Notes under the pieces: generated by a model
Databases searched by the model: none
Told to the model about the DNA's origin: nothing
The model's input: only the letters and a program-made list of their open reading frames with translations
In this document: one piece after another, positions 1-64,000 of the stretch
How the letters are laid out: each line of letters starts with the position of its first letter
How positions within the stretch are numbered: position 1 is the stretch's first letter
Made by a program: the position numbers and the translations under genes
Source of the DNA: Candidatus Moraniibacteriota bacterium
GTDB lineage: Bacteria > Patescibacteriota > Minisyncoccia > Moranbacterales > UBA2206
Direction of reading: 5' to 3'
Assembly (NCBI GenBank): GCA_030645735.1
Contig: JAUSNP010000005.1
Coordinates: forward strand, 72,151 to 136,150
DNA length: 64,000 nt

Positions 1-128
1 AGATCCCAAACTCCTTGCGTTAGCACAACCTTGTAGCCAGCTTCTTTGAGATTAGTTGCGATTTTTCCGATATCTTCTGTTGGTATAAGTCTGCCACTCC
101 CCAAAATACTTGTTATTTCAATGCTCAT
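1..128 (-). CDS. Partial CDS, N-terminal part of a cytidylyltransferase-like nucleotidyltransferase (gene continues beyond the window start)
   Basis: Reverse-complement translation starts MSIEITSILGSGRLIPTEDIGKIATNLKEAGYKVVLTQGVWDL, resembling the N-terminus of RfaE-domain-II/TagD-type cytidylyltransferases just before the HxGH motif. There is no stop codon inside the window. Confidence 0.45.
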   Translation of the reverse strand, partial: MSIEITSILGSGRLIPTEDIGKIATNLKEAGYKVVLTQGVWD

Positions 129-200
129 AAGGGCTTATAGTTATTATTTTTTTGTATAGCTATATTATCATTTTGATAGGATGTTGGCAATCAGTGAATT

Positions 201-245
201 TTGTGAAAACAAAAGGGCGGACAAGCTGATGCAGCTTGTCCGCCC
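201..245 (-). terminator. Rho-independent terminator downstream of the NUDIX gene
   Basis: Perfect hairpin GGGCGGACAAGCTG...CAGCTTGTCCGCCC (215-245) followed on the minus strand by a T-rich run. Confidence 0.5.
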
Positions 246-260
246 TGTCGGGCTACTTTT

Positions 261-764
261 TTAGCCCAAGGCGTGCTGGAGAGCGGTCTCCAGATCAATG
301 ACTGTTTCGAAGTCGGGTAATTCCCCAATTCGAATCCAGCGATGGTCATCATGCTCCCAGTCGAGCTTTATTGTGGGTTTCTTCCTCAGTTCGACCAGGA
401 CTGGAACCTTGATCCAGGTCTTTCCGGATTTTTTGTCGACGAATTCATAATGCTCGCGAATTTTGATTTCCGCGATTAGTCCTTGTAGCTGTTCTTCAGG
501 GATGCCTATTTCGGCGATGAGTTCCTCAAAGACTTTTTCTTGGATGAGTCCTTCGTTATCCAAGAAGCCAGCACTACCACTCCACTGGCCTTGATAGTTG
601 GACACCTTCTGGCTTCGTCGTAGAATCAAAAACTCATCGCCAACTTTGACGAAGATCAGTACAACTGGTGCACTGTTTGAAGTTGAATAATCGATTCGAC
701 CATCAGGGAATGCTGGTAATGTTTCCCGAAATCCCTTTATGATTTCCGCAATAGATATTCTCAA
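261..764 (-). CDS. NUDIX hydrolase
   Basis: 167 aa with a Nudix-box-like segment (GFLDNEGLIQEKVFEELIAEIGI, pattern Gx5Ex7REUxEExGU). Confidence 0.7.
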   Translation of the reverse strand: MRISIAEIIKGFRETLPAFPDGRIDYSTSNSAPVVLIFVKVGDEFLILRRSQKVSNYQGQWSGSAGFLDNEGLIQEKVFEELIAEIGIPEEQLQGLIAEIKIREHYEFVDKKSGKTWIKVPVLVELRKKPTIKLDWEHDDHRWIRIGELPDFETVIDLETALQHALG

Positions 765-989
765 CGCTTCACCCTCCTGTTTTTTTAGTTGTATAGGAAC
801 TAATGATCTTTTATTTTAGATAAATATAATAGCAAAAAGATTGCTTGAAGTCAAACGGATGGAATGATTGATTTTTAGTGTATTTATGGCATTAAAACCC
901 ACAATATTCAAGTTTTTCAATAAGTTTGGAAGGTTTTACGTCCTTATTTTTATATGGTAATATGGTTATATAAATAAAAGTTTGAAATT

Positions 990-1466
990 ATGATTTCACT
1001 TATAGCCGCCATCGGGAAAAACAATGCAATTGGCCGCAACAATCAGTTGCTTTGGAACATTCCGGAGGACATGAAACATTTCAAGGAAACCACCACTGGT
1101 CACACGGTGATTATGGGCGATCGAACCTATTCCTCAATTGGCAGACCATTGCCGAATCGAAAAAACATCGTGGTGAGTTTGGATGATAATTTTTCAGCGG
1201 AGGGTTGCGAGGTCAGTCATGATCTTTTCAAAACTCTGGACGAATATAAAAATAGTGAAGAAGAAGTTTTCGTGATTGGCGGGGGAATGATTTATAAACT
1301 TTCACTGCCTTTGGTGGATAAATTGTATCTGACAATTGTGGATGACGCGCCAGAAGACGCGGACACATTCTTTCCGGATTATGCTGAATTCAATCAAATT
1401 GTGAAAGAGGAAAATGTTGACAATGGACAGTATAAATTTAAATTTTTGGAATTAACGAGAAAATAA
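990..1466 (+). CDS. folA: Dihydrofolate reductase
   Basis: MISLIAAIGKNNAIGRNNQLLWNIPEDMKHFKETTTGHTVIMGDRTYSSIG is a classic DHFR N-terminus; 158 aa. Confidence 0.9.
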   Translation: MISLIAAIGKNNAIGRNNQLLWNIPEDMKHFKETTTGHTVIMGDRTYSSIGRPLPNRKNIVVSLDDNFSAEGCEVSHDLFKTLDEYKNSEEEVFVIGGGMIYKLSLPLVDKLYLTIVDDAPEDADTFFPDYAEFNQIVKEENVDNGQYKFKFLELTRK

Positions 1467-1468
1467 AA

Positions 1469-2158
1469 ATGAAGAAAGGCAAGTTGATTGTGATTGATGG
1501 AACCGATGGGAGTGGCAAAGCGACGCAGACAAAGTTGTTGGTAGCACATCTGCGAAAAAATAAAGTCAAAGTTAAATCAATTGATTTTCCGAGATACTAT
1601 CATAATTTTTTTGGGAAATTCATCGGAGAGTGTTTAGCAGGCGGACATGGAGATTTTTTGACAGTCAATCCGCGCATAGCCTCAGTGCTTTATGCGGCTG
1701 ATCGATTCGAATCGAGCAAGGATATCAAAAAATGGATTGATGCGGGCTATGTTGTTATTGCCGATCGTTATACTAGTTCCAATCAAATCCATCAGGGCGG
1801 AAAAATAAAAGATGAAAAAGAACGAATAGAATTTCTGGCATGGTTGGAAAAAATGGAATTTGAAGTTTTTGGAATTTCCAAACCTGACGCAATTGTCTAT
1901 TTGGATGTGCCGATTGAAGTTTCGCAAGAGCTTCTGAAAGAAAAAGGCAATAGTCACAAAAAAAGATATTTGAAAGGTAGAAAAGATGCAGCTGAAAATG
2001 ATTTGAAACACTTGCGAAATGCCAAGGATAACGCAATCAAGCTGATACGAAAAAATAATAATTGGAAGAGAATAAATTGTATTAAAAATAAAAAATTGAT
2101 GTCGATAGAAGAGGTCGGGGAAATTGTTTGGAATAAAATAGAAAAGATAATAAAATGA
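1469..2158 (+). CDS. tmk: Thymidylate (dTMP) kinase
   Basis: P-loop IVIDGTDGSGKATQ; 229 aa; lies between folA and dut. Confidence 0.9.
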   Translation: MKKGKLIVIDGTDGSGKATQTKLLVAHLRKNKVKVKSIDFPRYYHNFFGKFIGECLAGGHGDFLTVNPRIASVLYAADRFESSKDIKKWIDAGYVVIADRYTSSNQIHQGGKIKDEKERIEFLAWLEKMEFEVFGISKPDAIVYLDVPIEVSQELLKEKGNSHKKRYLKGRKDAAENDLKHLRNAKDNAIKLIRKNNNWKRINCIKNKKLMSIEEVGEIVWNKIEKIIK

Positions 2159-2577
2159 CAATACAAATTAAGAAATTAGAAGTTGATGCTAGACTTCCTC
2201 AATATGCGCTTGCTGGCGATGCTGGCATGGATATTTTTTCTTTGGAAAATTTAGAATTGCACCCGATGGAAAGGATAACTTGTAGAACTGGAATTGCTAT
2301 GCAAATCCCAAATGGATATGTGGGCTTGATTTGGGATAAGAGTGGAATTGCCGTTAATGGTGGAATAAAAGTTTTAGGTGGCGTTATTGATAGTGGATAT
2401 CGTGGCGAAGTTAAAGTGGGTTTGATAAATTTATCACAAGAGATATATAACATAAAAAAGGGAGATAAAATTGCGCAAATGCTTATTCAGAAAGTAGAAA
2501 ATTCAGACATAATTGAAGTGGTTGAATTAGATGAGACTGAGCGAGGTGCTAGTGGATTTGGGAGCACTGGAATTTAA
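2155..2577 (+). CDS. dut: dUTP diphosphatase
   Basis: 140 aa with AGDAGMDIF, GLIWDKSGIA and GYRGEV dUTPase motifs; start overlaps the tmk stop by 4 nt. Confidence 0.9.
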   Translation: MTIQIKKLEVDARLPQYALAGDAGMDIFSLENLELHPMERITCRTGIAMQIPNGYVGLIWDKSGIAVNGGIKVLGGVIDSGYRGEVKVGLINLSQEIYNIKKGDKIAQMLIQKVENSDIIEVVELDETERGASGFGSTGI

Positions 2578-2614
2578 AAAGTAATTTTATTGTAAATCAT
2601 AAAAATTAGATATT

Positions 2615-4105
2615 ATGACAAAATATATTCCAGTCATCGGCATGGAAATCCATGTTGAATTGAAGACAAAATCAAAAATGTTTTGCAGTTGCAAGAACGG
2701 CTTGGGCATGGAGACTGAACCGAACGTGAACATTTGCCCAGTGTGTACCGCGCAACCCGGAACATTGCCGGTGGCCAATGAAGAGGCTATCAAATTTGTG
2801 CAGATGGCTGGCTTGGCCTTGAATTGCCAGATTGCAGAAATTTCCAAATTTGATCGCAAGAACTATTTCTATCCAGACATTCCCAAGGGCTATCAGATCT
2901 CACAATATGATCAGCCTTTGTGTGGCTTGGGTCACATAGATATAATAACCAATGACCAAGAAACAATAACCAAAAAAATAGGAATTACACGCATTCACAT
3001 GGAAGAAGACACGGGCAAATTGGTGCATCCAAAAGGCGCCGATCATTCTTTGATTGATTTCAATCGGGCGGGGGTGCCTTTGATGGAGTTGGTGACTGAG
3101 CCGGATATTGAGACGGGTAAAGAAGCAAGATTGTTCTGCCAGAAGTTGCAGCAGATTTTTCGTTATTTGGAAATTTCTGAGGCTGACATGGAAAAAGGTC
3201 ATATGCGTTGCGAGGTGAACATTTCTTTGCACAAAGAAGGTGAAGAAAAATTGAGCGGCACCAAAGCGGAAATCAAGAATCTAAATTCTTTTCGCGTGGT
3301 GGAGCGTGCTGTTGATTATGAAATCAAGCGTCAGACTGAAATTTTGGAAAAAGGTGAAAAGGTCGTGCAGGAAACTATGGGTTGGGATGAAGCACGAGGC
3401 ATCACTGTGTCACAACGCAAGAAGGAATCAGCACATGACTATCGCTATTTCCCAGAGCCGGACATCCCGCCAATGCGATTTGCAACTGATTATGTAGAAA
3501 ATTTGCGCCGTCACTTGCCAGAACTGCCAGACGCCAAAGCGAAAAGATTTGTGGAAGAATATGGTTTGTCACGGGAAAATGTAGAGGTGATCGTGAGTGA
3601 CAAAAGTCTGGCCGAATATTTTGAGCAGGTTGTTTCTGAAATTGATGAAAAGATGCAATGCCAAGAGGTGATAGCTGACAAGGAAAAATGCACCAAGCTG
3701 GCAGCTAACTATATGGTTAGTGAATTGCAAAAGCATTTGGTGAAAAATGGTGAAACAATCGCGGATGTCAAAATCAGCGCAGAAAATTATGCAGAACTTA
3801 TTGGATTTGTGGCAGATGGAAAAATCAATTCCAGCGCGGCGCAAACTGTTTTGGAAGAGATGTATGCGACAGGTGGCGATCCATCACAAATCATTGAAGC
3901 CAAAGGTTTGTTGCAGGTTAGTGACGAAGGAGTTTTGGAAACAGTGGTGGATGAGGTTTTGGCCAAGAACCAAAAATCAGTGGAGGATTTCAAGGCCGGC
4001 AAACAAAACGCTTTGCAGTTTTTGATGGGCCAAGTGATGGCGGCTTCAAAGGGCAAGGCTAATCCAGCGATGGTGATTGAAATGTTGAAGAAAAAATTAG
4101 GCTAG
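2615..4105 (+). CDS. gatB: Asp/Glu-tRNA amidotransferase subunit B
   Basis: MTKYIPVIGMEIHVELKTKSKMFCSC...NVNICPVCTAQPGTLP N-terminus and a C-terminal GatB/YqeY-type domain; 496 aa. Confidence 0.9.
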   Translation: MTKYIPVIGMEIHVELKTKSKMFCSCKNGLGMETEPNVNICPVCTAQPGTLPVANEEAIKFVQMAGLALNCQIAEISKFDRKNYFYPDIPKGYQISQYDQPLCGLGHIDIITNDQETITKKIGITRIHMEEDTGKLVHPKGADHSLIDFNRAGVPLMELVTEPDIETGKEARLFCQKLQQIFRYLEISEADMEKGHMRCEVNISLHKEGEEKLSGTKAEIKNLNSFRVVERAVDYEIKRQTEILEKGEKVVQETMGWDEARGITVSQRKKESAHDYRYFPEPDIPPMRFATDYVENLRRHLPELPDAKAKRFVEEYGLSRENVEVIVSDKSLAEYFEQVVSEIDEKMQCQEVIADKEKCTKLAANYMVSELQKHLVKNGETIADVKISAENYAELIGFVADGKINSSAAQTVLEEMYATGGDPSQIIEAKGLLQVSDEGVLETVVDEVLAKNQKSVEDFKAGKQNALQFLMGQVMAASKGKANPAMVIEMLKKKLG

Positions 4106-4131
4106 TAAAATTAATTACTAATTTAAAAAAT

Positions 4132-4431
4132 ATGGTTAATATGTTAGAAAGAACTGTTGTTCCAGATAATAAGCTTAAAAAAGCACCAGAAAAACCAAAA
4201 GGACTGGAAGCTGTTTCAGATAAATTAGCTAAATATGTTGGCGGTGGCGGATTTTCTTTTACGCCTGAGGAAATAAGGGCTAGACTTGAGGCGGGCAAGC
4301 CAGTTAATGCTGATGAAATAGCTGAGCGTATTACAAATGAAATTCAAGAAAGAAATAGACGAGAAGCGATAAGAAGCCTGCGTGAAACTCTGGGTAAATT
4401 GCCAGACAGCACACTTGATAAAACAAATTAG
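4132..4431 (+). CDS. Hypothetical protein
   Basis: 99-aa ORF with coding-like composition; no recognisable motif. Confidence 0.35.
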   Translation: MVNMLERTVVPDNKLKKAPEKPKGLEAVSDKLAKYVGGGGFSFTPEEIRARLEAGKPVNADEIAERITNEIQERNRREAIRSLRETLGKLPDSTLDKTN

Positions 4432-4587
4432 ATTTACTTTATTGCCAATTTTTTGAAATAGGTGTATATTAGATATAATATGAAAAATTTTGAACTCAAA
4501 AAAGAAGAATTCAAAATAAGTGATTTGAAGAATCGCCCGTAGGGGTGATTTTTTTTGGCTCTTTAACTCAACTAGTGAGGTGGACAT

Positions 4588-4815
4588 ATGGCCAGCGTGG
4601 AATTACCAAAATTTTTGGCACAATGTAATTGCGGTAGGGTTTTAATGAGGGACGCTCCTCGTTATGACGATCCATACTGGACATTGCATCCAGTGGATAT
4701 TGCCCCTACTGATTTGTTGGCAGAAAATTGTCCTGTTTGTGGCGGAGACGAGAGGAGGCCAATGGGCAATTATTACTACAAGAGATCGGGAGTGCATCAG
4801 CAGGCAATGGCATGA
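4588..4815 (+). CDS. Small zinc-ribbon protein (CxC...CPVCGG)
   Basis: 75 aa with Cys pairs CNCG and CPVCGG; SD-like GAGGTGG 6 nt upstream; preceded by a leader ORF and hairpin (see findings). Confidence 0.5.
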   Translation: MASVELPKFLAQCNCGRVLMRDAPRYDDPYWTLHPVDIAPTDLLAENCPVCGGDERRPMGNYYYKRSGVHQQAMA

Positions 4816-4871
4816 TTGTTTTGAGCAACGCTCAGCAATCAAAAAGGGATCGAGATTTTCTCGGTCCCTGA

Positions 4872-5795
4872 TTATTTTATAAACTTTGTCACTGCTTTTT
4901 GTATATCAGAATATTTGGTCAGCCAGAGAATTTTTTTGTCTTTTTGAAACCAAGTCATTTGGCGCTTGGCATAATCTTTTTCGGCCAGATAGACGCGTTC
5001 ATATAATTCTTCCAGAGTTATTTCTTCTCGCAGATATTTAGGAATCCAAAAATATCCCAAGCCAAAGCTTTGAATTTTTTTCCAACTCAATCCAACTTTG
5101 TGCAATTTTTGCACCTCTTCAAGCATGCCATCTTTCCATCTTTGATCAAGACGTTTTTTGATTTTGGCGTGCAGTTTTTCTTTGCCAGGGTTGATGCCGA
5201 TTTTCAAGGACGCATAACGTGGAACGTGGAGCGTGGAACGATTGTCTGGAACTCGGCCAACGGCTTGGCAGATTTCGATGGCACGAATGAGGCGCACTTT
5301 GTTTTTGGCATCGATGTTTTCAGCACGGCGAGTATCTAGTTTTTTGAGTTTGGTGAATAATTCTTCAGTCGATTTTGTTTCTAAATCTTTGCGTAGCTCC
5401 CAGTTTGGCGCAACCTCTGGATAAACAATATTATCAACCACTGCATCAATCCAAAAGCCAGTGCCACCGCACAAGATGGGCAGCTTTCCGCGTTTCAAAA
5501 TGTCTGCAATAGCCTTGTCAGCTTTCTTCTTGAACTGTGCCACGCTGAAATTGGTTCTCGGACTAACAACATCGATCATGTGATGATCTATGCCTTCTGA
5601 TAAAAACGTTCCACGTTCCACGTTCCACGTTCCAGGAATTTTTCCCGTGCCCACATCCATGCCGCGATAAATCTGGCGTGAATCTACTGAGACCACCTCA
5701 CCGTCAAATTTTTTGGCAAGCTCAATAGCCACCGCTGATTTGCCGGCTGAGGTTGGGCCTAATATTACGATAACTTTATTTAATTTATCTTTCAT
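4872..5795 (-). CDS. miaA: tRNA dimethylallyltransferase
   Basis: P-loop GPTSAGKSAVAIELAKKF...VSVDSRQIYRGMDVGTGK; 307 aa; adjacent to miaB. Confidence 0.9.
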   Translation of the reverse strand: MKDKLNKVIVILGPTSAGKSAVAIELAKKFDGEVVSVDSRQIYRGMDVGTGKIPGTWNVERGTFLSEGIDHHMIDVVSPRTNFSVAQFKKKADKAIADILKRGKLPILCGGTGFWIDAVVDNIVYPEVAPNWELRKDLETKSTEELFTKLKKLDTRRAENIDAKNKVRLIRAIEICQAVGRVPDNRSTLHVPRYASLKIGINPGKEKLHAKIKKRLDQRWKDGMLEEVQKLHKVGLSWKKIQSFGLGYFWIPKYLREEITLEELYERVYLAEKDYAKRQMTWFQKDKKILWLTKYSDIQKAVTKFIK

Positions 5796-5803
5796 ATACC
5801 CTT

Positions 5804-5904
5804 TGTCATTCCGGCCTTGACCCGGAATCTACTTACCGTAATTGCGAATTTAAATTTATCTCATGAATTATTGAGAAGGTCCCGGGTCAAGCCCGGGATG
5901 ACAG
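5804..5904. repeat. Miniature inverted-repeat element (TGTCATTSC-TIR family), copy 1, in the miaA-miaB spacer
   Basis: Left arm tgtcattccggccttgacccggaatc and right arm ggtcccgggtcaagcccgggatgaca are mutual reverse complements (one mismatch), and each arm is itself a hairpin. The same termini recur at 22708, 34004 (half copy) and 56685. Confidence 0.55.
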
Positions 5905-5911
5905 ATATTTT

Positions 5912-7279
5912 TTAAATTACTTTACCTTCGAGATTCCATATTTTGATGCTAGTTATTTTCACTTTCACAAACTGGCCAACTAAATTATCTTTATTGGATG
6001 AAATCTTAATATTTTTTCCAGTTCTAGTCTTGCCAAAATAAATTATTAGTTTTGATTCGTTGTTGATTTGTTTGTCATTCGCGAGTTGCTTTTTTTCAAT
6101 TAAAACTTCTTGCACGGTGTTGAGATATTTTTTGTTGTTGGCGAAAGTGGTCTTTTTCAAAATTTCATTCAGGAAGGCTTCACGTTTTTCTTTTTCAGCA
6201 TCTGAAACATTGTCTTTCATAGTCCAAGCTACGGTGCCAGGGCGGGGTGAATATTGGCCAAAGAACACCATGTCGAATTTGGCTTTTTCCATAATCTCAG
6301 CCGAGCACAAAAATTGTTTTTTGGTTTCGCCAGGGAAACCAACAATGATGTCAGAGGTCAAGGCAAAAGGCACGCCAGGTTTGTATTTTTTGAAAGCAGC
6401 TTTGATTTTGCGTACCAAATTCATATAATGTTTGGCAGTGTATTTGCGATTCATTTTTTGGATGACTTCATCTGAGCCAGACTGAACAGGCAGATGCACA
6501 GCTTCGCAAACTTTTTTGGATCTGGCAACAACTTCAATCAATTCATCCGACATATCCTTTGGGTGGGAAGACACAAATTGAATCCAAAACTTCCCTGGAA
6601 TCGCATCAATCTTTTTTAGCAACTGAGCAAAATTAATTTCTTGCGCTCCACGTTTTGCGTTCCACGTTCCACGATATGAATTTACATTCTGACCAAGCAG
6701 AGTGATAGATCTATAGCCAAGTTTAATCAGGCTTTTTATTTCATCAATTATTTCTTCGGCTGGTCGGGAAGTTTCGCGACCGCGAGCATAGGGGACGACG
6801 CAGTAGGAGCAGAAGTTGTTGCAGCCAGTCATGATGGGAACCTGCGCAGAGAATCTGGTTGTGTATTTTGGTTGTATTTTTAGATATTGATTCAAGCCAT
6901 CGTCAAAAGTAGTTTGTAGTTTGTAGTTTGTAGTTGGTAGAATTTTTTCAATTTCGCTTGGAAAGTTTTTGATTTCACAAAACAAATCAACATTGCCCTT
7001 GAGTCGTCTTTGCACGTCTTTGCGATTGGCAATACAGCCTGTCAGCACGATTAGCGGTCTACATTCCACGTTTTGTATTCCATGTTTCCTGAGGTTGTGA
7101 ATCAGGCTGTAGGCTCGGTTTTCAGCCGCCTGACGTACTCCACAAGTGTTGAAAATGACCAAGGAGGCCTCTGTCATGTCGGAAGCCGTCTGATAGCCCT
7201 TCTCGTCCAAAAAGCCCGCAATTCGCTCAGAATCCGAGATATTCATTTGACAGCCGAAGGTTTTAATGTAATATTTCAT
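5912..7279 (-). CDS. miaB: tRNA-i6A37 methylthiotransferase (radical SAM MTTase)
   Basis: MKYYIKTFGCQMNISDSE N-terminus, radical-SAM CNNFCSYC motif and a TRAM C-terminus; 455 aa. Confidence 0.9.
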   Translation of the reverse strand: MKYYIKTFGCQMNISDSERIAGFLDEKGYQTASDMTEASLVIFNTCGVRQAAENRAYSLIHNLRKHGIQNVECRPLIVLTGCIANRKDVQRRLKGNVDLFCEIKNFPSEIEKILPTTNYKLQTTFDDGLNQYLKIQPKYTTRFSAQVPIMTGCNNFCSYCVVPYARGRETSRPAEEIIDEIKSLIKLGYRSITLLGQNVNSYRGTWNAKRGAQEINFAQLLKKIDAIPGKFWIQFVSSHPKDMSDELIEVVARSKKVCEAVHLPVQSGSDEVIQKMNRKYTAKHYMNLVRKIKAAFKKYKPGVPFALTSDIIVGFPGETKKQFLCSAEIMEKAKFDMVFFGQYSPRPGTVAWTMKDNVSDAEKEKREAFLNEILKKTTFANNKKYLNTVQEVLIEKKQLANDKQINNESKLIIYFGKTRTGKNIKISSNKDNLVGQFVKVKITSIKIWNLEGKVI

Positions 7280-7350
7280 TGGTAGTTCTTAGAAGCTAGG
7301 TATTTATTAGAATACCTTAAGATAACTATGAAATCAAGGAGGAATGCAGA

Positions 7351-7644
7351 GTGAGAGCTATTAGGAGAACCATTCTGGCGAGTATCATGTGGCAGAGTGA
7401 CAACGGGAAAGATGTTGCTAGCATGTCGCCGTTCGAAAAAGCTCGCATACTGGCATTGAATTCAAAAAATGTCGGAGCATGCAATTCGGCTATTTGGTGG
7501 CTCATGAAAAAGGGCTATGTGAGTAAGGAATTTTCGATTACGGCAAAGGGCAGGGCAAAGAGGCATGAGATAGGCTTCAAAATGGGAAGGGAATTATCTC
7601 TAAAAAGCGAGAGGCAATCTCATATCCTGTCTCGTCCACGATGA
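7351..7644 (+). CDS. Hypothetical protein (possible winged-helix); GTG start
   Basis: Strong SD AAGGAGGAATGCAGA immediately before GTG; GC content above neighbouring genes; 97 aa. Confidence 0.45.
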   Translation: MRAIRRTILASIMWQSDNGKDVASMSPFEKARILALNSKNVGACNSAIWWLMKKGYVSKEFSITAKGRAKRHEIGFKMGRELSLKSERQSHILSRPR

Positions 7645-7669
7645 ATTTTTATGAAGTATTGTTTTGAAA

Positions 7670-7706
7670 GGGCCAGCGGAAAACCGCCGGCCCTTGATTC
7701 TTTTTT
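7670..7706. terminator. Bidirectional intrinsic terminator between the 7351 ORF and thrS
   Basis: GGGCCAGCGG-aaaa-CCGCCGGCCC hairpin followed by TTTTTT. Confidence 0.5.
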
Positions 7707-7710
7707 AAAT

Positions 7711-9444
7711 TTATTTTTTGTCTTTTATTTCTAGTGTAATTTTTTCCACAAACTCATCCACACTCATCACAGTTTGATCTTTGGTGCTTCGCGGTCGCAT
7801 GGCTACAGTTTGAGATTCCATTTCTTTTTCACCGACTACGAGCATGTATGGAATTTTTTGTTTTTCGGCGTTTCTGATTCTCTTGCCCAAACCTTCAGCA
7901 GTAGCATCCACTTCAGCACGTACACCAGCGGCAATTAATTTTTCTTTTACTTCAATGGCATAGGCGCCAAATTTTTCTTCTGAAACTGGAATAATCATCG
8001 CTTGAACAGGGGAAAGCCAAGTTGGCAAATCTCCACCCGTGTGTTCAATGAAGATCCCAATAAATCTTTCTAGGGAACCAAAGATTGCAGCGTGTATCAT
8101 GACCGGAATTTGTTTACTGCCATCTTGAGATACATATTCAAGCTCAAATCTTTGCGGCAGTTGGAAGTCGAGTTGAATTGTAGCTAGTTGCCATCTTCTG
8201 CCTAGCGCGTCTTTCATGTCGATATCAATCTTGGGACCATAGAAAGCACCGTCGCCTTCTTTTAATTTATATTGAATATTTTCTTTTGCTAAGGCTTCCT
8301 TTAGATCTGATTCAGCTTTGTTCCAGGTCGGAATTTCTCCCATGAAATTTTCCGGTCGAGTTGAAAGATAAAATTCAGGTTCGATTTCAAAAACTGCATA
8401 ATATTCCTTTACCATTTTTAGCAAAGTCATAATTTCTTCTTCAATCTGACTTTCCATGGCGAAAATATGTGCGTCATCTTGTGTGATTGAGCGCACACGC
8501 AGAAGGCCATTGAGCTGGCCGGATTTTTCATTGCGCATAACTCGTCCAATTTCTGTGTAACGAATAGGCAGCTCTTTGTAGGATCTTTGCTTAGTCTGAT
8601 AAATTCTGATATTGAATGGGCAGTCCATTGGTTTCAAACAATATGTTTCCTCTTCGACATCAAAATAGAACATATCATCCTTATAATGATCCCAATGGCC
8701 GGAAGTTTTCCATAAGATACTTTTAGCTAGTTGTGGAGTTTGAATTTCTAAATTGCCATATTTTTTGCGGATTGATTTTCCAAATTTTTCTAGTTCATTC
8801 CAAATCAACATGCCTTTGGGATGCCAAAAGGCTGAGCCTGGAGCTTCAGGATGAAATGAAAACAGATCAAGTTCACGACCAAGTTTTTTGTGGTCTCTTT
8901 TTTCCGCCTCTTCAATCATGTGCAAATATTCTTTCAAATCGTTTTTGCTTTCAAAAGCCACGCCATAGACGCGTTGCATCTGATTGTTTTTTTCATCTGC
9001 TCGCCAGTACGCACCAGAAATCTTTGTTAGTTTGAAAGCATCAATTTTGATTTCACCAGTTGAATCAAGATGCGGTCCAGAACAGAGGTCAACAAAATGT
9101 CCAGATTTGTAGATTGAAATTTTTTCACCGGCCTCAGCCAATTCATTTAGCAATTCGAGTTTGTAGTCTTGTCTAAGTTTGGCGAAATCACTTTTGGCTT
9201 CCGAAGCTGAAATTTCAGCACGTTCAAATGGGTGATTGGCCTTGATGATGGCCTTCATTTTGTTTTCCAAAATTTCCAAATCTTCCGGAATCAAAGTTCT
9301 TGGCAAATCAAAGTCATAGTAGAAGCCATTTTCAATAGCTGGGCCTGTGCCAAATTTGGCTTCGGGAAACATTTCCAAAACGGCGGCCGCCAAAACATGG
9401 GCAGCGGAGTGGCGAAGAATTTCTAGTTTGTTTTGCTCGTTCAT
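7711..9444 (-). CDS. thrS: Threonine--tRNA ligase
   Basis: Class II aaRS core with HAAIFGSLERFIGIFIEH and an anticodon-binding C-terminus; 577 aa. Confidence 0.9.
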   Translation of the reverse strand: MNEQNKLEILRHSAAHVLAAAVLEMFPEAKFGTGPAIENGFYYDFDLPRTLIPEDLEILENKMKAIIKANHPFERAEISASEAKSDFAKLRQDYKLELLNELAEAGEKISIYKSGHFVDLCSGPHLDSTGEIKIDAFKLTKISGAYWRADEKNNQMQRVYGVAFESKNDLKEYLHMIEEAEKRDHKKLGRELDLFSFHPEAPGSAFWHPKGMLIWNELEKFGKSIRKKYGNLEIQTPQLAKSILWKTSGHWDHYKDDMFYFDVEEETYCLKPMDCPFNIRIYQTKQRSYKELPIRYTEIGRVMRNEKSGQLNGLLRVRSITQDDAHIFAMESQIEEEIMTLLKMVKEYYAVFEIEPEFYLSTRPENFMGEIPTWNKAESDLKEALAKENIQYKLKEGDGAFYGPKIDIDMKDALGRRWQLATIQLDFQLPQRFELEYVSQDGSKQIPVMIHAAIFGSLERFIGIFIEHTGGDLPTWLSPVQAMIIPVSEEKFGAYAIEVKEKLIAAGVRAEVDATAEGLGKRIRNAEKQKIPYMLVVGEKEMESQTVAMRPRSTKDQTVMSVDEFVEKITLEIKDKK

Positions 9445-9731
9445 AGTGTTGTAAAAATAAAATTATTTAAATATGACTGATCCGCCAGTGGGCGGATTTA
9501 TTTTTTCTAGCTAAATCAAAGATTTAGAGAAAAAATAAAAATGCCAAAAAATTATCTGATTTCGAGTCCAGTCGTTTGAGAGCGACGGGAGGTTCCACTC
9601 GAATTCCCATAATTTTTGGGCACTTTGTTGACCAGATTCGTCAGGTCCTACGGAGATTCCATGGTTGGTAGCCACTTCACAATCTCATTTGTTTGTAAGA
9701 TTAGTATAGTATAAAACCACTTTTTTTGCAA

Positions 9732-10241
9732 TTATGTGTTTTTCTTTTTCTTAGAATAGAAAAACCAGCCATAAAGAAGCGCCAAGAGGATTAAATTTGG
9801 AATGTATATAATTGGGTTGCCCCAGCTGATGCCATTGACATGAAAATCAGAGATTGGCCATAAAAATGGTGTTGGGAAGAAGGCATTTGAGTGGGATGGA
9901 ATGTCGATGAGAATATGCAGTCCCCATGCGCCAATTTCCCAAAGCGGTTTTTTTCTAATCAACCAGATTATGAAAAAAATTATCAAAAATATAATCAGAC
10001 TGTGAGTCAGATCGTAAAGGGGATTTACATAGAATGGAAGTGAAGCGTGTTCTGGGCGGAAAGATTGCACTGGCATATCTCCAGAAACAATTCCAAATCG
10101 GATCATGATTCTATGAAAAAAAAGAATGCCGAATGAAAAAAGATCTGGCATGATTCCGAAAAAGAAAGCCAGCCAAAAAAGTTTGTGACTTTTCTGTCCA
10201 AACACGCCGCTGCCCCAGAGTCCATGAGAGATTATATCCAT
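9732..10241 (-). CDS. Membrane-bound metal-dependent hydrolase-like protein (YdjM/DUF457-like)
   Basis: 169 aa, multiple TM segments, His-rich loops (HGLWG, HILIDIPSH); family assignment is tentative. Confidence 0.45.
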   Translation of the reverse strand: MDIISHGLWGSGVFGQKSHKLFWLAFFFGIMPDLFSFGILFFHRIMIRFGIVSGDMPVQSFRPEHASLPFYVNPLYDLTHSLIIFLIIFFIIWLIRKKPLWEIGAWGLHILIDIPSHSNAFFPTPFLWPISDFHVNGISWGNPIIYIPNLILLALLYGWFFYSKKKKNT

Positions 10242-10441
10242 AGGATTATTTTAGCATAAAATAGTTAAGCAGTCTTGGGTTTAGGGTTTATATGATCCGC
10301 TTGCATTTTAGTGGTTATGTCTGTTAGAATGCGGGTAGTTTGGTGGTTCGTTGAAAATATAGGCACATATAATATATGCGCTTTCAATATAAAAACTGGC
10401 TTAATTGAGTCAAAAACTTAACACGGAGGCTGGGTCTACTG

Positions 10442-11179
10442 ATGGCTACTACTAAAAAGAAGAATGGGAAAGTGCATAATAAAGGAAATGACATCTCGGA
10501 AGCCTATTATTTTATTATGCATGGGTGTGCTAATCCGGCACAGCTAAAGCCACACGACTGGCTTATTCTTATCGACTATTCTTTGAAGGCCTGTGCTTCT
10601 GTTATGCGTAAGGTGGCAGAAGAAAGGGGTAGTAAAGCAGTTCTTATGAAGGATATTCTAAATTGTTCAGTTGAGGGAGGGGAATATGGCGAAAAAAGAA
10701 TCACTCCTGATGAGGTCATTCGTGGTCTGCCGGGAGCACTGACCGTCAATGACAAGTGGCTTTTTATTCCTGTGCGCACCTTGGAGTCAAGGGAAAAAGA
10801 TGGCAAGTTTTTTGAAAGACGCTTGTTCATTCTCGCTGATTTCGCCCACCTCTTGATTGTGGATGTGGTATTTCGTAAAGAGCCACAGCCGAATCAACGA
10901 GAGGGTATTAAAAAGCCGTTGTTCGACGAGCATGTTCTGGAATGCAAGGTAATGATCGACAAGGAGTGTCTGAGTATGAAAGCAGATGGATTCTTCGAGA
11001 TCATCATGCGTCATCTCGGACATTCCAAGGATAAATTGGGTGAGTACATAATCAAAAATATCCTGGAAGATGCTGTAACTGAGTTAAGGAAAATACGAAG
11101 TAAGACTGAGAAGATTCAGAAAGAGATGCAGCCATTTCTTGATTTGCGGAGGCGGTTGGGAATTTCTGACTGCATCTGA
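10442..11179 (+). CDS. Hypothetical protein
   Basis: 245 aa; SD ACGGAGG upstream; GC higher than flanks; no recognisable motif. Followed by about 590 bp of non-coding sequence. Confidence 0.5.
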   Translation: MATTKKKNGKVHNKGNDISEAYYFIMHGCANPAQLKPHDWLILIDYSLKACASVMRKVAEERGSKAVLMKDILNCSVEGGEYGEKRITPDEVIRGLPGALTVNDKWLFIPVRTLESREKDGKFFERRLFILADFAHLLIVDVVFRKEPQPNQREGIKKPLFDEHVLECKVMIDKECLSMKADGFFEIIMRHLGHSKDKLGEYIIKNILEDAVTELRKIRSKTEKIQKEMQPFLDLRRRLGISDCI

Positions 11180-11735
11180 GTCGACGCTGCAATTAAAGGA
11201 CAGAGGGGTACTGGCAAAGTTATGCTGGCGCCCCTCTTGTATTTGGATTGTTCAGCGTTTTTATTTTTGCAAAATAAAACAAAGTGTCCATTTTCTTTGG
11301 CAGCAAAGGTCGGTTCTAACTTTCTTTTGGCACACAAAAGAAAGTTACAAAGAAAATGTGCCGCCCAGCAAAATTTAAAAATAAATTTTCAGTTTCTTCG
11401 CTAAAATTCCAATAAGTGTTAGAAAGGCTATCTAGTATGTAATTTTTTAACGCTCATGCGCTGAAATTTAGAAACGCACTTCGTTATGGGCGAATCGGTT
11501 TTTTTGAGTTGTTAGCTTAAAAACTTTTACGCACTCGCGGAATACCAAGATACAAATTGAAACTTACGAGCACTAAAAAATGCTGGTCCGGCGCGGGGCA
11601 ACCGGCATTTTTTTGCGAGAAAGTTGAAAATTTGTCTTGGTATGCAGCTGTGCGGCCTTTTTCTTTTTTGCCACTTTTCTTTTGGGAAAAGAAAAATGGC
11701 GAACTGTATTTTTATGAAATAAAAATAACGTGCAC

Positions 11736-11768
11736 TCAAAAAACTCACCCTTACGGATGAGTTTTTTA
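11736..11768 (-). terminator. Intrinsic terminator downstream of dnaE
   Basis: ACTCACCC-ttac-GG(A)TGAGT hairpin flanked by A/T runs on both strands. Confidence 0.5.
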
Positions 11769-11773
11769 TGTTT

Positions 11774-14700
11774 TTAGAAGATAGATATTTTTGCTTCCGG
11801 AATAATATTTTTCAAGTTTGTTTCGAGGTTGTTGGATTGGGTGATGCAATATGGCGTTTCAAGTTTTTGATTGTTGATGGAAAGATAGACTTTGAGGGCG
11901 CCAGCGTCACAGCGGTCGAAATATTGCGAAAGTTTTTTGAGGACATCTTGCTCGGCGTTGCTAGGTAGGGTGATGATCATTTTGGTGGCATCAGCTTTTG
12001 GCTCTGGTGTCTTTTCGTTCAATTTGCGCGTAGCCAAAATGCGGCTGAATTTTTCCACCTCAGCTTGGTTGATGACGGTGACAGTGTCGCACAGGATTTT
12101 GAAATTGCCATCTTTGTCAGAAATTTTTCCACCCACCAGTACGACCTTATCTTCTTCCCAAACTGCGCCAGTAGTGTCGAGAATTTTTGGGAAAACCAAA
12201 ATTTCCATAGCCGCATCCGTGTCTTCAATAGTCACAAACAACATGGTCTTTTGGGTTTTCAAATAGATTTTGTGAATTTTGGAAATAACGCCACCAACGT
12301 TGATATTTTGTCCGACGTGAGAAGAGTTGATATCTCGAATCGGCACACCCATCTGAGCAAAATAATCCTTGTATTCTCGCGCTGGATGATCACTGATATA
12401 GAGCCCCATCAATTCTTTTTCCCAACTCAGACGTTGTTTTTTGGTAGCCGGTTCACATTCAACCATGGCAATTTCTGGTAGGGCAATTTCCGAGGCACCG
12501 AACAGACTGCCTTGTTGTGAATTCTGATTTTTCTGAAAAGTCTTGGAATGGGAGATGATGTTTTCAATGGAAGCCACCACCTGATTTCTTTCAGCGAGTC
12601 CCTCCAGGGCGCCAACTTTGGCTAAAGCTTCAATAGATTTTTTGTTCAAATCTTTGGTTTGCACTCTTTCGACAAAATCAGTCAGAGATTTGAATTTGCC
12701 ACCTCTTTTTCTTTCCTCCACAATTTCATGCGCTACATTGTGGCCGACATTTTTGATAGCATTGAGTCCAAAACGAATGCGTTCTTTTTTGGTTTCTGGA
12801 TCAATAATTACTGCAAATTCTTCAAAACTTTCATTGATATGTGGCGCCATAACCTCAATGCCCATATCACGACACTCAGAAACTTCAATAGCGACACGAT
12901 CGATGTTGTCTTGGTCAGAAGTGAGTAGGGCGGCCATGAATGGCGCTGGAAAATGCGCTTTCAAGTAGGCGGTTTGATAACCAATGAGTCCGTAGCAAGC
13001 CGCATGAGAGCGATTGAATCCATAACCAGCAAATGGCTCAATGTATTCAAAAACTTTTTCACCAATTTTGCGATCCACACCTTGCGTTACACATCCCTCA
13101 ATGAATTTTATTTTCTGTTCGGCAATCAAGGCAAAAATTTTCTTGCCCATAGCCTTGCGCAAAACATCAGCTTCGCCCAAAGAGAAACCAGCCAAATCGC
13201 GCGCAATTTGCATAACCTGTTCTTGATAAACAGCTACGCCGTAAGTTTTTTTGAGAATCGGTTCCAAATTTGGATGCAGATAGGACATTTTTTTCTCACC
13301 ATGTTTTCGGGCGATGAAATCGGGAATCCAATCCATTGGTCCTGGGCGATAGAGAGCTACCATAGCAATGATGTCCTCTAACTCAGTCGGTTTCAAAAGT
13401 TTCAAGTATCTTTTCATACCAGAACTTTCTAGCTGAAAGACGCCAGTAGTTTCAGCTCGTTGCAAAAGTTCAAAGGCTTTGGCATCATCTAGTGGAATGG
13501 TATCAATATCAACTTCGAGACCTTCTAACTTTTTGACAATGCGCAAAGTGTTTTGAATGATGGTGAGATTTTTGAGTCCCAAAAAGTCCATCTTGAGGAG
13601 TCCAATTTTTTCTACAAAACTGGATTTGGTTGAGGATGAATATTGTGTTACTGTCCCGCCATTTTCACCACCCTTGATGATATTCTGCAAGGGAGTGTAT
13701 TCTGTCACAGGATCTTTGGTAATCACTACGCCACACGCATGCATTGAAGCATGACGAATCACGCCTTCTAAACGTTTAGCGCTGTCGATCAATTTTTTGG
13801 CGCTGGGATCCATGCCATAGAAATCTTTGAATTCTTTGGATTCTTCCAAGGCTTCTTCAATAGTAGAAAATTGCGGAATAAGTTTGGCAGTCTTGTCACA
13901 GAAATCATATGGAATGCCCAAAGCGCGGCCAGCATCACGAATGGCGGCGCGGGCGGCCATAGTTCCAAAGGTGATGATTTGGGCCACATGATCATTGCCA
14001 TATTTGCGACGCACATATTGCAAAACTTCATCACGTCGGTCATCAGCAAAGTCCATATCAACATCGGGCATAGAGACTCGTTCCGGATTCAAGAATCTTT
14101 CAAAGAGCAAATCATATTTGATTGGATCGATGTTAGTGATACCAGTCAGATAGGAAACGAAACTGCCAGCGGCACTACCACGGCCTGGGCCAACAATGAT
14201 GCCTTGGCTACGAGCCCAGTTGGTGAAATCTTGTACGATCAAAAAGTATGAGGCATAGCCAGTTTTTTCAATAACACTCATTTCATAATCCATTCGGTCA
14301 CGATGAATTTTGGTCACGTCGTCACCAAAACGTTTGATGAGACCATCCTCACAAAGTTTTTCCAAATAGGTTTGGGCGGTGAAGCCTGCAGGGAAATCGA
14401 AATGGGGGAGTTGCGTTTCGCCAAGCTTGATTTCCAAATTGCACTTGTCGACAATCTCCTGTGTATTGGCAATGGCTTCAGGAATATAGTCAAAATGCTC
14501 AGCCATTTCTTCTGGACTTTTCAAATACAATTCAAAATCCATCAGATTCATACGATCAGCCTCATCAACTTTGCGGTTGGTTTGGATGCACAAAAGAATG
14601 TCTTGAATTTCGGCGTCTTCTTTTTTGATGTAGTGAATGTCATTGGTCGCCACAACTTTGATGTCGAGTTTTTTGCCCAGCTCAATGAGTCCGCGATTGG

Positions 14701-15277
14701 CAACTTCTTGATTGGGATATTTGGGATGATGTTGAATTTCGAAATAGAAATCACCTTTGCCAAAAATGTCTTGATATTCTAGTGCCAATTCTTCGGCCTT
14801 GGCCAAATCACCCATGATGATGTGGGCGGGCACTTCACCTTGCGCGCAAGCAGAAAGACCGATGAGACCTTCGGAATATTTGCGCAAAGTTTGGCGATCG
14901 ATTCTCGGCTTGTAATAGAATCCTTCCAGATGAGCAATAGTGATGAGGCGCATCAAGTTTTTGTAGCCCGCTTCGTTTTTGGCTAGGATGATCAAATGAA
15001 ATCTTTTTTTATCTTCCGCCGTTGGATTCTTGCTGTGCAAATCATTGGCAGTCACATAGAACTCACAGCCAATAATCGGTTTGATGCCACGCTCTTTGGC
15101 TTTGATATAAAACTCAATGGCGCCATAGAGAACCCCATGATCAGTGATGGCCAAAGAATCCATGCCCAACTCCTTGGCATGATCAAGAATTTTGTCAACT
15201 TTGGCCAAGCCGTCGAGAAGGCTGTAATGAGTATGAACATGTAAGTGGGTAAATTTTGTTTTAGTAGATTCAGACAT
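11774..15277 (-). CDS. dnaE: DNA polymerase III alpha subunit
   Basis: 1167 aa; PHP-domain N-terminus HLHVHTHYSLLDG, polymerase core, OB fold. Confidence 0.95.
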   Translation of the reverse strand: MSESTKTKFTHLHVHTHYSLLDGLAKVDKILDHAKELGMDSLAITDHGVLYGAIEFYIKAKERGIKPIIGCEFYVTANDLHSKNPTAEDKKRFHLIILAKNEAGYKNLMRLITIAHLEGFYYKPRIDRQTLRKYSEGLIGLSACAQGEVPAHIIMGDLAKAEELALEYQDIFGKGDFYFEIQHHPKYPNQEVANRGLIELGKKLDIKVVATNDIHYIKKEDAEIQDILLCIQTNRKVDEADRMNLMDFELYLKSPEEMAEHFDYIPEAIANTQEIVDKCNLEIKLGETQLPHFDFPAGFTAQTYLEKLCEDGLIKRFGDDVTKIHRDRMDYEMSVIEKTGYASYFLIVQDFTNWARSQGIIVGPGRGSAAGSFVSYLTGITNIDPIKYDLLFERFLNPERVSMPDVDMDFADDRRDEVLQYVRRKYGNDHVAQIITFGTMAARAAIRDAGRALGIPYDFCDKTAKLIPQFSTIEEALEESKEFKDFYGMDPSAKKLIDSAKRLEGVIRHASMHACGVVITKDPVTEYTPLQNIIKGGENGGTVTQYSSSTKSSFVEKIGLLKMDFLGLKNLTIIQNTLRIVKKLEGLEVDIDTIPLDDAKAFELLQRAETTGVFQLESSGMKRYLKLLKPTELEDIIAMVALYRPGPMDWIPDFIARKHGEKKMSYLHPNLEPILKKTYGVAVYQEQVMQIARDLAGFSLGEADVLRKAMGKKIFALIAEQKIKFIEGCVTQGVDRKIGEKVFEYIEPFAGYGFNRSHAACYGLIGYQTAYLKAHFPAPFMAALLTSDQDNIDRVAIEVSECRDMGIEVMAPHINESFEEFAVIIDPETKKERIRFGLNAIKNVGHNVAHEIVEERKRGGKFKSLTDFVERVQTKDLNKKSIEALAKVGALEGLAERNQVVASIENIISHSKTFQKNQNSQQGSLFGASEIALPEIAMVECEPATKKQRLSWEKELMGLYISDHPAREYKDYFAQMGVPIRDINSSHVGQNINVGGVISKIHKIYLKTQKTMLFVTIEDTDAAMEILVFPKILDTTGAVWEEDKVVLVGGKISDKDGNFKILCDTVTVINQAEVEKFSRILATRKLNEKTPEPKADATKMIITLPSNAEQDVLKKLSQYFDRCDAGALKVYLSINNQKLETPYCITQSNNLETNLKNIIPEAKISIF

Positions 15278-15317
15278 GATATTTTAATGTGTAATTTTTT
15301 TAATTAATTTTTTCTGT

Positions 15318-15438
15318 TAGATAAGTCTAAGGTCTAATATCTAAAGACTAAATGAAGTCTAAAATATTTAAGTCTAATTTCTTTTTACTTTATACTTTAG
15401 ATTTGTTTTAGTCTTTAGTCTTTGAAATTTAGACTTAT
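15318..15438. repeat. Palindromic array of AAGTCTAA/TTAGACTT motifs (locus A)
   Basis: The left half carries aagtctaa-type units and the right half the reverse-complement ttagtctt/ttagactt units around an AT-rich centre. The same architecture and motif recur at 17841 and 62976. Confidence 0.6.
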
Positions 15439-15665
15439 AAAAAATAAAAAAACCACTATTCTAAAAAATAGGGCTTATGCGTCAAAAACTAATAAAAACT
15501 TTTTCATATGATTGTCTCTTCCTTCATAGCCCGGATTGCTCACTGGGTTTTGCAAGGTAGATTGATATGAAACAAGTATAGCATGGTTTGGAAAATAAAA
15601 GAACCCGCTAGAGACACGCATGAAATGTTCTTCATGGGTCTAGCGGGTTCTGGCGGGCAGGAGCA

Positions 15666-16061
15666 TCACGTAGGGATGCATCCTTGAATATTTTTGCGCA
15701 TTTCATTCTCTCCGGGGTGGGTTAAGGATAGGTTTCGCAGCATTTCATGTGGCTGCGTAATTCTTTGACTAACGCCTTTTTGCCAGTCGGCGTATTGTCG
15801 TCTGGCGATGATGTTTAGGGCGGTATAATAAATAAACCGTCCAACGACATATGCGTAATAGTGTATTGTCGGAATGGTGTTACGCATACATTTTGCAACA
15901 ACACGGCGATTGCGCCATGCCATCACGACACCGATAATGCTGCTGATGCCGGCGACTACCCATGCCATAAAAATTGGGTAGTGAACAACAACCACCGGAC
16001 CCATGGTGACTAGCGCCACCACGAAAATCGGAAAAACAGGAAAAGGGTTGGCCTCTTTCAT
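15666..16061 (-). CDS. Hypothetical membrane protein
   Basis: 131 aa with hydrophobic helices; SD AAAGGAGACAGAGAAAC before the ATG; GC elevated; nested hairpin at 15593-15645 downstream. Confidence 0.45.
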   Translation of the reverse strand: MKEANPFPVFPIFVVALVTMGPVVVVHYPIFMAWVVAGISSIIGVVMAWRNRRVVAKCMRNTIPTIHYYAYVVGRFIYYTALNIIARRQYADWQKGVSQRITQPHEMLRNLSLTHPGENEMRKNIQGCIPT

Positions 16062-16297
16062 GTTTCTCTGTCTCCTTTAATTTTAAAAAAACAAATGTGC
16101 GATTGCAATAAATTATTCAGTCGCACGCTCCAATCTGACTTCAATTGTCGCATAAAAATGAATAAAAGTCAATAGATAAAGACCAATTGGAAGATTGTGG
16201 CTTAAATAAGGGTAAAATTAGCAAAAATTCCAAGTAATAATTTCTACTTATAAGATTGCTACTTAAATATTAGATATCAAGGTATAATTTATTTATT

Positions 16298-16984
16298 ATG
16301 ACAAAACAAAACGCATCTTCATTTGATTTAGAGAAAAAACTTTTGACCAAGGGCTATGTTTTTGTTATTGGTACGGATGAGGCAGGACGTGGACCTTTGG
16401 CTGGACCAGTAGTGGCGGCCGCGGCGATTTATCGCGGGGCAAATTTTGAAATTCCAGAGGAAAAAAAGAAGCTGATGGACTTTGTGCGCGATTCAAAAAC
16501 AGTTTCGCACAAAAAGCGTGAAGAACTTTTTGATTTCATCCATGAAAATTTCTATATCGGTGTGGGAATGTGTGATCACAAAACCATTGATGAAATCAAC
16601 ATTTTGGAAGCTAGCTTTTTGTCGATGAAAAAAGCGCTGTCGGATTTGAAAACAAAGTTTCGCCACGAGATGCCAAATTTTGATAACAATATTATTCTAG
16701 TAGACGGCAACAAAAAAATTCCTAACCTGTCGCTCTATCAAGAAGCGGTCATTGGTGGCGACCGAATTTCCAAATCCATCTCAGCGGCGTCAATCATTGC
16801 CAAAGTCATGCGTGACCGCCTGATGCTCGAGATGCACGAGAAATATCCGCAATATGGTTTCGACAAACACAAAGGCTATGGCACCAAACTGCACATGGAC
16901 GCCCTGCAACAATTTGGCCCATGCGAAATCCACCGCCAAACCTTCGAACCTATGCCCAGCCTTGCTAAAAATAGTAAAAGATGA
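16298..16984 (+). CDS. rnhB: Ribonuclease HII
   Basis: VFVIGTDEAGRGPLAGPVVAAAAI catalytic motif; 228 aa. Confidence 0.9.
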   Translation: MTKQNASSFDLEKKLLTKGYVFVIGTDEAGRGPLAGPVVAAAAIYRGANFEIPEEKKKLMDFVRDSKTVSHKKREELFDFIHENFYIGVGMCDHKTIDEINILEASFLSMKKALSDLKTKFRHEMPNFDNNIILVDGNKKIPNLSLYQEAVIGGDRISKSISAASIIAKVMRDRLMLEMHEKYPQYGFDKHKGYGTKLHMDALQQFGPCEIHRQTFEPMPSLAKNSKR

Positions 16985-17035
16985 TAAATTAGTAAGTAAG
17001 TAAATAAAACTTAATCAGAGAATAATAATAACACT

Positions 17036-17236
17036 ATGTCAACACAGAAACAGAGACACACCAAAGGGCGAAGAGACCGAGCGAGAGCTGAATTGAAGCT
17101 CGTTTCAACTAAACTTGTAACTTGCACAAAATGTGGAGCCAAGATCAAAGCTCACATTACTTGTCCGAAATGCGGATTCTACAAGGGCGTAGAAGTTGTA
17201 GATACGATGAAAAAAGTAAAAAAACTCGCTAAGTAA
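17036..17236 (+). CDS. rpmF: 50S ribosomal protein L32
   Basis: 66 aa, basic N-terminus HTKGRRDRARA, zinc ribbon CTKCG...CPKCG. Confidence 0.85.
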   Translation: MSTQKQRHTKGRRDRARAELKLVSTKLVTCTKCGAKIKAHITCPKCGFYKGVEVVDTMKKVKKLAK

Positions 17237-17320
17237 AAGCGAATTTTAAACTAATAAAAACTAATGAGTGCGTTCGTTCTTATTTGCTCAATATTAGTTC
17301 AGAATTTGTGAGTTATATTT

Positions 17321-17827
17321 ATGGCTAATAGACACCTAGCACGTTCCATCGCAATGCAATCTCTTTATGAATGGGATTTCAAGGGCAAGAAGAACGAGAA
17401 TTTAGATGAGATTGTCAAAAAAAATATTGAAGAATTTGCTCCTGGACTTGAGGACAGTTCTTTTGTTTGTCATTTGGTGAAAAACACAGTAGCCAACCAA
17501 GGCAAAATTGATCCATTGATTGAAAAATGCGCGCCAGAATGGCCGTTGGATCAGGTGACAGTGGTGGATCGCAACATTTTGCGTTTGGGAATTTATGAAC
17601 TTTTGTTTGGCAATTATGAAGATGTTCCACCAAAAGTGGCCATCAACGAAGCCATCGAATTGGCCAAATCTTTTGGCGGTGAATCTTCCGGACGATTTGT
17701 GAATGGTGTACTTGGAACTATCTATCGAGAATTGGGCGAGCCGATGAAGAATGATACATCGAAAAAGAATAAACAGGTTGCGGAGGTCAAGTGTGATGGG
17801 GGTGAAGTGGTGGCCGAGGGGGTATAA
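17321..17827 (+). CDS. nusB: Transcription antitermination factor NusB
   Basis: [14 protein letters not shown]...[21 protein letters not shown] is a NusB fold signature; 168 aa. Confidence 0.85.
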
Positions 17828-17840
17828 TTAGTTTTTTTTA

Positions 17841-17968
17841 AATCTAAAGTCTAATTACTAAAGTCTAAATAAAGGCTAAAGTTTGAAAGTATAAAGTTTA
17901 AATAAAAAATATTTTAGACTTTAGACTTTAGAACTTCCTTTGGACTTTAAACTTTAGAATTTAGACTT
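17841..17968. repeat. Palindromic array of AAGTCTAA/TTAGACTT motifs (locus B, nusB-rnc spacer)
   Basis: Left half aatctaaagtctaattactaaagtctaaataaaggctaaag; right half ttagactttagactttagaactt...ggactttaaactttagaatttagactt. Confidence 0.6.
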
Positions 17969-17977
17969 CCAAATTTT

Positions 17978-18667
17978 GTGATTGAGGAATTAGCTGAAAA
18001 AATCGGCGTAAAATTTAATAATATTGAACTTTTGCAACAAGCTTTGACGCATCGTTCCTATTTGAATGAGCATCGAGACTACAAACTTGAGCACAATGAG
18101 CGCTTGGAGTTTCTGGGTGATGCTGTTTTGGAGTTGGTAGTGACCGAATATCTATATGCAAAATTTTCCAATCCAGAAGGTGAGCTGACCAATTGGCGCG
18201 CGTCATTGGTCAATGGTGAAATGTTGGCTAAGATTTCTGGTCGGATTGGTGTGGAAGAATTTTTGTTGATGAGCAAAGGTGAAGCCAAAGACACTGGCAA
18301 GGCGCGGCAATATTTGTTGGCCAACGCTTTCGAAGCTATTATCGGCGCAGTCTATTTGGATCAGAAAGAAAAAGGCTATGATGTTTGCAAAGAATTTATT
18401 TTGAAAAATGTTGTCTCTGAATTGGCTGAAATCATTGAAAACAAATCATATATGGATCCGAAAAGTCTTTTTCAAGAAAAGGCGCAGGAAAAAGTCAGTG
18501 TGACCCCGTCATACAAAGTCATTGAAGAGAGTGGCCCAGACCATGCGCGAAAATTTGTAGTTGGAGTCTATCTTGATCATGAACTGATTGCGTCTGGCGA
18601 AGGCATGTCCAAACAAGAAGCGCAAAGGAATGCGGCTGCTGCTGGGTTGGAGGCGAAAAAATGGTAA
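17978..18667 (+). CDS. rnc: Ribonuclease III (likely GTG start)
   Basis: RNase III signature ERLEFLGDAVLELVV and a C-terminal dsRBD; 229 aa. Confidence 0.9.
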   Translation: MIEELAEKIGVKFNNIELLQQALTHRSYLNEHRDYKLEHNERLEFLGDAVLELVVTEYLYAKFSNPEGELTNWRASLVNGEMLAKISGRIGVEEFLLMSKGEAKDTGKARQYLLANAFEAIIGAVYLDQKEKGYDVCKEFILKNVVSELAEIIENKSYMDPKSLFQEKAQEKVSVTPSYKVIEESGPDHARKFVVGVYLDHELIASGEGMSKQEAQRNAAAAGLEAKKW

Positions 18668-18704
18668 TATAGAATTATATAATATCAATCTGCAAAAATA
18701 AAAA

Positions 18705-21050
18705 ATGTTTCTCAAAAAATTAGAAATTTCAGGATTTAAATCTTTCGCCAACAAGACTTCGTTGGATTTTTCGATTTCTCACGATGGCGTGCGGGGCATC
18801 ACGGCAGTGGTTGGACCAAATGGCTCTGGCAAATCAAACATTGCTGATGCTTTGCGTTGGGTGATGGGTGAGCAGTCGATGAAAAATTTGCGTGGCAAGA
18901 AATCTGACGACATCATTTTTGCTGGTTCTGGAAAGAAAGCCCGTCTCGGTAGTGCGCAAGTAACTTTGTATTTCGACAATGCGGACAAAAAAATTCCTTT
19001 GGAATTTGACGAAGTTTCCATTACACGAAAAATATATCGCAGTGGTGAAGGTGAATATTTGATCAACGGTTCACGGGCACGTTTGCAAGACGTGGTGGAT
19101 ATTTTGGCTAAGGCTGGGATTGGCAAGGAAAGCTATTCAATTATCAATCAAGGTATGGCCGATGCAGTTTTGAATGCCACACCACTTGATCGTCGTTCAA
19201 TCATTGAAGAGGCAGCTGGCGTGAAGCAATATCAAATCAAGAAAGAAAGATCTTTGCGTAAACTGGATTCAACTCGTGAGAATTTGGACAAGGCGCGTAG
19301 TTTGGCCGAAGAAATCAAACCGCATTTGAAGATGCTCAAGCGTCAAGCGGAAAAAGCTTCTCAAAGTGAAGGGGTCATCAAAGAACTGCGGGAAAAACAA
19401 CTCACTTTGTATACCTATTTGTGGAACAATTTCCAACAAGAAAAAAACACTTTTAATCTTGCTAAGGAAGAAATGGGCCGCACGATGATGAATATGCAAC
19501 GTGATGTGGACAAATTGGCGGATGAGCTCAATCGTGAAGCGAAAGTGGATGAGGTGAATGTTGCGTTAGGAGAATTGGAAAAACAGAAAAGTGAAAAAAG
19601 AAATCAGCTCAATCAGCTTGATCGCGATTTGATTGTGACTGAAGGCCGCATTGAAATTGAAAAAGAAAAACAGAAGAACATTGAAATGATTGAGGAAATC
19701 AAGGTGCAAAGTATCCCAGTGGATTTGCACTATGTGCGCAAGGGTATTGAGGATATTCGCGCGGAACAAGAAAAATTGATTGCCCAAATTGAAAACGCTG
19801 AAAGCCTGGATGACTTGCAAGATATCAAAGAATTCGCCCGTTCCATCCAGCAACGATTGTTTGAACTCAAGGCAGATATTGAAAATGGCAAAAAAGATAA
19901 AAATGTTGTAGAGACGCCCCAACGGGACGTCTGTACGGCTAAACCAGTTGTGGTTGCAACGGTTGATTCAACGGCAATTATTGAATTCAAAGAAAAGACT
20001 ATCAAATTGCGTGAAGACATTGCCAAAATTGAAATTGAAATCAAAGACATCGAACAAAAAATTGAAGCCGAAATTCAAGCTGATCGACAGAAGCGACAAA
20101 AATTCTTTGAAGTGGAGAGAAGTTTCCGCGCCAAGCAGGAAGAGTTGAACAAAATGAAAGACCAGTTCAATGATTCCAAGGTGGCTTTGGCGCGTGTGGA
20201 GGTGCATGAAGAGGATTTGCGCGCGGATGTTTTGAAAGAATTGAGCTTGAATGTGGAAGAATTGAAACAAGAAATTTCACAAATTGATCGTGGACAATTG
20301 GAACGAGACATTACTCGGCTCAAGGGTCAGATGGAACAGATTGGTGGCATCGATCCGTTGGTGGTGGAAGAATATGAAGAAACCAACAAGCGTTTCGAAT
20401 TTTTGACCAAAGAGTCTGAGGATTTGGAGAATGCCATCGTGTCATTGCGAGAAATCATCAAGGAAATGGATCAAAAAATCAACGGTGAGTTTTCAGCAAC
20501 TTTTGAAGAAATCAACAAGGAGTTCACAAAATATTTCCGTATCATCTTTGGTGGTGGCAATGCCAGTTTGAAAAAAGTTGAGGTTAGAAAACGATCATAC
20601 AAATCCAAAGATGAAGTTGAAGGTGGTGCCGAAGAAGGTGAGGAGTTGCCAATTGAAACTGAAGAGGAACGACGAGAAAAATCAGATATTGGGATTGACA
20701 TCTCGGCTTCACCTCCGGGCAAGAAAATTAGCAACCTCTCAATGCTTTCTGGTGGCGAAAGATCATTGACTTCGTTGGCCTTGCTCTTTGCTATCATTGC
20801 GCACAATCCACCGCCATTTGCGGTTTTGGATGAAGTTGAAGCTGCTTTGGACGAGGCCAATTCCAAGCGCTTTGGCCGTATCATTCAAGAGCTTTCAGGC
20901 AGCACGCAGTTTGTGACCATCACGCACAATCGTGAAACTATGCGCCAAGCTTCAGTTTTGTATGGCGTGACAATGGGTGATGAAGGAATCTCCAAGCTCT
21001 TGTCAGTTCGTTTGGACCAAGTTGGTCAAGGAGGTCGAATTTTGCAATAA
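18705..21050 (+). CDS. smc: SMC-family chromosome segregation ATPase (unusually short, 781 aa)
   Basis: N-terminal Walker A GPNGSGKSN, long coiled coil, C-terminal LSGGERSLTSLALLFAI...AVLDEVEAALD signature/Walker B; no obvious canonical hinge. Confidence 0.8.
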   Translation: MFLKKLEISGFKSFANKTSLDFSISHDGVRGITAVVGPNGSGKSNIADALRWVMGEQSMKNLRGKKSDDIIFAGSGKKARLGSAQVTLYFDNADKKIPLEFDEVSITRKIYRSGEGEYLINGSRARLQDVVDILAKAGIGKESYSIINQGMADAVLNATPLDRRSIIEEAAGVKQYQIKKERSLRKLDSTRENLDKARSLAEEIKPHLKMLKRQAEKASQSEGVIKELREKQLTLYTYLWNNFQQEKNTFNLAKEEMGRTMMNMQRDVDKLADELNREAKVDEVNVALGELEKQKSEKRNQLNQLDRDLIVTEGRIEIEKEKQKNIEMIEEIKVQSIPVDLHYVRKGIEDIRAEQEKLIAQIENAESLDDLQDIKEFARSIQQRLFELKADIENGKKDKNVVETPQRDVCTAKPVVVATVDSTAIIEFKEKTIKLREDIAKIEIEIKDIEQKIEAEIQADRQKRQKFFEVERSFRAKQEELNKMKDQFNDSKVALARVEVHEEDLRADVLKELSLNVEELKQEISQIDRGQLERDITRLKGQMEQIGGIDPLVVEEYEETNKRFEFLTKESEDLENAIVSLREIIKEMDQKINGEFSATFEEINKEFTKYFRIIFGGGNASLKKVEVRKRSYKSKDEVEGGAEEGEELPIETEEERREKSDIGIDISASPPGKKISNLSMLSGGERSLTSLALLFAIIAHNPPPFAVLDEVEAALDEANSKRFGRIIQELSGSTQFVTITHNRETMRQASVLYGVTMGDEGISKLLSVRLDQVGQGGRILQ

Positions 21051-21158
21051 ATTGGTAATTTGAGGTCAATAATTGACAACTTTAGGAGGATAGTATAAAC
21101 TGGTTAAGTAACTAAAAATAAGCTTTAAATTAGGAATAAAATATTCCCGAATTGAATT

Positions 21159-21533
21159 ATGTTAACTATAAGATTTGCAAGAGTTGGAAAAAGGAATATG
21201 GCTCAATTTAAGATCATGCTACAAGAGCACACAATCGCTCCTGGTGGTCGTCACATTGAGGTTTTGGGTAGTTATAACCCACATTCAAAAGAGGCTGTTT
21301 TGAAAGCAGATCGAATTCAATATTGGGTTTCCAAGGGAGCTCAAATGTCTGATACAGCTTGTAATCTTTTTGTGAAAAAGGGTGTTATTGAAGCAACAAA
21401 AAGACGAGTTAAGGTGCCAGCTAAGAAAGTTGAGGCGGTTGTTGAAGAAGTTAAGGCTGAAGCTGCTCCAGTTGCTGAGGAAGTGAAGACAGAAGCTGCT
21501 CCAGTTGCGACTGAAGAGCCAAAAGCTGAATAG
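21159..21533 (+). CDS. rpsP: 30S ribosomal protein S16 with an Ala/Glu-rich repetitive C-terminal tail
   Basis: MLTIRFARVGKRN...; tail repeats EEVKAEAAPVAEEVKTEAAPVA. Confidence 0.9.
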   Translation: MLTIRFARVGKRNMAQFKIMLQEHTIAPGGRHIEVLGSYNPHSKEAVLKADRIQYWVSKGAQMSDTACNLFVKKGVIEATKRRVKVPAKKVEAVVEEVKAEAAPVAEEVKTEAAPVATEEPKAE

Positions 21534-21539
21534 TTTGAC

Positions 21540-21674
21540 AAAAGACAAATTTCATATAGAATAAATATAATATCCGTAGACAGTAGGCATCCATAAGCCC
21601 TACCGAGGAAGGCCAAAGTGGCTTTTTAGTCTGCGATCAAACGCAGATTTTAATTTTTTAAAGGCACTATCAAT
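21540..21674 (+). promoter_or_regulatory. Candidate structured ribosomal-protein L10 leader (autoregulatory 5' UTR of rplJ-rplL)
   Basis: 135-nt untranslated region with hairpins gcc-aaagt-ggc+TTTTT and tctgcg-atcaaa-cgcaga+TTTT directly before rplJ; position matches known L10-leader regulation in other bacteria. Confidence 0.4.
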
Positions 21675-22190
21675 ATGCAAACTAAAGTACAAAAGGAAGT
21701 TATCATAAAAGATCTAGTTGAAAAATTGAAGGTCTCCAAGGCAGTTGTTTTTTCTGACTACAAAGGATTGAATGTGAAAGACATGACTCAACTTCGTCGC
21801 GATTTGCGAGCTGAGGGTGTGGATTTGCAAGTTTTGAAAAAAACTTTGATGAATCGAGCCTTGAAAGATGCTGGTATTGAAATGGATGCCAAGAAATTGG
21901 AAGGACAAGTGGCCATCGCTGTTTCAAGCAAAGATGAAGTGGCTGCAGCTAAGATTATTGCTAAGCTTGCTAAGATTAATGAAAATTTGAAAATTGTTGG
22001 AGGAATTTTGGGAACCAAAGAATTGTCAGCAGAGGAAGTGAACGCTTTGGCGAAACTTCCAAGCAAGGAAGAATTGTTGTCCAAATTGGTTGGAACTCTT
22101 AATGCTCCAGTTTCAGGATTCGTTAATGTTTTGGCTGGCAATATGAGAGGATTTGTGACTGCCTTGCAGGCAATTGCAGACAAGAAATAA
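21675..22190 (+). CDS. rplJ: 50S ribosomal protein L10
   Basis: 171 aa; L10 N-terminal pattern KDLVEKLKVSKAVVFSDYKGLNVKDMTQLRRDLR. Confidence 0.9.
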   Translation: MQTKVQKEVIIKDLVEKLKVSKAVVFSDYKGLNVKDMTQLRRDLRAEGVDLQVLKKTLMNRALKDAGIEMDAKKLEGQVAIAVSSKDEVAAAKIIAKLAKINENLKIVGGILGTKELSAEEVNALAKLPSKEELLSKLVGTLNAPVSGFVNVLAGNMRGFVTALQAIADKK

Positions 22191-22237
22191 TAAAGAGTTA
22201 ATTAAGTAATTTTTTAATAAATCATTAATCAAAAAAT

Positions 22238-22642
22238 ATGACAGAAGAAAAAAAGGACGTAGTAGTGCCAGAAAAATTCCAAAAGCTTGTTTCTGAAATC
22301 GAAACAATGAGTGTTTTGGACCTAAGTGAGTTGGTGAAAGTTCTAGAAGAAAAATTTGGTGTTAGCGCTGCTGCTCCAATGATGATGGGTGCTGCTCCTG
22401 CTGCTGAGGCTGGTGCTGCTGTAGAAGAAAAATCAGAATTCGATGTTGAAGTGACTGCTTCAGGTGCTTCAAAAATCAACGTAATCAAGGTTGTACGAGA
22501 AGTGACTGGTCTTGGTTTGAAAGAAGCTAAGGATCTAGTTGATGCTGCTCCAAAAGTTATCAAAGAAAAGGTATCAAAGGCTGATGCTGACGCTATGAAG
22601 AAGAAATTGGAAGAAGCTGGTGCAACTGTAACTTTGAAATAG
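22238..22642 (+). CDS. rplL: 50S ribosomal protein L7/L12
   Basis: Ala/Gly hinge and C-terminal domain [24 protein letters not shown]...[11 protein letters not shown]; 134 aa. Confidence 0.92.
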
Positions 22643-22664
22643 TTTTCAAAAAACTTTCAATACA

Positions 22665-22700
22665 AAAAAGAAGCTCGTAATTGAGCTTCTTTTTTTTGTT
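22665..22700 (+). terminator. Intrinsic terminator after rplL
   Basis: AAGAAGCTC-gtaatt-GAGCTTCTT followed by T8. Confidence 0.65.
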
Positions 22701-22707
22701 TTTCTTC

Positions 22708-22807
22708 TGTCATTGCGAGCGACTGAAAGGAGCGCGGCAATCCCATGATTCGTGCATCAGAACTAGAGATTGCCACAGTCGTTCTGCGGAACTCCTTCGC
22801 AATGACA
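22708..22807. repeat. Miniature inverted-repeat element (TGTCATTSC-TIR family), copy 2
   Basis: Termini ctgtcattgcgag...ctccttcgcaatgacaa; internal inverted repeat gcggcaatc...gattgccac. Confidence 0.55.
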
Positions 22808-22826
22808 ATTGTTGTTTAGTTCTTTT

Positions 22827-23885
22827 CTAAAGCAAATGATAAATCAATTTTATAATTGGGAAAATCAGATAATCAACCAGGCTCATTTTATATCTCCGGG
22901 GGTTGTAAATAGATGCTTCTTTTTCCCAGCGTAGAATTATTTTACGCAATTCTGCAACAATGTTCTTTTGTTTGAAGAAGACGCCAGATTCAGCATTGAA
23001 ACTGAAGGATAGGAAATCGATATTTTGTGAACCAACTAGACCTTCCTGATCATCAATTAGCATGATTTTGGCATGATTCATTTCGCGACCAAGAAAAAAC
23101 TTCACACCAAGTTGAGACAGATTGTAAATATGATGTTGATTGGCGCGGTCAACCAGTGGTAAATCGGTTTTTCTAGGTATGATTATTTCAACTTTAACTC
23201 CGCGTCTGACGGCACCATCCAGAAGAGCGGCGAACCAGCGTGGAGGAGTGAAATAAGGGGTGACAATGCGAATGCTTTTTTGAGCTGACAAGATTTTGCG
23301 AGTATAAATTGATTTCAAAGAATACATGCCTAATACTGGCCAATGTTCCAAAAACCAAAATTTTAATTTGCTAGTCAAAGTTTTTTTGCGGAGCATTAGA
23401 ATATGTTTGTTTTTGCCACCCGCCATTTCATATGTATAGGCAAAAGAGGTGACAACAGGTCGAATGACCTTGCCTTTCAATTTCAATTGCAAATCGTTCC
23501 AGGCAGCGAATTTCTTGCCGATGTTGACGCCTCCGACAAAAGCCACATTTTCATCGACAATCAAAATCTTGCGGTGAATGCGTCGCAACCAATCGCTGAA
23601 AAAGACAACTTCAATGCCAGCTGACTGCATAGATTTGATAGATTTTTCACTAAGGTCTGAACTGCCAAAAGCATCTAGCACTAGAATCACCTTGATGCCT
23701 TGTTTGGCTTTTTTTGTGAGTTTGCCAATGAAATCATGACTGCTCGTTGTATCTTCTTGAAAAATATACATTTCCAAAAAGATTGATTTTTTGGCTTGGT
23801 CGATTTCGCTCAGCATAGCATCCCATGCCTTGGTTGAAGTTGTATAAATTTTATATGCCATAGTTTCAATTATATAGCATCTCAC
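22827..23885 (-). CDS. Cardiolipin synthase / phospholipase D family (two HKD motifs); true start probably an internal Met (MAYKIY)
   Basis: HRKILIVDENVAFVGGVNIG and HAKIMLIDDQEGLVGSQNID HKD motifs. Confidence 0.8.
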   Translation of the reverse strand: MRCYIIETMAYKIYTTSTKAWDAMLSEIDQAKKSIFLEMYIFQEDTTSSHDFIGKLTKKAKQGIKVILVLDAFGSSDLSEKSIKSMQSAGIEVVFFSDWLRRIHRKILIVDENVAFVGGVNIGKKFAAWNDLQLKLKGKVIRPVVTSFAYTYEMAGGKNKHILMLRKKTLTSKLKFWFLEHWPVLGMYSLKSIYTRKILSAQKSIRIVTPYFTPPRWFAALLDGAVRRGVKVEIIIPRKTDLPLVDRANQHHIYNLSQLGVKFFLGREMNHAKIMLIDDQEGLVGSQNIDFLSFSFNAESGVFFKQKNIVAELRKIILRWEKEASIYNPRRYKMSLVDYLIFPIIKLIYHLL

Positions 23886-23922
23886 CGTTAGCGCAATTTT
23901 TTAAATAGAGTAGAATGGAAAT

Positions 23923-24531
23923 ATGAATAAAATCGTCCGAATATTTGTCGCCATTTCAATTTTATTGATTATAATTTTATTGCCAATTTTTGTGTTGGTT
24001 TGGCAGGGGGATGTTGTGGTGCAAAAAGTTGCAGCTTTACAAAACAGCGAATCGTCTAAAGCAGATGCTCAAATTTATGCTGAGCATACCCTAGGATTTT
24101 TATTGAACACTGACAATCTGCCAGCGCAAATGACTGAATCAGAGGCAGCCCATATGCAGGATGTGAAAAATTTGTTTGTGGTAGGGGAGTGGATGCTGGT
24201 GATTTCGATAATGATTTTAGTAGGGAGTTATTTTATATTAAAAAATCCGCAAACTTATTGGTGCAGTCTACGAGCCGGATCAGTTTTGACAATTATTATA
24301 ATAATTTTGTTGGGTATTTTTATGTTGTTTGATTTTGAAAATATTTTCATCCACTTTCACCAAATCTTCTTCCCGCAAGGCAACTGGATTTTCCCCTCAA
24401 ATTCATTGATGATTCAGATTTTTCCTGAGAGTTTGTTTGAGTGGTTGGGGATGATGAGCACTTCGGCCAGTTTATTTTTGGCTGGTATTATAGCTATTTT
24501 TTCACAATACAAAATAAAGAAAGGCACATAG
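23923..24531 (+). CDS. Hypothetical polytopic membrane protein
   Basis: 202 aa with several hydrophobic helices. Confidence 0.45.
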   Translation: MNKIVRIFVAISILLIIILLPIFVLVWQGDVVVQKVAALQNSESSKADAQIYAEHTLGFLLNTDNLPAQMTESEAAHMQDVKNLFVVGEWMLVISIMILVGSYFILKNPQTYWCSLRAGSVLTIIIIILLGIFMLFDFENIFIHFHQIFFPQGNWIFPSNSLMIQIFPESLFEWLGMMSTSASLFLAGIIAIFSQYKIKKGT

Positions 24532-24580
24532 CTTGTTAGCTTTGTGCCTTTCGGAGTGTTATAACGATAGCAGGGTGTTT

Positions 24581-25174
24581 TTATGATTTATCCTGCTTCC
24601 AGATTATGACATTGTTATCGTTGAGATGAGCGGCGGCGGTATCGAGTATAGTAGTTGGATTGCCACCGCGGACAGTGATCTTGTTTTGGCCTTCAGTTTT
24701 CGCGAGAAGTGTAGTGGCCAATTCTCGCAAGGCGGGTATATCTTGCGGGTCAATATGTCCCGTACAAGAAATAAGTGCCGTGTCCTTTGGACTGATACTG
24801 AACCAGCTTCGTGGCTTGCTATCAGCAGAAAGACGTACGACCTTGTAGTCATCGCGGATAGCGATGCCATGCGGGCACTTGATGTCGAGATTAGCCCAAA
24901 TGGTTTCCCAGAGCATTTTATAGAAGTTTCCAGTTAAGCGAGGCCCTTCAGACAAACATAGTCCAGTGTAGAGAGCTTTTTCTTTGACGGTGAGCTCTCG
25001 GACGATGACCTCACTACTTTTATCAACTGAATCTGCCGGCGCTGGTGTTGGCTCGAATGAGTCACCACCTCCAGTAAGCATGGCCTCAAAAGCTGACCAA
25101 AACGGCAAGAGCTCTTTGAGCATGCCAAGAAGATCCATAAGAGAAACTCTTTCCTGCGGATTGATGTTGTCCAC
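24581..25174 (-). CDS. Hypothetical protein (GC-elevated island gene; GTG start with strong SD)
   Basis: 197 aa; GAGGAGG 7 nt before GTG; about 50% GC versus about 35-38% in the surrounding core; no known motif. Confidence 0.5.
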   Translation of the reverse strand: MDNINPQERVSLMDLLGMLKELLPFWSAFEAMLTGGGDSFEPTPAPADSVDKSSEVIVRELTVKEKALYTGLCLSEGPRLTGNFYKMLWETIWANLDIKCPHGIAIRDDYKVVRLSADSKPRSWFSISPKDTALISCTGHIDPQDIPALRELATTLLAKTEGQNKITVRGGNPTTILDTAAAHLNDNNVIIWKQDKS

Positions 25175-25222
25175 TTCATTTCCTCCTCGTACTTTTTTTG
25201 AGTTTGTGTTGCTTTGTGAATT

Positions 25223-25438
25223 TCACAGTGATCCTAAAAGAGTATTGATTGCATCTCGTAACTCATCATATCCAAAAAAACGTCCTTTGGATTTGACATC
25301 TCCGATTTCATTGCCCTCCTTGTATATCCTAAATGTTTGGTTGCGGATAGTTTTGAGCGTATCTGCTGGGCCAATAAGTACTCCCAGCTCTAGGTCAATA
25401 GTCATCAAATCATGAACAGTTAATTCTGTCCTTCTCAT
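25223..25438 (-). CDS. Hypothetical small protein (probably starts at the internal ATG, MRRTEL...)
   Basis: SD GGGGGTG 9 nt upstream of the ATG at 25436-25438; co-oriented with and just upstream of the 24581 ORF. Confidence 0.4.
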   Translation of the reverse strand: MRRTELTVHDLMTIDLELGVLIGPADTLKTIRNQTFRIYKEGNEIGDVKSKGRFFGYDELRDAINTLLGSL

Positions 25439-25689
25439 GTGAATTTTCACCCCCAGTTGATTTTTTCATATTGTTAAAGAATTAATAAATTCTAGCAAGG
25501 GTGGGGTGGAAAGTCAATGTTGATTGGAAAAACTAAAAACCTATTCTTTGGGAATGAATCCATACTTTGTTATGGCTATATAGTGGGACGAAGCTAGAAC
25601 TTGCCTTTTTGAATTAGCGCAGTCGTAAGGCTTAGTAGGGTTTTTATGATATAATAAGGCTATATTTATTCAAAAAGATAATTTTTTTT

Positions 25690-26022
25690 ATGTCTAAAAT
25701 AACGGCATTTTTACTCGCGATAGCTCTATCAGTTATTACTGTACTTGCGGACTATTTCATCAAGGAGGCATCATTGAAAACTTCAGTTTGGAGCAAAGCG
25801 CTCTTAGTAGGGAGTTTGATTTATGGGCTGACAGGTCTTGGATGGGTGTTTGTCACGAGACACATGAAACTTTCAACTCTGGGTGTTGTCTACGGAGTAA
25901 GTTGTATAAGTTTATTGGTTCTAGTGAGTGTGTTTACATTTAATGAGAAAATAACTACTATAGAAATTTTTGGAATCATTCTCGGCATGAGTTCTATTAT
26001 AATTTTATATAGATTTGCTTAA
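25690..26022 (+). CDS. Small 4-TM membrane transporter, SMR/DMT-like
   Basis: 110 aa, four hydrophobic helices, EmrE-like size and architecture. Confidence 0.45.
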   Translation: MSKITAFLLAIALSVITVLADYFIKEASLKTSVWSKALLVGSLIYGLTGLGWVFVTRHMKLSTLGVVYGVSCISLLVLVSVFTFNEKITTIEIFGIILGMSSIIILYRFA

Positions 26023-26069
26023 TTTAAAAGCGCCCTTGAGGGGCGCCTTTAAATTTGATTGGGTTGGGG
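26021..26069. repeat. 49-bp direct repeat, copy A (terminator hairpin plus flank)
   Basis: aatttaaaagcgcccttgaggggcgcctttaaatttgattgggttgggg; 48/49 identical to 27544-27592. Confidence 0.7.
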
Positions 26070-26207
26070 CTATGGGACGAAGTTGGAACTTTGTCGTCCT
26101 CAGATTTAGTTATGCGTGAACAACACATTTGCAAAAATGCACAGAGATGGTAATATAATACATTGTTCTTTAATTTATGAATAAACTAATCACGAAGGAG
26201 ATATAGC

Positions 26208-27428
26208 ATGAGCATAAAGGCCATTATAGTGAAAATCCTTCCTGCATTTAAAGGACGGAATTATCGCCTCCATGTTTGGGGACAATTAATCTCATCTTCC
26301 GGCACTTGGCTTCAAAATGTCACCATGGGCTGGTACATTTGGGATCTGACTCATTCGGAGAGTCTAACTGCTTTGATTTTGGCAATGCCACGCTGTGTCA
26401 GCGCATGTCTGACGATATTTGGAGGAATAATTTCAGACAAGTTTGACAAGAGAGCAGTGCTATATGTCACTAATTTTCTGGGCATGGCACAAGCGATGTT
26501 ACTGGGCTATATGGTAATTAATAATGTTTCGCGTATATGGATTGTTATATTACTTTCCATTTGCTTGGGACTAATTAATGCCATTGACGGACCGGCTCGC
26601 CATTCTTTTCTCCCTGAAATTGTTGACCGAACTGAAATAAGACAAACGAGTTCGTTTAATTCCGCCATCGGTCAGTCGTCTCAATTTGTCGGTTCGAGTC
26701 TTGGCGCAGTGCTACTTGGATTAATCGGAACTGGCTGGACATTTGTCTTGAACGGTCTATCATTTATGGCTGTTATAATTATGCTTAGGATGATGAAAAT
26801 CGACAAGAAAACGGAGATTAGGAAAGACCAGAATAACTATTTCAGGATGTTTAAGGAGGGCGTGGCATATGTCGCTCGTCAACCAAAGATTCGCTGGTAT
26901 CTGGTACTTATTGGAAGTCTAAATTTTTTCGGCTTTTCATACCGAGGGATACTTCCTGTCGTAGTTGAGCAAATTTTTCATTCCGGGGCGAAAAATTATG
27001 CAGTGCTTATGGCTTGTGCCGGAATAGGTGCTCTTATCGGATCCACATTGTCCTCAGCAAAATCAAAGATTTCATTGAATTTTTTTGTTGTTTGCGGAAG
27101 CTTGATTGTTGGTTCCGCATTAATCCTGTTTACTTTGACATCTGTTTTTATACTGGGCATGTCGCTTATGTTTGCTGCAGGTTTCGGTTTAACCCTAAGC
27201 TCATCTAGTGTGCGAGGGGAGTGTCAGGAAGTGATGTCATCGGATATGCGAGGCAGAGTCAATGGCTTTGTTATGATGTTTGCGCTCGGTGGCACAGGTC
27301 TTGGAGGCATAGTAACGGGAAAATTAGCAGAGCTATTTGGAAGCCAATTAGCGCTGATAGTAAGCGGCGTTATGCTGATTATTATCGCCATCATTGTTTT
27401 TGTATTAGACAGGCTTTCAAAACATTAA
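26208..27428 (+). CDS. MFS transporter (EntS/macrolide-efflux-like)
   Basis: 406 aa, about 12 TM segments, MFS-type motifs; SD AGGAG upstream; terminator hairpin GTCCTTTCC...GGAAAGGAC at 27470-27498. Confidence 0.8.
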   Translation: MSIKAIIVKILPAFKGRNYRLHVWGQLISSSGTWLQNVTMGWYIWDLTHSESLTALILAMPRCVSACLTIFGGIISDKFDKRAVLYVTNFLGMAQAMLLGYMVINNVSRIWIVILLSICLGLINAIDGPARHSFLPEIVDRTEIRQTSSFNSAIGQSSQFVGSSLGAVLLGLIGTGWTFVLNGLSFMAVIIMLRMMKIDKKTEIRKDQNNYFRMFKEGVAYVARQPKIRWYLVLIGSLNFFGFSYRGILPVVVEQIFHSGAKNYAVLMACAGIGALIGSTLSSAKSKISLNFFVVCGSLIVGSALILFTLTSVFILGMSLMFAAGFGLTLSSSSVRGECQEVMSSDMRGRVNGFVMMFALGGTGLGGIVTGKLAELFGSQLALIVSGVMLIIIAIIVFVLDRLSKH

Positions 27429-27543
27429 TTTTATGTAGTAAAATCAGAAATAAAGCAAAGTCCTTTCCTATTGTATGGGAAAGGACTTTCTTAATTGTCT
27501 GCATCCATATACACCCGTCCGAATCCCTCTCTAAAATAAATCA

Positions 27544-27592
27544 AATTTAAAAGCGCCCTTGAGGGGCGCCTTTAAATTTAATTGGGTTGGGG
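27544..27592. repeat. 49-bp direct repeat, copy B, abutting the tRNA-Gln 3' end
   Basis: Near-identical to 26021-26069; the last bases overlap the acceptor 3' end of the minus-strand tRNA. Confidence 0.7.
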
Positions 27593-27658
27593 AGGAGGGA
27601 TTCGGACCCCCGGATGCATGGACCAAAACCATGTGCCTTACCACTTGGCTACTCCCCA
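27587..27658 (-). tRNA. tRNA-Gln (anticodon UUG inferred)
   Basis: Reverse complement TGGGGAGTAGCCAAGTGGTAAGGCACATGGTTTTGGTCCATGCATCCGGGGGTCCGAATCCCTCCTCCCCA folds as a cloverleaf: 7-bp acceptor, D-loop AAGTGGTAA, anticodon stem CATGG/CCATG with loop UUUUGGU, T-arm GGGGG-UCCGAAU-CCCUC. The T-loop is slightly atypical (C55). Confidence 0.6.
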
Positions 27659-27782
27659 ATGTAATAAAATTCGAAATTCGAACATCGAAATTCGAGACAA
27701 TATCTAATATTAAAATTTTAAATAATTAAACAATTCTGTATCTTTTGAATTTGTTTCGGATTTCTTATTTCGTGCTTTGAAT

Positions 27783-29417
27783 TTACTCCTCAGTCACTAC
27801 TTTCGCTCCCATGATTTCCATGGCGGAGCTTAGGAGTGAATTTTGCTCGCCAGGTGTGTTGTCGGTGGCTTGTTCCTCGGGCATTTTCGGAGCTTCGACA
27901 ATTCCAGCTTCTTTATAGGTGACGATTTTCAGACGAATTTGCAACCCTAAAATTTTACCAAGAACTGACTCGACTGTCAACTTATTGGCATGATCATTCA
28001 ATTTTTCTTTGTAAAAGTCGTATGGCGTAGCTAGGGTAATTTCGTTGCCAACAACTTCAATGGCTTGCCAATTGGAAGCTAAAAGAGCCGCCAAGGAATG
28101 ATTGTGGCTTTTGATTTCAGTTAGGAGTCTTTTCCAATTGCTTTTCACTGTGTGTAGGTCGGTGTCGCCATCTGGCAAGACTTGTTCTGTGATTGGTGTT
28201 TCTTGCGGGACAACAATTTCTGCCTGCATTGGTGCGGACATTTGCGGCGTTTGAATGGTTGGTGCAGTTGCTTGCAAATTGATGTTGCTTTTGGTTTCTT
28301 GGGTTGTGTAGTTCACTGAGTTGGCTGGAAAAGTGTGAGTGGCGCGGATGATGGCAATCTCCAATGGTAACTGTGGCAACATGGAAGCGGCAATTTTGTT
28401 TTGCGCTTCAAGCAAAAGATTCAAGGTCAAGATGATGCTTGGCAATTCCGCTTTCTCAATCTGAGACACCATAGTTTTGATTTGGTCTTGCGTGGCTTCA
28501 TAGGAAAAATTGTTTTTGAGTTCGGGGTTGATTTTCAACAGCATCAATTGTCGCGTGTAATTAATCAAAGATTTAGTGAAAATTTGCAGGTCATAGCCAT
28601 TGTTCAAAAGTTCATTGATTTTGGCAATGGCACTAGTGGCATCTTTGGCCAAAATCATGCCGGCCACTTCAGCGGAAAATTTGCGATCGGTGGTGCCCAA
28701 AATTTCTTCCACTTCTTTAGCGGTGATATTTTTGTCTTCCAAGGCGATGATTTGTCCAAAAAGACTTTCAGCATCGCGCATACCACCTTCAGCTGAAATA
28801 GCAATCATCTCCAATGAATCAGCGTCGATGTTGATTTTTTCTGCCTTGGCGATCAAGGTCAATTTTTCAATGATATTTTCAATGGGCAGACGCGTGAAAT
28901 CAAAGCGCTGACAGCGTGAAAGAATAGTGGCAGGCACTTTGTGAATTTCTGTGGTGGCTAGAATGAAAATCACATGCGCTGGCGGTTCTTCCAAAGTTTT
29001 CAGTAGGGCATTGAAAGCGCCCGTGGAAAGCATGTGGACTTCATCAATAATGTAGACTTTGTATTTCAAAGCGGTCGGTGGTAAACCAATAGTTTCACGC
29101 AATTCACGAATGTTGTCCACACCCGTATTGGAAGCGGCATCAATTTCGATGATGTCGAGTGATTTGTTTTCAGCAATCATTTGGCAGTTGCGACATTTCT
29201 CGCAAGTCACCGCATCTTTGAGATCTGTGCAGTTAACTGTCTTAGCTAGAATTCTGGCGATGGAGGTTTTGCCTGTGCCGCGTGGGCCAGTGAAAAGGTA
29301 GGCTTGGCCAATGCGATTGTTTTTGATGGCATTAGAAAGAGTCTGGACAATATGTTTTTGTCCGATTATTTCCGAAAAATTTTTGGGTCGATATTTTCTA
29401 TATAAAGTCGTAGACAT
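27783..29417 (-). CDS. dnaX: DNA polymerase III subunit gamma/tau
   Basis: YRPKNFSEIIGQKHIVQTLSNAI...GPRGTGKTSIARILAK AAA+ clamp-loader; zinc-module Cys; 544 aa. Confidence 0.9.
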   Translation of the reverse strand: MSTTLYRKYRPKNFSEIIGQKHIVQTLSNAIKNNRIGQAYLFTGPRGTGKTSIARILAKTVNCTDLKDAVTCEKCRNCQMIAENKSLDIIEIDAASNTGVDNIRELRETIGLPPTALKYKVYIIDEVHMLSTGAFNALLKTLEEPPAHVIFILATTEIHKVPATILSRCQRFDFTRLPIENIIEKLTLIAKAEKINIDADSLEMIAISAEGGMRDAESLFGQIIALEDKNITAKEVEEILGTTDRKFSAEVAGMILAKDATSAIAKINELLNNGYDLQIFTKSLINYTRQLMLLKINPELKNNFSYEATQDQIKTMVSQIEKAELPSIILTLNLLLEAQNKIAASMLPQLPLEIAIIRATHTFPANSVNYTTQETKSNINLQATAPTIQTPQMSAPMQAEIVVPQETPITEQVLPDGDTDLHTVKSNWKRLLTEIKSHNHSLAALLASNWQAIEVVGNEITLATPYDFYKEKLNDHANKLTVESVLGKILGLQIRLKIVTYKEAGIVEAPKMPEEQATDNTPGEQNSLLSSAMEIMGAKVVTEE

Positions 29418-29528
29418 AGTAGTTTCTAAGGTTATGAAGCTATTATAGCATTAAAATAAATTGTCCGCCAAAACCAGTTAGAGACGCGATTAATCGCGTC
29501 TCTACAGCGTATTTATAGAAAAATTGGG

Positions 29529-29981
29529 CTATTTTTTGAACACCCAGAATTTGTAACCAACGAAGTTCCACAATAGGCCAGAAGCGCTTCCACAGATAGC
29601 ACCGATGTTGCCCCAAATGATGCCTGAAATAGCCGCGCTGGTTAGCATTGGTTTAATGAAGCTCACCACGAGGGTGGCTGCAGTGACATTGATGAAAGCA
29701 CCTACAATGCTGACACCAATGAATTGATAGAATTTCTTGTCGTTGTTTTCAGTAGATTTGTCTTGGAAGGTCCAATGCTTGTTGATGTAGTAGCTCATGA
29801 TGACCGCAGCAATGAAGGATAACGCTTTGAAAAATGCATAGGGAAGTCCAGAATTCTGTTTAGTGGTGTACATTAGGATGTTGAGGATGGTGAAATCTAC
29901 GCCGGTATTCATCACACCAACTACAAAAAATTTAGCAAATTGTTTGATGAAAGGAAAGCGTGCGAAAAAATTCTTAAACAT
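29529..29981 (-). CDS. GtrA-family membrane protein
   Basis: 150 aa; FAKFFVVGVMNTGVDFTILNIL GtrA-like N-terminus; 4 TM. Confidence 0.65.
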   Translation of the reverse strand: MFKNFFARFPFIKQFAKFFVVGVMNTGVDFTILNILMYTTKQNSGLPYAFFKALSFIAAVIMSYYINKHWTFQDKSTENNDKKFYQFIGVSIVGAFINVTAATLVVSFIKPMLTSAAISGIIWGNIGAICGSASGLLWNFVGYKFWVFKK

Positions 29982-29983
29982 AT

Positions 29984-30727
29984 TTATTCGTTTAGAGGCT
30001 TGTTAAGTTCTTTGCGAAGTTCTTCGATGTCGGGAGCCCATTCATCGATGATAGAAAAATCTTTTTTGGGTTCTTCTTGAATTGGAGTTGCTTCTGGTTC
30101 GTCGACAGTTGGTTTTTTGTCATTGATGATGTCGTCAATGTCGGTGTTTCTTTCTTGCGCTTTCATTGAAGCGAAACTGCGCATAGCACTGCCTTTCTGA
30201 ATTACATTTTCAATGGATGCCCAATCTGAATCGATGTCGCGTGGAGTCACCAAAGTCACTTCATCGCCTGGTTCAACTTTGAAATAGGTGATGGAAGCCA
30301 AAAGTACGCGATAGGGTTTGCCATTAGCGATGATGAAAAAATTGCCATCAGCATCTTGATTCACAATTCCAATTAGACGGGTTCTTTCGATGGGTCCAAT
30401 TTGTTTGTAGATGAATGATCCGTCTGGAGTGATGGTCAATTTCAACATATCACCCTCGATCAATTTTGATTTTGAAGCATAGTTGGCTGGCACGGGATAT
30501 TGCTTGTCATCAGTGCCCAACATAATTTGACCATCGAAAGTTCCTTCGATGACTCGGCCTTCTTCATCATCATCCATCTTTTTCTTGCGGCCAACTTTTT
30601 TCTTGCCTTCCAGTTGCAAAAGCATTGCCTTGGCGGATTGCAAGCTCTTTTCAGAGTTATAAATCATCTCACGCAAAGCTTGAACTTTATCAGAAATATT
30701 TTCTTGTGGATCCCTTTCTTCAGTCAT
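29984..30727 (-). CDS. Hypothetical protein (acidic termini, central beta-rich region)
   Basis: 247-aa ORF immediately upstream of the GtrA-like gene; no motif recognised. Confidence 0.45.
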   Translation of the reverse strand: MTEERDPQENISDKVQALREMIYNSEKSLQSAKAMLLQLEGKKKVGRKKKMDDDEEGRVIEGTFDGQIMLGTDDKQYPVPANYASKSKLIEGDMLKLTITPDGSFIYKQIGPIERTRLIGIVNQDADGNFFIIANGKPYRVLLASITYFKVEPGDEVTLVTPRDIDSDWASIENVIQKGSAMRSFASMKAQERNTDIDDIINDKKPTVDEPEATPIQEEPKKDFSIIDEWAPDIEELRKELNKPLNE

Positions 30728-30866
30728 TTTATTTTTTTTGATTTGTTTTTATTTTATATATAAATTATACAATCATTTTACTAGGCATGCAAGGCTTGCT
30801 CGGGTGTGGATAACATAATATAATAGAATCGTTGAGAAGATGTGGGTTTATATTTTCTAAAAAAAT

Positions 30867-31190
30867 ATGACTAATCAAAATTGTTGGGAATTCAAAAAAT
30901 GCGGACGAGAAATCGATGGCGCCAATGTTGATAAGTATGGAGTTTGTCCAGCCGCGGACAATGTTTCAGCAGATGGATTTTGCGGTGGCAAAAATGGCGG
31001 GCGCGCTTGTGTGTATATTATTGGTACGCTATGCGATGGCATTTGCCAGGTGTCACTGCGCAACAAAGAAAAAAAATGTGAAGAATGTGAATTCCACAGC
31101 CAACTCAAAAAAGAACATCCAGATGAAATGAACATTTTTGCCTATTTGGATTATGTAAACAAAGACAAGAAAAAGTTGAGTGAAAAATAG
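30867..31190 (+). CDS. Cysteine-rich small protein (9 Cys; CWEFKKCG...CEEC)
   Basis: 107 aa; Cys at 6, 11, 27, 39, 48, 56, 60, 71, 74; lysine-rich C-terminus; GTGTGGATAAC motif 50 bp upstream. Confidence 0.5.
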   Translation: MTNQNCWEFKKCGREIDGANVDKYGVCPAADNVSADGFCGGKNGGRACVYIIGTLCDGICQVSLRNKEKKCEECEFHSQLKKEHPDEMNIFAYLDYVNKDKKKLSEK

Positions 31191-31345
31191 TTTCAGCATC
31201 AGCGTTTGAGGCAGGGAATTGAACCCTGTTTTTTTGTTGACAAAGCTCATGGTTTTGCTAGGATTATCGTCAGCAGCAGTACCTTAAACTAGTTTAGCTA
31301 ATAGCTAAATATAATCTAATAAAAGTCAGAAAGGGAGATGCGGTC

Positions 31346-31879
31346 ATGACGAAATACTTGCTAGATAACTATGCATGGTCTTGTTTGGCTTTTGGCTTGA
31401 TTGCTTTTCTGTGCTTGGATGGGTGGATTACTAAATTTATTCATGCTATGAGTGAGCGGTTTCAACAGAAGTATGGTTGGGACAATATGCTGTTGGCAAA
31501 ATACTTAGCCGGAGCGCTTATGTCCATCTGGATTTTTATTGCTTTGGTGGCGACATTGTCGGATTTGCGAACGCTAGTGCTAAACATGTGTGTGGCTGGG
31601 TTGCTTAGTATCCCACCAGCCTCCCTTCTGCTTCTGGGCAAAAAGGCAAGAGGTAACTCATTATCTGCAAAAGTAATGCTTATTATTTTTAAGCAAATCC
31701 TTTGGATAGCTTTGATTGCGGTCGTCAGGATAAACTACATTGAAGAACAGCCACTGCAATGGGTTGCAATCATGGCGTTGGGAGTAATCGCCTTGATTGG
31801 TATTATCTATCTGGTTGCTCCAATCAACAAGAAATGCACGGACAATTTGCCGTGCCGTTATCCGGGAATTTCTGCTTGA
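31346..31879 (+). CDS. Hypothetical membrane protein
   Basis: 177 aa, 4-5 hydrophobic helices; SD GGGAG; GC elevated; GC-rich terminator hairpin at 31906-31950. Confidence 0.5.
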   Translation: MTKYLLDNYAWSCLAFGLIAFLCLDGWITKFIHAMSERFQQKYGWDNMLLAKYLAGALMSIWIFIALVATLSDLRTLVLNMCVAGLLSIPPASLLLLGKKARGNSLSAKVMLIIFKQILWIALIAVVRINYIEEQPLQWVAIMALGVIALIGIIYLVAPINKKCTDNLPCRYPGISA

Positions 31880-32040
31880 CCATGCTCAGGCGCGCGCCAC
31901 CCCAAAGCCCGACCTTGTTTTCACAAGAGGTTGGGCTTTTCTTATTATTTGACGCGCTGATTATTTCTTGTTATTCTGCATCAATGCCAAACTTGGCATA
32001 CAGATTGTTCTTACTAATAATTTTAGATTGAGGGGGTGAG

Positions 32041-32376
32041 ATGGCAGAGACAATAATTAGAACATTTGAAGATCTGGTCAAGCTAATTATGTTGGGCAAT
32101 CCCGATCCAGCAGCTGGAGGGCTTGTGCTATTAGATCGCCAGCTCTGGAATCAACGCTGGGTCAAGTGTTCGATTTATCTGGGCGATGATAGCCCTGATG
32201 TGCTGTTGAGCGATTCTGCTGATAAAAATATTCGCACGACTAGCGAGGGAGGAGTTGAGCTGAGGGTCAATATGCTAGTTGATCAACATAAAAAGTTAAT
32301 CGTGTATAAGGTCGAAGCAGACGGCCGACCCAGAAAGTTCATTTGGGAGATGGACTATAAAAAGAGTAGCAAATAA
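32041..32376 (+). CDS. Hypothetical protein
   Basis: 111 aa; SD GGGGGTGAG; GC elevated. Confidence 0.4.
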   Translation: MAETIIRTFEDLVKLIMLGNPDPAAGGLVLLDRQLWNQRWVKCSIYLGDDSPDVLLSDSADKNIRTTSEGGVELRVNMLVDQHKKLIVYKVEADGRPRKFIWEMDYKKSSK

Positions 32377-32663
32377 ATATTTGCTGCCACCACACGCGGG
32401 GTGCTTCTTTATGAGGCGCCCCTGTTTTTTATGTTTAAAAATAATTTTTTTAGGATTTGAAACCGAAGTGGCAATTTTTGGGTGATTGACACAAATTGCA
32501 TAGTTTTCTAAGATATAAATATCAAGAAGTAATTCAAGTTCTTTAATCCCCACTGTGGGGTTTCGCAAATGCGAAATAACAAAGCCGAAAAGGAGGCGGC
32601 GAAGTCTAGTCTAGTTTTTTTGTGAGAGGTAAAATAAAATAAATCTCAACAAAAAGCGAGGCA

Positions 32664-33110
32664 ATGATGGAACAGATTAAATTGATGAAGCATAAGCTTT
32701 TATCGGCGCTGATGGCAGCACTCGTTCTCTTGTCCGGTGGATTCGTTGCATCTGCAACCGCCGTGCCTAATGGCGTGACGGGATTGGCGACAAATGCCCT
32801 GGTGGTGATGCCCAACACCGAGAAGGGACAAATCGCGGCTACTTCACATGACGCTGGCGTCATCATGTTGCTCATGGCCAAGGCGGGTCCGGCAGATCAG
32901 GAGGGTCTCGACCAGCGGAGTCTGGGGAATGACTCCTGGGGCGACAAGGTGATGGTCAAGGACGGATCGGCGGCCGACTGGGAACATCTCGGCAAAGCGG
33001 GCGGTCAATGGGTGGCCCATGGTTCATCCCGCAGTATCTATAAGGCGATGGCAGTGCAGGTCGGCGATCAGATCAACTACAGCGGCAAGGTCGAGAGCGC
33101 CATCATCTGA
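32664..33110 (+). CDS. Secreted hypothetical protein (signal peptide) of strongly elevated GC
   Basis: Signal-like N-terminus MKHKLLSALMAALVLLSGGFVASATA; about 58% GC; GC-rich terminator (ATAGCCAGA...TCTGGCTAT+T6) at 33149-33197. Confidence 0.55.
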   Translation: MMEQIKLMKHKLLSALMAALVLLSGGFVASATAVPNGVTGLATNALVVMPNTEKGQIAATSHDAGVIMLLMAKAGPADQEGLDQRSLGNDSWGDKVMVKDGSAADWEHLGKAGGQWVAHGSSRSIYKAMAVQVGDQINYSGKVESAII

Positions 33111-33237
33111 TTCCCGGGCGAATCCCTCAACACAAGCTACACTCGTGGCAAACATAGCCAGAGCCCTCATCCGGGGGTTTCTGGCTATCTTTTTTATTTA
33201 AAGAAATTTTAGTGTTCCTAATGGAGCGCTTTTTTAT

Positions 33238-33840
33238 TTGCCCAAAGCTGGGTTTTGGAATAAAATTTTTAGTAGAATACAAAATAAAAATAATTTCAAA
33301 AACAAAAACATGGGCGAGCCTGCTTATAAAAATCTTTTGACTTACAAATATGCCGTGCTTATTTATGATATGAACAAAGAATTCATCGCACGATTTGTTT
33401 CTGGGGCAGAAAACATGAGGCAACGTCAACAGATGGACCAAGCGGCACGCTCATCCAAACAATGCATCGTCGAAGGCGCGATGCAGGGCACGAGTCTCAA
33501 GGGTTATATCAAAATGCTTGGAGTTTCGCGAGGGAGTTGGGAGGAATTGCTGGAGGATTATAAGGATATTGCCAGGCTTGGGAAAATTGAGGTTTGGAAT
33601 TCTGAGGGGTTGAGGAGGGAAAGGGGGTTCAGGGTTTTCGTGAAAGACAACGAACCTCTACCTCCTACACCTCCGCTACCTCCTGACTTCGCTGTGTCGG
33701 TCAACATTATGATTGATCTCATCACAAGGACAAACTTTCTTCTGGATCAACAAAAAAGAGCGCTAGAAGAAAAGTTTTTGAGAGAGGGTGGTTACACTGA
33801 AAATTTGTACAAAAAACGCAGAGAAACGAGAGGGTTTTAG
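33238..33840 (+). CDS. Four-helix-bundle protein (23S rRNA intervening-sequence protein family-like); real start probably MGEPAYK
   Basis: The segment YKYAVLIYDMNKEFIARFVSGAENMRQRQQMDQAARSSKQCIVEGAMQGTSLKGYIKMLGVSRGSWEELL matches the general pattern of the family; terminator at 33862-33888. Confidence 0.45.
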   Translation: MPKAGFWNKIFSRIQNKNNFKNKNMGEPAYKNLLTYKYAVLIYDMNKEFIARFVSGAENMRQRQQMDQAARSSKQCIVEGAMQGTSLKGYIKMLGVSRGSWEELLEDYKDIARLGKIEVWNSEGLRRERGFRVFVKDNEPLPPTPPLPPDFAVSVNIMIDLITRTNFLLDQQKRALEEKFLREGGYTENLYKKRRETRGF

Positions 33841-34003
33841 TTTGTAATATTGAATATCCAGCAGCCTTGTTAGGGCTGTTTTTTTGTCGCTCGACCTGTG
33901 GATAACTCGCCCTTGCCAATGTGGGTGAGTGGAGTAAAATAGGGAGGTAGGTAACTCAAGTGGTACATTGTGGGGATTCACAATTAGATACTACTGAATA
34001 AGC

Positions 34004-34047
34004 GCGAGATTGCCACGTCGTCCGCGGCGGACTCCTCGCAATGACAA
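34004..34047. repeat. Half copy (right arm) of the TGTCATTSC-TIR element family
   Basis: gagattgccacgtcgtccgcggcggactcctcgcaatgaca is about 85% identical to the right arm of copy 2 (22766-22807); no left arm detectable. Confidence 0.45.
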
Positions 34048-34052
34048 TAAAG

Positions 34053-34487
34053 ATGTTCATAGGCGAATACCAACATTTAGTTGACGAGAAAAAAAGATTG
34101 GCGGTGCCAAGCAAGTTTCGAGTCGAGTTGAAAAACAAAGTTGTGGTGACACGCGGACTTGATAAATGTTTGTTTGTCTATCCAATGAAAGCTTGGGAAG
34201 AGTTGGCCAGCAAATTGGGAACCTTGCCAGTCGGAGAAGCTGGCACCCGAAGTTTCACGCGTTTGATGTTGGCTGGAGCAGTGGATGTGGATGTGGACAA
34301 GCAAGGAAGAATTTTGATTCCAGATTATTTGAAAGAATATGCAGGACTGGCGAAAAATGTTGTGATTGCAGGACTGTATAATCGTTTAGAAATTTGGGAT
34401 GAAAAGAAATGGAACGCATACAAGAAAGGTGCTGAGAAAAATTCAGATGAGATTGCGGAACAGTTGGGCAAGTTAGGAGTATATTAG
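34053..34487 (+). CDS. mraZ: Transcriptional regulator MraZ
   Basis: MFIGEYQHLVDEKKRLAVPSKFR and a second SpoVT/AbrB-like repeat; the ORF-track start at 34041 would overlap the repeat element, so the ATG at 34053 is preferred. Confidence 0.85.
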   Translation: MFIGEYQHLVDEKKRLAVPSKFRVELKNKVVVTRGLDKCLFVYPMKAWEELASKLGTLPVGEAGTRSFTRLMLAGAVDVDVDKQGRILIPDYLKEYAGLAKNVVIAGLYNRLEIWDEKKWNAYKKGAEKNSDEIAEQLGKLGVY

Positions 34488-34488
34488 G

Positions 34489-34610
34489 AAATTCAAAATC
34501 CAAAATCTCAAATTCCAAATAAATACAAATATCAAAATCCAAAATGTTTTGAGTTTAGAAAATTGTAATTTTGAATTTATTTGGGATTTGTAATTTATAA
34601 TTTGTAATTT
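34489..34610. repeat. Palindromic array of AAAATCCAAAAT-type motifs (mraZ-rsmH spacer)
   Basis: Left half aaatccaaaat/aaatctcaaattccaaat repeats; right half the reverse-complement attttgaattt/atttgggattt units. The architecture matches the AAGTCTAA arrays with a different unit. Confidence 0.5.
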
Positions 34611-34612
34611 AG

Positions 34613-35551
34613 ATGGTTATTCATAAACCGGTTTTGTTGAAAGAAAGTATAGAACGATTAAATTTGAAATCTGAGTCCATTGCTGTGGACGCCACTCTGG
34701 GGGGAGGCGGACACAGCATTGGCATGTTAAATATAATTGGCAGAAGTGGAAAGCTCGTTGGTATCGATCAGGACACAGTGGCGGTGGAAAATTTCCGACA
34801 GAAAAATTCCGCGGACAATGTGATTTTGGTCAAAGACAATTTCGCTAATCTGAAAAATGTTTTGACAGAATTTGGTCCGCCAGCTGGCGGAGAAAAAGTA
34901 GATGCGATTCTGGCTGACCTAGGATATTCTTCCATGCAATTGGAAGACACAGGGATTGGCATGAGTTTTCTGCAAGATGCGCCATTGGACATGCGCCTTG
35001 ATCGTGATGGTAAGTTGTCTGCTAAGGCGGTAGTCAACACCTATTCACAAGGCGAGTTGAGCAGGCTTATCAAAAATTTTGGCGAAGAAAGATTTGCCAG
35101 TATCATTGCCAAGCGAATTGTGGATGCTCGCAAGAAAAAAGAAATTGAGACGACCACTGATTTGGTGGAAATCATCAACACGGCTATTCCAGAAAAATTC
35201 AAGCACGGCAAACTGCATCCAGCCACTAAAACATTTCAGGCATTGCGCATCGAAGTCAATCATGAATTGGAGGTTCTGGAAAAATTCATTCCGCAAGCAA
35301 TTGAAGCATTGAATCCGGGCGGACGATTGGCCATCATTTCATTTCATTCATTAGAAGACAGAATAGTTAAGGATATATTTCGGACACATGCTAGGGGATG
35401 CATCTGTCCAGCTGATTTTCCGATTTGCCAATGTGGCCAAATGGCGAAGGTCAAAATCATCACTAAAAAACCAGTTGAGCCAAGCGTTGAGGAGATTGCA
35501 GAAAATCCGAGATCACGCAGTGCCAAACTGAGAGTTTGTGAGAAGTTATAA
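34613..35551 (+). CDS. rsmH: 16S rRNA (cytosine1402-N4)-methyltransferase
   Basis: HKPVLLKESIERL...DATLGGGGHS; MraW family; 312 aa. Confidence 0.9.
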   Translation: MVIHKPVLLKESIERLNLKSESIAVDATLGGGGHSIGMLNIIGRSGKLVGIDQDTVAVENFRQKNSADNVILVKDNFANLKNVLTEFGPPAGGEKVDAILADLGYSSMQLEDTGIGMSFLQDAPLDMRLDRDGKLSAKAVVNTYSQGELSRLIKNFGEERFASIIAKRIVDARKKKEIETTTDLVEIINTAIPEKFKHGKLHPATKTFQALRIEVNHELEVLEKFIPQAIEALNPGGRLAIISFHSLEDRIVKDIFRTHARGCICPADFPICQCGQMAKVKIITKKPVEPSVEEIAENPRSRSAKLRVCEKL

Positions 35552-35665
35552 TCCCAGTTAAATAGCCAGCTACGCTGGCCTGTCCACTACGGAGACAGAA
35601 TTTAACGGGATAAAAAACAAACATAAATATAAACAAACAATTTATTGTCAGGGGGCTGAAAATAA

Positions 35666-36094
35666 ATGTCGCGAGTTTTGATTCTAAACAAATCTGCATC
35701 GAGCTTGAAGAACGCTCGCTTGCAACGAAATTCGACCTATAGCAATGGCGCCTTTTGCGCTGTGCGCAGGAGCTTTTCGGAAAAGAGGAAATCTTTCAGT
35801 GCTGGCAGTGCCAATTTGAATTTGGTGTCTTTGGTTTTTGTGATGGTGTTCTGTGTTTGCATCGGTGGTGCGGCCTATCTCTATCAAGTGAATGATATCG
35901 CCACTAAGGGCTATGAAATTCGTGATTTGGAAAATCAGATTCAAGATTTGAGCAAGGAAAGCAAAAAGATGGAAATTCGGGAAGTGGAATTGCGCTCGAT
36001 GTATAATATTGAAAAAGCTTCACAAGACTTGAATCTAGTTAACTCAAATGATGTGACATATGTAGAAATCGACGGGCCAGTAGCTATGCGATAA
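35666..36094 (+). CDS. ftsL: Cell-division protein FtsL-like (single TM plus coiled coil)
   Basis: Sits between rsmH and ftsI; TM segment LVSLVFVMVFCVCIGGAAYL followed by a coiled coil. Confidence 0.55.
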   Translation: MSRVLILNKSASSLKNARLQRNSTYSNGAFCAVRRSFSEKRKSFSAGSANLNLVSLVFVMVFCVCIGGAAYLYQVNDIATKGYEIRDLENQIQDLSKESKKMEIREVELRSMYNIEKASQDLNLVNSNDVTYVEIDGPVAMR

Positions 36095-36096
36095 TG

Positions 36097-36283
36097 GAGC
36101 TAGATTTCTTATCTCACCGCTTATTTTAAAAACTTCTATATTGCTTGCCTGCTAAAATTTTCTAATTTTGGCTGCAAACCCTTCAAAGCTCGTCAGGTTA
36201 TCTCTATAGCCTTCCTCACTTTTCATGGTTTTCGCTCAAAATTATAAAATTCTATCTAGGCATGAGATAAGAAATCTAGCTCT
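36097..36283. mobile_element. 187-bp element with perfect 21-bp terminal inverted repeats filling the ftsL-ftsI spacer
   Basis: ggagctagatttcttatctca (36097-36117) versus tgagataagaaatctagctct (36263-36283); no ORF inside. Confidence 0.6.
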
Positions 36284-36292
36284 CGCATCTTT

Positions 36293-38164
36293 ATGTTTAA
36301 TATACACAAAAAAAATTCAGAGGATATCGCAAACTGGCGGATTTATACATTAGTTTTTGTATTTTTTGCAATCGTAGCGGTTCTCTTTCTTCGTTTTTAT
36401 AGTTTGCAGTTTGTGCAACAGGAACAATACCGTGCTTTGGCGGAAGGACAACATTCTTTTTTTCAAAATCTGATTCCCAAGCGTGGTGAGATTTTCATGA
36501 AAGACAAAAATGGAATCTATCCGGCCGCGGTCAATCGAGAAACAAAGCTGGCCTATGCAGTGCCAAAGGAGATTGAGAATCCAGCTGACGCAGCTTTTGC
36601 GGTGGCGCAAGTTTTGCAGATGGACGCAACTGAGCTCAAAGAAAAGTTTTCCAAAGAAAATGATTCTTATGAACCTTTGAAACACAGATTGAGTGATGAA
36701 GAAATTGCGAGCATCAACAATTTGAAACTGAAAGGATTGCATTTGTCGGATGAAAGTTATCGCTATTATCCTTCCAATGAATTGGCCGCTAATGTGATTG
36801 GGTTTGTGGGCTGGAAAGATGATAAATTAGGCGGTCGCTATGGATTGGAATCATATTTTGATGAAGAGTTGCGAGGCACAGAAGGTTCGCTGTTTCATCA
36901 GCGTGACGCTTCAGGTAGCTGGATTGGCGTGGGGCAGAAAGAAATCACTGCCGCGAGAGATGGAGATACGCTTTTTTTGACCATTGACCATATTGTACAA
37001 TATCAAACGGAAAGAATTATTAAAAGCGCCGTGGAAAAATATGGCGCGGATGGTGGGAACATCACGGTGATGGAGCCAGCTACCGGCAAGATATTGTCTA
37101 TGGCAAGCTTTCCAACTTTCAATCCAAATGATTATGCCAAGACCGAAGATATCAATGCTTTCAGGAATCCAGCTGTGAGTGATGCCTATGAATCTGGTAG
37201 TGTTTTCAAAACTTTCACCATCGCGGCGGGGCTAGATAGTGAAAAGATTGCGCCAGATACAACTTACACCGACACAGGCGCCGTGAGTGAAGCAGGCTAC
37301 ACCATCAAGAATTCTGATTTGAAAGCCAATGGCGTGCAAACTATGACAGAAGTTTTAGAAAAGTCATTGAATACTGGCGTGATTTATGTAGAAAAATTGT
37401 TAGGCAATAAAAATTTTGCGGATTACATCACTAGGTTTGGATTTGGCGAGCGCACGGGCATCGATTTGATTGGCGAGCCCAAAGGCAATCTTAACAATTT
37501 AAAAAATTTGAAAAGTGACATCCAGTTTTTTACAGCTTCATTTGGTCAAGGCATCACGGTTACGCCGATTCAGTTGGCGGTAGCTTATAGTGCCATTGCT
37601 AATGGTGGTACACTGATGAAGCCACAGGTTGTGGAGAAAGTAGTTCATGGGGATGGTCGCGAAGAGATTATTGATGCGCAAGAGGTGCGACGGGTTATTT
37701 CCCAAAAAGCGGCCGCACAAACCTCACAAATTTTGCGCAGTGTGGTGGTGAATGGCCATGGCAAAAGAGCCGGTGTGCCAGGCTTTCTGGTAGGTGGCAA
37801 AACTGGCACAGCGCAAATTGTAGATGCGGAAACGAAAAATTATGCTGAAGGAAAATCTACAGGATCTTTTGGCGGCTTTGCGCCAATCAATGATCCAAAG
37901 TTTACTATTGTAGTCAAACTTGATAATCCAAGGAATGTGGAGTGGGCAGAATCGAGTGCGGCGCCAGCCTTTGGAGAATTAATGAAATTTTTGCTAGAAT
38001 ACTATAATATAGAACCAACCGAAGCGTATACTCAAAAAGATTTAGATGCTTTCAATCAAGCGCACAACTTGATTCAATTTAAGAAAGAAGAGACAGAGGC
38101 TAAAGATGAAGTGGTTGCGCTAAAGCCTGAAGTAGCGGAAATTAAGAAAGATAAAAAGAATTAG
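36293..38164 (+). CDS. ftsI: Penicillin-binding protein 2B/3 (FtsI transpeptidase)
   Basis: N-terminal TM, dimerisation domain, transpeptidase motifs SVFKTF (SxxK), SxN, KTGTA; 623 aa. Confidence 0.9.
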   Translation: MFNIHKKNSEDIANWRIYTLVFVFFAIVAVLFLRFYSLQFVQQEQYRALAEGQHSFFQNLIPKRGEIFMKDKNGIYPAAVNRETKLAYAVPKEIENPADAAFAVAQVLQMDATELKEKFSKENDSYEPLKHRLSDEEIASINNLKLKGLHLSDESYRYYPSNELAANVIGFVGWKDDKLGGRYGLESYFDEELRGTEGSLFHQRDASGSWIGVGQKEITAARDGDTLFLTIDHIVQYQTERIIKSAVEKYGADGGNITVMEPATGKILSMASFPTFNPNDYAKTEDINAFRNPAVSDAYESGSVFKTFTIAAGLDSEKIAPDTTYTDTGAVSEAGYTIKNSDLKANGVQTMTEVLEKSLNTGVIYVEKLLGNKNFADYITRFGFGERTGIDLIGEPKGNLNNLKNLKSDIQFFTASFGQGITVTPIQLAVAYSAIANGGTLMKPQVVEKVVHGDGREEIIDAQEVRRVISQKAAAQTSQILRSVVVNGHGKRAGVPGFLVGGKTGTAQIVDAETKNYAEGKSTGSFGGFAPINDPKFTIVVKLDNPRNVEWAESSAAPAFGELMKFLLEYYNIEPTEAYTQKDLDAFNQAHNLIQFKKEETEAKDEVVALKPEVAEIKKDKKN

Positions 38165-39475
38165 ATGACAAACGAAAAATCTCAAAAAATATTAATTTTA
38201 CAGAAAATCATGCGCTTCATGGCTGTTTCGGTTTTGAAAAAATATAATCCAAAAATCATCAGCATTACTGGCTCAGTCGGCAAAACTTCAACCAAGGAGG
38301 CAATTTCAACTGTTTTGGCGAGCAAATTTCGCGTCAGAAGGACGGAGAAGAATTATAACAATGAAATCGGTTTGCCATTGACCATCATTGGCGCCACCAG
38401 TGGCGAAAGCTCTTTAGTGGGCTGGTTTTTGGTTTTTTTGAAATGGTTGTGGATTATGCTTGCCCCGATTGAATATCCGGAAATTTTAGTTTTGGAAATG
38501 GGCGCTGACCGACCTGGCGACATTCAATATCTGACCAGCTTTATAAAGTCCAACGCGGGTGTCATCACTGACATTTCCTATAGTCACGTGGAATATTTCA
38601 AAGGCATCGAGGGCGTGGCCAGAGAAAAAGGTACCTTGGTCAAAGAATTGGATGAAAAGGGTTTGGCAGTTTTGAATGCGGACAATGAGTTTGTGGCTAA
38701 ACTTGCCAGTCAAATCAAATGCAATGTGATCTCCTTCGGTTTTTCCGAAGAGGCGCAGATGCGCGTTAGCGATGTCTGTTTGGGTTGCGCAGGCCAAGCA
38801 GGTGATTTGAAAGGCCTGAGTTTCAAATTAAATTATAAAGGCACGACTATTCCAGTTCGTCTTAATAATATTTTAGCTAAGCATCAAATTTATGCGGTGT
38901 TAGCGGCGATAGCGGTGGGTGATGGTTTTGGCATCAATCTGGTTGAAGCTGGCGCAGCTTTGGAAAACTTCTCTTTGCCGGTTGGGCGCATGAATTTGCT
39001 CTCTGGCCTCAAAAACACGCATATAATCGATGATACCTACAATTCTTCACCCACCTCAGCTTTGGCAGCCTTGGAGGCCTTGGGCGAAATCAAAGCGACC
39101 AGAAAAATCGCAGTCTTGGGTGATATGTTGGAATTGGGTGAGGAGTCTGAAAATGGGCATAAATCCTTGGGCAAAAAATTTGCGCAAATCAAAGGGAGCA
39201 TTTTTCTGGCCGTCGGCAATCGAATGAAGCAGACTGGCAAGGAATTAGAGAAAAATAATTTTCCAACTAAAAATATTTTTTATTTTGACAGTCCAGATGA
39301 GGCTGGCAAAAAGTTACAAGAAATTATGCAAGCGGGTGATTTGATTCTGGTGAAAGGTTCACAGGGCATGCGTATGGAAAAAGTGGTGGAAGAGGTGATG
39401 GCCGATTCAGCACAAGCCAAAAAACTTTTGTGCCGTCAAACAGAAGCATGGCGCACCACGCCTTTTGTGGGATAA
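38165..39475 (+). CDS. murF: UDP-MurNAc-tripeptide--D-Ala-D-Ala ligase
   Basis: ITGSVGKTSTKE P-loop; Mur ligase middle and C-terminal domains; 436 aa. Confidence 0.88.
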   Translation: MTNEKSQKILILQKIMRFMAVSVLKKYNPKIISITGSVGKTSTKEAISTVLASKFRVRRTEKNYNNEIGLPLTIIGATSGESSLVGWFLVFLKWLWIMLAPIEYPEILVLEMGADRPGDIQYLTSFIKSNAGVITDISYSHVEYFKGIEGVAREKGTLVKELDEKGLAVLNADNEFVAKLASQIKCNVISFGFSEEAQMRVSDVCLGCAGQAGDLKGLSFKLNYKGTTIPVRLNNILAKHQIYAVLAAIAVGDGFGINLVEAGAALENFSLPVGRMNLLSGLKNTHIIDDTYNSSPTSALAALEALGEIKATRKIAVLGDMLELGEESENGHKSLGKKFAQIKGSIFLAVGNRMKQTGKELEKNNFPTKNIFYFDSPDEAGKKLQEIMQAGDLILVKGSQGMRMEKVVEEVMADSAQAKKLLCRQTEAWRTTPFVG

Positions 39476-39567
39476 TTGACGCCTGCGCCCCCACACTAAC
39501 TTTGCATTGGCCTGTGGCCATCACCTTTGGTGATATGCAAGGTTAGTGTGGGGGTGTGGATAACTTT

Positions 39568-39598
39568 TTGACATACAAAATCAAAATGGGTGTATAAT
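39568..39598 (+). promoter_or_regulatory. Sigma70-type promoter (TTGACA-19-TATAAT, TG-extended)
   Basis: ttgaca at 39568 and tgtataat at 39591-39598; preceded by a long imperfect hairpin (39487-39558) and a GTGTGGATAAC box. Confidence 0.45.
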
Positions 39599-39764
39599 AT
39601 AGATAGTAGAAAAGAAAAATAAATACACAATTGAATAGGGGGAAATCAAAGTCGCACTTTGAAAACAAAAGACAGTTTCTTGTGATAGGATATTGTCTTT
39701 TGTTTTTTTACAGAGGTCAAAACAAAAACCAAAACCAACAGCAAAACAACGAGGGAGGAGAAAA

Positions 39765-39929
39765 ATGTCTGGACATAGAATAGACGTAGTTCCCGAGGAA
39801 GTTTTGAGCAGGAAGAAGGCTGCTTTGGCTGCTTTGGAGCATGGCTTAACTGGAGATATCAGTAAAGAAGATCTTCGTAAAGCCAGGCGGGTTTTTATTG
39901 AACAAAATTGTCGTGGTGCGGAACATTGA
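39765..39929 (+). CDS. Hypothetical small protein (54 aa; MSGHRIDVV...)
   Basis: SD GGGAGGAG 6 nt before the ATG; the ORF-track start at 39693 is less likely. Confidence 0.35.
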   Translation: MSGHRIDVVPEEVLSRKKAALAALEHGLTGDISKEDLRKARRVFIEQNCRGAEH

Positions 39930-40116
39930 AATATTCCAGCGCCAAACAGCCCCAGAGAAACTTCATCAACATATTGAATCTAATATGTCGAAATTTCTCC
40001 GGGGCTCTATTTTTTTTGTAATAAATATTTTTAGGCGAAATAAAAAAAGGACCGACGAGCAGAAGTTGCTGTTGTCGATCCTTTCATCTAAAAATGTTCT
40101 TCAACTCGAATTATCC

Positions 40117-40566
40117 TTATCTGAAAATTGGTCTGTCCAGGAAAAAGTTTTTCCCTGGTCTGCCTTTTCTTAGCATGCCTATGCATTGGCCTGGTGCATC
40201 GACGACGATAACCACGAGTTCTTGAATATGGTTTTTACCAATAACCATATACTGGACTCCTGATGCGAGACATTCCCAGAGTTGGCCACTGATGTATACC
40301 CCAGTATTCACGGGGCGGATACCTTCCTGTAACCGAAAGGTCCGGCACTTTAAGTCGTTTTTAGGCAAAAGACCAGCATACATTTCTGGTCGCGTGCCAA
40401 CAAAGTTCAACAAACCAGACCAAGTTAATCGCATGACTCGAGTCATAAGATATCCTTTTGCAAGAGGTTGATAAATAAGAACTACGCCAAATAAAACTGC
40501 CTGCAGTATTGCATCAATTTGCAAAAATGTCAATTTAAAATGCTCACCCTTTGATTTTTTTCTCAA
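40117..40566 (-). CDS. Truncated bacterial sugar transferase (PglC/WbaP-type phosphoglycosyl transferase with the central catalytic region missing); possible pseudogene
   Basis: N-terminal TM followed directly by LNFVGTRPE...IRPVNTG, resembling the C-terminal (M)SxVGPRP...RPGITG motifs, with no KFRTM-type middle region; minus-strand terminator at 40040-40090. Confidence 0.4.
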   Translation of the reverse strand: MRKKSKGEHFKLTFLQIDAILQAVLFGVVLIYQPLAKGYLMTRVMRLTWSGLLNFVGTRPEMYAGLLPKNDLKCRTFRLQEGIRPVNTGVYISGQLWECLASGVQYMVIGKNHIQELVVIVVDAPGQCIGMLRKGRPGKNFFLDRPIFR

Positions 40567-40698
40567 CTCGTGTAAACTAGTTTTAGGCTCAAAGTGTGCC
40601 AGATTAGTGTTGTGTATGGCCTCATCGTCTAGCGGCTAGCCCGCCTCGCATCGACGAGCGGTCGTCTCCGCGAGTCGAGGCGGGGACGCTAAACAATT

Positions 40699-40947
40699 AT
40701 GGCAATATTTATCTATCAATTAATTAGCGAAGATAGAACGAAAACATATATTGGCTTTTCGGATGATTTAGATAGAAGAATTTCTGAACATTTAGCTGGT
40801 AAGGTAAAAACAACAAAGAATTTCGGTGAGTTTAGCCATAGAATTTTAGAGAAAGTTAATGATATCAGGTTAGCTAGAATTGCTGAAAAATATTGGAAAT
40901 CAGCATCTGGCAGGAAAAAATTAAAAGAACAGTTTGATGTAGAATAG
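40699..40947 (+). CDS. GIY-YIG nuclease superfamily small protein
   Basis: IFIYQLISEDRTKTYIGFSDDLDRRISEHLAG: GIY...YIG, conserved Arg and E/H; 82 aa; resembles free-standing UPF0213/Slx1-like GIY-YIG proteins. Confidence 0.7.
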   Translation: MAIFIYQLISEDRTKTYIGFSDDLDRRISEHLAGKVKTTKNFGEFSHRILEKVNDIRLARIAEKYWKSASGRKKLKEQFDVE

Positions 40948-40954
40948 GAAACAT

Positions 40955-41029
40955 GCCGCCATCGTCTAGCCCGGTCAGGACGCCAGGTTCTCATCCTGGA
41001 AATCAGGGGTTCGAATCCCCTTGGCGGTA
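40955..41029 (+). tRNA. tRNA-Glu (anticodon CUC)
   Basis: GCCGCCATCGTCTAGCCCGGTCAGGACGCCAGGTTCTCATCCTGGAAATCAGGGGTTCGAATCCCCTTGGCGGTA: 7-bp acceptor, Glu-type D-arm TCGTCTAG, anticodon loop TTCTCAT, T-loop GGTTCGAATCC. Confidence 0.8.
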
Positions 41030-41053
41030 CTTTTAAAAATAATTTCAAACTTT

Positions 41054-42121
41054 GTGGATGCGAGAAAGGCGTTAGCAGAATTTAAGCAGAAAGTTGATCC
41101 GGAATTGGATGCTTTTTTTGACCGCGTAATTGCAGAAAATGAAAAGGTAGATAGAAACATTACAGATGCCATCAAATATGCCCGCAAGATCACAATGTCA
41201 GGTGGCAAAAGAGCGCGCGCTGCTTTCATTTACTATGGCTATTTGGCGGCTGGTGGAAAAGAAAAAAAGAAAATTATTGAGGCTAGTGTTTGCATTGAAC
41301 TTATTCATTCCTATTTGTTGATGCATGATGATATCATCGATCAAGATGAGTTGCGCCATGGTGTGAAAACCACGCACATTCACTATGCGCAGATGGCAAG
41401 AAGATATTTTAGACACAAGAACGCGGAACATTTTGGGAATTCAATGGCTATCATTATTGGCGATATGCTAAACAGCTTGGGCAATCGGGTTTTGTTTGAA
41501 TCAAAATTTGCCCCAGAATTGATAATCAAAGCTTTGTATCGTATGCAGGACATCGTTTCTTTCACAATTATTGGTGAGACGGAAGATGTGATGATTGAAA
41601 ATCGCGGCCGAGCGACCGAAAAAGAAATCATGCGAATGTATGAAAATAAGACGGCGAAGTACACCATTGAAGGCCCATTGCATTTGGGGGCAATTTTGGC
41701 AGGAGCTGACAACAGGTTTTTGCAAACTTTGAGCGCCTATTCAATCCCAGCTGGCATCGCTTTCCAGATTCAGGATGATATCCTGGGTGTTTTTGGATCA
41801 GTGGGCAAAACTGGCAAGCCAGTTGGTTCAGATGTGCGACAGGGCAAGCAAACTATCTTGGTAGCCAAAGCGCTTGAAAAAGCGGATAAGAAGCAAAAAG
41901 AAATTTTAAAAAGATGCTTGGGCAACAGCAAGCTGACTAAAAAAGACCTAGAAGAATTTAGGCAAGTTATCATAGAAACAGGTTCACTAAAATACGCGCA
42001 AGATTTAGCTAAAAAATTAATTTTGGAAGCTAAAGAAAAAATACAAAAAGTCACTATTGCTGTTGAGGCCAAAGAATTTTTATTAGGCATTGCCGACTAT
42101 ATGCTGAATCGGGAGGTTTAA
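41054..42121 (+). CDS. Polyprenyl diphosphate synthase (trans-isoprenyl diphosphate synthase)
   Basis: First DDxxD LLMHDDIIDQDELRHG and second FQIQDDILG aspartate-rich motifs; start uncertain (the ORF-track TTG start overlaps tRNA-Glu; the GTG at 41054 is used here). Confidence 0.8.
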   Translation: MDARKALAEFKQKVDPELDAFFDRVIAENEKVDRNITDAIKYARKITMSGGKRARAAFIYYGYLAAGGKEKKKIIEASVCIELIHSYLLMHDDIIDQDELRHGVKTTHIHYAQMARRYFRHKNAEHFGNSMAIIIGDMLNSLGNRVLFESKFAPELIIKALYRMQDIVSFTIIGETEDVMIENRGRATEKEIMRMYENKTAKYTIEGPLHLGAILAGADNRFLQTLSAYSIPAGIAFQIQDDILGVFGSVGKTGKPVGSDVRQGKQTILVAKALEKADKKQKEILKRCLGNSKLTKKDLEEFRQVIIETGSLKYAQDLAKKLILEAKEKIQKVTIAVEAKEFLLGIADYMLNREV

Positions 42122-42211
42122 TTATGCATCTATCGTAGAGACGCCTCGTCGGGGCGTCTCTACATTTGTCCGGATTGCCTATTTCCTAATTTCAAGGTAA
42201 AATGCGTATAT

Positions 42212-42928
42212 ATGACTGAAGAAATATTAAACAATATACCAAAGCATTTAGCTATTATACCAGACGGAAATCGTCGTTGGGCCAAGGAAAGAGGATTGCA
42301 ACCTTGGGACGGGCATGAGGCTGGCGCTGAAAATACTGAAAAGCTCATCCGGTTCGCCCTGAAAAAAGGGGTCAGTTGTATGACTATTTGGGGATCATCC
42401 GTTGACAACCTAACAAAGAGACCTTTCCAAGAAAAAAAGGCGCTGTTGGATGTGTATAAAAAATATTTTGAAAGACTTTTGAATGGGACTGACATTGATG
42501 AGAATGAAGTTAGAGTTAACTTTATTGGCCGTTGGGAAGAGCAATTTCCAGATTCTTTGAAAAGCATCATCTATGTCTTGATTGAAAAAACCAAGAAATA
42601 TGAAAAGAAAATATTGAATTTCATGTTGGCTTACAATGGTGATGATGATATGCTGTCGGCCATTGCCAAAATTCACAACAAATATGAAAAAGGCATTGAG
42701 ATAACCGCGGAACTTTTGAAAGAAAATTTGATGACTGCCGAATTGCCAGCTGTGGATTATCTGATTCGCACAGGCGGGGACGCTCATTTAAGCACGGGAT
42801 TTATGATGTGGGACACGGCCAACGCACAACTATACTTCTCTCCAGAAAAATATCCAGATTTCAATGATGAAAAATTGGATGAAGCCTTGAAAGAATATGC
42901 TAATCGACAACGCAGGTTTGGGAAATAA
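42212..42928 (+). CDS. uppS: Undecaprenyl diphosphate synthase
   Basis: HLAIIPDGNRRWAKERG cis-prenyltransferase signature; 238 aa. Confidence 0.9.
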   Translation: MTEEILNNIPKHLAIIPDGNRRWAKERGLQPWDGHEAGAENTEKLIRFALKKGVSCMTIWGSSVDNLTKRPFQEKKALLDVYKKYFERLLNGTDIDENEVRVNFIGRWEEQFPDSLKSIIYVLIEKTKKYEKKILNFMLAYNGDDDMLSAIAKIHNKYEKGIEITAELLKENLMTAELPAVDYLIRTGGDAHLSTGFMMWDTANAQLYFSPEKYPDFNDEKLDEALKEYANRQRRFGK

Positions 42929-42934
42929 ACTTAT

Positions 42935-44038
42935 ATGAATACAATGAAAAAATTAGCTTTAGTCATCTTAATTTTATTGTCTTTGCCAGTTTTTTCCTTT
43001 GGGCAGGAAAAAAAGAAAGCCGTCTATTTCTATTCAGAAACTTGCGCGCACTGCAAAATAGTAAACGACTATTTTCAAGCTAATAATATCTATGACAAAT
43101 ATGATATTCAGAAAATAGAAGCAACTGGCCCATATAATATTGATTATTTGAATAAGTTTTTTGACGCTTTTAATGTTGACGCTGAAAAGCGCGGATTCCC
43201 AGTGATATTTTTTGCTGACAAGATGATTTTCGGCGATCAGCCGATTATCAAAAATTTTGAAACGGAAATCGGAAAAATTGATGCCTCTGAATTTTCAACA
43301 CCGGAAAATATCAAAGCATCATTAATTAATAAAAATGATGGAATTGAAACTGAAAAACCTGTGGCTAGCGTTTCGTTGCCGGTTTTATTTTGGGCGGCAC
43401 TTGTAGATGCAATCAATCCTTGCGCTTTTGCTGTTTTGATTCTGCTGGTGGCGACGGTCATTTCAGCCAAAGGCAAGAAAGAAGGACTTTTGTCAGGATT
43501 GTTATTTTCGCTTTCAGTTTTCATCTCATATTTTTTGATGGGCTTGGGGATTTACAAAGCAATTGGCGCTTTTAATTTGCCACAGATATTTTCTATAGTG
43601 ATTGGTGGCTTGGCTGTTTTGATTGGGCTGGCAAATTTGAAAGATTTTTTCTGGTACGGAAAAGTTTTTGTGATGGAGGTGCCATTCAATTGGCGGCCAA
43701 AAATGCAAGCTATTATAAAAAGAGTGACAAGTCCATTGGGTGCAATGGGAGCCGGATTTTTGGTGAGCTTGTTCCTTTTGCCTTGTACAAGTGGTCCATA
43801 CATCGTTATTTTGGGGCTTTTGGCACAGAAAGAAGACTTGAAGCGGTCAATCTCTCTGCTTGCGATTTATAACTTTATTTTTATTCTGCCAATGATCATA
43901 ATAACCATTGGAATGTATTTTGGAATCAGAGCGAAAAGACTGGAAAATTGGAGACAACAAAACATCCGACTATTGCATTTGATTGCTGGCTCAATAATGT
44001 TGTTCATCGGCGCATATTTGATTTATACTTGGATCTAA
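42935..44038 (+). CDS. Thioredoxin-like domain fused to a DsbD/CcdA-type transmembrane thiol-disulfide transporter
   Basis: N-terminal signal plus CxxC (ETCAHCK); TM domain with AINPCAF and LLPCTSGP motifs typical of CcdA/DsbD; sits beside trxA-trxB. Confidence 0.7.
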   Translation: MNTMKKLALVILILLSLPVFSFGQEKKKAVYFYSETCAHCKIVNDYFQANNIYDKYDIQKIEATGPYNIDYLNKFFDAFNVDAEKRGFPVIFFADKMIFGDQPIIKNFETEIGKIDASEFSTPENIKASLINKNDGIETEKPVASVSLPVLFWAALVDAINPCAFAVLILLVATVISAKGKKEGLLSGLLFSLSVFISYFLMGLGIYKAIGAFNLPQIFSIVIGGLAVLIGLANLKDFFWYGKVFVMEVPFNWRPKMQAIIKRVTSPLGAMGAGFLVSLFLLPCTSGPYIVILGLLAQKEDLKRSISLLAIYNFIFILPMIIITIGMYFGIRAKRLENWRQQNIRLLHLIAGSIMLFIGAYLIYTWI

Positions 44039-44210
44039 AAAATTTAAATTATAATAGTAAAGATTTTTGAATTTATTCGAAACCAAACTCGAATCACAAA
44101 TTTTATAGCTGAAATTTTGCCTCAATCTACACGACCATAGCAAAATTTCAGATAAAATTAGGACTCTCGAACAGTGCTTTCTCATAAATTTAAAAAATCT
44201 TTTCAAAATT

Positions 44211-44525
44211 ATGGCAATGGAATTTACTGATCAAAATTTTGATCAAGAAGTGTTGAAAGCTGACAAACCAACTCTAGTTGATTTTTGGGCGCCATGGTGT
44301 GGGCCATGTCAAATGATGGGACCGATCATTGATCAATTGGCGACTGAAATGGGGGACAAAGCCAAAGTTGGCAAAATCAATGTCGATGAAAATTCAGAAA
44401 TCGCTTCAAAATATGGAGTGATGTCCATTCCATCCATAAAAATTTTCAAGGGTGGGCAAGTCGTAGCGGAGTTTGTGGGTGTGCAAAATTTAGATGGCCT
44501 AAAAGAAGCTTTGAATAAGGCATAA
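44211..44525 (+). CDS. trxA: Thioredoxin
   Basis: WAPWCGPCQM active site; 104 aa. Confidence 0.92.
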   Translation: MAMEFTDQNFDQEVLKADKPTLVDFWAPWCGPCQMMGPIIDQLATEMGDKAKVGKINVDENSEIASKYGVMSIPSIKIFKGGQVVAEFVGVQNLDGLKEALNKA

Positions 44526-44547
44526 AAATTGTTTTGAAAATAAACAC

Positions 44548-44582
44548 GGCAACCCTAAAATTCAGGGTTGTTTTGTTTTTTG
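44548..44582 (+). terminator. Intrinsic terminator after trxA
   Basis: CAACCCTgAAtTCAGGGTTG followed by a T-rich run. Confidence 0.55.
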
Positions 44583-44622
44583 GAGAGTGTTAAAATAGAG
44601 GGGTAGTTAATAAAAATTAAGA

Positions 44623-45564
44623 ATGTTAGATATGGAAACAGAAAACAAGGTTTATGATTTGATTATTGTGGGAGCGGGTGTGGCAGGATTGACAGCGTCA
44701 GTTTATGCTTCGCGCTATAAGCTGAATCATTTGATTTTTGGTGTGGAGCCAGGCGGACAAATCAATGAAATTCACAGCTTGGAAAATTGGCCAGGCATTA
44801 TTGCTATTCCTGGGCGGGATTTCATTGGCAATTTAGTTGCGCAGGTCAATAATTTTGGCGTGCAAATTAAAAATGAATCAATCAGTTCCGTTGTGAAAAA
44901 TGAAGACGGAACTTTTGAGGTGGAAACTGGCAAGGAAAAATATCAAGCCAAAGCAGTCATTATGGCGATGGGTAGTAGTTATAAAAAAATGAACATTCCT
45001 GGGGAAAAAGAATTCACCGGCAAGGGTGTGTCCTATTGCGCCACTTGTGACGCGATGTTTTTCCGCAACAAAGTTGTGAGTGTGATTGGTGGAGGAAATT
45101 CAGCGGTGGTGGTGGCCTTGGAGTTGACGGATTTTGCGAGCAAGGTTTATTTGGTATATCGCGGTGAAAAATTGAAAGCTGATCCGGTCTGGTTGGATAA
45201 ATTAGAAACTAATCCAAAAATTGAAGTTATTCGAGAAACTAATGTCATCGAAATCAAAGGTGAAACCAAAGTGGAGAAATTGATTTTGGACAAGCCCTTG
45301 GCAGATGACAAAACATTTTTGCTGACGGATGGTGTTTTCATTGAAATTGGCAGTGAGCCAGGTGTTGAGTTGGCGCGTAAATTGGGTGTGGAAACTGATG
45401 AACAAAATTTCATCAAAGTCGATGCGAATCAGAGCACAAATGTGCCTGGAGTTTTTGCGGCAGGCGACATCACTACTGGTTCAAACAAATTTCGCCAAGT
45501 CATCACCGCCGCTTCTGAAGGTGCCTTAGCAGCCAATGGTGTATATAAAAAATCAAAATTATAA
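44623..45564 (+). CDS. trxB: Thioredoxin-disulfide reductase
   Basis: FAD site IVGAGVAGLTA, redox CATCD, NADPH site GGGNSA; 313 aa. Confidence 0.9.
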   Translation: MLDMETENKVYDLIIVGAGVAGLTASVYASRYKLNHLIFGVEPGGQINEIHSLENWPGIIAIPGRDFIGNLVAQVNNFGVQIKNESISSVVKNEDGTFEVETGKEKYQAKAVIMAMGSSYKKMNIPGEKEFTGKGVSYCATCDAMFFRNKVVSVIGGGNSAVVVALELTDFASKVYLVYRGEKLKADPVWLDKLETNPKIEVIRETNVIEIKGETKVEKLILDKPLADDKTFLLTDGVFIEIGSEPGVELARKLGVETDEQNFIKVDANQSTNVPGVFAAGDITTGSNKFRQVITAASEGALAANGVYKKSKL

Positions 45565-45568
45565 TTAT

Positions 45569-46693
45569 ATGAAACCAATCGAAATAGCTAAGAAGTTTGG
45601 TGGCAGAATTGAGGTTAATTCTAAAATTAAATTGACCAAAGAAAATTTGGCGATTTTGTATACCCCTGGCGTGGCGGATGTTTGTCGCGCGATTGCTAAA
45701 AATAAAAAACTTTCTCTGCAGTATACGATTCGCAAAAATTGTGTGGCAGTGGTTTCAGATGGTTCAGCGGTGTTGGGCTTGGGCAATATTGGCCCTGAGG
45801 CGGGTTTGCCGGTGATGGAAGGCAAATCATTGCTGTTCAAAGAATTGGCGGGTGTGGATGCCTTTCCAATCGTGCTGGCCACGCAAGATGTGGAAGAAAT
45901 CATTCGAACGGTGAAGCTTTTGGAACCAACTTTTGGTGGCATCAACTTGGAAGACATTTCTGCGCCACGCTGCTTTGAAATTGAGGAACGCTTGAAAAAA
46001 GAAATGAACATTCCCGTGATGCACGATGATCAACACGGCACCGCTATGGTGGTCTTGGCTGGACTCATCAATGCATTGAAAGTTGCTAAAAAAGAAATCA
46101 AGAAAATTAAAATCGTTATTTCTGGCACAGGTGCGGCTGGCACGGCGATTGCCAAGTTGCTTTTGAAATATGGCGCAAAGAATATTGTGATGGTGGACAC
46201 GCAAGGAATCATTTTTCAGGAACGCGCCGGCGGACTCAATCCTGCCAAGATGGAAATTGCCAAGTTGACCAATCCATACAAATTGCAAGGCACAGTCGAA
46301 GAGGCCTTGATTGGTGCGGATGTGTTCATTGGAGTTTCTGCACCCAACATTTTGCAACACATCCACATTGCTAAAATGAATCCAAGGGCGATTGTATTCG
46401 CCATGTCTAACCCAACGCCAGAAATCATGCCAGAAGAAGCCAAGCGAGGCGGCGCGCTTGTTGTAGCTACGGGTCGTTCTGATTATGCCAATCAATTAAA
46501 TAATGTTCTGGCTTTTCCGGGAATTTTTCGTGGAGCACTCGACAACGGGGTGAAAAAAATCACGGACGCGCACAAATTGAAAGTGGCGCAAGCGATTGCT
46601 GGTTTGATTAAAAAGCCAACTGTTGATAGAATAATACCAGAAGCACTTGATCCGCGAGTAGTGAAAGTTGTTTCGAGGGTATTTAAAAAATAA
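45569..46693 (+). CDS. NAD(P)-dependent malic enzyme (MaeB-like, short form)
   Basis: LAILYTPGVADVCRAI and GTGAAGTAIAKLL Rossmann motifs; the ORF-track start at 45536 overlaps trxB, so the ATG at 45569 is preferred. Confidence 0.85.
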   Translation: MKPIEIAKKFGGRIEVNSKIKLTKENLAILYTPGVADVCRAIAKNKKLSLQYTIRKNCVAVVSDGSAVLGLGNIGPEAGLPVMEGKSLLFKELAGVDAFPIVLATQDVEEIIRTVKLLEPTFGGINLEDISAPRCFEIEERLKKEMNIPVMHDDQHGTAMVVLAGLINALKVAKKEIKKIKIVISGTGAAGTAIAKLLLKYGAKNIVMVDTQGIIFQERAGGLNPAKMEIAKLTNPYKLQGTVEEALIGADVFIGVSAPNILQHIHIAKMNPRAIVFAMSNPTPEIMPEEAKRGGALVVATGRSDYANQLNNVLAFPGIFRGALDNGVKKITDAHKLKVAQAIAGLIKKPTVDRIIPEALDPRVVKVVSRVFKK

Positions 46694-46724
46694 AAATAAA
46701 TATTACAAGATATACAACACAAAA

Positions 46725-46808
46725 CATGTAACATGAAACATGAAACAAGGTATTCCCACAAAGTTATCTTAAAAATGTTACATGTTTCATGCTTCATGTT
46801 GCATGAAT
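46725..46808. repeat. Palindromic array of CATGAAACA/TGTTTCATG motifs
   Basis: catgtaacatgaaacatgaaaca ... tgttacatgtttcatgcttcatgttgcatg; the halves are reverse complements. Confidence 0.5.
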
Positions 46809-46812
46809 AATT

Positions 46813-47253
46813 ATGAAAATACACAAACAAACCATTGAAATAAAAAGCACAACTCAAGTAGAGTTTATTGACATCACCGACAAGGTTTCTGAAGTCATCG
46901 ACAATTCCGGCGTGCGCGAAGGGCAAGCCTTGATTTATTCGCCACACACTTCAGCCAGCATTGTGATCAATCACAACGAGTCAATGCTCATTCAAGATTT
47001 TATGCGCGTGCTCTATCGACTAGTCCCAATCACTGATCGCTATTCGCATGATGTGTTTGAGCTCAATCGTTCGCACAAATCAGATGGACGAAGCAATGGA
47101 CATTCACACTGCAAAAGTATGCTGCTGGGAGTCAGCGAAACTGTTCCAATTGAAAGAGGCAAGATGCTGTTAACAGAAAAACAAAATGTATTTCTAGTTG
47201 AAATGGATGGTTCACGGACGCGAGATGTAATTATTCAAGTTATGGGTTTATAA
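46813..47253 (+). CDS. YjbQ/UPF0047 family protein
   Basis: 146 aa with a YjbQ-like pattern (ALIYSPHTSASIVINHNES...). Confidence 0.65.
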   Translation: MKIHKQTIEIKSTTQVEFIDITDKVSEVIDNSGVREGQALIYSPHTSASIVINHNESMLIQDFMRVLYRLVPITDRYSHDVFELNRSHKSDGRSNGHSHCKSMLLGVSETVPIERGKMLLTEKQNVFLVEMDGSRTRDVIIQVMGL

Positions 47254-47258
47254 AAAAA

Positions 47259-47879
47259 ATGAGCAAATTGGTTAATGATTTGATGCAGAACGGATATCTC
47301 AAGAGTGATGCAATCATCGAAGCCTTTGAGCGCGTCAATCGAATTGAGTTTGTGCCAGAAGAACTTGAACTTCAGGCCAATGCAGATGTGGCTTTGCCGA
47401 TTGGCTATGGTCAGACAATTTCCCAGCCGTTAGTAGTGGCTTTTATGCTAGAGCTTTTGGAGCCAAAAAAAGGACAAAAAATTATGGATGTTGGTAGTGG
47501 CTCTGGTTGGACCACTGCTCTGTTGTCGGATATCGTCAAACCAGACGGCAAGGTGATTGCTGTTGAGTTGGTCTCAGAGTTATGCGAGTTTGGCAAAAAC
47601 AATGTGGACAAGTTTGGGTTCGTTAAACAAGGCATTGCGCAGTTTCATAATGTGGATGGCAGTCAGGGTTTTCCAGAACAAGCGCCCTATGATCGAATTA
47701 TGGTTTCTGCTGCGGCGATGGATGAGATTCCGCAAGCATTGAAAGATCAGTTGAAAATCGGTGGCAAGATGGTCATTCCAGTCGGTAGTAGTATAATTTA
47801 TATCGAAAAAGAAGGTGAAGATAAATTTTTCAAAGAAGAATTCCCCGGATTCACTTTTGTGCCACTCATTCTTTGTTAG
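47259..47879 (+). CDS. pcm: Protein-L-isoaspartate O-methyltransferase
   Basis: GYGQTISQPLVVAFMLELL and SAM motif VGSGSGW; 206 aa. Confidence 0.85.
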   Translation: MSKLVNDLMQNGYLKSDAIIEAFERVNRIEFVPEELELQANADVALPIGYGQTISQPLVVAFMLELLEPKKGQKIMDVGSGSGWTTALLSDIVKPDGKVIAVELVSELCEFGKNNVDKFGFVKQGIAQFHNVDGSQGFPEQAPYDRIMVSAAAMDEIPQALKDQLKIGGKMVIPVGSSIIYIEKEGEDKFFKEEFPGFTFVPLILC

Positions 47880-47910
47880 ACGCTAGTGTATAATCCTAAA
47901 TTGATATGTA

Positions 47911-48918
47911 ATGAAAAAAATAAGCATAGCATTAATCATAATTGCAATCACTGTCAGCAGTGGATTTTTTTATCTACGCTCGCAAATTTATTTTTCGCAC
48001 GGCGCGCAAAATCAGAACAGTCTTTTTGAAATCAAGAAGGGGGAGGGCAGCGCGCAGATTGCCACCAATCTTAAGGAAAAAGGGATTATTTCCGGAAAAG
48101 TTTATTTTTGGTTTTATTTAAAAACAAATAATTTACTCGACAAAATTTATCCGGGTGAATATTTGTTGAATGGCGATATGACAATTCCGGAAGTTGCCGC
48201 AATTATCACCAATCCAAAAAAAGTTTTTGAACAAGTTTTGTTCAAAGAAGGTTGGACGGCGGCGCAAATGGCGGAGCAGCTGCAGGCGCACGGTTTTGAT
48301 GGCCAAGCTTTTTTGGAGATTGTGAATAAGCCATCGCAAGATTTGATTTCTCAATTTAGCGTGCTGTCTGACAAACCAAAATTAGCGTCGTTGGAAGGCT
48401 ATCTTTTCCCTGATACCTATTATTTTGCCAAAGAAGCGACGCCGGAAGGAATTGTGAAAAAGATTTTGAATAACACAGAAATAAAATTTGACAGCAATTT
48501 GCGAGCGGAAATCAAAAAACAAAGCAAAACAATTTTTGATGTTTTGATTATGGCCAGTATCGTTGAGCGAGAAGTGAGTACTGATGCTGACCGCGCGCTG
48601 GTGAGTGGGCTCTTTTGGAATCGTCTGAAGATTGGGCAAGCATTGCAAAGTGATGCGACCCTGACATATATTTTTGGTGACAAAGAGGGTGCACACAGTT
48701 TGGCGCAAACCAAAACTGATTCGCCCTACAACACTTATGCCAATCCAGGTTTGCCAATCGGACCAGTTTCCAACCCAGGACTTTCAGCCATCAAAGCCAC
48801 GATTTATCCCAAAGATTCACAATACAACTATTTCTTGAGCGATCCCAAGACTGGCCAAACCATTTTCTCAGCAACTTTTCCCGAGCATGTGGCCAACAAA
48901 AATAAATACGGATTATAA
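47911..48918 (+). CDS. mltG: Endolytic murein transglycosylase MltG (YceG family)
   Basis: N-terminal TM plus YceG domain (GEYLLNGDMTIPEV...EREV...DATLTY); 335 aa. Confidence 0.8.
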   Translation: MKKISIALIIIAITVSSGFFYLRSQIYFSHGAQNQNSLFEIKKGEGSAQIATNLKEKGIISGKVYFWFYLKTNNLLDKIYPGEYLLNGDMTIPEVAAIITNPKKVFEQVLFKEGWTAAQMAEQLQAHGFDGQAFLEIVNKPSQDLISQFSVLSDKPKLASLEGYLFPDTYYFAKEATPEGIVKKILNNTEIKFDSNLRAEIKKQSKTIFDVLIMASIVEREVSTDADRALVSGLFWNRLKIGQALQSDATLTYIFGDKEGAHSLAQTKTDSPYNTYANPGLPIGPVSNPGLSAIKATIYPKDSQYNYFLSDPKTGQTIFSATFPEHVANKNKYGL

Positions 48919-48942
48919 TTTCAGCTGAACAATTTTACATAC

Positions 48943-48982
48943 AAAATCCCCTTCGAAAAGATGGGGATTTTTGGCTTAAAAT
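48943..48982 (+). terminator. Intrinsic terminator after mltG
   Basis: AAAATCCCC-ttcgaaaagat-GGGGATTTT followed by a T run. Confidence 0.55.
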
Positions 48983-49024
48983 AGGAAAAATGCAATACTA
49001 CTAGAGTAGCAGATAAATTTATAC

Positions 49025-49054
49025 TTGCTTTGATATGCGAATCTGTGCTATAAT
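49025..49054 (+). promoter_or_regulatory. Sigma70-type promoter (TTGCTT-18-TATAAT, TG-extended) for the 49155 ORF
   Basis: ttgctt at 49025 and tgctataat at 49046-49054, followed by a small hairpin catcaga-aat-ctgatg. Confidence 0.45.
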
Positions 49055-49154
49055 ATAAAATCATCAGAAATCTGATGTTGAAGTTGTAACTGTAACTTGA
49101 CAATTTATGTGCGGTGAGCTTTTTTGGCTATAAAACCAATGCAGGAGAGGAAAA

Positions 49155-50060
49155 ATGGCGCATGTAACTCGGCAGTTGATAAGAGGTATCAAGTTAGGCG
49201 ATAAACTATCTATAAATCAGCATAACCAAGAAGGTGGTAGTCCATATGCCTTGCCTGATATGTTACGCAAGGCTTATCTGGATGCGGGCTATGGGGATTT
49301 GCCAACCAATCGAGATGAGGCAGTTGATCGGGGGGCAAAAACATGGAATGGAGCGCAGGTAGCCATTAATAAACTGGCTGTTGTAGACGGTGTAATTCAC
49401 GGGAATTTGGTGACTTTACCCTGGATGTACTCCCAGGCGATGAACGATTTGTACAACATGCGTATGCCCAACACTTTGTTGGCTCGCATAAGTCCAAATT
49501 TTCTCCACGTATCGCTCTTGGCGCAGGTTATGTACAAGGGAGCGTTGTGCCTGGTAGGGCAGGTTCGCGGAGATGTCATCGGTAAAGGTGAATTGCAAAC
49601 AGCATTATGTGCTGGGAGCATGAACAAGGCGTGTGCCATTGCCGGTGACGACATGATTATACAGGGACTGGAAGATAATCTGATGCGTGAAATCGGACTC
49701 AATCTCGGCTGTCTCAATATCAAGCCGGGAAAGATTCTCTTTCATGAACCAGAAGTCGGCCGCGTCAATCTGGCCAGTGTGTCAGAAGTATATGACTTCG
49801 AGCATGTAAGGATGGTTTTTCAAGCCCATCATGACTCTATGGTCACTAGTGGCAGCAAGCCGGAATGTGCTAGGCTGGCACTAATACCGGTAGCGACTGA
49901 TCCGTTTAATGTGGTTTGCGACAATGGCGACTCGCGGAGATATGTTGCGAAAGCCATTGAATTTTACGACCCGATAACAAAGGATTTCGGGGTTGCGGAT
50001 TTTCTTTGCCGATATCTCACGCAGGCAGTTATAGATCATCTGATCGAAGCTGACCTGTAG
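49155..50060 (+). CDS. Hypothetical protein (orphan, GC-elevated, own promoter and terminator)
   Basis: 301 aa; SD GGAGAGG; about 50% GC; no recognisable domain; 7 Cys. Confidence 0.5.
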   Translation: MAHVTRQLIRGIKLGDKLSINQHNQEGGSPYALPDMLRKAYLDAGYGDLPTNRDEAVDRGAKTWNGAQVAINKLAVVDGVIHGNLVTLPWMYSQAMNDLYNMRMPNTLLARISPNFLHVSLLAQVMYKGALCLVGQVRGDVIGKGELQTALCAGSMNKACAIAGDDMIIQGLEDNLMREIGLNLGCLNIKPGKILFHEPEVGRVNLASVSEVYDFEHVRMVFQAHHDSMVTSGSKPECARLALIPVATDPFNVVCDNGDSRRYVAKAIEFYDPITKDFGVADFLCRYLTQAVIDHLIEADL

Positions 50061-50083
50061 TGCAGTAGCTATGTTTTCGTGTT

Positions 50084-50130
50084 AATCCTCCTGGTTTACG
50101 GTATTCCGTAAATCAGGAGGATTTTTTTTA
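50084..50130 (+). terminator. Strong nested intrinsic terminator after the 49155 ORF
   Basis: AATCCTCCTG-gtttacggtattccgtaaat-CAGGAGGATT followed by T8. Confidence 0.7.
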
Positions 50131-50202
50131 TTTCAAATTGGATATACTTTATAATTTGAGAAAATAGTGAGCTCGGTTTTTTAAATTTTTTTAATAAAAA
50201 AA

Positions 50203-51066
50203 CTAGCCAAGTATGGCTATAAAAATAACTCCGGCTACCATTATGGCAGAACCAAGCAATCTTTCCTTGAGTCCTTTTTCTTTGAAAATTAGTCCGCCCA
50301 TAAAAACAGTCATAACAACGCCCAGTCTTTTGATGGCGATTACATAGGCAACCAGAGTCATGCTGATAGCAACCATTTGAAGGGATATGGCAACGGCAGT
50401 GAATGAGCCCATAATCGAAATGGTTTTGAAATTTTTGATGAAATATTGTTTGTTTATTTTTTTATAAACAAAAGGCAACAAAAATACAGCCGTGGCCATG
50501 TTGAGAGCGAAAACCCAAAAAAGCGGATAGGAAGCTTTGACTCCAATTTTGTCGATGCTGGAAGTTATGCTCCAGACAAAAGCAACAAAAAGCATCAGGC
50601 GCGGACCTTCATTTTTTAACAAAGCCTTGAATGGCGCCGTCCAATGTTCATGGCGCATTTCAATGTTCAGGACATAAGAGCCGAATGTGATGAGTAGCAC
50701 GCCAAAAAATCCGAAAGCATTGGGAAATTCTCCAGTTATTAGTGGCGATATTCCCAGTAGAAAAAGCGGAGTGAAAGTTGACATCGGCGCCACCAGGGAA
50801 ATGTCGGATTTTTTCAAGGCTCGTGTGGCCGTAGTAGCTGTCACGACGCTAAGAATGCCACCTATGATTAGGAAAATAATAAATTCTTGTTTGATTTCAG
50901 GGAAACCTAAAAAAATAATCACAGGCAAAAGTAATATTGTTGCAACAGAACTGCTTCCCCAAATAAGGGAGTATCCACTCTCTTCAGGATCGCGCAGTTT
51001 GCCTTTGAAAAAAACCTCCCGAAAGGAGACAATGACTGCTGTTGCAAAGGCAAATACGAACCACAT
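50203..51066 (-). CDS. EamA/DMT-family transporter
   Basis: 287 aa, about 10 TM helices, duplicated EamA-like halves. Confidence 0.65.
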   Translation of the reverse strand: MWFVFAFATAVIVSFREVFFKGKLRDPEESGYSLIWGSSSVATILLLPVIIFLGFPEIKQEFIIFLIIGGILSVVTATTATRALKKSDISLVAPMSTFTPLFLLGISPLITGEFPNAFGFFGVLLITFGSYVLNIEMRHEHWTAPFKALLKNEGPRLMLFVAFVWSITSSIDKIGVKASYPLFWVFALNMATAVFLLPFVYKKINKQYFIKNFKTISIMGSFTAVAISLQMVAISMTLVAYVIAIKRLGVVMTVFMGGLIFKEKGLKERLLGSAIMVAGVIFIAILG

Positions 51067-51145
51067 AAATGTTTTTTTAAATACATATTTATATTAAGAC
51101 ACTTCGGTATAATTCACAAGGAATTTTGTTGAATCACGCAAGTCC

Positions 51146-51175
51146 TTGACAAACACATCCATTGTGTGGTAATAT
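51146..51175 (+). promoter_or_regulatory. Sigma70-type promoter (TTGACA-18-TAATAT) upstream of the 51206 gene
   Basis: cttgacaaacacatccattgtgtggtaatat. Confidence 0.4.
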
Positions 51176-51205
51176 GGTTTGAACTAAAAAATATAACATT
51201 TACAT

Positions 51206-52264
51206 ATGAAAAAAGGCAACAAATCAAGCGAAAACACAACAAAAGGCTCAATGCCGAGCTTCTTTGAATTGGCCAATTCTTTGTTGGCAAATTTGCCACA
51301 ACGATCACAAGAAATTGTGAAAAAGCGCTTTGGCTTGGTGGATGGCCGAGCGGAAACTCTGGAAAAAATCGGTCAAGACTATGACATCACTCGTGAGCGA
51401 GTGCGTCAAATTATTGCAGATGCGATCAAGAAGATTTCCAAATATTCTGATATGGAAGCTTTTCGTGAGGCGGAAGAGAAAATAGTTTTTGCAATCAGTC
51501 AAAGAGATGGTATAATAAATGAAGAAAAGTTGATTGAGGATTTGGGTTTCGACCATCCAGGCGAAGCTAACTCAGTTGTATTTTTTGCGGTTTGTTCAAA
51601 CAAGATTATTGAAATTGAAGAAAAAGGATCTTTGAAAAAATCACGCGCTCTTTCCAATGATATTTTGATCAAGGTGGCAGATACGGCTGAAGCAGCCAAA
51701 CATGTTTTGACTGCCGCAGGAACCCCGCTGACTGATGATGAAATCGCACATGAAATTGGCAAGAAAAAAGGTGAATTGAGCAAGAGCGAGATCTTGAATT
51801 TCTTGAGCATTCTTTCAAACATTTCAAAAAATAAATTTGGCAAATGGGGTTTCACCAATTGGATGGAAATCAATCCAAAAGGAACTCGCGAGCGAATTTA
51901 TTTGGTTTTGAAAGAACACAAAAAATCTTTGCATTTCACGGAAATCGCCAAAATTATTGATGATTTGGGAATCAGCAAGAGGAAGTCTCACCCACAAACA
52001 GTCCACAATGAATTGATCAAGGATGATAGATTTGTGTTGATTGGCCGAGGGACTTATGCCTTGCGTGAATGGGGATATTCTCCAGGTGCCATCAAGGATG
52101 TTTTGGAAGATATTTTGAAAAAGAGCGGACGACATATGAGCAAGGATGAGATTCTGGAAGAAGTGGCAAAATTGCGCAAGGTCAAAAAAACAACTGTGAT
52201 GATAAACTTGAATAACAACGCTAAATTTGAAAAACACGGTGACAAATATGCTTGGAAAGCATAA
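51206..52264 (+). CDS. Sigma-70 region-4-like HTH plus HARE-HTH domain protein (putative DNA-binding regulator)
   Basis: N-terminal LPQRSQEIVKKRFGL...TLEKIGQDYDITRERVRQIIADAIKKI (region-4 HTH); C-terminal KSLHFTEIAKIID...RFVLIGRGTYALREWGY, resembling the HARE-HTH seen in RpoE-delta proteins; 352 aa. Confidence 0.55.
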   Translation: MKKGNKSSENTTKGSMPSFFELANSLLANLPQRSQEIVKKRFGLVDGRAETLEKIGQDYDITRERVRQIIADAIKKISKYSDMEAFREAEEKIVFAISQRDGIINEEKLIEDLGFDHPGEANSVVFFAVCSNKIIEIEEKGSLKKSRALSNDILIKVADTAEAAKHVLTAAGTPLTDDEIAHEIGKKKGELSKSEILNFLSILSNISKNKFGKWGFTNWMEINPKGTRERIYLVLKEHKKSLHFTEIAKIIDDLGISKRKSHPQTVHNELIKDDRFVLIGRGTYALREWGYSPGAIKDVLEDILKKSGRHMSKDEILEEVAKLRKVKKTTVMINLNNNAKFEKHGDKYAWKA

Positions 52265-52315
52265 TTGCAATCACCAAATCTTTGTATAAGCACAAAAAAA
52301 TAAAAAAAAGTTAAT

Positions 52316-53569
52316 TTGCAACGACAAATGACTGAACAAATTGAAATCATAAAAAGCATCCTGCAACCACTTGCCCAATTTTGGTGGCTAATATTGCCGG
52401 TACTTTTTTATTATGTCTTTTATCTGATTTGGATGGATTTTGTGATGGATAATTGGTCAGGTAAACAAGAGTGGACAATTATTGAACTTATTCCACCTAA
52501 GGACTTAGAGAAAGGCCCTAAACCGATGGAGTCTGTGTATCATGGCTTGATGGGTTCAGTAAAGAGTTATCATGCAGTAGAGGAATTTGTCTATGGTATG
52601 GATACAGACAAATTCAGTTTTGAGCTGGTTGGTTTGGGCGGAGAAGTCCATTTTTATGTCAGGGTGCAGAAATATCTGCGAGTCTTTTTGGAATCGCAAA
52701 TTTATGCTCAATATCCGGGAATTGAAATTTTAGAAGTGCCAGATTATATGGATAATTTTCCAAAGATTGCGCCGAATCGCGATTGGAAAGTGTGGGGATC
52801 AGATTTGATTTTAGTTGCTGATGATGCGATTCCAATCAGAACTTATGACAAATTTGAAGAAGATATCACCGGCACTATGATTGATCCGTTGGCTGCTTAT
52901 ATCGAGCTCTTTGCTTCTTTGCCACCTGGACAAAATATTCTATTGCAACATATCGTAAAACCTTTACCCGAAGCTTGGATAAAAAAAGAGAGAAAAAAAT
53001 TGATAGATAAATTGGCTGGCCGAACATCCTCTTCATCAAAAAGTGTTTGGCAACATTTTCTGGAAGTGTTTGTTTATATGCCAGCTGGCTTGCTGGGCTT
53101 AGTGGAATTTCCAACAGAGACCAAGAAAGAACAACAGCCCCTAGCCTTCCGTTTGACTCCAGGTGAACAAGAGCAATTGAAAGCCATCGAAGAAAATATG
53201 GGTAAAACCATGTATAAAGTGAAAATACGCTTTGTGTGTATTGGAAAGAAAGAAGGATTCGACATGGCCAATGTTGGCGGATTTTTTGGTGTGATGCGTC
53301 AATTCGGTGATTTAAATTTGAATACTCTCAAACCGGATAAAACCAAAACTTCAGCCTATTTCATCAATATAGAGGCCAGAGGTTTAGCGATGAAGAGAAG
53401 GTTGCTGAATCGTTATCGCAAGAGAAATACGGATGGTAACAATGTGATTCTTTCGTCCTCAGAATTGGCAACTTTGTATCATATTCCCGATATGGGAGTT
53501 ATGACGCCAGCTTTGCCAAGAGTTGAATCTAAAAAGGGCACGGCGCCTTCTAATTTGCCTATCGGGTGA
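52316..53569 (+). CDS. Hypothetical membrane-anchored protein (N-terminal TM, large soluble domain)
   Basis: 417 aa; TM FWWLILPVLFYYVFYLIWM; co-directional with and immediately upstream of the FtsK/HerA-superfamily ATPase gene. Confidence 0.5.
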   Translation: MQRQMTEQIEIIKSILQPLAQFWWLILPVLFYYVFYLIWMDFVMDNWSGKQEWTIIELIPPKDLEKGPKPMESVYHGLMGSVKSYHAVEEFVYGMDTDKFSFELVGLGGEVHFYVRVQKYLRVFLESQIYAQYPGIEILEVPDYMDNFPKIAPNRDWKVWGSDLILVADDAIPIRTYDKFEEDITGTMIDPLAAYIELFASLPPGQNILLQHIVKPLPEAWIKKERKKLIDKLAGRTSSSSKSVWQHFLEVFVYMPAGLLGLVEFPTETKKEQQPLAFRLTPGEQEQLKAIEENMGKTMYKVKIRFVCIGKKEGFDMANVGGFFGVMRQFGDLNLNTLKPDKTKTSAYFINIEARGLAMKRRLLNRYRKRNTDGNNVILSSSELATLYHIPDMGVMTPALPRVESKKGTAPSNLPIG

Positions 53570-53681
53570 TGATATAAATCGCAAATCAATCACGAATCTT
53601 TCCCGAATGATCACGAATGAAATCTGAAAAATTAGAGATTATTAGAGTTTAATTAGTGTAATATTAGAGATTTATAACATC

Positions 53682-55664
53682 ATGCCAGAAATAAATTTTT
53701 TTGCTAAAACTAATTTCAGAAATCAGGAAGTGAGCTTCGGTATCAAGCGCGATGATCGAAGGCGGCACATGTATGTGATTGGAAAGACTGGAATGGGAAA
53801 ATCTAATCTTTTGGAGAATATGGCTATTCAGGATATTCGCAATGGCGAAGGTGTTTGTGTAGTTGATCCGCACGGTGAGTTTGCGGAAAAGATGTTGCAA
53901 GCAGTGCCAGCGGAGCGCATCAACGATGTAGTCTATTTCAATCCGTCGGATGCGGAATTTCCAATCGCTTTCAACATTTTGGAATCAGTGGCGGATGATA
54001 AGAAAAATCTCGTGGCTTCCGGTATGATGGGCGTGTTCAAAAAGATTTGGCCGGATGTGTGGAGCGCTCGAATGGAATATATTTTGAGCAATACAATTTT
54101 GGCACTTTTGGATTTTCCGGGTTCAACTATGCTGGGAGTGAATCGCATGATGTCTGACAAAGATTTTAGAAAACGAGTCTATCCAAAAATCAAAGATCCA
54201 GTGGTAAAATCTTTTTGGCTCAATGAGTTTGACAAGTGGGAGGATAAGTTTCGAAAAGAAGCGGTGGCAGCTATTCAAAACAAAGTCGGACAGTTTTTAT
54301 CTTCTTCAGTCATTCGCCATATTGTGGGGCAACCAAAATCGACCATTGATATGCGTGACATTATGGACAATCAAAAAATCTTGATTGTGAATTTGTCCAA
54401 AGGTCGGATTGGTGAAGACTCGATGCGACTTTTGGGTGGAATGCTGATCACAAAAATTCAGTTGGCAGCTATGAGTCGTGTAGATATGCCAGAGGAAGAC
54501 AGAGTAGATTTTTATTTATATGTGGATGAATTCCAAAACTTTGCCACAGAATCTTTTGCTAACATTTTGTCTGAAGCCAGAAAATATAAATTGAATCTGA
54601 TTTTGGCGCATCAATATATCAATCAGTTGATTTTTGATGGCAATGCCACGGTGCGTGACGCTGTGTTTGGCAATGTGGGAACGATTGTGTCTTTCCGTGT
54701 GGGCGCGGAAGATGCGGAAGCCTTGGAGAAGGAATTTGAGCCAGTTTTCATGATGAATGATATTGTGAATCTTTCTAAATATCACATCTATCTGAAATTG
54801 ATGATTGATGGCGTGGCAGGGGATGCTTTTTCAGCCACAACTTTGCCTCCACTTGATCTGACTGGAACAAGTGGCAATGAAGAAAAAATTATTCGCGTGA
54901 CACGGGAGAAATGTGGCCGGCCAAAAAGTGAGGTGGAGGATCGCATTGCTCGCTGGAGTGGTATGGAAGTTTTCAAAGAAGCACCCGCTGGTGGACAAGA
55001 AGAGGCTGATGATATGGATTCAGAATTGTATGAAGGACCAAGCGTGACAATTGAACCGCCTCCAGCTTCAACCCCAACGCTTATTTTTAGACCAACCAAT
55101 CCGCCGGTTGAGTCACCAGTTATTCGACCAGTAGTGACTCCAGTAGCAAGACCAATCGCTGTGCCTGTCGCTCAAAAGTCAGTAGCTCCGGTAGCAAAGA
55201 CTGTTGTGCAAACAGCAGTGTCTGCCACAATGCAAAAAATTGAATCGGCATTGAGTCAACCATCTGCACCAGCTGAGGTTGCAGTTGAAAAACCAAAGGA
55301 AATGTATTCAACTATTTGCGCGACTTGTGAAGAAATAATTACGGTGCCGTTCAAACCAGATCCCGCCCGTCCAGCTTTTTGTCGAGAGTGCTTGAAAGAG
55401 CATCAGCGCATGATGGCCAGAAAGAAAAATGAATTGGCGGAACAACAAGCTCCAGCAGTGCGAGTGAATCCAATTGTGGCTAAGATTGAACCAGAAAAAA
55501 ACATTGCGCCAGAATCACAGCGAGTGGTGCATGCTCCGCAAGACAAGCCGATGAGCCTGTCTCAAATGTCTCACATTGCTCCCAAAGCTTTCCGTTCACA
55601 AAAGCAAAAGCCAGACCTGGGCGCAATCCGAAGCATCATTCAGGAGGCTAGAACTGAGAAATAG
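53682..55664 (+). CDS. FtsK/HerA/VirD4(TraG)-superfamily P-loop ATPase with a Pro/Val-rich linker and C-terminal CxxC...CxxC zinc ribbon
   Basis: Walker A YVIGKTGMGKSNLLE, Walker B FYLYVDEFQNFA; C-terminus CATCEEIITVPFKPDPARPAFCRECL; 660 aa. Confidence 0.65.
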   Translation: MPEINFFAKTNFRNQEVSFGIKRDDRRRHMYVIGKTGMGKSNLLENMAIQDIRNGEGVCVVDPHGEFAEKMLQAVPAERINDVVYFNPSDAEFPIAFNILESVADDKKNLVASGMMGVFKKIWPDVWSARMEYILSNTILALLDFPGSTMLGVNRMMSDKDFRKRVYPKIKDPVVKSFWLNEFDKWEDKFRKEAVAAIQNKVGQFLSSSVIRHIVGQPKSTIDMRDIMDNQKILIVNLSKGRIGEDSMRLLGGMLITKIQLAAMSRVDMPEEDRVDFYLYVDEFQNFATESFANILSEARKYKLNLILAHQYINQLIFDGNATVRDAVFGNVGTIVSFRVGAEDAEALEKEFEPVFMMNDIVNLSKYHIYLKLMIDGVAGDAFSATTLPPLDLTGTSGNEEKIIRVTREKCGRPKSEVEDRIARWSGMEVFKEAPAGGQEEADDMDSELYEGPSVTIEPPPASTPTLIFRPTNPPVESPVIRPVVTPVARPIAVPVAQKSVAPVAKTVVQTAVSATMQKIESALSQPSAPAEVAVEKPKEMYSTICATCEEIITVPFKPDPARPAFCRECLKEHQRMMARKKNELAEQQAPAVRVNPIVAKIEPEKNIAPESQRVVHAPQDKPMSLSQMSHIAPKAFRSQKQKPDLGAIRSIIQEARTEK

Positions 55665-55893
55665 TAAAAATGTTGCTTGTATAACTCAAAAACCCTGCAC
55701 TGGCAGGGTTTTTGGCTTAAATAGGTCGTATTATCGCCGTGACCTTGACTTTTATATTAAAATGTGCTAGTATTCACAATTAGTACATTAACAACCACCA
55801 CCTATGTGGCAATAAGCAGATTAGGCTCGACCTAGTCTTTTTGTTGCCACAGTTGGGTGGTTAGAAGTTAAAAAGATATTTTAGGAGAGAAAG

Positions 55894-56571
55894 ATGAAAA
55901 AGTTGAGTGTTGTATCTATATTGGCAATGGCTTTGGCTTTGGTGGGAATGATTGCTTCTTCGGCACTTGCCGACGGAGCGGACATTCTTCCCTGGTCATA
56001 TCCGAATGGCCAGGAGGGACAGACTTTTGCCTTCGGTATTTCCCAGAAGATTTCCAATCCACAAATAAGAATCAATGTCGGAGGCGGGAATCGCAAGAGT
56101 GTCTCCGCCGTTACGCTTGATGAGGACAATTGGGCGGAGGTGTCAATCCTTAAAGAGGGTGCGTATAATATTCGCGTCACTGTAAAGGGTGAAGAGCAAC
56201 TCACTCAAAACCTTTCTCGGAGCGTGCATGTGCACATTGAATACCCAGTCAAAGTGGGTAAGGTGTATTTCCGAGATCATTATCGGATGCACCTCGCCAA
56301 TGGCAACATCGGCTACACCTTTATGGTTTATCCGCAGTTCGGCTACGAGATGCCGGATCGCATCGACGCCGAGGTTACTTTTGGCGATGTGATTAAGGAA
56401 GTCTCTTTCAGCTGCGGACAGAACTACATCCGCAACCAGGGGTATTGCGAGACTAACATCGTCGAGCTCACCCCGAGTGAATATGTAGAGGTGTTGGGTG
56501 AAACCTACACCTGTTTAAAAACTGATGAAACGGAAAGCTGTCAAAACATCCGTTTTGTCAATTTCCAATAA
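55894..56571 (+). CDS. Secreted hypothetical protein (signal peptide; 4 C-terminal Cys)
   Basis: MKKLSVVSILAMALALVGMIASSALA signal; SD AGGAGAG; about 50% GC; no known domain. Confidence 0.5.
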   Translation: MKKLSVVSILAMALALVGMIASSALADGADILPWSYPNGQEGQTFAFGISQKISNPQIRINVGGGNRKSVSAVTLDEDNWAEVSILKEGAYNIRVTVKGEEQLTQNLSRSVHVHIEYPVKVGKVYFRDHYRMHLANGNIGYTFMVYPQFGYEMPDRIDAEVTFGDVIKEVSFSCGQNYIRNQGYCETNIVELTPSEYVEVLGETYTCLKTDETESCQNIRFVNFQ

Positions 56572-56684
56572 GTGGCTAAGGAGGGAGCTATGAGCAACTA
56601 TGTTTCGAAGATTCATTCGAAACCTCTAGTTGCTTTTTTTATTTACACAAAAGGCTAAATATAATATGATTACTCTATGATCGC

Positions 56685-56763
56685 TGTCATTCCCGCGTAG
56701 GCGGGAATCTAGGGTAGAAACTTAATGATGCATGACTGGATTCCCGTTTCCACGGGAATGACA
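56685..56763. repeat. Miniature inverted-repeat element (TGTCATTSC-TIR family), copy 4, just upstream of mnmA
   Basis: tgtcattcccgcgtaggcgggaatc ... gattcccgtttccacgggaatgaca; same arm architecture as copy 1. Confidence 0.55.
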
Positions 56764-56772
56764 ATTATACAA

Positions 56773-57924
56773 ATGAAAAAAATGGCAAAAAAACCTAGAG
56801 TAATTGTGGGTATGTCCAGTGGAGTTGATTCTTCGGTGGCAGCGGCGCTTTTGAAAAAACAGGGCTTTGATGTCGTGGGGGTTTTTATGCATTTTTGGAA
56901 AGAACCGACACAAGATAGTTTAATTGAAAACAAATGTTGTTCCTTGGAATCCTTGGAAGATGCGCGCAAAGTGTGTCAGATTTTGGGTATTCCGCTCTAC
57001 ACAGCTAATGCTGAGAAAGAATTCAAGAAAGAAGTGGTGGACTATTTTTTGCAAGAATATGCCGAAGGGAGAACTCCCAATCCATGTGTGGCCTGCAATG
57101 AGCACATCAAGTTTCATGTGTTGATGAAGAAAATGTTGGAAATGGAAGGGGATTACATCGCTTCAGGGCATTATTCAATTAATGAAATGGGCAAGGATGG
57201 AAAATATCATCTGTTCCAGGGCAAGGATGAAGAAAAAGATCAGTCTTATTTTTTGTATAATTTCAATCAAAAGCAATTGGCGAAAATTTTGTTTCCAGTC
57301 GGGAAATATAAGAAGCTGGAGATTCGAAAAATTGCTGAGAAATTGAAGTTGCCAGTTTTCAACAAAGATGATTCACAAGGCTTATGTTTCACGCCGGAAA
57401 AATATCCAGAAAACTTTTTGCGCCGAAATTTGCAATTGAAAAAAGGCAAAATTCAAAACACCGCTGGCAAAGTGGTGGGTGAGCATGATGGTTTGCCACT
57501 CTACACCATTGGCCAAAGACGCGGCATCAATATCGGAGGCGACGGTCCATATTTTGTAGTGGGCAAAGATTTGACCAAAAACATTTTGATTGTGACTAAT
57601 GATGAAAAAGATCCAAATCTGGTTTGCTCGCAAATGCAGGTGGAAAAGGTCAATTGGATTGTTTCCGAACCGAAATTGCCTTTGAAAATATTGGTCAAAA
57701 CCCGATACCGGCATCAGGCGGTTTCTGCTATAATAGAAAGCGTAGAACGTGGAACGCAAAACGTAAAACGTAAAATGCAGGATGCTGGGCGATCCACGAT
57801 CAACGATCCACGATCAACGTATACAGTCGTGTTTGATGAACCGCAGCGGGCAATTTCACCAGGGCAGTCGGCAGTTTTTTATACTAAACAAGGCGAAATG
57901 ATTGGTGGTGGCAGAATAATCTAA
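56773..57924 (+). CDS. mnmA: tRNA-specific 2-thiouridylase
   Basis: PP-loop VIVGMSSGVDSSVAAALL, catalytic Cys, C-terminal VVFDEPQRAISPGQSAVFY; the ORF-track start at 56725 lies inside the repeat element, so the ATG at 56773 is preferred; contains an approximately 19-aa repeat-encoded insertion. Confidence 0.88.
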   Translation: MKKMAKKPRVIVGMSSGVDSSVAAALLKKQGFDVVGVFMHFWKEPTQDSLIENKCCSLESLEDARKVCQILGIPLYTANAEKEFKKEVVDYFLQEYAEGRTPNPCVACNEHIKFHVLMKKMLEMEGDYIASGHYSINEMGKDGKYHLFQGKDEEKDQSYFLYNFNQKQLAKILFPVGKYKKLEIRKIAEKLKLPVFNKDDSQGLCFTPEKYPENFLRRNLQLKKGKIQNTAGKVVGEHDGLPLYTIGQRRGINIGGDGPYFVVGKDLTKNILIVTNDEKDPNLVCSQMQVEKVNWIVSEPKLPLKILVKTRYRHQAVSAIIESVERGTQNVKRKMQDAGRSTINDPRSTYTVVFDEPQRAISPGQSAVFYTKQGEMIGGGRII

Positions 57925-57939
57925 AAATAGAAAACACAA

Positions 57940-58566
57940 ATGGGAATATTATTTAATAGAAAATCAGCAGCAGGCTTTACTACAAATAAGAAATTTTTAG
58001 CAGCTAATGAATTACATAGGAAGGACATTAAAGAAATTAGTCGTAATGTTGGAATTCATAAGATAGCTGGCCAGCATGAGTTCAAGAAAATGCTAACAGA
58101 AAGTCGGCATGGTGGAGTGACGCGAGATGAGATTCATGATAATTTGCAAAAATTGATCGGAGAGGGTTATATCAAAACTACATCTCAGGCCAGAGGAATT
58201 GCCAGTGATTTGGGGTTGAAAGGACGAAGCTTGTTGAAATTTAAAAACCTACATAATTATTTACGCTCAGAAAGAGCGGTTGTGGGAAAGAGTGTTGAAA
58301 TGACAGGCGGAAATAATGAGGCACTCCATAAGGAAGTCGTCAGCAATAATAATCATCCAGCTATAAAAAGTAATTTGGGGCCAATAATTCCAGAAAAAAA
58401 GATTGTGCAACCTTCAGCACCAACAAATTTGCAATTCAAGTCATTTCAGAATCCTTCGGTTGGAATGACGGAGGGTTTTGAGGTTAGCAATGGCAGGCCA
58501 AAAAGTGTTTGGGATATTTTGAATAAATCTAGAGTGCATGAATCAGAGGATGAAACTAATAGTTAA
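57940..58566 (+). CDS. Hypothetical protein
   Basis: 208-aa ORF, AT-rich like the core genome; no motif. Confidence 0.4.
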   Translation: MGILFNRKSAAGFTTNKKFLAANELHRKDIKEISRNVGIHKIAGQHEFKKMLTESRHGGVTRDEIHDNLQKLIGEGYIKTTSQARGIASDLGLKGRSLLKFKNLHNYLRSERAVVGKSVEMTGGNNEALHKEVVSNNNHPAIKSNLGPIIPEKKIVQPSAPTNLQFKSFQNPSVGMTEGFEVSNGRPKSVWDILNKSRVHESEDETNS

Positions 58567-58586
58567 TTTCCATAAATTTTTTTAAT

Positions 58587-58868
58587 ATGCAAGATTATAA
58601 TAATCAAGGCAATCAATCAGAACAAGACAAGCGTCGAAAATTGACTGACATTCAAAGAAATATTATTATGGCGGAAGCGGATTTGAAAAAAGTGACTAAT
58701 GAAAAAATGATGATTGAGTCTGCGATGTCACGCACAAAAAGAGAGATCGATCATCTGAAATTAGGCATGCAGGCAGAGGAACAGAAATTAAAGAAGATTG
58801 AGCAGGATATGATGATGAAACAAGTTGAAATTTCTAAATTGAAAAAGCAATTAAATTCGGTGCAATAA
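58587..58868 (+). CDS. Hypothetical coiled-coil protein
   Basis: 93 aa, heptad-rich (KLKKIEQDMMMKQVEISKLKKQL). Confidence 0.35.
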   Translation: MQDYNNQGNQSEQDKRRKLTDIQRNIIMAEADLKKVTNEKMMIESAMSRTKREIDHLKLGMQAEEQKLKKIEQDMMMKQVEISKLKKQLNSVQ

Positions 58869-58911
58869 TTAATTTTTTTAATACGCCCTAATTTAGTAGG
58901 GTAAAAAATAT

Positions 58912-59127
58912 ATGATATCAAATCTAAGAAAAATCGTCAGCGCTGTTGCTGAACAAAGAGGGCTTAAGGTAGAAAGCTATAAAATGGATGATTTAAAACT
59001 GGCAGAGATGCATTTGGATAAAAGTGGGGATGTTGATGCCGCCATGAATGAATTAAAGGGAATTTTAGATTATAAATGGAAAGAGAAAGCTTTTCCAGAA
59101 ATTGAAGAACAGCTAAAAAAGAAATAA
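58912..59127 (+). CDS. Hypothetical small protein
   Basis: 71-aa ORF directly upstream of alaS. Confidence 0.3.
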   Translation: MISNLRKIVSAVAEQRGLKVESYKMDDLKLAEMHLDKSGDVDAAMNELKGILDYKWKEKAFPEIEEQLKKK

Positions 59128-59134
59128 ATAATTT

Positions 59135-61039
59135 ATGACAGCGCAAGAATTACGTCAGAAGTATTTAGATTTTTTCAAGTCGAAGGGTCACACGATCATT
59201 CCTTCGGCGTCTTTGGTGCCCCGCGAAACTGACACCTCGACGCTTTTCACGACCGCTGGCATGCACCCGTTGGTGCCTTACCTGTTGGGCGAAGAGCATC
59301 CAGGGGGCAAAAAGGTTGCCAATGTCCAAAAATGCGTCCGTACGGGCGACATAGATGATGTTGGGGACAATCGACACCTCACTTTTTTTGAAATGATGGG
59401 GAATTGGAGTTTTGGCGACTATTTCAAAAAAGAAGCCATCGAGTGGAGCTTTGAGTTTTTGACGGGCAAGGAGTGGTTGGGATTGGATCCAAATAGATTG
59501 TACGTCACAACTTTCAAAGGAGAAAACGGAATTCCACGTGATGAAACCGCCGTGCAAGTTTGGTTGGAAACTTTTGCCAAAGCTGGCATGAATGTGGCTG
59601 TGGCTGGCGAAGATGAAATCGTTCGAGACAACGTGCGCATCATTCCATTGGGAACTGATGACAATTTTTGGATTGCTGGCGCGACTGGTCCATGCGGAGG
59701 CGACACGGAAATGTTTTATGATACTCGACCAGAAGAAGGAAAATTGGAAGGCAAGTTTGGTGATCTTGTGGATTCATTTCGTTTGATTGAAATTTGGAAC
59801 GATGTGTTTATGGAATTCAATAAGACTGAGGATGGGCAATATGAAAAACTAGCCAAACCAAATGTTGACACTGGTATGGGCGTGGAACGAACATTGGCAG
59901 TTTTGAATGGCAAAGAGAATGTTTTTGAAACGGAATTGTTTCAACCACTCTTCAGAAAAATCGAAGAACTATCAAAATTAGAATATGGCGACAAGTCTGA
60001 CGTGGAATATATAAAAGATGATAAACAATGCTGGGTTGATGTTAGAAAACAATTCAGAATCGTTGCTGATCATGTTAAGGCCAGCGTTTTCATGTTGGCT
60101 GATGGTGTGACACCACTCAACGTTGGACGCGGATACGTTTTGCGTCGCATTATTCGTCGTGCAGTGCGTTATGGAAAATTGCTTGGCATCGAAAAAAACT
60201 TTACCAAAGAAATTGCGGAAGTGGTGATTGAAATGCACAAAGATTTTTATACTGAACTCGAAGAAAATAAAAAAATTATTTTTGAAGAATTGGAAAAGGA
60301 AGAAAATAAATTTAAAAAAACATTAAATGACGGCCTTAAACAGGTTGATAAATTTATAAATTATATAGAGCAACAAAAGGCAAATAACGCTGAAGTTGAT
60401 TATATAAAAGCTGGGTGGCTTACATTTGATTTATATCAGACTTACGGATTTCCATTAGAATTAATTTTTGAAGAGTTGGATAGTAGAAACATAGATTGCA
60501 ATAAAAGTGCAATTGGTAAGGGTTTTGCAGATGAATTAATACGACATCAAGATCTTTCCCGCACCGCTTCAGCCGGCGCTTTCAAGGGCGGTTTGCAGGG
60601 CACGGGCGAAATGGAAACGAAATATCACACTGCCACTCATCTTTTGCTGGCGGCGTTGCGACAAATCATCGGAGCAGAAACCTATCAAAAAGGCAGCAAC
60701 ATCACGGCGGAACGCATGCGTTTCGATTTCAACTACCCAGAAAAAATGACGCCGGAACTCTTGAAGCAGGTGGAAGATTTGGTGAATGAAAAAATTCAAC
60801 AAAACTTGCCAGTGGAGCTGCAAGAAATGTCCAAAGACGAAGCATTGAAATTGGCCAAAGTTTCTTTCGATCCGGCTAAATATGGTGACATGGTGAAAGT
60901 CTATTCAATCGGTGATTTCAGCACTGAGCTTTGTGGTGGCCCACACGTGCAAAATCTTTCTGAGCTTGGCCACTTCAAAATCACCAAAGAAGAGGCATCT
61001 TCTTCCGGCGTGCGCAGAATTAAGGCAATACTTGAATAG
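59135..61039 (+). CDS. alaS: Alanine--tRNA ligase, short form (catalytic, tRNA-binding and editing domains; no C-Ala domain)
   Basis: MTAQELRQKYLDFFKSKGHTIIPSASLVP; editing-domain HTATHLL...CGGPHV; 634 aa versus about 870 aa for canonical AlaRS. Confidence 0.9.
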   Translation: MTAQELRQKYLDFFKSKGHTIIPSASLVPRETDTSTLFTTAGMHPLVPYLLGEEHPGGKKVANVQKCVRTGDIDDVGDNRHLTFFEMMGNWSFGDYFKKEAIEWSFEFLTGKEWLGLDPNRLYVTTFKGENGIPRDETAVQVWLETFAKAGMNVAVAGEDEIVRDNVRIIPLGTDDNFWIAGATGPCGGDTEMFYDTRPEEGKLEGKFGDLVDSFRLIEIWNDVFMEFNKTEDGQYEKLAKPNVDTGMGVERTLAVLNGKENVFETELFQPLFRKIEELSKLEYGDKSDVEYIKDDKQCWVDVRKQFRIVADHVKASVFMLADGVTPLNVGRGYVLRRIIRRAVRYGKLLGIEKNFTKEIAEVVIEMHKDFYTELEENKKIIFEELEKEENKFKKTLNDGLKQVDKFINYIEQQKANNAEVDYIKAGWLTFDLYQTYGFPLELIFEELDSRNIDCNKSAIGKGFADELIRHQDLSRTASAGAFKGGLQGTGEMETKYHTATHLLLAALRQIIGAETYQKGSNITAERMRFDFNYPEKMTPELLKQVEDLVNEKIQQNLPVELQEMSKDEALKLAKVSFDPAKYGDMVKVYSIGDFSTELCGGPHVQNLSELGHFKITKEEASSSGVRRIKAILE

Positions 61040-61057
61040 ATATTTTTGCAAATTTAA

Positions 61058-61096
61058 AACACCCTCAAACGAGTTTCTCGCTGAGGGTGTTTTTTG
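61058..61096. terminator. Bidirectional intrinsic terminator after alaS
   Basis: ACACCCTCA...TGAGGGTGT hairpin with T runs on both strands. Confidence 0.6.
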
Positions 61097-61119
61097 AAGA
61101 ATAGGTTTGAGATATTGGG

Positions 61120-61551
61120 TTATTTGCCTTGTAGACCCCAACGCATTCCGGTAATGATGGCTATCTCCTCCTGCTGTGAATTAAGGACAGCGCCGTTTAA
61201 GGCAAAGAACTCACTCATTGCGGGATTTTGTTCAAGTTCGACGGTAATGAAAATAGAAATACTAGTATGCTTACCCGTGCCTGATTTTATCTGGCCGATG
61301 CTCTCAATGATGAGTGGCACTGATTCGATTTCAGGCACCGCATTGAGAAGGAGTATGTTGGCTAAACGCAAGCAAAGGAGTTGGTATTGAACCTGTAAAC
61401 ATGGGCTGCTAGGGTCAAGTTCAACGCTTGCCGCAATTGTTCGGGGAAAAGCTGGGTTCGTGAAGATGATAACGATTGGGCTTTTTTGATCCTCAAAAAA
61501 AGTATTGTTGAGCGCTTGCATTATTTCGTGGAGTTGGTTGGAATTCATCAA
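61120..61551 (-). CDS. Hypothetical protein
   Basis: 143-aa ORF; weak support. Confidence 0.35.
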   Translation of the reverse strand: MMNSNQLHEIMQALNNTFFEDQKSPIVIIFTNPAFPRTIAASVELDPSSPCLQVQYQLLCLRLANILLLNAVPEIESVPLIIESIGQIKSGTGKHTSISIFITVELEQNPAMSEFFALNGAVLNSQQEEIAIITGMRWGLQGK

Positions 61552-61640
61552 ATCACCTCAATTGTTTGGGTTAATTGAAATTGGTTGATTGTGGAATGGC
61601 TATTGTAAAAGAATAATAAATTATAGCAATTCGGCTGAAT

Positions 61641-61669
61641 TTGTCAATAACCACCTTTTGTTTTATAAT
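61641..61669 (+). promoter_or_regulatory. Near-consensus sigma70 promoter (TTGTCA-17-TATAAT) upstream of ftsA
   Basis: ttgtcaataaccaccttttgttttataat. Confidence 0.5.
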
Positions 61670-61706
61670 TAACTCAATAAACAAAAATAAAATTCTCTAT
61701 CTAGGA

Positions 61707-62975
61707 ATGTCAATTTTTTCTAAAATTTTAGGTTCACACAGGGGATCTTCGGATTTCATTCTGTCTCTTGATATTGGAACTGAAGTGGTTAAAGCTTTGG
61801 TTTTCAAGATTGATCCAGAGACTGGCAATGGCATTGTGACGGGCGTGGGACGAGCGCGACAAAGATTGGGTGACATGCAAAGTGGTGCAGTGTCTGACAT
61901 TGCGGGCGTGATTGAAAACTCCAAACGCGCGATTGCTTTGGCCAAGCAAATGGCTGGTGCCAAAAAAGTGGAAAAGGCTATCATTGGCATTGCGGGTGAA
62001 CTGGTGAAAGGCACCACGACCACTGTGCATTATGAAAGAATCAAACCAGAAATCAGAATTGATTTGCCGGAATTGAAAAACATCATTCAGAAAGTGCAAT
62101 GGAAAGCATTTGATCGCATTCGTCAACAATTGGCTTGGGAAACTGGTCACAGTGAAATTGAAGTGAAATTGATCAACGCAGCCATAGTGGACGTGCGCAT
62201 CGATGGCTATCGCGTGACCAACCCAGTTGGTTTTCAAGGACGCGATGTTTCCATTTCAGTTTTCAATGCCTATGCGCCGATGGTACATTTGGGTGCCTTG
62301 CAATCCATTGCCGAAGAATTGAAATTGGATTTGTTGAGCATTGCTGCTGAGCCATATGCGGTGGCGCGTTCCATGGGCATTGAAGATGTGTTGGATTTCA
62401 ATGCAGTTTTCATTGACATTGGTGGAGGCACCACTGACATTGCGGTGGTCCGAAATGGTGGATTGGAAGGCACCAAGATGTTTGCGCTGGGTGGCCGCGC
62501 TTTCACCAAACGATTGGCGCAAGAATTGGGCATCACTTTTGAAGAAGCTGAAATTTTGAAAATCAAATATGCTGAAGGACGACTCGGAAGGGATGTATCA
62601 ATCAAAATTGAAAAAATGTTGGAACAAGATTGCAGTGTGTGGTTGTCGGGCGTGGAATTGTCACTGGCTGAATTTGCTGAATCTGATACTTTGCCATCTA
62701 GGTTTTTCTTGTGTGGTGGTGGCTCAGGTTTGCCAGGAGTCAAGAAAGCTTTGATGAATACCAAATGGACGAAAAATTTGCCGTTTGCCAAGATGCCACA
62801 AGTCAGCTTCTTGCAACCAAAAGACGTAGTGAATATAGTTGACAGAACTGGCGAATTGCGCGACCCTCAAGACATCACCCCAATGGGCTTGGCCAATCTA
62901 GCACTTGATTTGGCCGGCGAAGAAAAAGTGATGGCGGGTATTTTGAGGAGGGCGGTCAAGATGATACAGAAATAG
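61707..62975 (+). CDS. ftsA: Actin-like ATPase FtsA (or PilM-like); start at the ATG at 61707 preferred over the ORF-track TTG
   Basis: LSLDIGTEVVKALVF phosphate-1 and IDIGGGTTDIAVV phosphate-2 actin-fold motifs. Confidence 0.75.
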   Translation: MSIFSKILGSHRGSSDFILSLDIGTEVVKALVFKIDPETGNGIVTGVGRARQRLGDMQSGAVSDIAGVIENSKRAIALAKQMAGAKKVEKAIIGIAGELVKGTTTTVHYERIKPEIRIDLPELKNIIQKVQWKAFDRIRQQLAWETGHSEIEVKLINAAIVDVRIDGYRVTNPVGFQGRDVSISVFNAYAPMVHLGALQSIAEELKLDLLSIAAEPYAVARSMGIEDVLDFNAVFIDIGGGTTDIAVVRNGGLEGTKMFALGGRAFTKRLAQELGITFEEAEILKIKYAEGRLGRDVSIKIEKMLEQDCSVWLSGVELSLAEFAESDTLPSRFFLCGGGSGLPGVKKALMNTKWTKNLPFAKMPQVSFLQPKDVVNIVDRTGELRDPQDITPMGLANLALDLAGEEKVMAGILRRAVKMIQK

Positions 62976-63082
62976 TCCGTAAAGTTAAAAGTCTATAAAG
63001 TCCATAAAGTATAACTATGACTTTAATAGACTGCAAATAATAAGACTTTATGAACTTTAAGGACTTTAGACTTTAAACTAAA
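62976..63082. repeat. Palindromic array of AAGTCTAA/TTAGACTT-type motifs (locus C, after ftsA)
   Basis: aaagttaaaagtctataaagtccataaagt ... gactttatgaactttaaggactttagacttt. Confidence 0.55.
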
Positions 63083-63086
63083 ATTT

Positions 63087-64000
63087 ATGCATCAAACGTT
63101 TTACATTGATATAGACGAAGAAATCACTTCCATTGTGGATCGATTGAGAAAATCGAAATCACGGGAGGTGGTGATTGTCGTGCCAAAAAGAGCAATTCTC
63201 ATTCAGAGTATTGTGAATTTGAAATTGCTCAAAAAAGAAGCGGATGATTTGAAAAAAGAAATTATTATTGTGACACAAGATAAATTTGGCAAGATGATTA
63301 TTGAAAAAGCTGGCATTGTGGTGGAGCAACGTTTGGATGATGTAGAGGGCCAAGAAGTTCAAGAATTGGAAATTGATGACAAAAAAATTAAAATTGGATC
63401 TGACGCAGGCGCAGCAGAATCCGCAGACAATCAGCAAAGAAGAAAACGATTGGATAAGATTGGTTCCGATGGCTATTATCAAGCAGAAAATTTAGATGCT
63501 ATTTTGGGACGAGAAGCGGTGATTACGGAACAGGACAATGAGCCAGCCAGAAAAGGCAATGAAAGCGGTGAGCGAATTTTGAATAAAGAGTTGGTGATTG
63601 ATATGGGTGACGATTTGCGTCACCAGCAATCATCTTTCAAAAAAAATATAGCCAAACGAGGAACGTTTGCGCCAATGGATATGATTCGCAATGTAGAAAT
63701 GAGTGAAGATGGTCTGACCCAAGAGGATGAGGAAATAACAAAACCAACAGAAATATTAATCAAAAAATCTCGCCAATCATTCAGACAAGAGGAATTGTCT
63801 GAGTTTGAGGAGGAAGTTGAGGATGACGCGCCAAAAATGCAAAGAGCGGGCAGTTTTTTTGAGCATCAAAAATCAATCAATGCCAATGAGTATAAAAATA
63901 TAAATATTGGCGGCGGTACTTGGAAATATTTCGTGACTTTCGGTATTTTCGCAGCGGTTGTGATTTTTGGCGCAGTGGGCTATTTGTATTTGCCTAAAGC
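63087..64000 (+). CDS. Partial CDS (open to the window end), hypothetical protein with acidic low-complexity regions and a C-terminal TM segment
   Basis: ATG at 63087 with no stop codon through position 64000; ends with the hydrophobic stretch WKYFVTFGIFAAVVIFGAVGYLYL. Confidence 0.4.
   Translation, partial: MHQTFYIDIDEEITSIVDRLRKSKSREVVIVVPKRAILIQSIVNLKLLKKEADDLKKEIIIVTQDKFGKMIIEKAGIVVEQRLDDVEGQEVQELEIDDKKIKIGSDAGAAESADNQQRRKRLDKIGSDGYYQAENLDAILGREAVITEQDNEPARKGNESGERILNKELVIDMGDDLRHQQSSFKKNIAKRGTFAPMDMIRNVEMSEDGLTQEDEEITKPTEILIKKSRQSFRQEELSEFEEEVEDDAPKMQRAGSFFEHQKSINANEYKNINIGGGTWKYFVTFGIFAAVVIFGAVGYLYLPK

Follow-up and report, generated by a model that had tools for sequence, protein, structure and literature searches.

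The locus described here raises the question of what a VirD4/TrwB-type ATPase does when it is encoded on a Candidatus Moranbacteria chromosome beside a membrane protein and a putative DNA-binding protein, with housekeeping genes on either side. The question reaches beyond a single lineage, as the CPR bacteria, with their tiny genomes, account for a large part of bacterial diversity. A 2025 survey recorded coupling-type ATPases for 96% of the Patescibacteria genomes it covered (2,918 of 3,035), their role being an acknowledged open question and their exaptation one that "cannot be ruled out" (Quinonero-Coronel et al. 2025, PMC12102498). In the window (the whole stretch of DNA analysed, 64 kb long) three co-directional genes, here called P1, P2 and P3, are preceded by a promoter-like site and followed by a terminator hairpin, the three ORFs lying exactly where the first-pass annotation had placed them:

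51146-51175, + strand: sigma-70-type promoter-like site (TTGACA-18-TG-n-TAATAT), 31 nt 5' of the P1 start
51206-52264, + strand: P1, 352 aa, with sigma-70 region 4 and three predicted HARE-HTH-like modules
52316-53569, + strand: P2, 417 aa, with one TM helix and DUF8128
53588-53669, + strand: P2-P3 intergenic repeats, C(A/C)CGAAT three times at 53588-53618 and ATTAG(A/T)G four times at 53631-53669
53682-55664, + strand: P3, 660 aa, VirD4/TrwB-type ATPase
53682-55001, + strand: P3 motor core, residues 1-440 (Walker A at 53781-53804, Walker B at 54516-54533)
55002-55295, + strand: P3 linker, Pro/Val/Ala-rich, residues about 440-538
55296-55403, + strand: P3 treble-clef zinc finger, CxxC-x17-CxxC, residues 539-574
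55404-55664, + strand: P3 C-terminal tail, with the conserved motif KPMSLSQMSHIAPK.F...
55686-55715, + strand: terminator-like hairpin 3' of P3, which ends the module

The module had been described as promoter-led, and the site upstream of P1 agrees with this as a consensus match, scoring 10/12 and carrying the TG extension, in a region where 24 such sites were found against 15.3 expected by chance. The hairpin is more distinctive (-23.1 kcal/mol, z -4.9), since none of 200 shuffled sequences folds as well. For ORFs of 180 aa or more in the 64-kb window, those with matches are all housekeeping genes and none encodes a relaxase, a pilus component or a VirB protein, which bears out the earlier remarks that no such genes accompany the ATPase and that the module is not a conjugation system. 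Thirteen related loci likewise showed no relaxase or T4SS channel genes among their called genes.

The assignment of P3 to the VirD4/TraG/HerA type could be both confirmed and narrowed. The Walker A (GKTGMGKS) and Walker B (LYVDEF) motifs begin at residues 34 and 279, and the protein matches the Pfam families TrwB_AAD_bind (PF10412, 1e-11), T4SS-DNA_transf (PF02534, 1e-6), DUF87 and zf_Tbcl_2, as well as TIGR03743 (9e-15), the coupling-protein matches remaining below the NCBIfam full-length cut-offs. Its best sequence matches in the PDB are TrwB (1.3e-6) and DotL (5e-4), and in a Foldseek ranking of a low-confidence model (mean pLDDT 51, with the linker below 50) TrwB, DotL and Cagbeta stand far ahead of HerA and the VirB4 C-terminal domain, the latter (4ag6) ranking only 20th with an E of 9.5e-3. 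No match to the Pfam profiles CagE_TrbE_VirB or AAA_10 was obtained for P2 or P3 at E <= 0.1. The same model predicts helices at residues 105-230, an all-helical insertion between Walker A and Walker B (pLDDT 51). On its motor, P3 belongs with the type IV coupling proteins (VirD4, TrwB, TraD, DotL, Cagbeta), with which it shares the Walker motifs and PF10412, and DNA translocation would be a reasonable reading.

Outside the motor core, P3 departs from these proteins. Type IV coupling proteins possess their own N-terminal TM anchor, whereas no hydrophobic or TM segment was detected in P3; they are also linked to relaxase or T4SS genes, a linkage that the module lacks, and P3 differs further in its C-terminal zinc finger, its chromosomal location, its vertical inheritance and its very high conservation. 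The Pro/Val/Ala-rich linker noted earlier is present (residues about 440-538) and varies in length and sequence among homologues. As for the terminal zinc ribbon of the first-pass annotation, the CxxC pair stands, but its spacing is x17 and not x19. The four cysteines (C546, C549, C567 and C570) are invariant in 27 homologues, and residues 539-574 match zf_Tbcl_2 (5.6e-11) and TIGR04272 (3.4e-12), a domain type for which zinc binding has been shown in small Methanosarcina proteins (PMC12704099). In the tail that follows, Q628, P634 and F637 are invariant in the 27-homologue alignment, and this segment may dock a partner.

A missing anchor is what P2 could supply. The single N-terminal TM segment attributed to it was recovered (residues 19-44), its flanking charges leaving the membrane topology ambiguous, but the statement that P2 has no known domain did not hold, for all 120 homologue matches listed carry a precomputed PF26449 (DUF8128) and P2 itself belongs to this family. 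Profile searches of P2 itself against Pfam, NCBIfam and PADLOC gave no match, in the case of Pfam because the copy used is older than PF26449; the name DUF8128 was not found in the literature searched. Since the homologue alignments begin at Met5, the true start of P2 is probably ATG 52328.

The sampling of relatives indicated, moreover, that P2 is not an independent membrane protein. Of the 122 P3-type cores obtained from 120 arbitrarily sampled metagenome loci with the Walker-B motif, 47 have DUF8128 and the ATPase in one ORF and 18 have them split but adjacent, while another 18 have no P2 within 1.2 kb of the P3-type gene. Six fused proteins align colinearly over the P2 stop and P3 start of the window, the P2 tail (ELAS.YHLP...KKGEPPSNLPI) being followed by 6-8 residues and then by the P3 head (TNFR...FGIKRDDRRRHMY.IGK.G.GKS). 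The best 120 database matches of one fused protein are 864-1249 aa long and all carry PF26449, all but three of them also having PF10412 and a few PF12846. Judged from these alignments, P2 and P3 correspond to the two halves of a single protein, P2 being the detached N-terminal half, so that the anchor, which the fused relatives carry in cis, is provided in trans in the window. The P3-type CxxC zinc motif is missing in 47/47 fused forms.

The N-terminal half has no equivalent in classical coupling proteins, which are devoid of the DUF8128 domain of about 370 residues. When the AF2 model of P2 (pLDDT 76.5) was compared with the PDB by Foldseek, only full-length VirB4/TrwK was retrieved down to E 5.5e-3, with 13 TrwK/VirB4 chains at E <= 1e-3 (best 5.6e-6) and low TM-scores (0.27-0.37). 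The part of TrwK that the model matches is probably its N-terminal domain, because neither the VirB4 C-terminal domain alone nor other P-loop proteins were matched. The predicted fold of P2/DUF8128 accordingly resembles that of the VirB4 N-terminal domain, a likeness seen in fold comparison and given no support by sequence profiles, and the fused relatives keep a VirB4-like domain order. VirB4 (TrwK of R388, sometimes fused to VirB3) would share with P2/P3 the layout of an anchor, an N-terminal alpha/beta domain and an ATPase of the FtsK/HerA superfamily, but the P3 ATPase is nearer to VirD4 and the window shows no VirB3, VirB6 or VirB8 neighbours. A separate membrane protein has also been proposed to anchor a coupling ATPase in the TraI/TraJ pair of pIP501 (PMC12857230), as P2 would do for P3. 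TraI, however, is small, has two TM helices and belongs to a plasmid transfer operon, whereas P2 (413-417 aa) has a large conserved soluble domain and, unlike TraI, forms one protein with the motor in many relatives.

HARE-HTH domains are found in restriction and modification contexts. The description of P1 as a combination of sigma region 4 and HARE-HTH was upheld by Pfam profile searches, which assigned residues 26-78 to Sigma70_r4 (E 7e-14) and residues 231-289 to HARE-HTH (E 3e-19). Segments 160-225 and 293-352, when scanned alone, also match HARE-HTH weakly (5e-4 and 4e-3), and for this reason P1 is described, from its sequence, as a sigma region 4 with three winged-helix modules behind it (about 160-225, 228-292 and 293-352). 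Among 101 homologues, the TRERVRQI helix of region 4.2 shows at least 95% conservation. At its N-terminus P1 has a match to region 4 of primary sigma factors (about 1e-15), but region 4 (residues 21-87) is the only part to match, all sigma models fall far under their cut-offs, and regions 2 and 3 were not found with Pfam and NCBIfam profiles, which rules out P1 as a sigma factor by itself. The delta subunit of RNA polymerase (RpoE) was also considered, the central HARE-HTH scoring 45.9 on TIGR04567 against a cut-off of 42; this candidate was rejected on the grounds that the HARE-HTH of P1 is not N-terminal and that its C-terminus (…KFEKHGDKYAWKA) is not acidic, P1 having three tandem winged helices and lacking the acidic C-terminal tail of delta.

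Concerning co-occurrence, the order P1-P2-P3 is kept in all 80 species-representative loci where the sequence suffices, and is found again in four of five more distant Parcubacteria loci with unrelated flanking genes. Elsewhere P1 adjoins the fused ATPase gene: it overlaps it by 4 nt in another CPR lineage, lies 3 nt from it in CPR2 and precedes it by 88 nt in a WS5-labelled genome. Overall, nevertheless, P1 is upstream of the fused form in only 2 of the 31 loci with room for it (2/12 within the window's own cluster) and, with most fused forms lacking an upstream P1 and 18/122 cores lacking a nearby P2, the trio is not universal. Median identities of the species representatives to the window are 65% for P3, 51% for AlaS, 51% for P1, 50% for MnmA and 46% for P2, and in distant lineages the P3 core retains 61-68% identity where P2 has 29-38%. 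The ATPase core thus changes more slowly than AlaRS, and this slower change relative to tRNA synthetases argues that P3 does something important. The module is a vertically inherited feature of the core chromosome, widespread in CPR, as opposed to an accessory island.

Taken together, P2 and P3 are best read as a membrane-tethered nucleic-acid motor. The evidence leans modestly towards a more specific proposal, in which the pair would constitute one membrane-anchored ring ATPase of the VirD4/TrwB lineage, acting independently of a T4SS and having P1 as its DNA-binding partner. The N-terminal half (one TM helix plus DUF8128) would have become a separate gene in this lineage, and P2 would tether the soluble P3 motor to the cytoplasmic membrane. 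P3, presumably hexameric, may use ATP to thread or pull a substrate that is itself presumed to be nucleic acid. P1, with four predicted DNA-binding modules in tandem and a 4.2 helix retaining the -35 recognition residues, would most likely recruit DNA to the motor, or position it there, or do so with the transcription machinery, a physical contact between P1 and the motor being presumed, like the cellular role. The whole module would work independently of a T4SS gene cluster.

The foremost alternative, considered somewhat unlikely, is that P2/P3 is the coupling protein of a CPR T4SS encoded away from virB4, with P1 as a relaxosome accessory of the TraM/TrwA type. The VirD4/TrwB-type motor speaks for it, as do a weak match of P3 to TraG-D_C ("TraM recognition site") and, according to the survey, the presence of a T4SS in most Patescibacteria with coupling-protein genes often far from virB4 (PMC12102498). 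The first-pass annotation had set against its own reading the case of a ubiquitous, already annotated T4SS component with VirB genes nearby; the ATPase type is indeed ubiquitous, as the survey figures given above indicate, and annotated as T4SS coupling-type, but no virB4 is nearby here. In the same survey, moreover, VirB4 is reported for 2,417 genomes, so that coupling-type genes occur in about 500 more; only 148 of 5,713 coupling-type genes lie near virB4 (97% do not), and relaxases are almost absent (109 in the 3,035 genomes) (PMC12102498). The constant neighbour of the module is P1, never a T4SS gene.

Genetic data from Southlakia epibionticum bear on the same point. Its 921-aa ATPase SEML1_0293, whose length and ATPase domain position suggest that it carries DUF8128, is adjacent to the P1-like SEML1_0294 and was non-essential by Tn-seq, although the T4SS of this organism is essential; a second coupling-like paralogue, SEML1_0142, is also essential and is a better candidate for the T4SS partner (PMC10633639 supplement). 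SEML1_0294, annotated "RpoS", is essential in the same dataset (PMC10633639 supplement) and, with the neighbouring ATPase being dispensable, the role of P1 must go beyond serving this motor. The module is now tied to the sole genetically tractable CPR organism, which needs the partner but can do without the motor, so that specific experiments become possible.

A bolder version of the T4SS-independent motor can be formulated, which is regarded as rather unlikely: a CPR-specific machine with no described counterpart, in which an essential P1, binding either RNA polymerase or promoter-like DNA, would be physically coupled to a membrane-tethered motor acting on the cell's own chromosome or transcripts. 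If true, this motor, joining a VirB4-like N-terminal domain to a VirD4-like ATPase, would represent a third branch beside VirB4 and VirD4. The predicted presence of both elements in one protein would bear on the divergence of the two T4SS ATPase families. The orphan "T4CP homologues" of Patescibacteria in the survey are the same gene class as P3, and no mention of a DUF8128 half, split and fused forms, paralogue classes or a constant sigma4/HARE-HTH neighbour was found in the passages searched (PMC12102498). What is added here is this second half (DUF8128, fused or split), the frequent DNA-binding partner and the distinct paralogue classes.

By analogy with SftA beside SpoIIIE in Bacillus, the module could instead be a division-associated chromosome translocase working beside FtsK, with P1 providing DNA recognition as the gamma domain does in FtsK, a quite improbable reading. 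It draws on the architecture (membrane anchor, ring motor and winged-helix DNA binder) and on the surroundings, the module lying repeatedly at the border of the division and cell-wall cluster, with RsmH, FtsI and Mur genes upstream and FtsA downstream in the window, and a convergent FtsQ-MurG-FtsW-MraY with TopA and DprA upstream in CPR2, the WS5-labelled genome and another lineage; TopA and DprA are likewise found just upstream of the S. epibionticum counterpart (PMC10633639 supplement). The convergent orientation, however, means that these genes are not co-transcribed, and the proximity may reflect inherited gene order only, the flanks being wholly different in other Parcubacteria. P3 shows no match to the FtsK Pfam profiles PF01580 (FtsK_SpoIIIE), PF13491 and PF09397, and S. 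epibionticum has a separate canonical FtsK, with 4TM, alpha, motor and gamma domains, which is essential while SEML1_0293 is not. A replacement of FtsK is unlikely.

Defence had been suggested as a possibility in the first-pass annotation; an anti-phage or anti-plasmid module, with a HerA/mad8-like ATPase or a HARE-HTH sensor of modified DNA, is now very improbable. The best PADLOC match of P3 is mad8 (1e-17), followed by weaker HerA matches, and P1 matches the MzaA profile over region 4 only, the occurrence of HARE-HTH domains in restriction and modification contexts adding to these. Yet HerA and MADS mad8 systems tie the ATPase to an effector or to mad genes, and beside P3 there is no adjacent nuclease, methylase, SIR2 or other effector, nor any other mad or Mza gene. 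The module lies in the core genome among housekeeping genes, with gene order and inheritance that look vertical and an ATPase more conserved than aminoacyl-tRNA synthetase genes, and the survey has the gene type nearly universal in the phylum. That the module is the decayed remnant of an integrated conjugative element is hardly credible, its only basis being that P3 resembles conjugative coupling proteins at the family level, against uniform GC (0.39-0.43 across the module, 0.38-0.45 across the window), no integrase, relaxase or flanking repeats found around it, intact frames, strong purifying selection and an orthologous locus in more than 80 species.

The direct repeats reported 5' of P3 are present, as ATTAGAG three times at 53631-53669 and ATCACGAAT twice. 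ATTAGAG has only four copies in the 64-kb window, and the three located here form, together with the near-copy ATTAGTG, an array with a spacing of 10-11 bp. In many relatives the P2-P3 gap is only 3-30 nt, and repeats of the CGAAT/TTCGAA type are absent from relatives more distant than L078 and L006. They recur in these two closest relatives, and the intergenic repeats are a lineage-specific feature.

The evidence gathered here firmly supports the view that the membrane-anchored protein P2 (417 aa) and the VirD4/TrwB-type ATPase P3 (660 aa) together make up one membrane-anchored ATPase of the coupling type, as its subunits. This two-part architecture of a coupling-type ATPase is new and previously unreported, and it is accompanied by a constant sigma4/HARE-HTH partner, P1 (352 aa). 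The three ORFs lie co-directionally on the + strand, as the first-pass annotation had claimed; its observation was confirmed overall with small corrections, and its interpretation was supported in part. The ORFs of the module and the features mapped with them in the window are:

31 nt 5' of P1: promoter-like site TTGACA-18-TAATAT with TG extension (consensus match only)
51206-52264, + strand: P1 (ORF call)
52316-53569, + strand: P2 (ORF call; listed start TTG)
53682-55664, + strand: P3 (ORF call)
55686-55715, 3' of P3: strong hairpin (z -4.9)
21556-21662: ribosomal protein L10 leader (45 bits vs gathering score 44)
27583-27659, - strand: tRNA-Gln (ordinary RNA feature)
40955-41030: tRNA-Glu (ordinary RNA feature)

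P2 contains one hydrophobic segment (residues 19-44), in agreement with the single N-terminal TM first proposed, and belongs to the Pfam family DUF8128 (PF26449), meaning that the original description of a protein with no known domain does not stand. When 1.84 billion representative proteins were searched with the P2 profile, 2,782 clusters matched at E <= 1e-3. A literature search on 'DUF8128' returned no papers. Since homologues of 412-413 aa align from Met5, the listed TTG start (52316) is probably wrong, the true start more plausibly being ATG 52328. P3 is devoid of TM segments, matches coupling-protein profiles (Pfam, NCBIfam) and has its Walker A and Walker B motifs at residues 34 and 279, respectively. 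A protein with 100% identity to P3 exists at NCBI in a Candidatus Moranbacteria metagenome-assembled genome, which places the source organism in the CPR/Patescibacteria. The Pro/Val/Ala-rich linker attributed to P3 is present and variable, as are the CxxC pairs of its C-terminal zinc ribbon, with a spacing of x17 and not x19; this CxxC-x17-CxxC domain type is zinc-binding in Methanosarcina small proteins (PMC12704099). A lead to mad8 was dropped for P3, the MADS preprint text having no domain information on mad8 and the other mad genes being absent.

Metagenome contigs were scanned for the invariant Walker-B peptide DFYLYVDE, yielding an arbitrary sample of 120 loci whose ORFs were searched with an HMM of each of the three proteins. 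These loci held 122 P3-type cores, of which 47 had DUF8128 directly N-terminal in the same ORF, 18 had a separate P2 ORF just upstream, 18 were complete with P2 absent within 1.2 kb, and the remainder were cut by contig ends. Six of the fused proteins aligned colinearly with P2 plus P3 across the gene boundary of the window, the P2 tail (ELAS.YHLP...KKGEPPSNLPI) being followed by 6-8 residues and then by the P3 head (TNFR...FGIKRDDRRRHMY.IGK.G.GKS). The best 120 database matches to one fused protein measured 864-1249 aa, with PF26449 in 120/120 and PF10412 in all but three, and named sources among them were Patescibacteria, CPR2, Howlettbacteria and a 'WS5' genome. The ORFs upstream of the 'P3-only' loci were rejected as divergent versions of P2, as they corresponded to DnaK, AlaS and an unrelated zinc-ribbon protein (hhalign probability of 0.1 against DUF8128).

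Clustering of the cores at 50% identity placed fused (21) and split (14) forms together in the group of the window's P3, and separated one paralogue group that is always fused (~790 aa, ~42% identical to the window's P3) and another formed by a short stand-alone ATPase (~495 aa). The existence of several paralogue groups fits the figure of approximately two coupling-type genes in each genome that a recent survey gives for the phylum (Quinonero-Coronel et al. 2025, PMC12102498). The CxxC-x17-CxxC zinc finger was found in 0/47 fused, 9/18 split and 6/18 stand-alone P3-type forms, being restricted to non-fused ATPases among the sampled P3-type proteins (loci L091-L210). In some relatives, two ATPase paralogues stand side by side (loci L161, L188, L178, L102, L130, L129 and L191), in several cases with the always-fused form of ~790-840 aa preceding a fused orthologue of the type seen in the window, and in L130 with the order P1, P2, a 222-aa ORF, a short 447-aa ATPase and P3. 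Such neighbouring paralogues may work together.

The resemblances of the two halves were explored with AF2 models. That of P2 (pLDDT 76.5, pTM 0.73) gave 14 Foldseek matches in the PDB, 13 of them at E <= 1e-3 and one at 5.5e-3. Each is to full-length TrwK, which is the VirB4 protein encoded by plasmid R388 (TM 0.27-0.37, best E 5.6e-6). The matched part is most likely the VirB4 N-terminal domain, because the VirB4 C-terminal domain alone and other P-loop proteins were not matched in this PDB search. Sequence-profile searches lend no support to the P2-VirB4 link: the P2 profile matched nothing among PDB sequences, and nothing above noise came from scanning all 30 P2 alignment members against Pfam and NCBIfam with a cut-off of E <= 10. 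The P3 model, built with 27 close homologues, was poor (pLDDT 51) and its fold search is taken for ranking only, not for detail; in that ranking the top 18 matches were TrwB, DotL and Cagbeta, and HerA and the VirB4 C-terminal domain trailed them by about four orders of magnitude. The ranking obtained with P3 sequence searches was consistent with it. With P2 resembling the VirB4 N-terminal domain and P3 resembling TrwB/DotL/Cagbeta, these models predict an enzyme made of a VirB4-like front half and a VirD4-like motor. This motor would form a ring and move nucleic acid, and P1 would contact it, targeting DNA or the transcription machinery to the motor.

The sigma-70 region-4 plus HARE-HTH composition assigned to P1 was upheld by Pfam matches at residues 26-78 and 231-289, respectively, and weak HARE-HTH matches were obtained for each of the segments 160-225 and 293-352 when scanned separately. 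Among 101 homologues, its region 4.2 helix TRERVRQI is conserved to at least 95%; in primary sigma factors, this helix reads the -35 element. P1 has no sigma region 2 and is therefore not a sigma factor. No paper linking HARE-HTH with Patescibacteria was found in a literature search.

Published data on Southlakia epibionticum bear on the module. Its P1 homologue SEML1_0294, annotated as 'RpoS' (349 aa; Sigma70_r4 27-72, HARE-HTH 225-283), was independently annotated with one tri-helical domain and three winged domains, and it was essential at every time point (supplementary tables of Wang et al. 2023, PMC10633639). Immediately downstream, SEML1_0293 (921 aa) has its TrwB-type domain at 402-719 and hence an N-terminal extension of ~380 residues, as in the fused forms, and we infer that it is the fused counterpart of P2+P3. 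SEML1_0293 was scored non-essential, its Tn-seq reads going from 5,817 to 2,940 and 1,372 over the time course with those of its neighbours remaining flat; TopA and DprA are encoded just upstream of the pair (PMC10633639). Given that P1 is essential in this organism while the motor next to it is non-essential, P1 must have a function of its own as well, most likely a general one in DNA binding or in association with RNA polymerase. The function of the module is now testable in S. epibionticum.

In all 80 species-representative loci recovered with the P2 profile, the order P1-P2-P3 is kept wherever the sequence reaches and the flanking genes differ, with median identities to the window of 65% for P3, 51% for AlaRS, 50% for MnmA, 51% for P1 and 46% for P2. 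The trio is kept in four of five Parcubacteria loci that are more distant and have unrelated flanks (identity 29-38% for P2, ~32% for P1 and 61-68% for the P3 core). The order TopA, P1, fused ATPase was shared by an unlabelled lineage, CPR2 and a WS5-labelled genome (L211, L212, L213), with a 4-nt overlap, 3 nt and 88 nt, respectively, between P1 and the fused-ATPase start, and with FtsQ-MurG-FtsW-MraY convergent downstream of the fused ATPase in all three. The module is firmly supported as a vertically inherited core-genome feature, widespread in CPR.

Together with S. epibionticum (SEML1_0293-0298), the TopA-P1-ATPase order is common to four distant CPR lineages, in two of which DprA is also upstream, including the WS5-labelled locus (further upstream). 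Several contigs carrying the module and a typical Moranbacteria gene content (L006, L017, L018, L079, others) are titled 'uncultured Bdellovibrionales' or 'Micavibrio sp.', and these records are probably mislabelled.

The module GC (0.39-0.43) is inside the range of the window, and all other sizeable ORFs with a family match are housekeeping: GatB, MiaB, ThrRS, DnaE, SMC, DnaX, RsmH, FtsI, a Mur ligase, thioredoxin and its reductase, malic enzyme, MltG, MnmA, AlaRS, FtsA, RNase HII, RNase III and thymidylate kinase. The claimed absence of relaxase, pilus and T4SS genes was borne out, as the search of the sizeable ORFs of the 64 kb turned up no relaxase, VirB4, VirB6 or pilin gene, and no Rfam family matched inside or beside the module. 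It is firmly supported that the module lies outside any T4SS cluster, mobile element or defence island, in line with the earlier statement that it is not a conjugation system.

It is possible that the module acts in trans with the CPR T4SS. The Patescibacteria survey reports VirD4-type coupling-protein homologues in 2,918/3,035 genomes and VirB4 in 2,417, only 148/5,713 coupling genes near virB4 and only 109 relaxases, its authors stating that exaptation 'cannot be ruled out' (PMC12102498). Action in trans is made less likely by the presence of the ATPase in more genomes than VirB4, by the essentiality mismatch in S. epibionticum and by an essential paralogue better suited to that role (SEML1_0142, a second coupling-like protein of 1,019 aa; PMC10633639). 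A division-linked role is suggested by the repeated location of the module beside division and cell-wall genes, but a canonical FtsK is present and other Parcubacteria show differing contexts; replacement of FtsK was rejected, since the canonical FtsK of S. epibionticum is essential. A defence system, initially admitted, is very unlikely, and a conjugative remnant is likewise very unlikely.

The repeats described upstream of P3 are real, three of the four ATTAGAG copies of the window lying within 39 bp. A family-wide operator in the P2-P3 interval was rejected, because the ATTAGAG and CGAAT repeats are common only to the window and its two closest relatives and the gap in many relatives is just 3-30 nt (3 to 556 nt overall, median 61).

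Downstream of the module, a long imperfect hairpin (55797-55861, and 55745-55773; -42.9 kcal/mol, z -7.1) separates a promoter-like site from the start of a 225-aa ORF (55894-56571) with a signal-peptide-like N-terminus and no Pfam match. Rfam had nothing matching the hairpin at 55797-55861, which could be a leader or attenuator. On the other side, a 301-aa ORF without Pfam match (49155-50060) occupies a slightly GC-richer stretch and precedes a very strong terminator hairpin whose stem measures 18 bp (50084-50123). The MnmA-AlaRS interval (57940-58868) contains two ORFs without family match, of 208 aa and 93 aa, the latter coiled-coil-like, and the same position in relatives is also filled by small unannotated genes.
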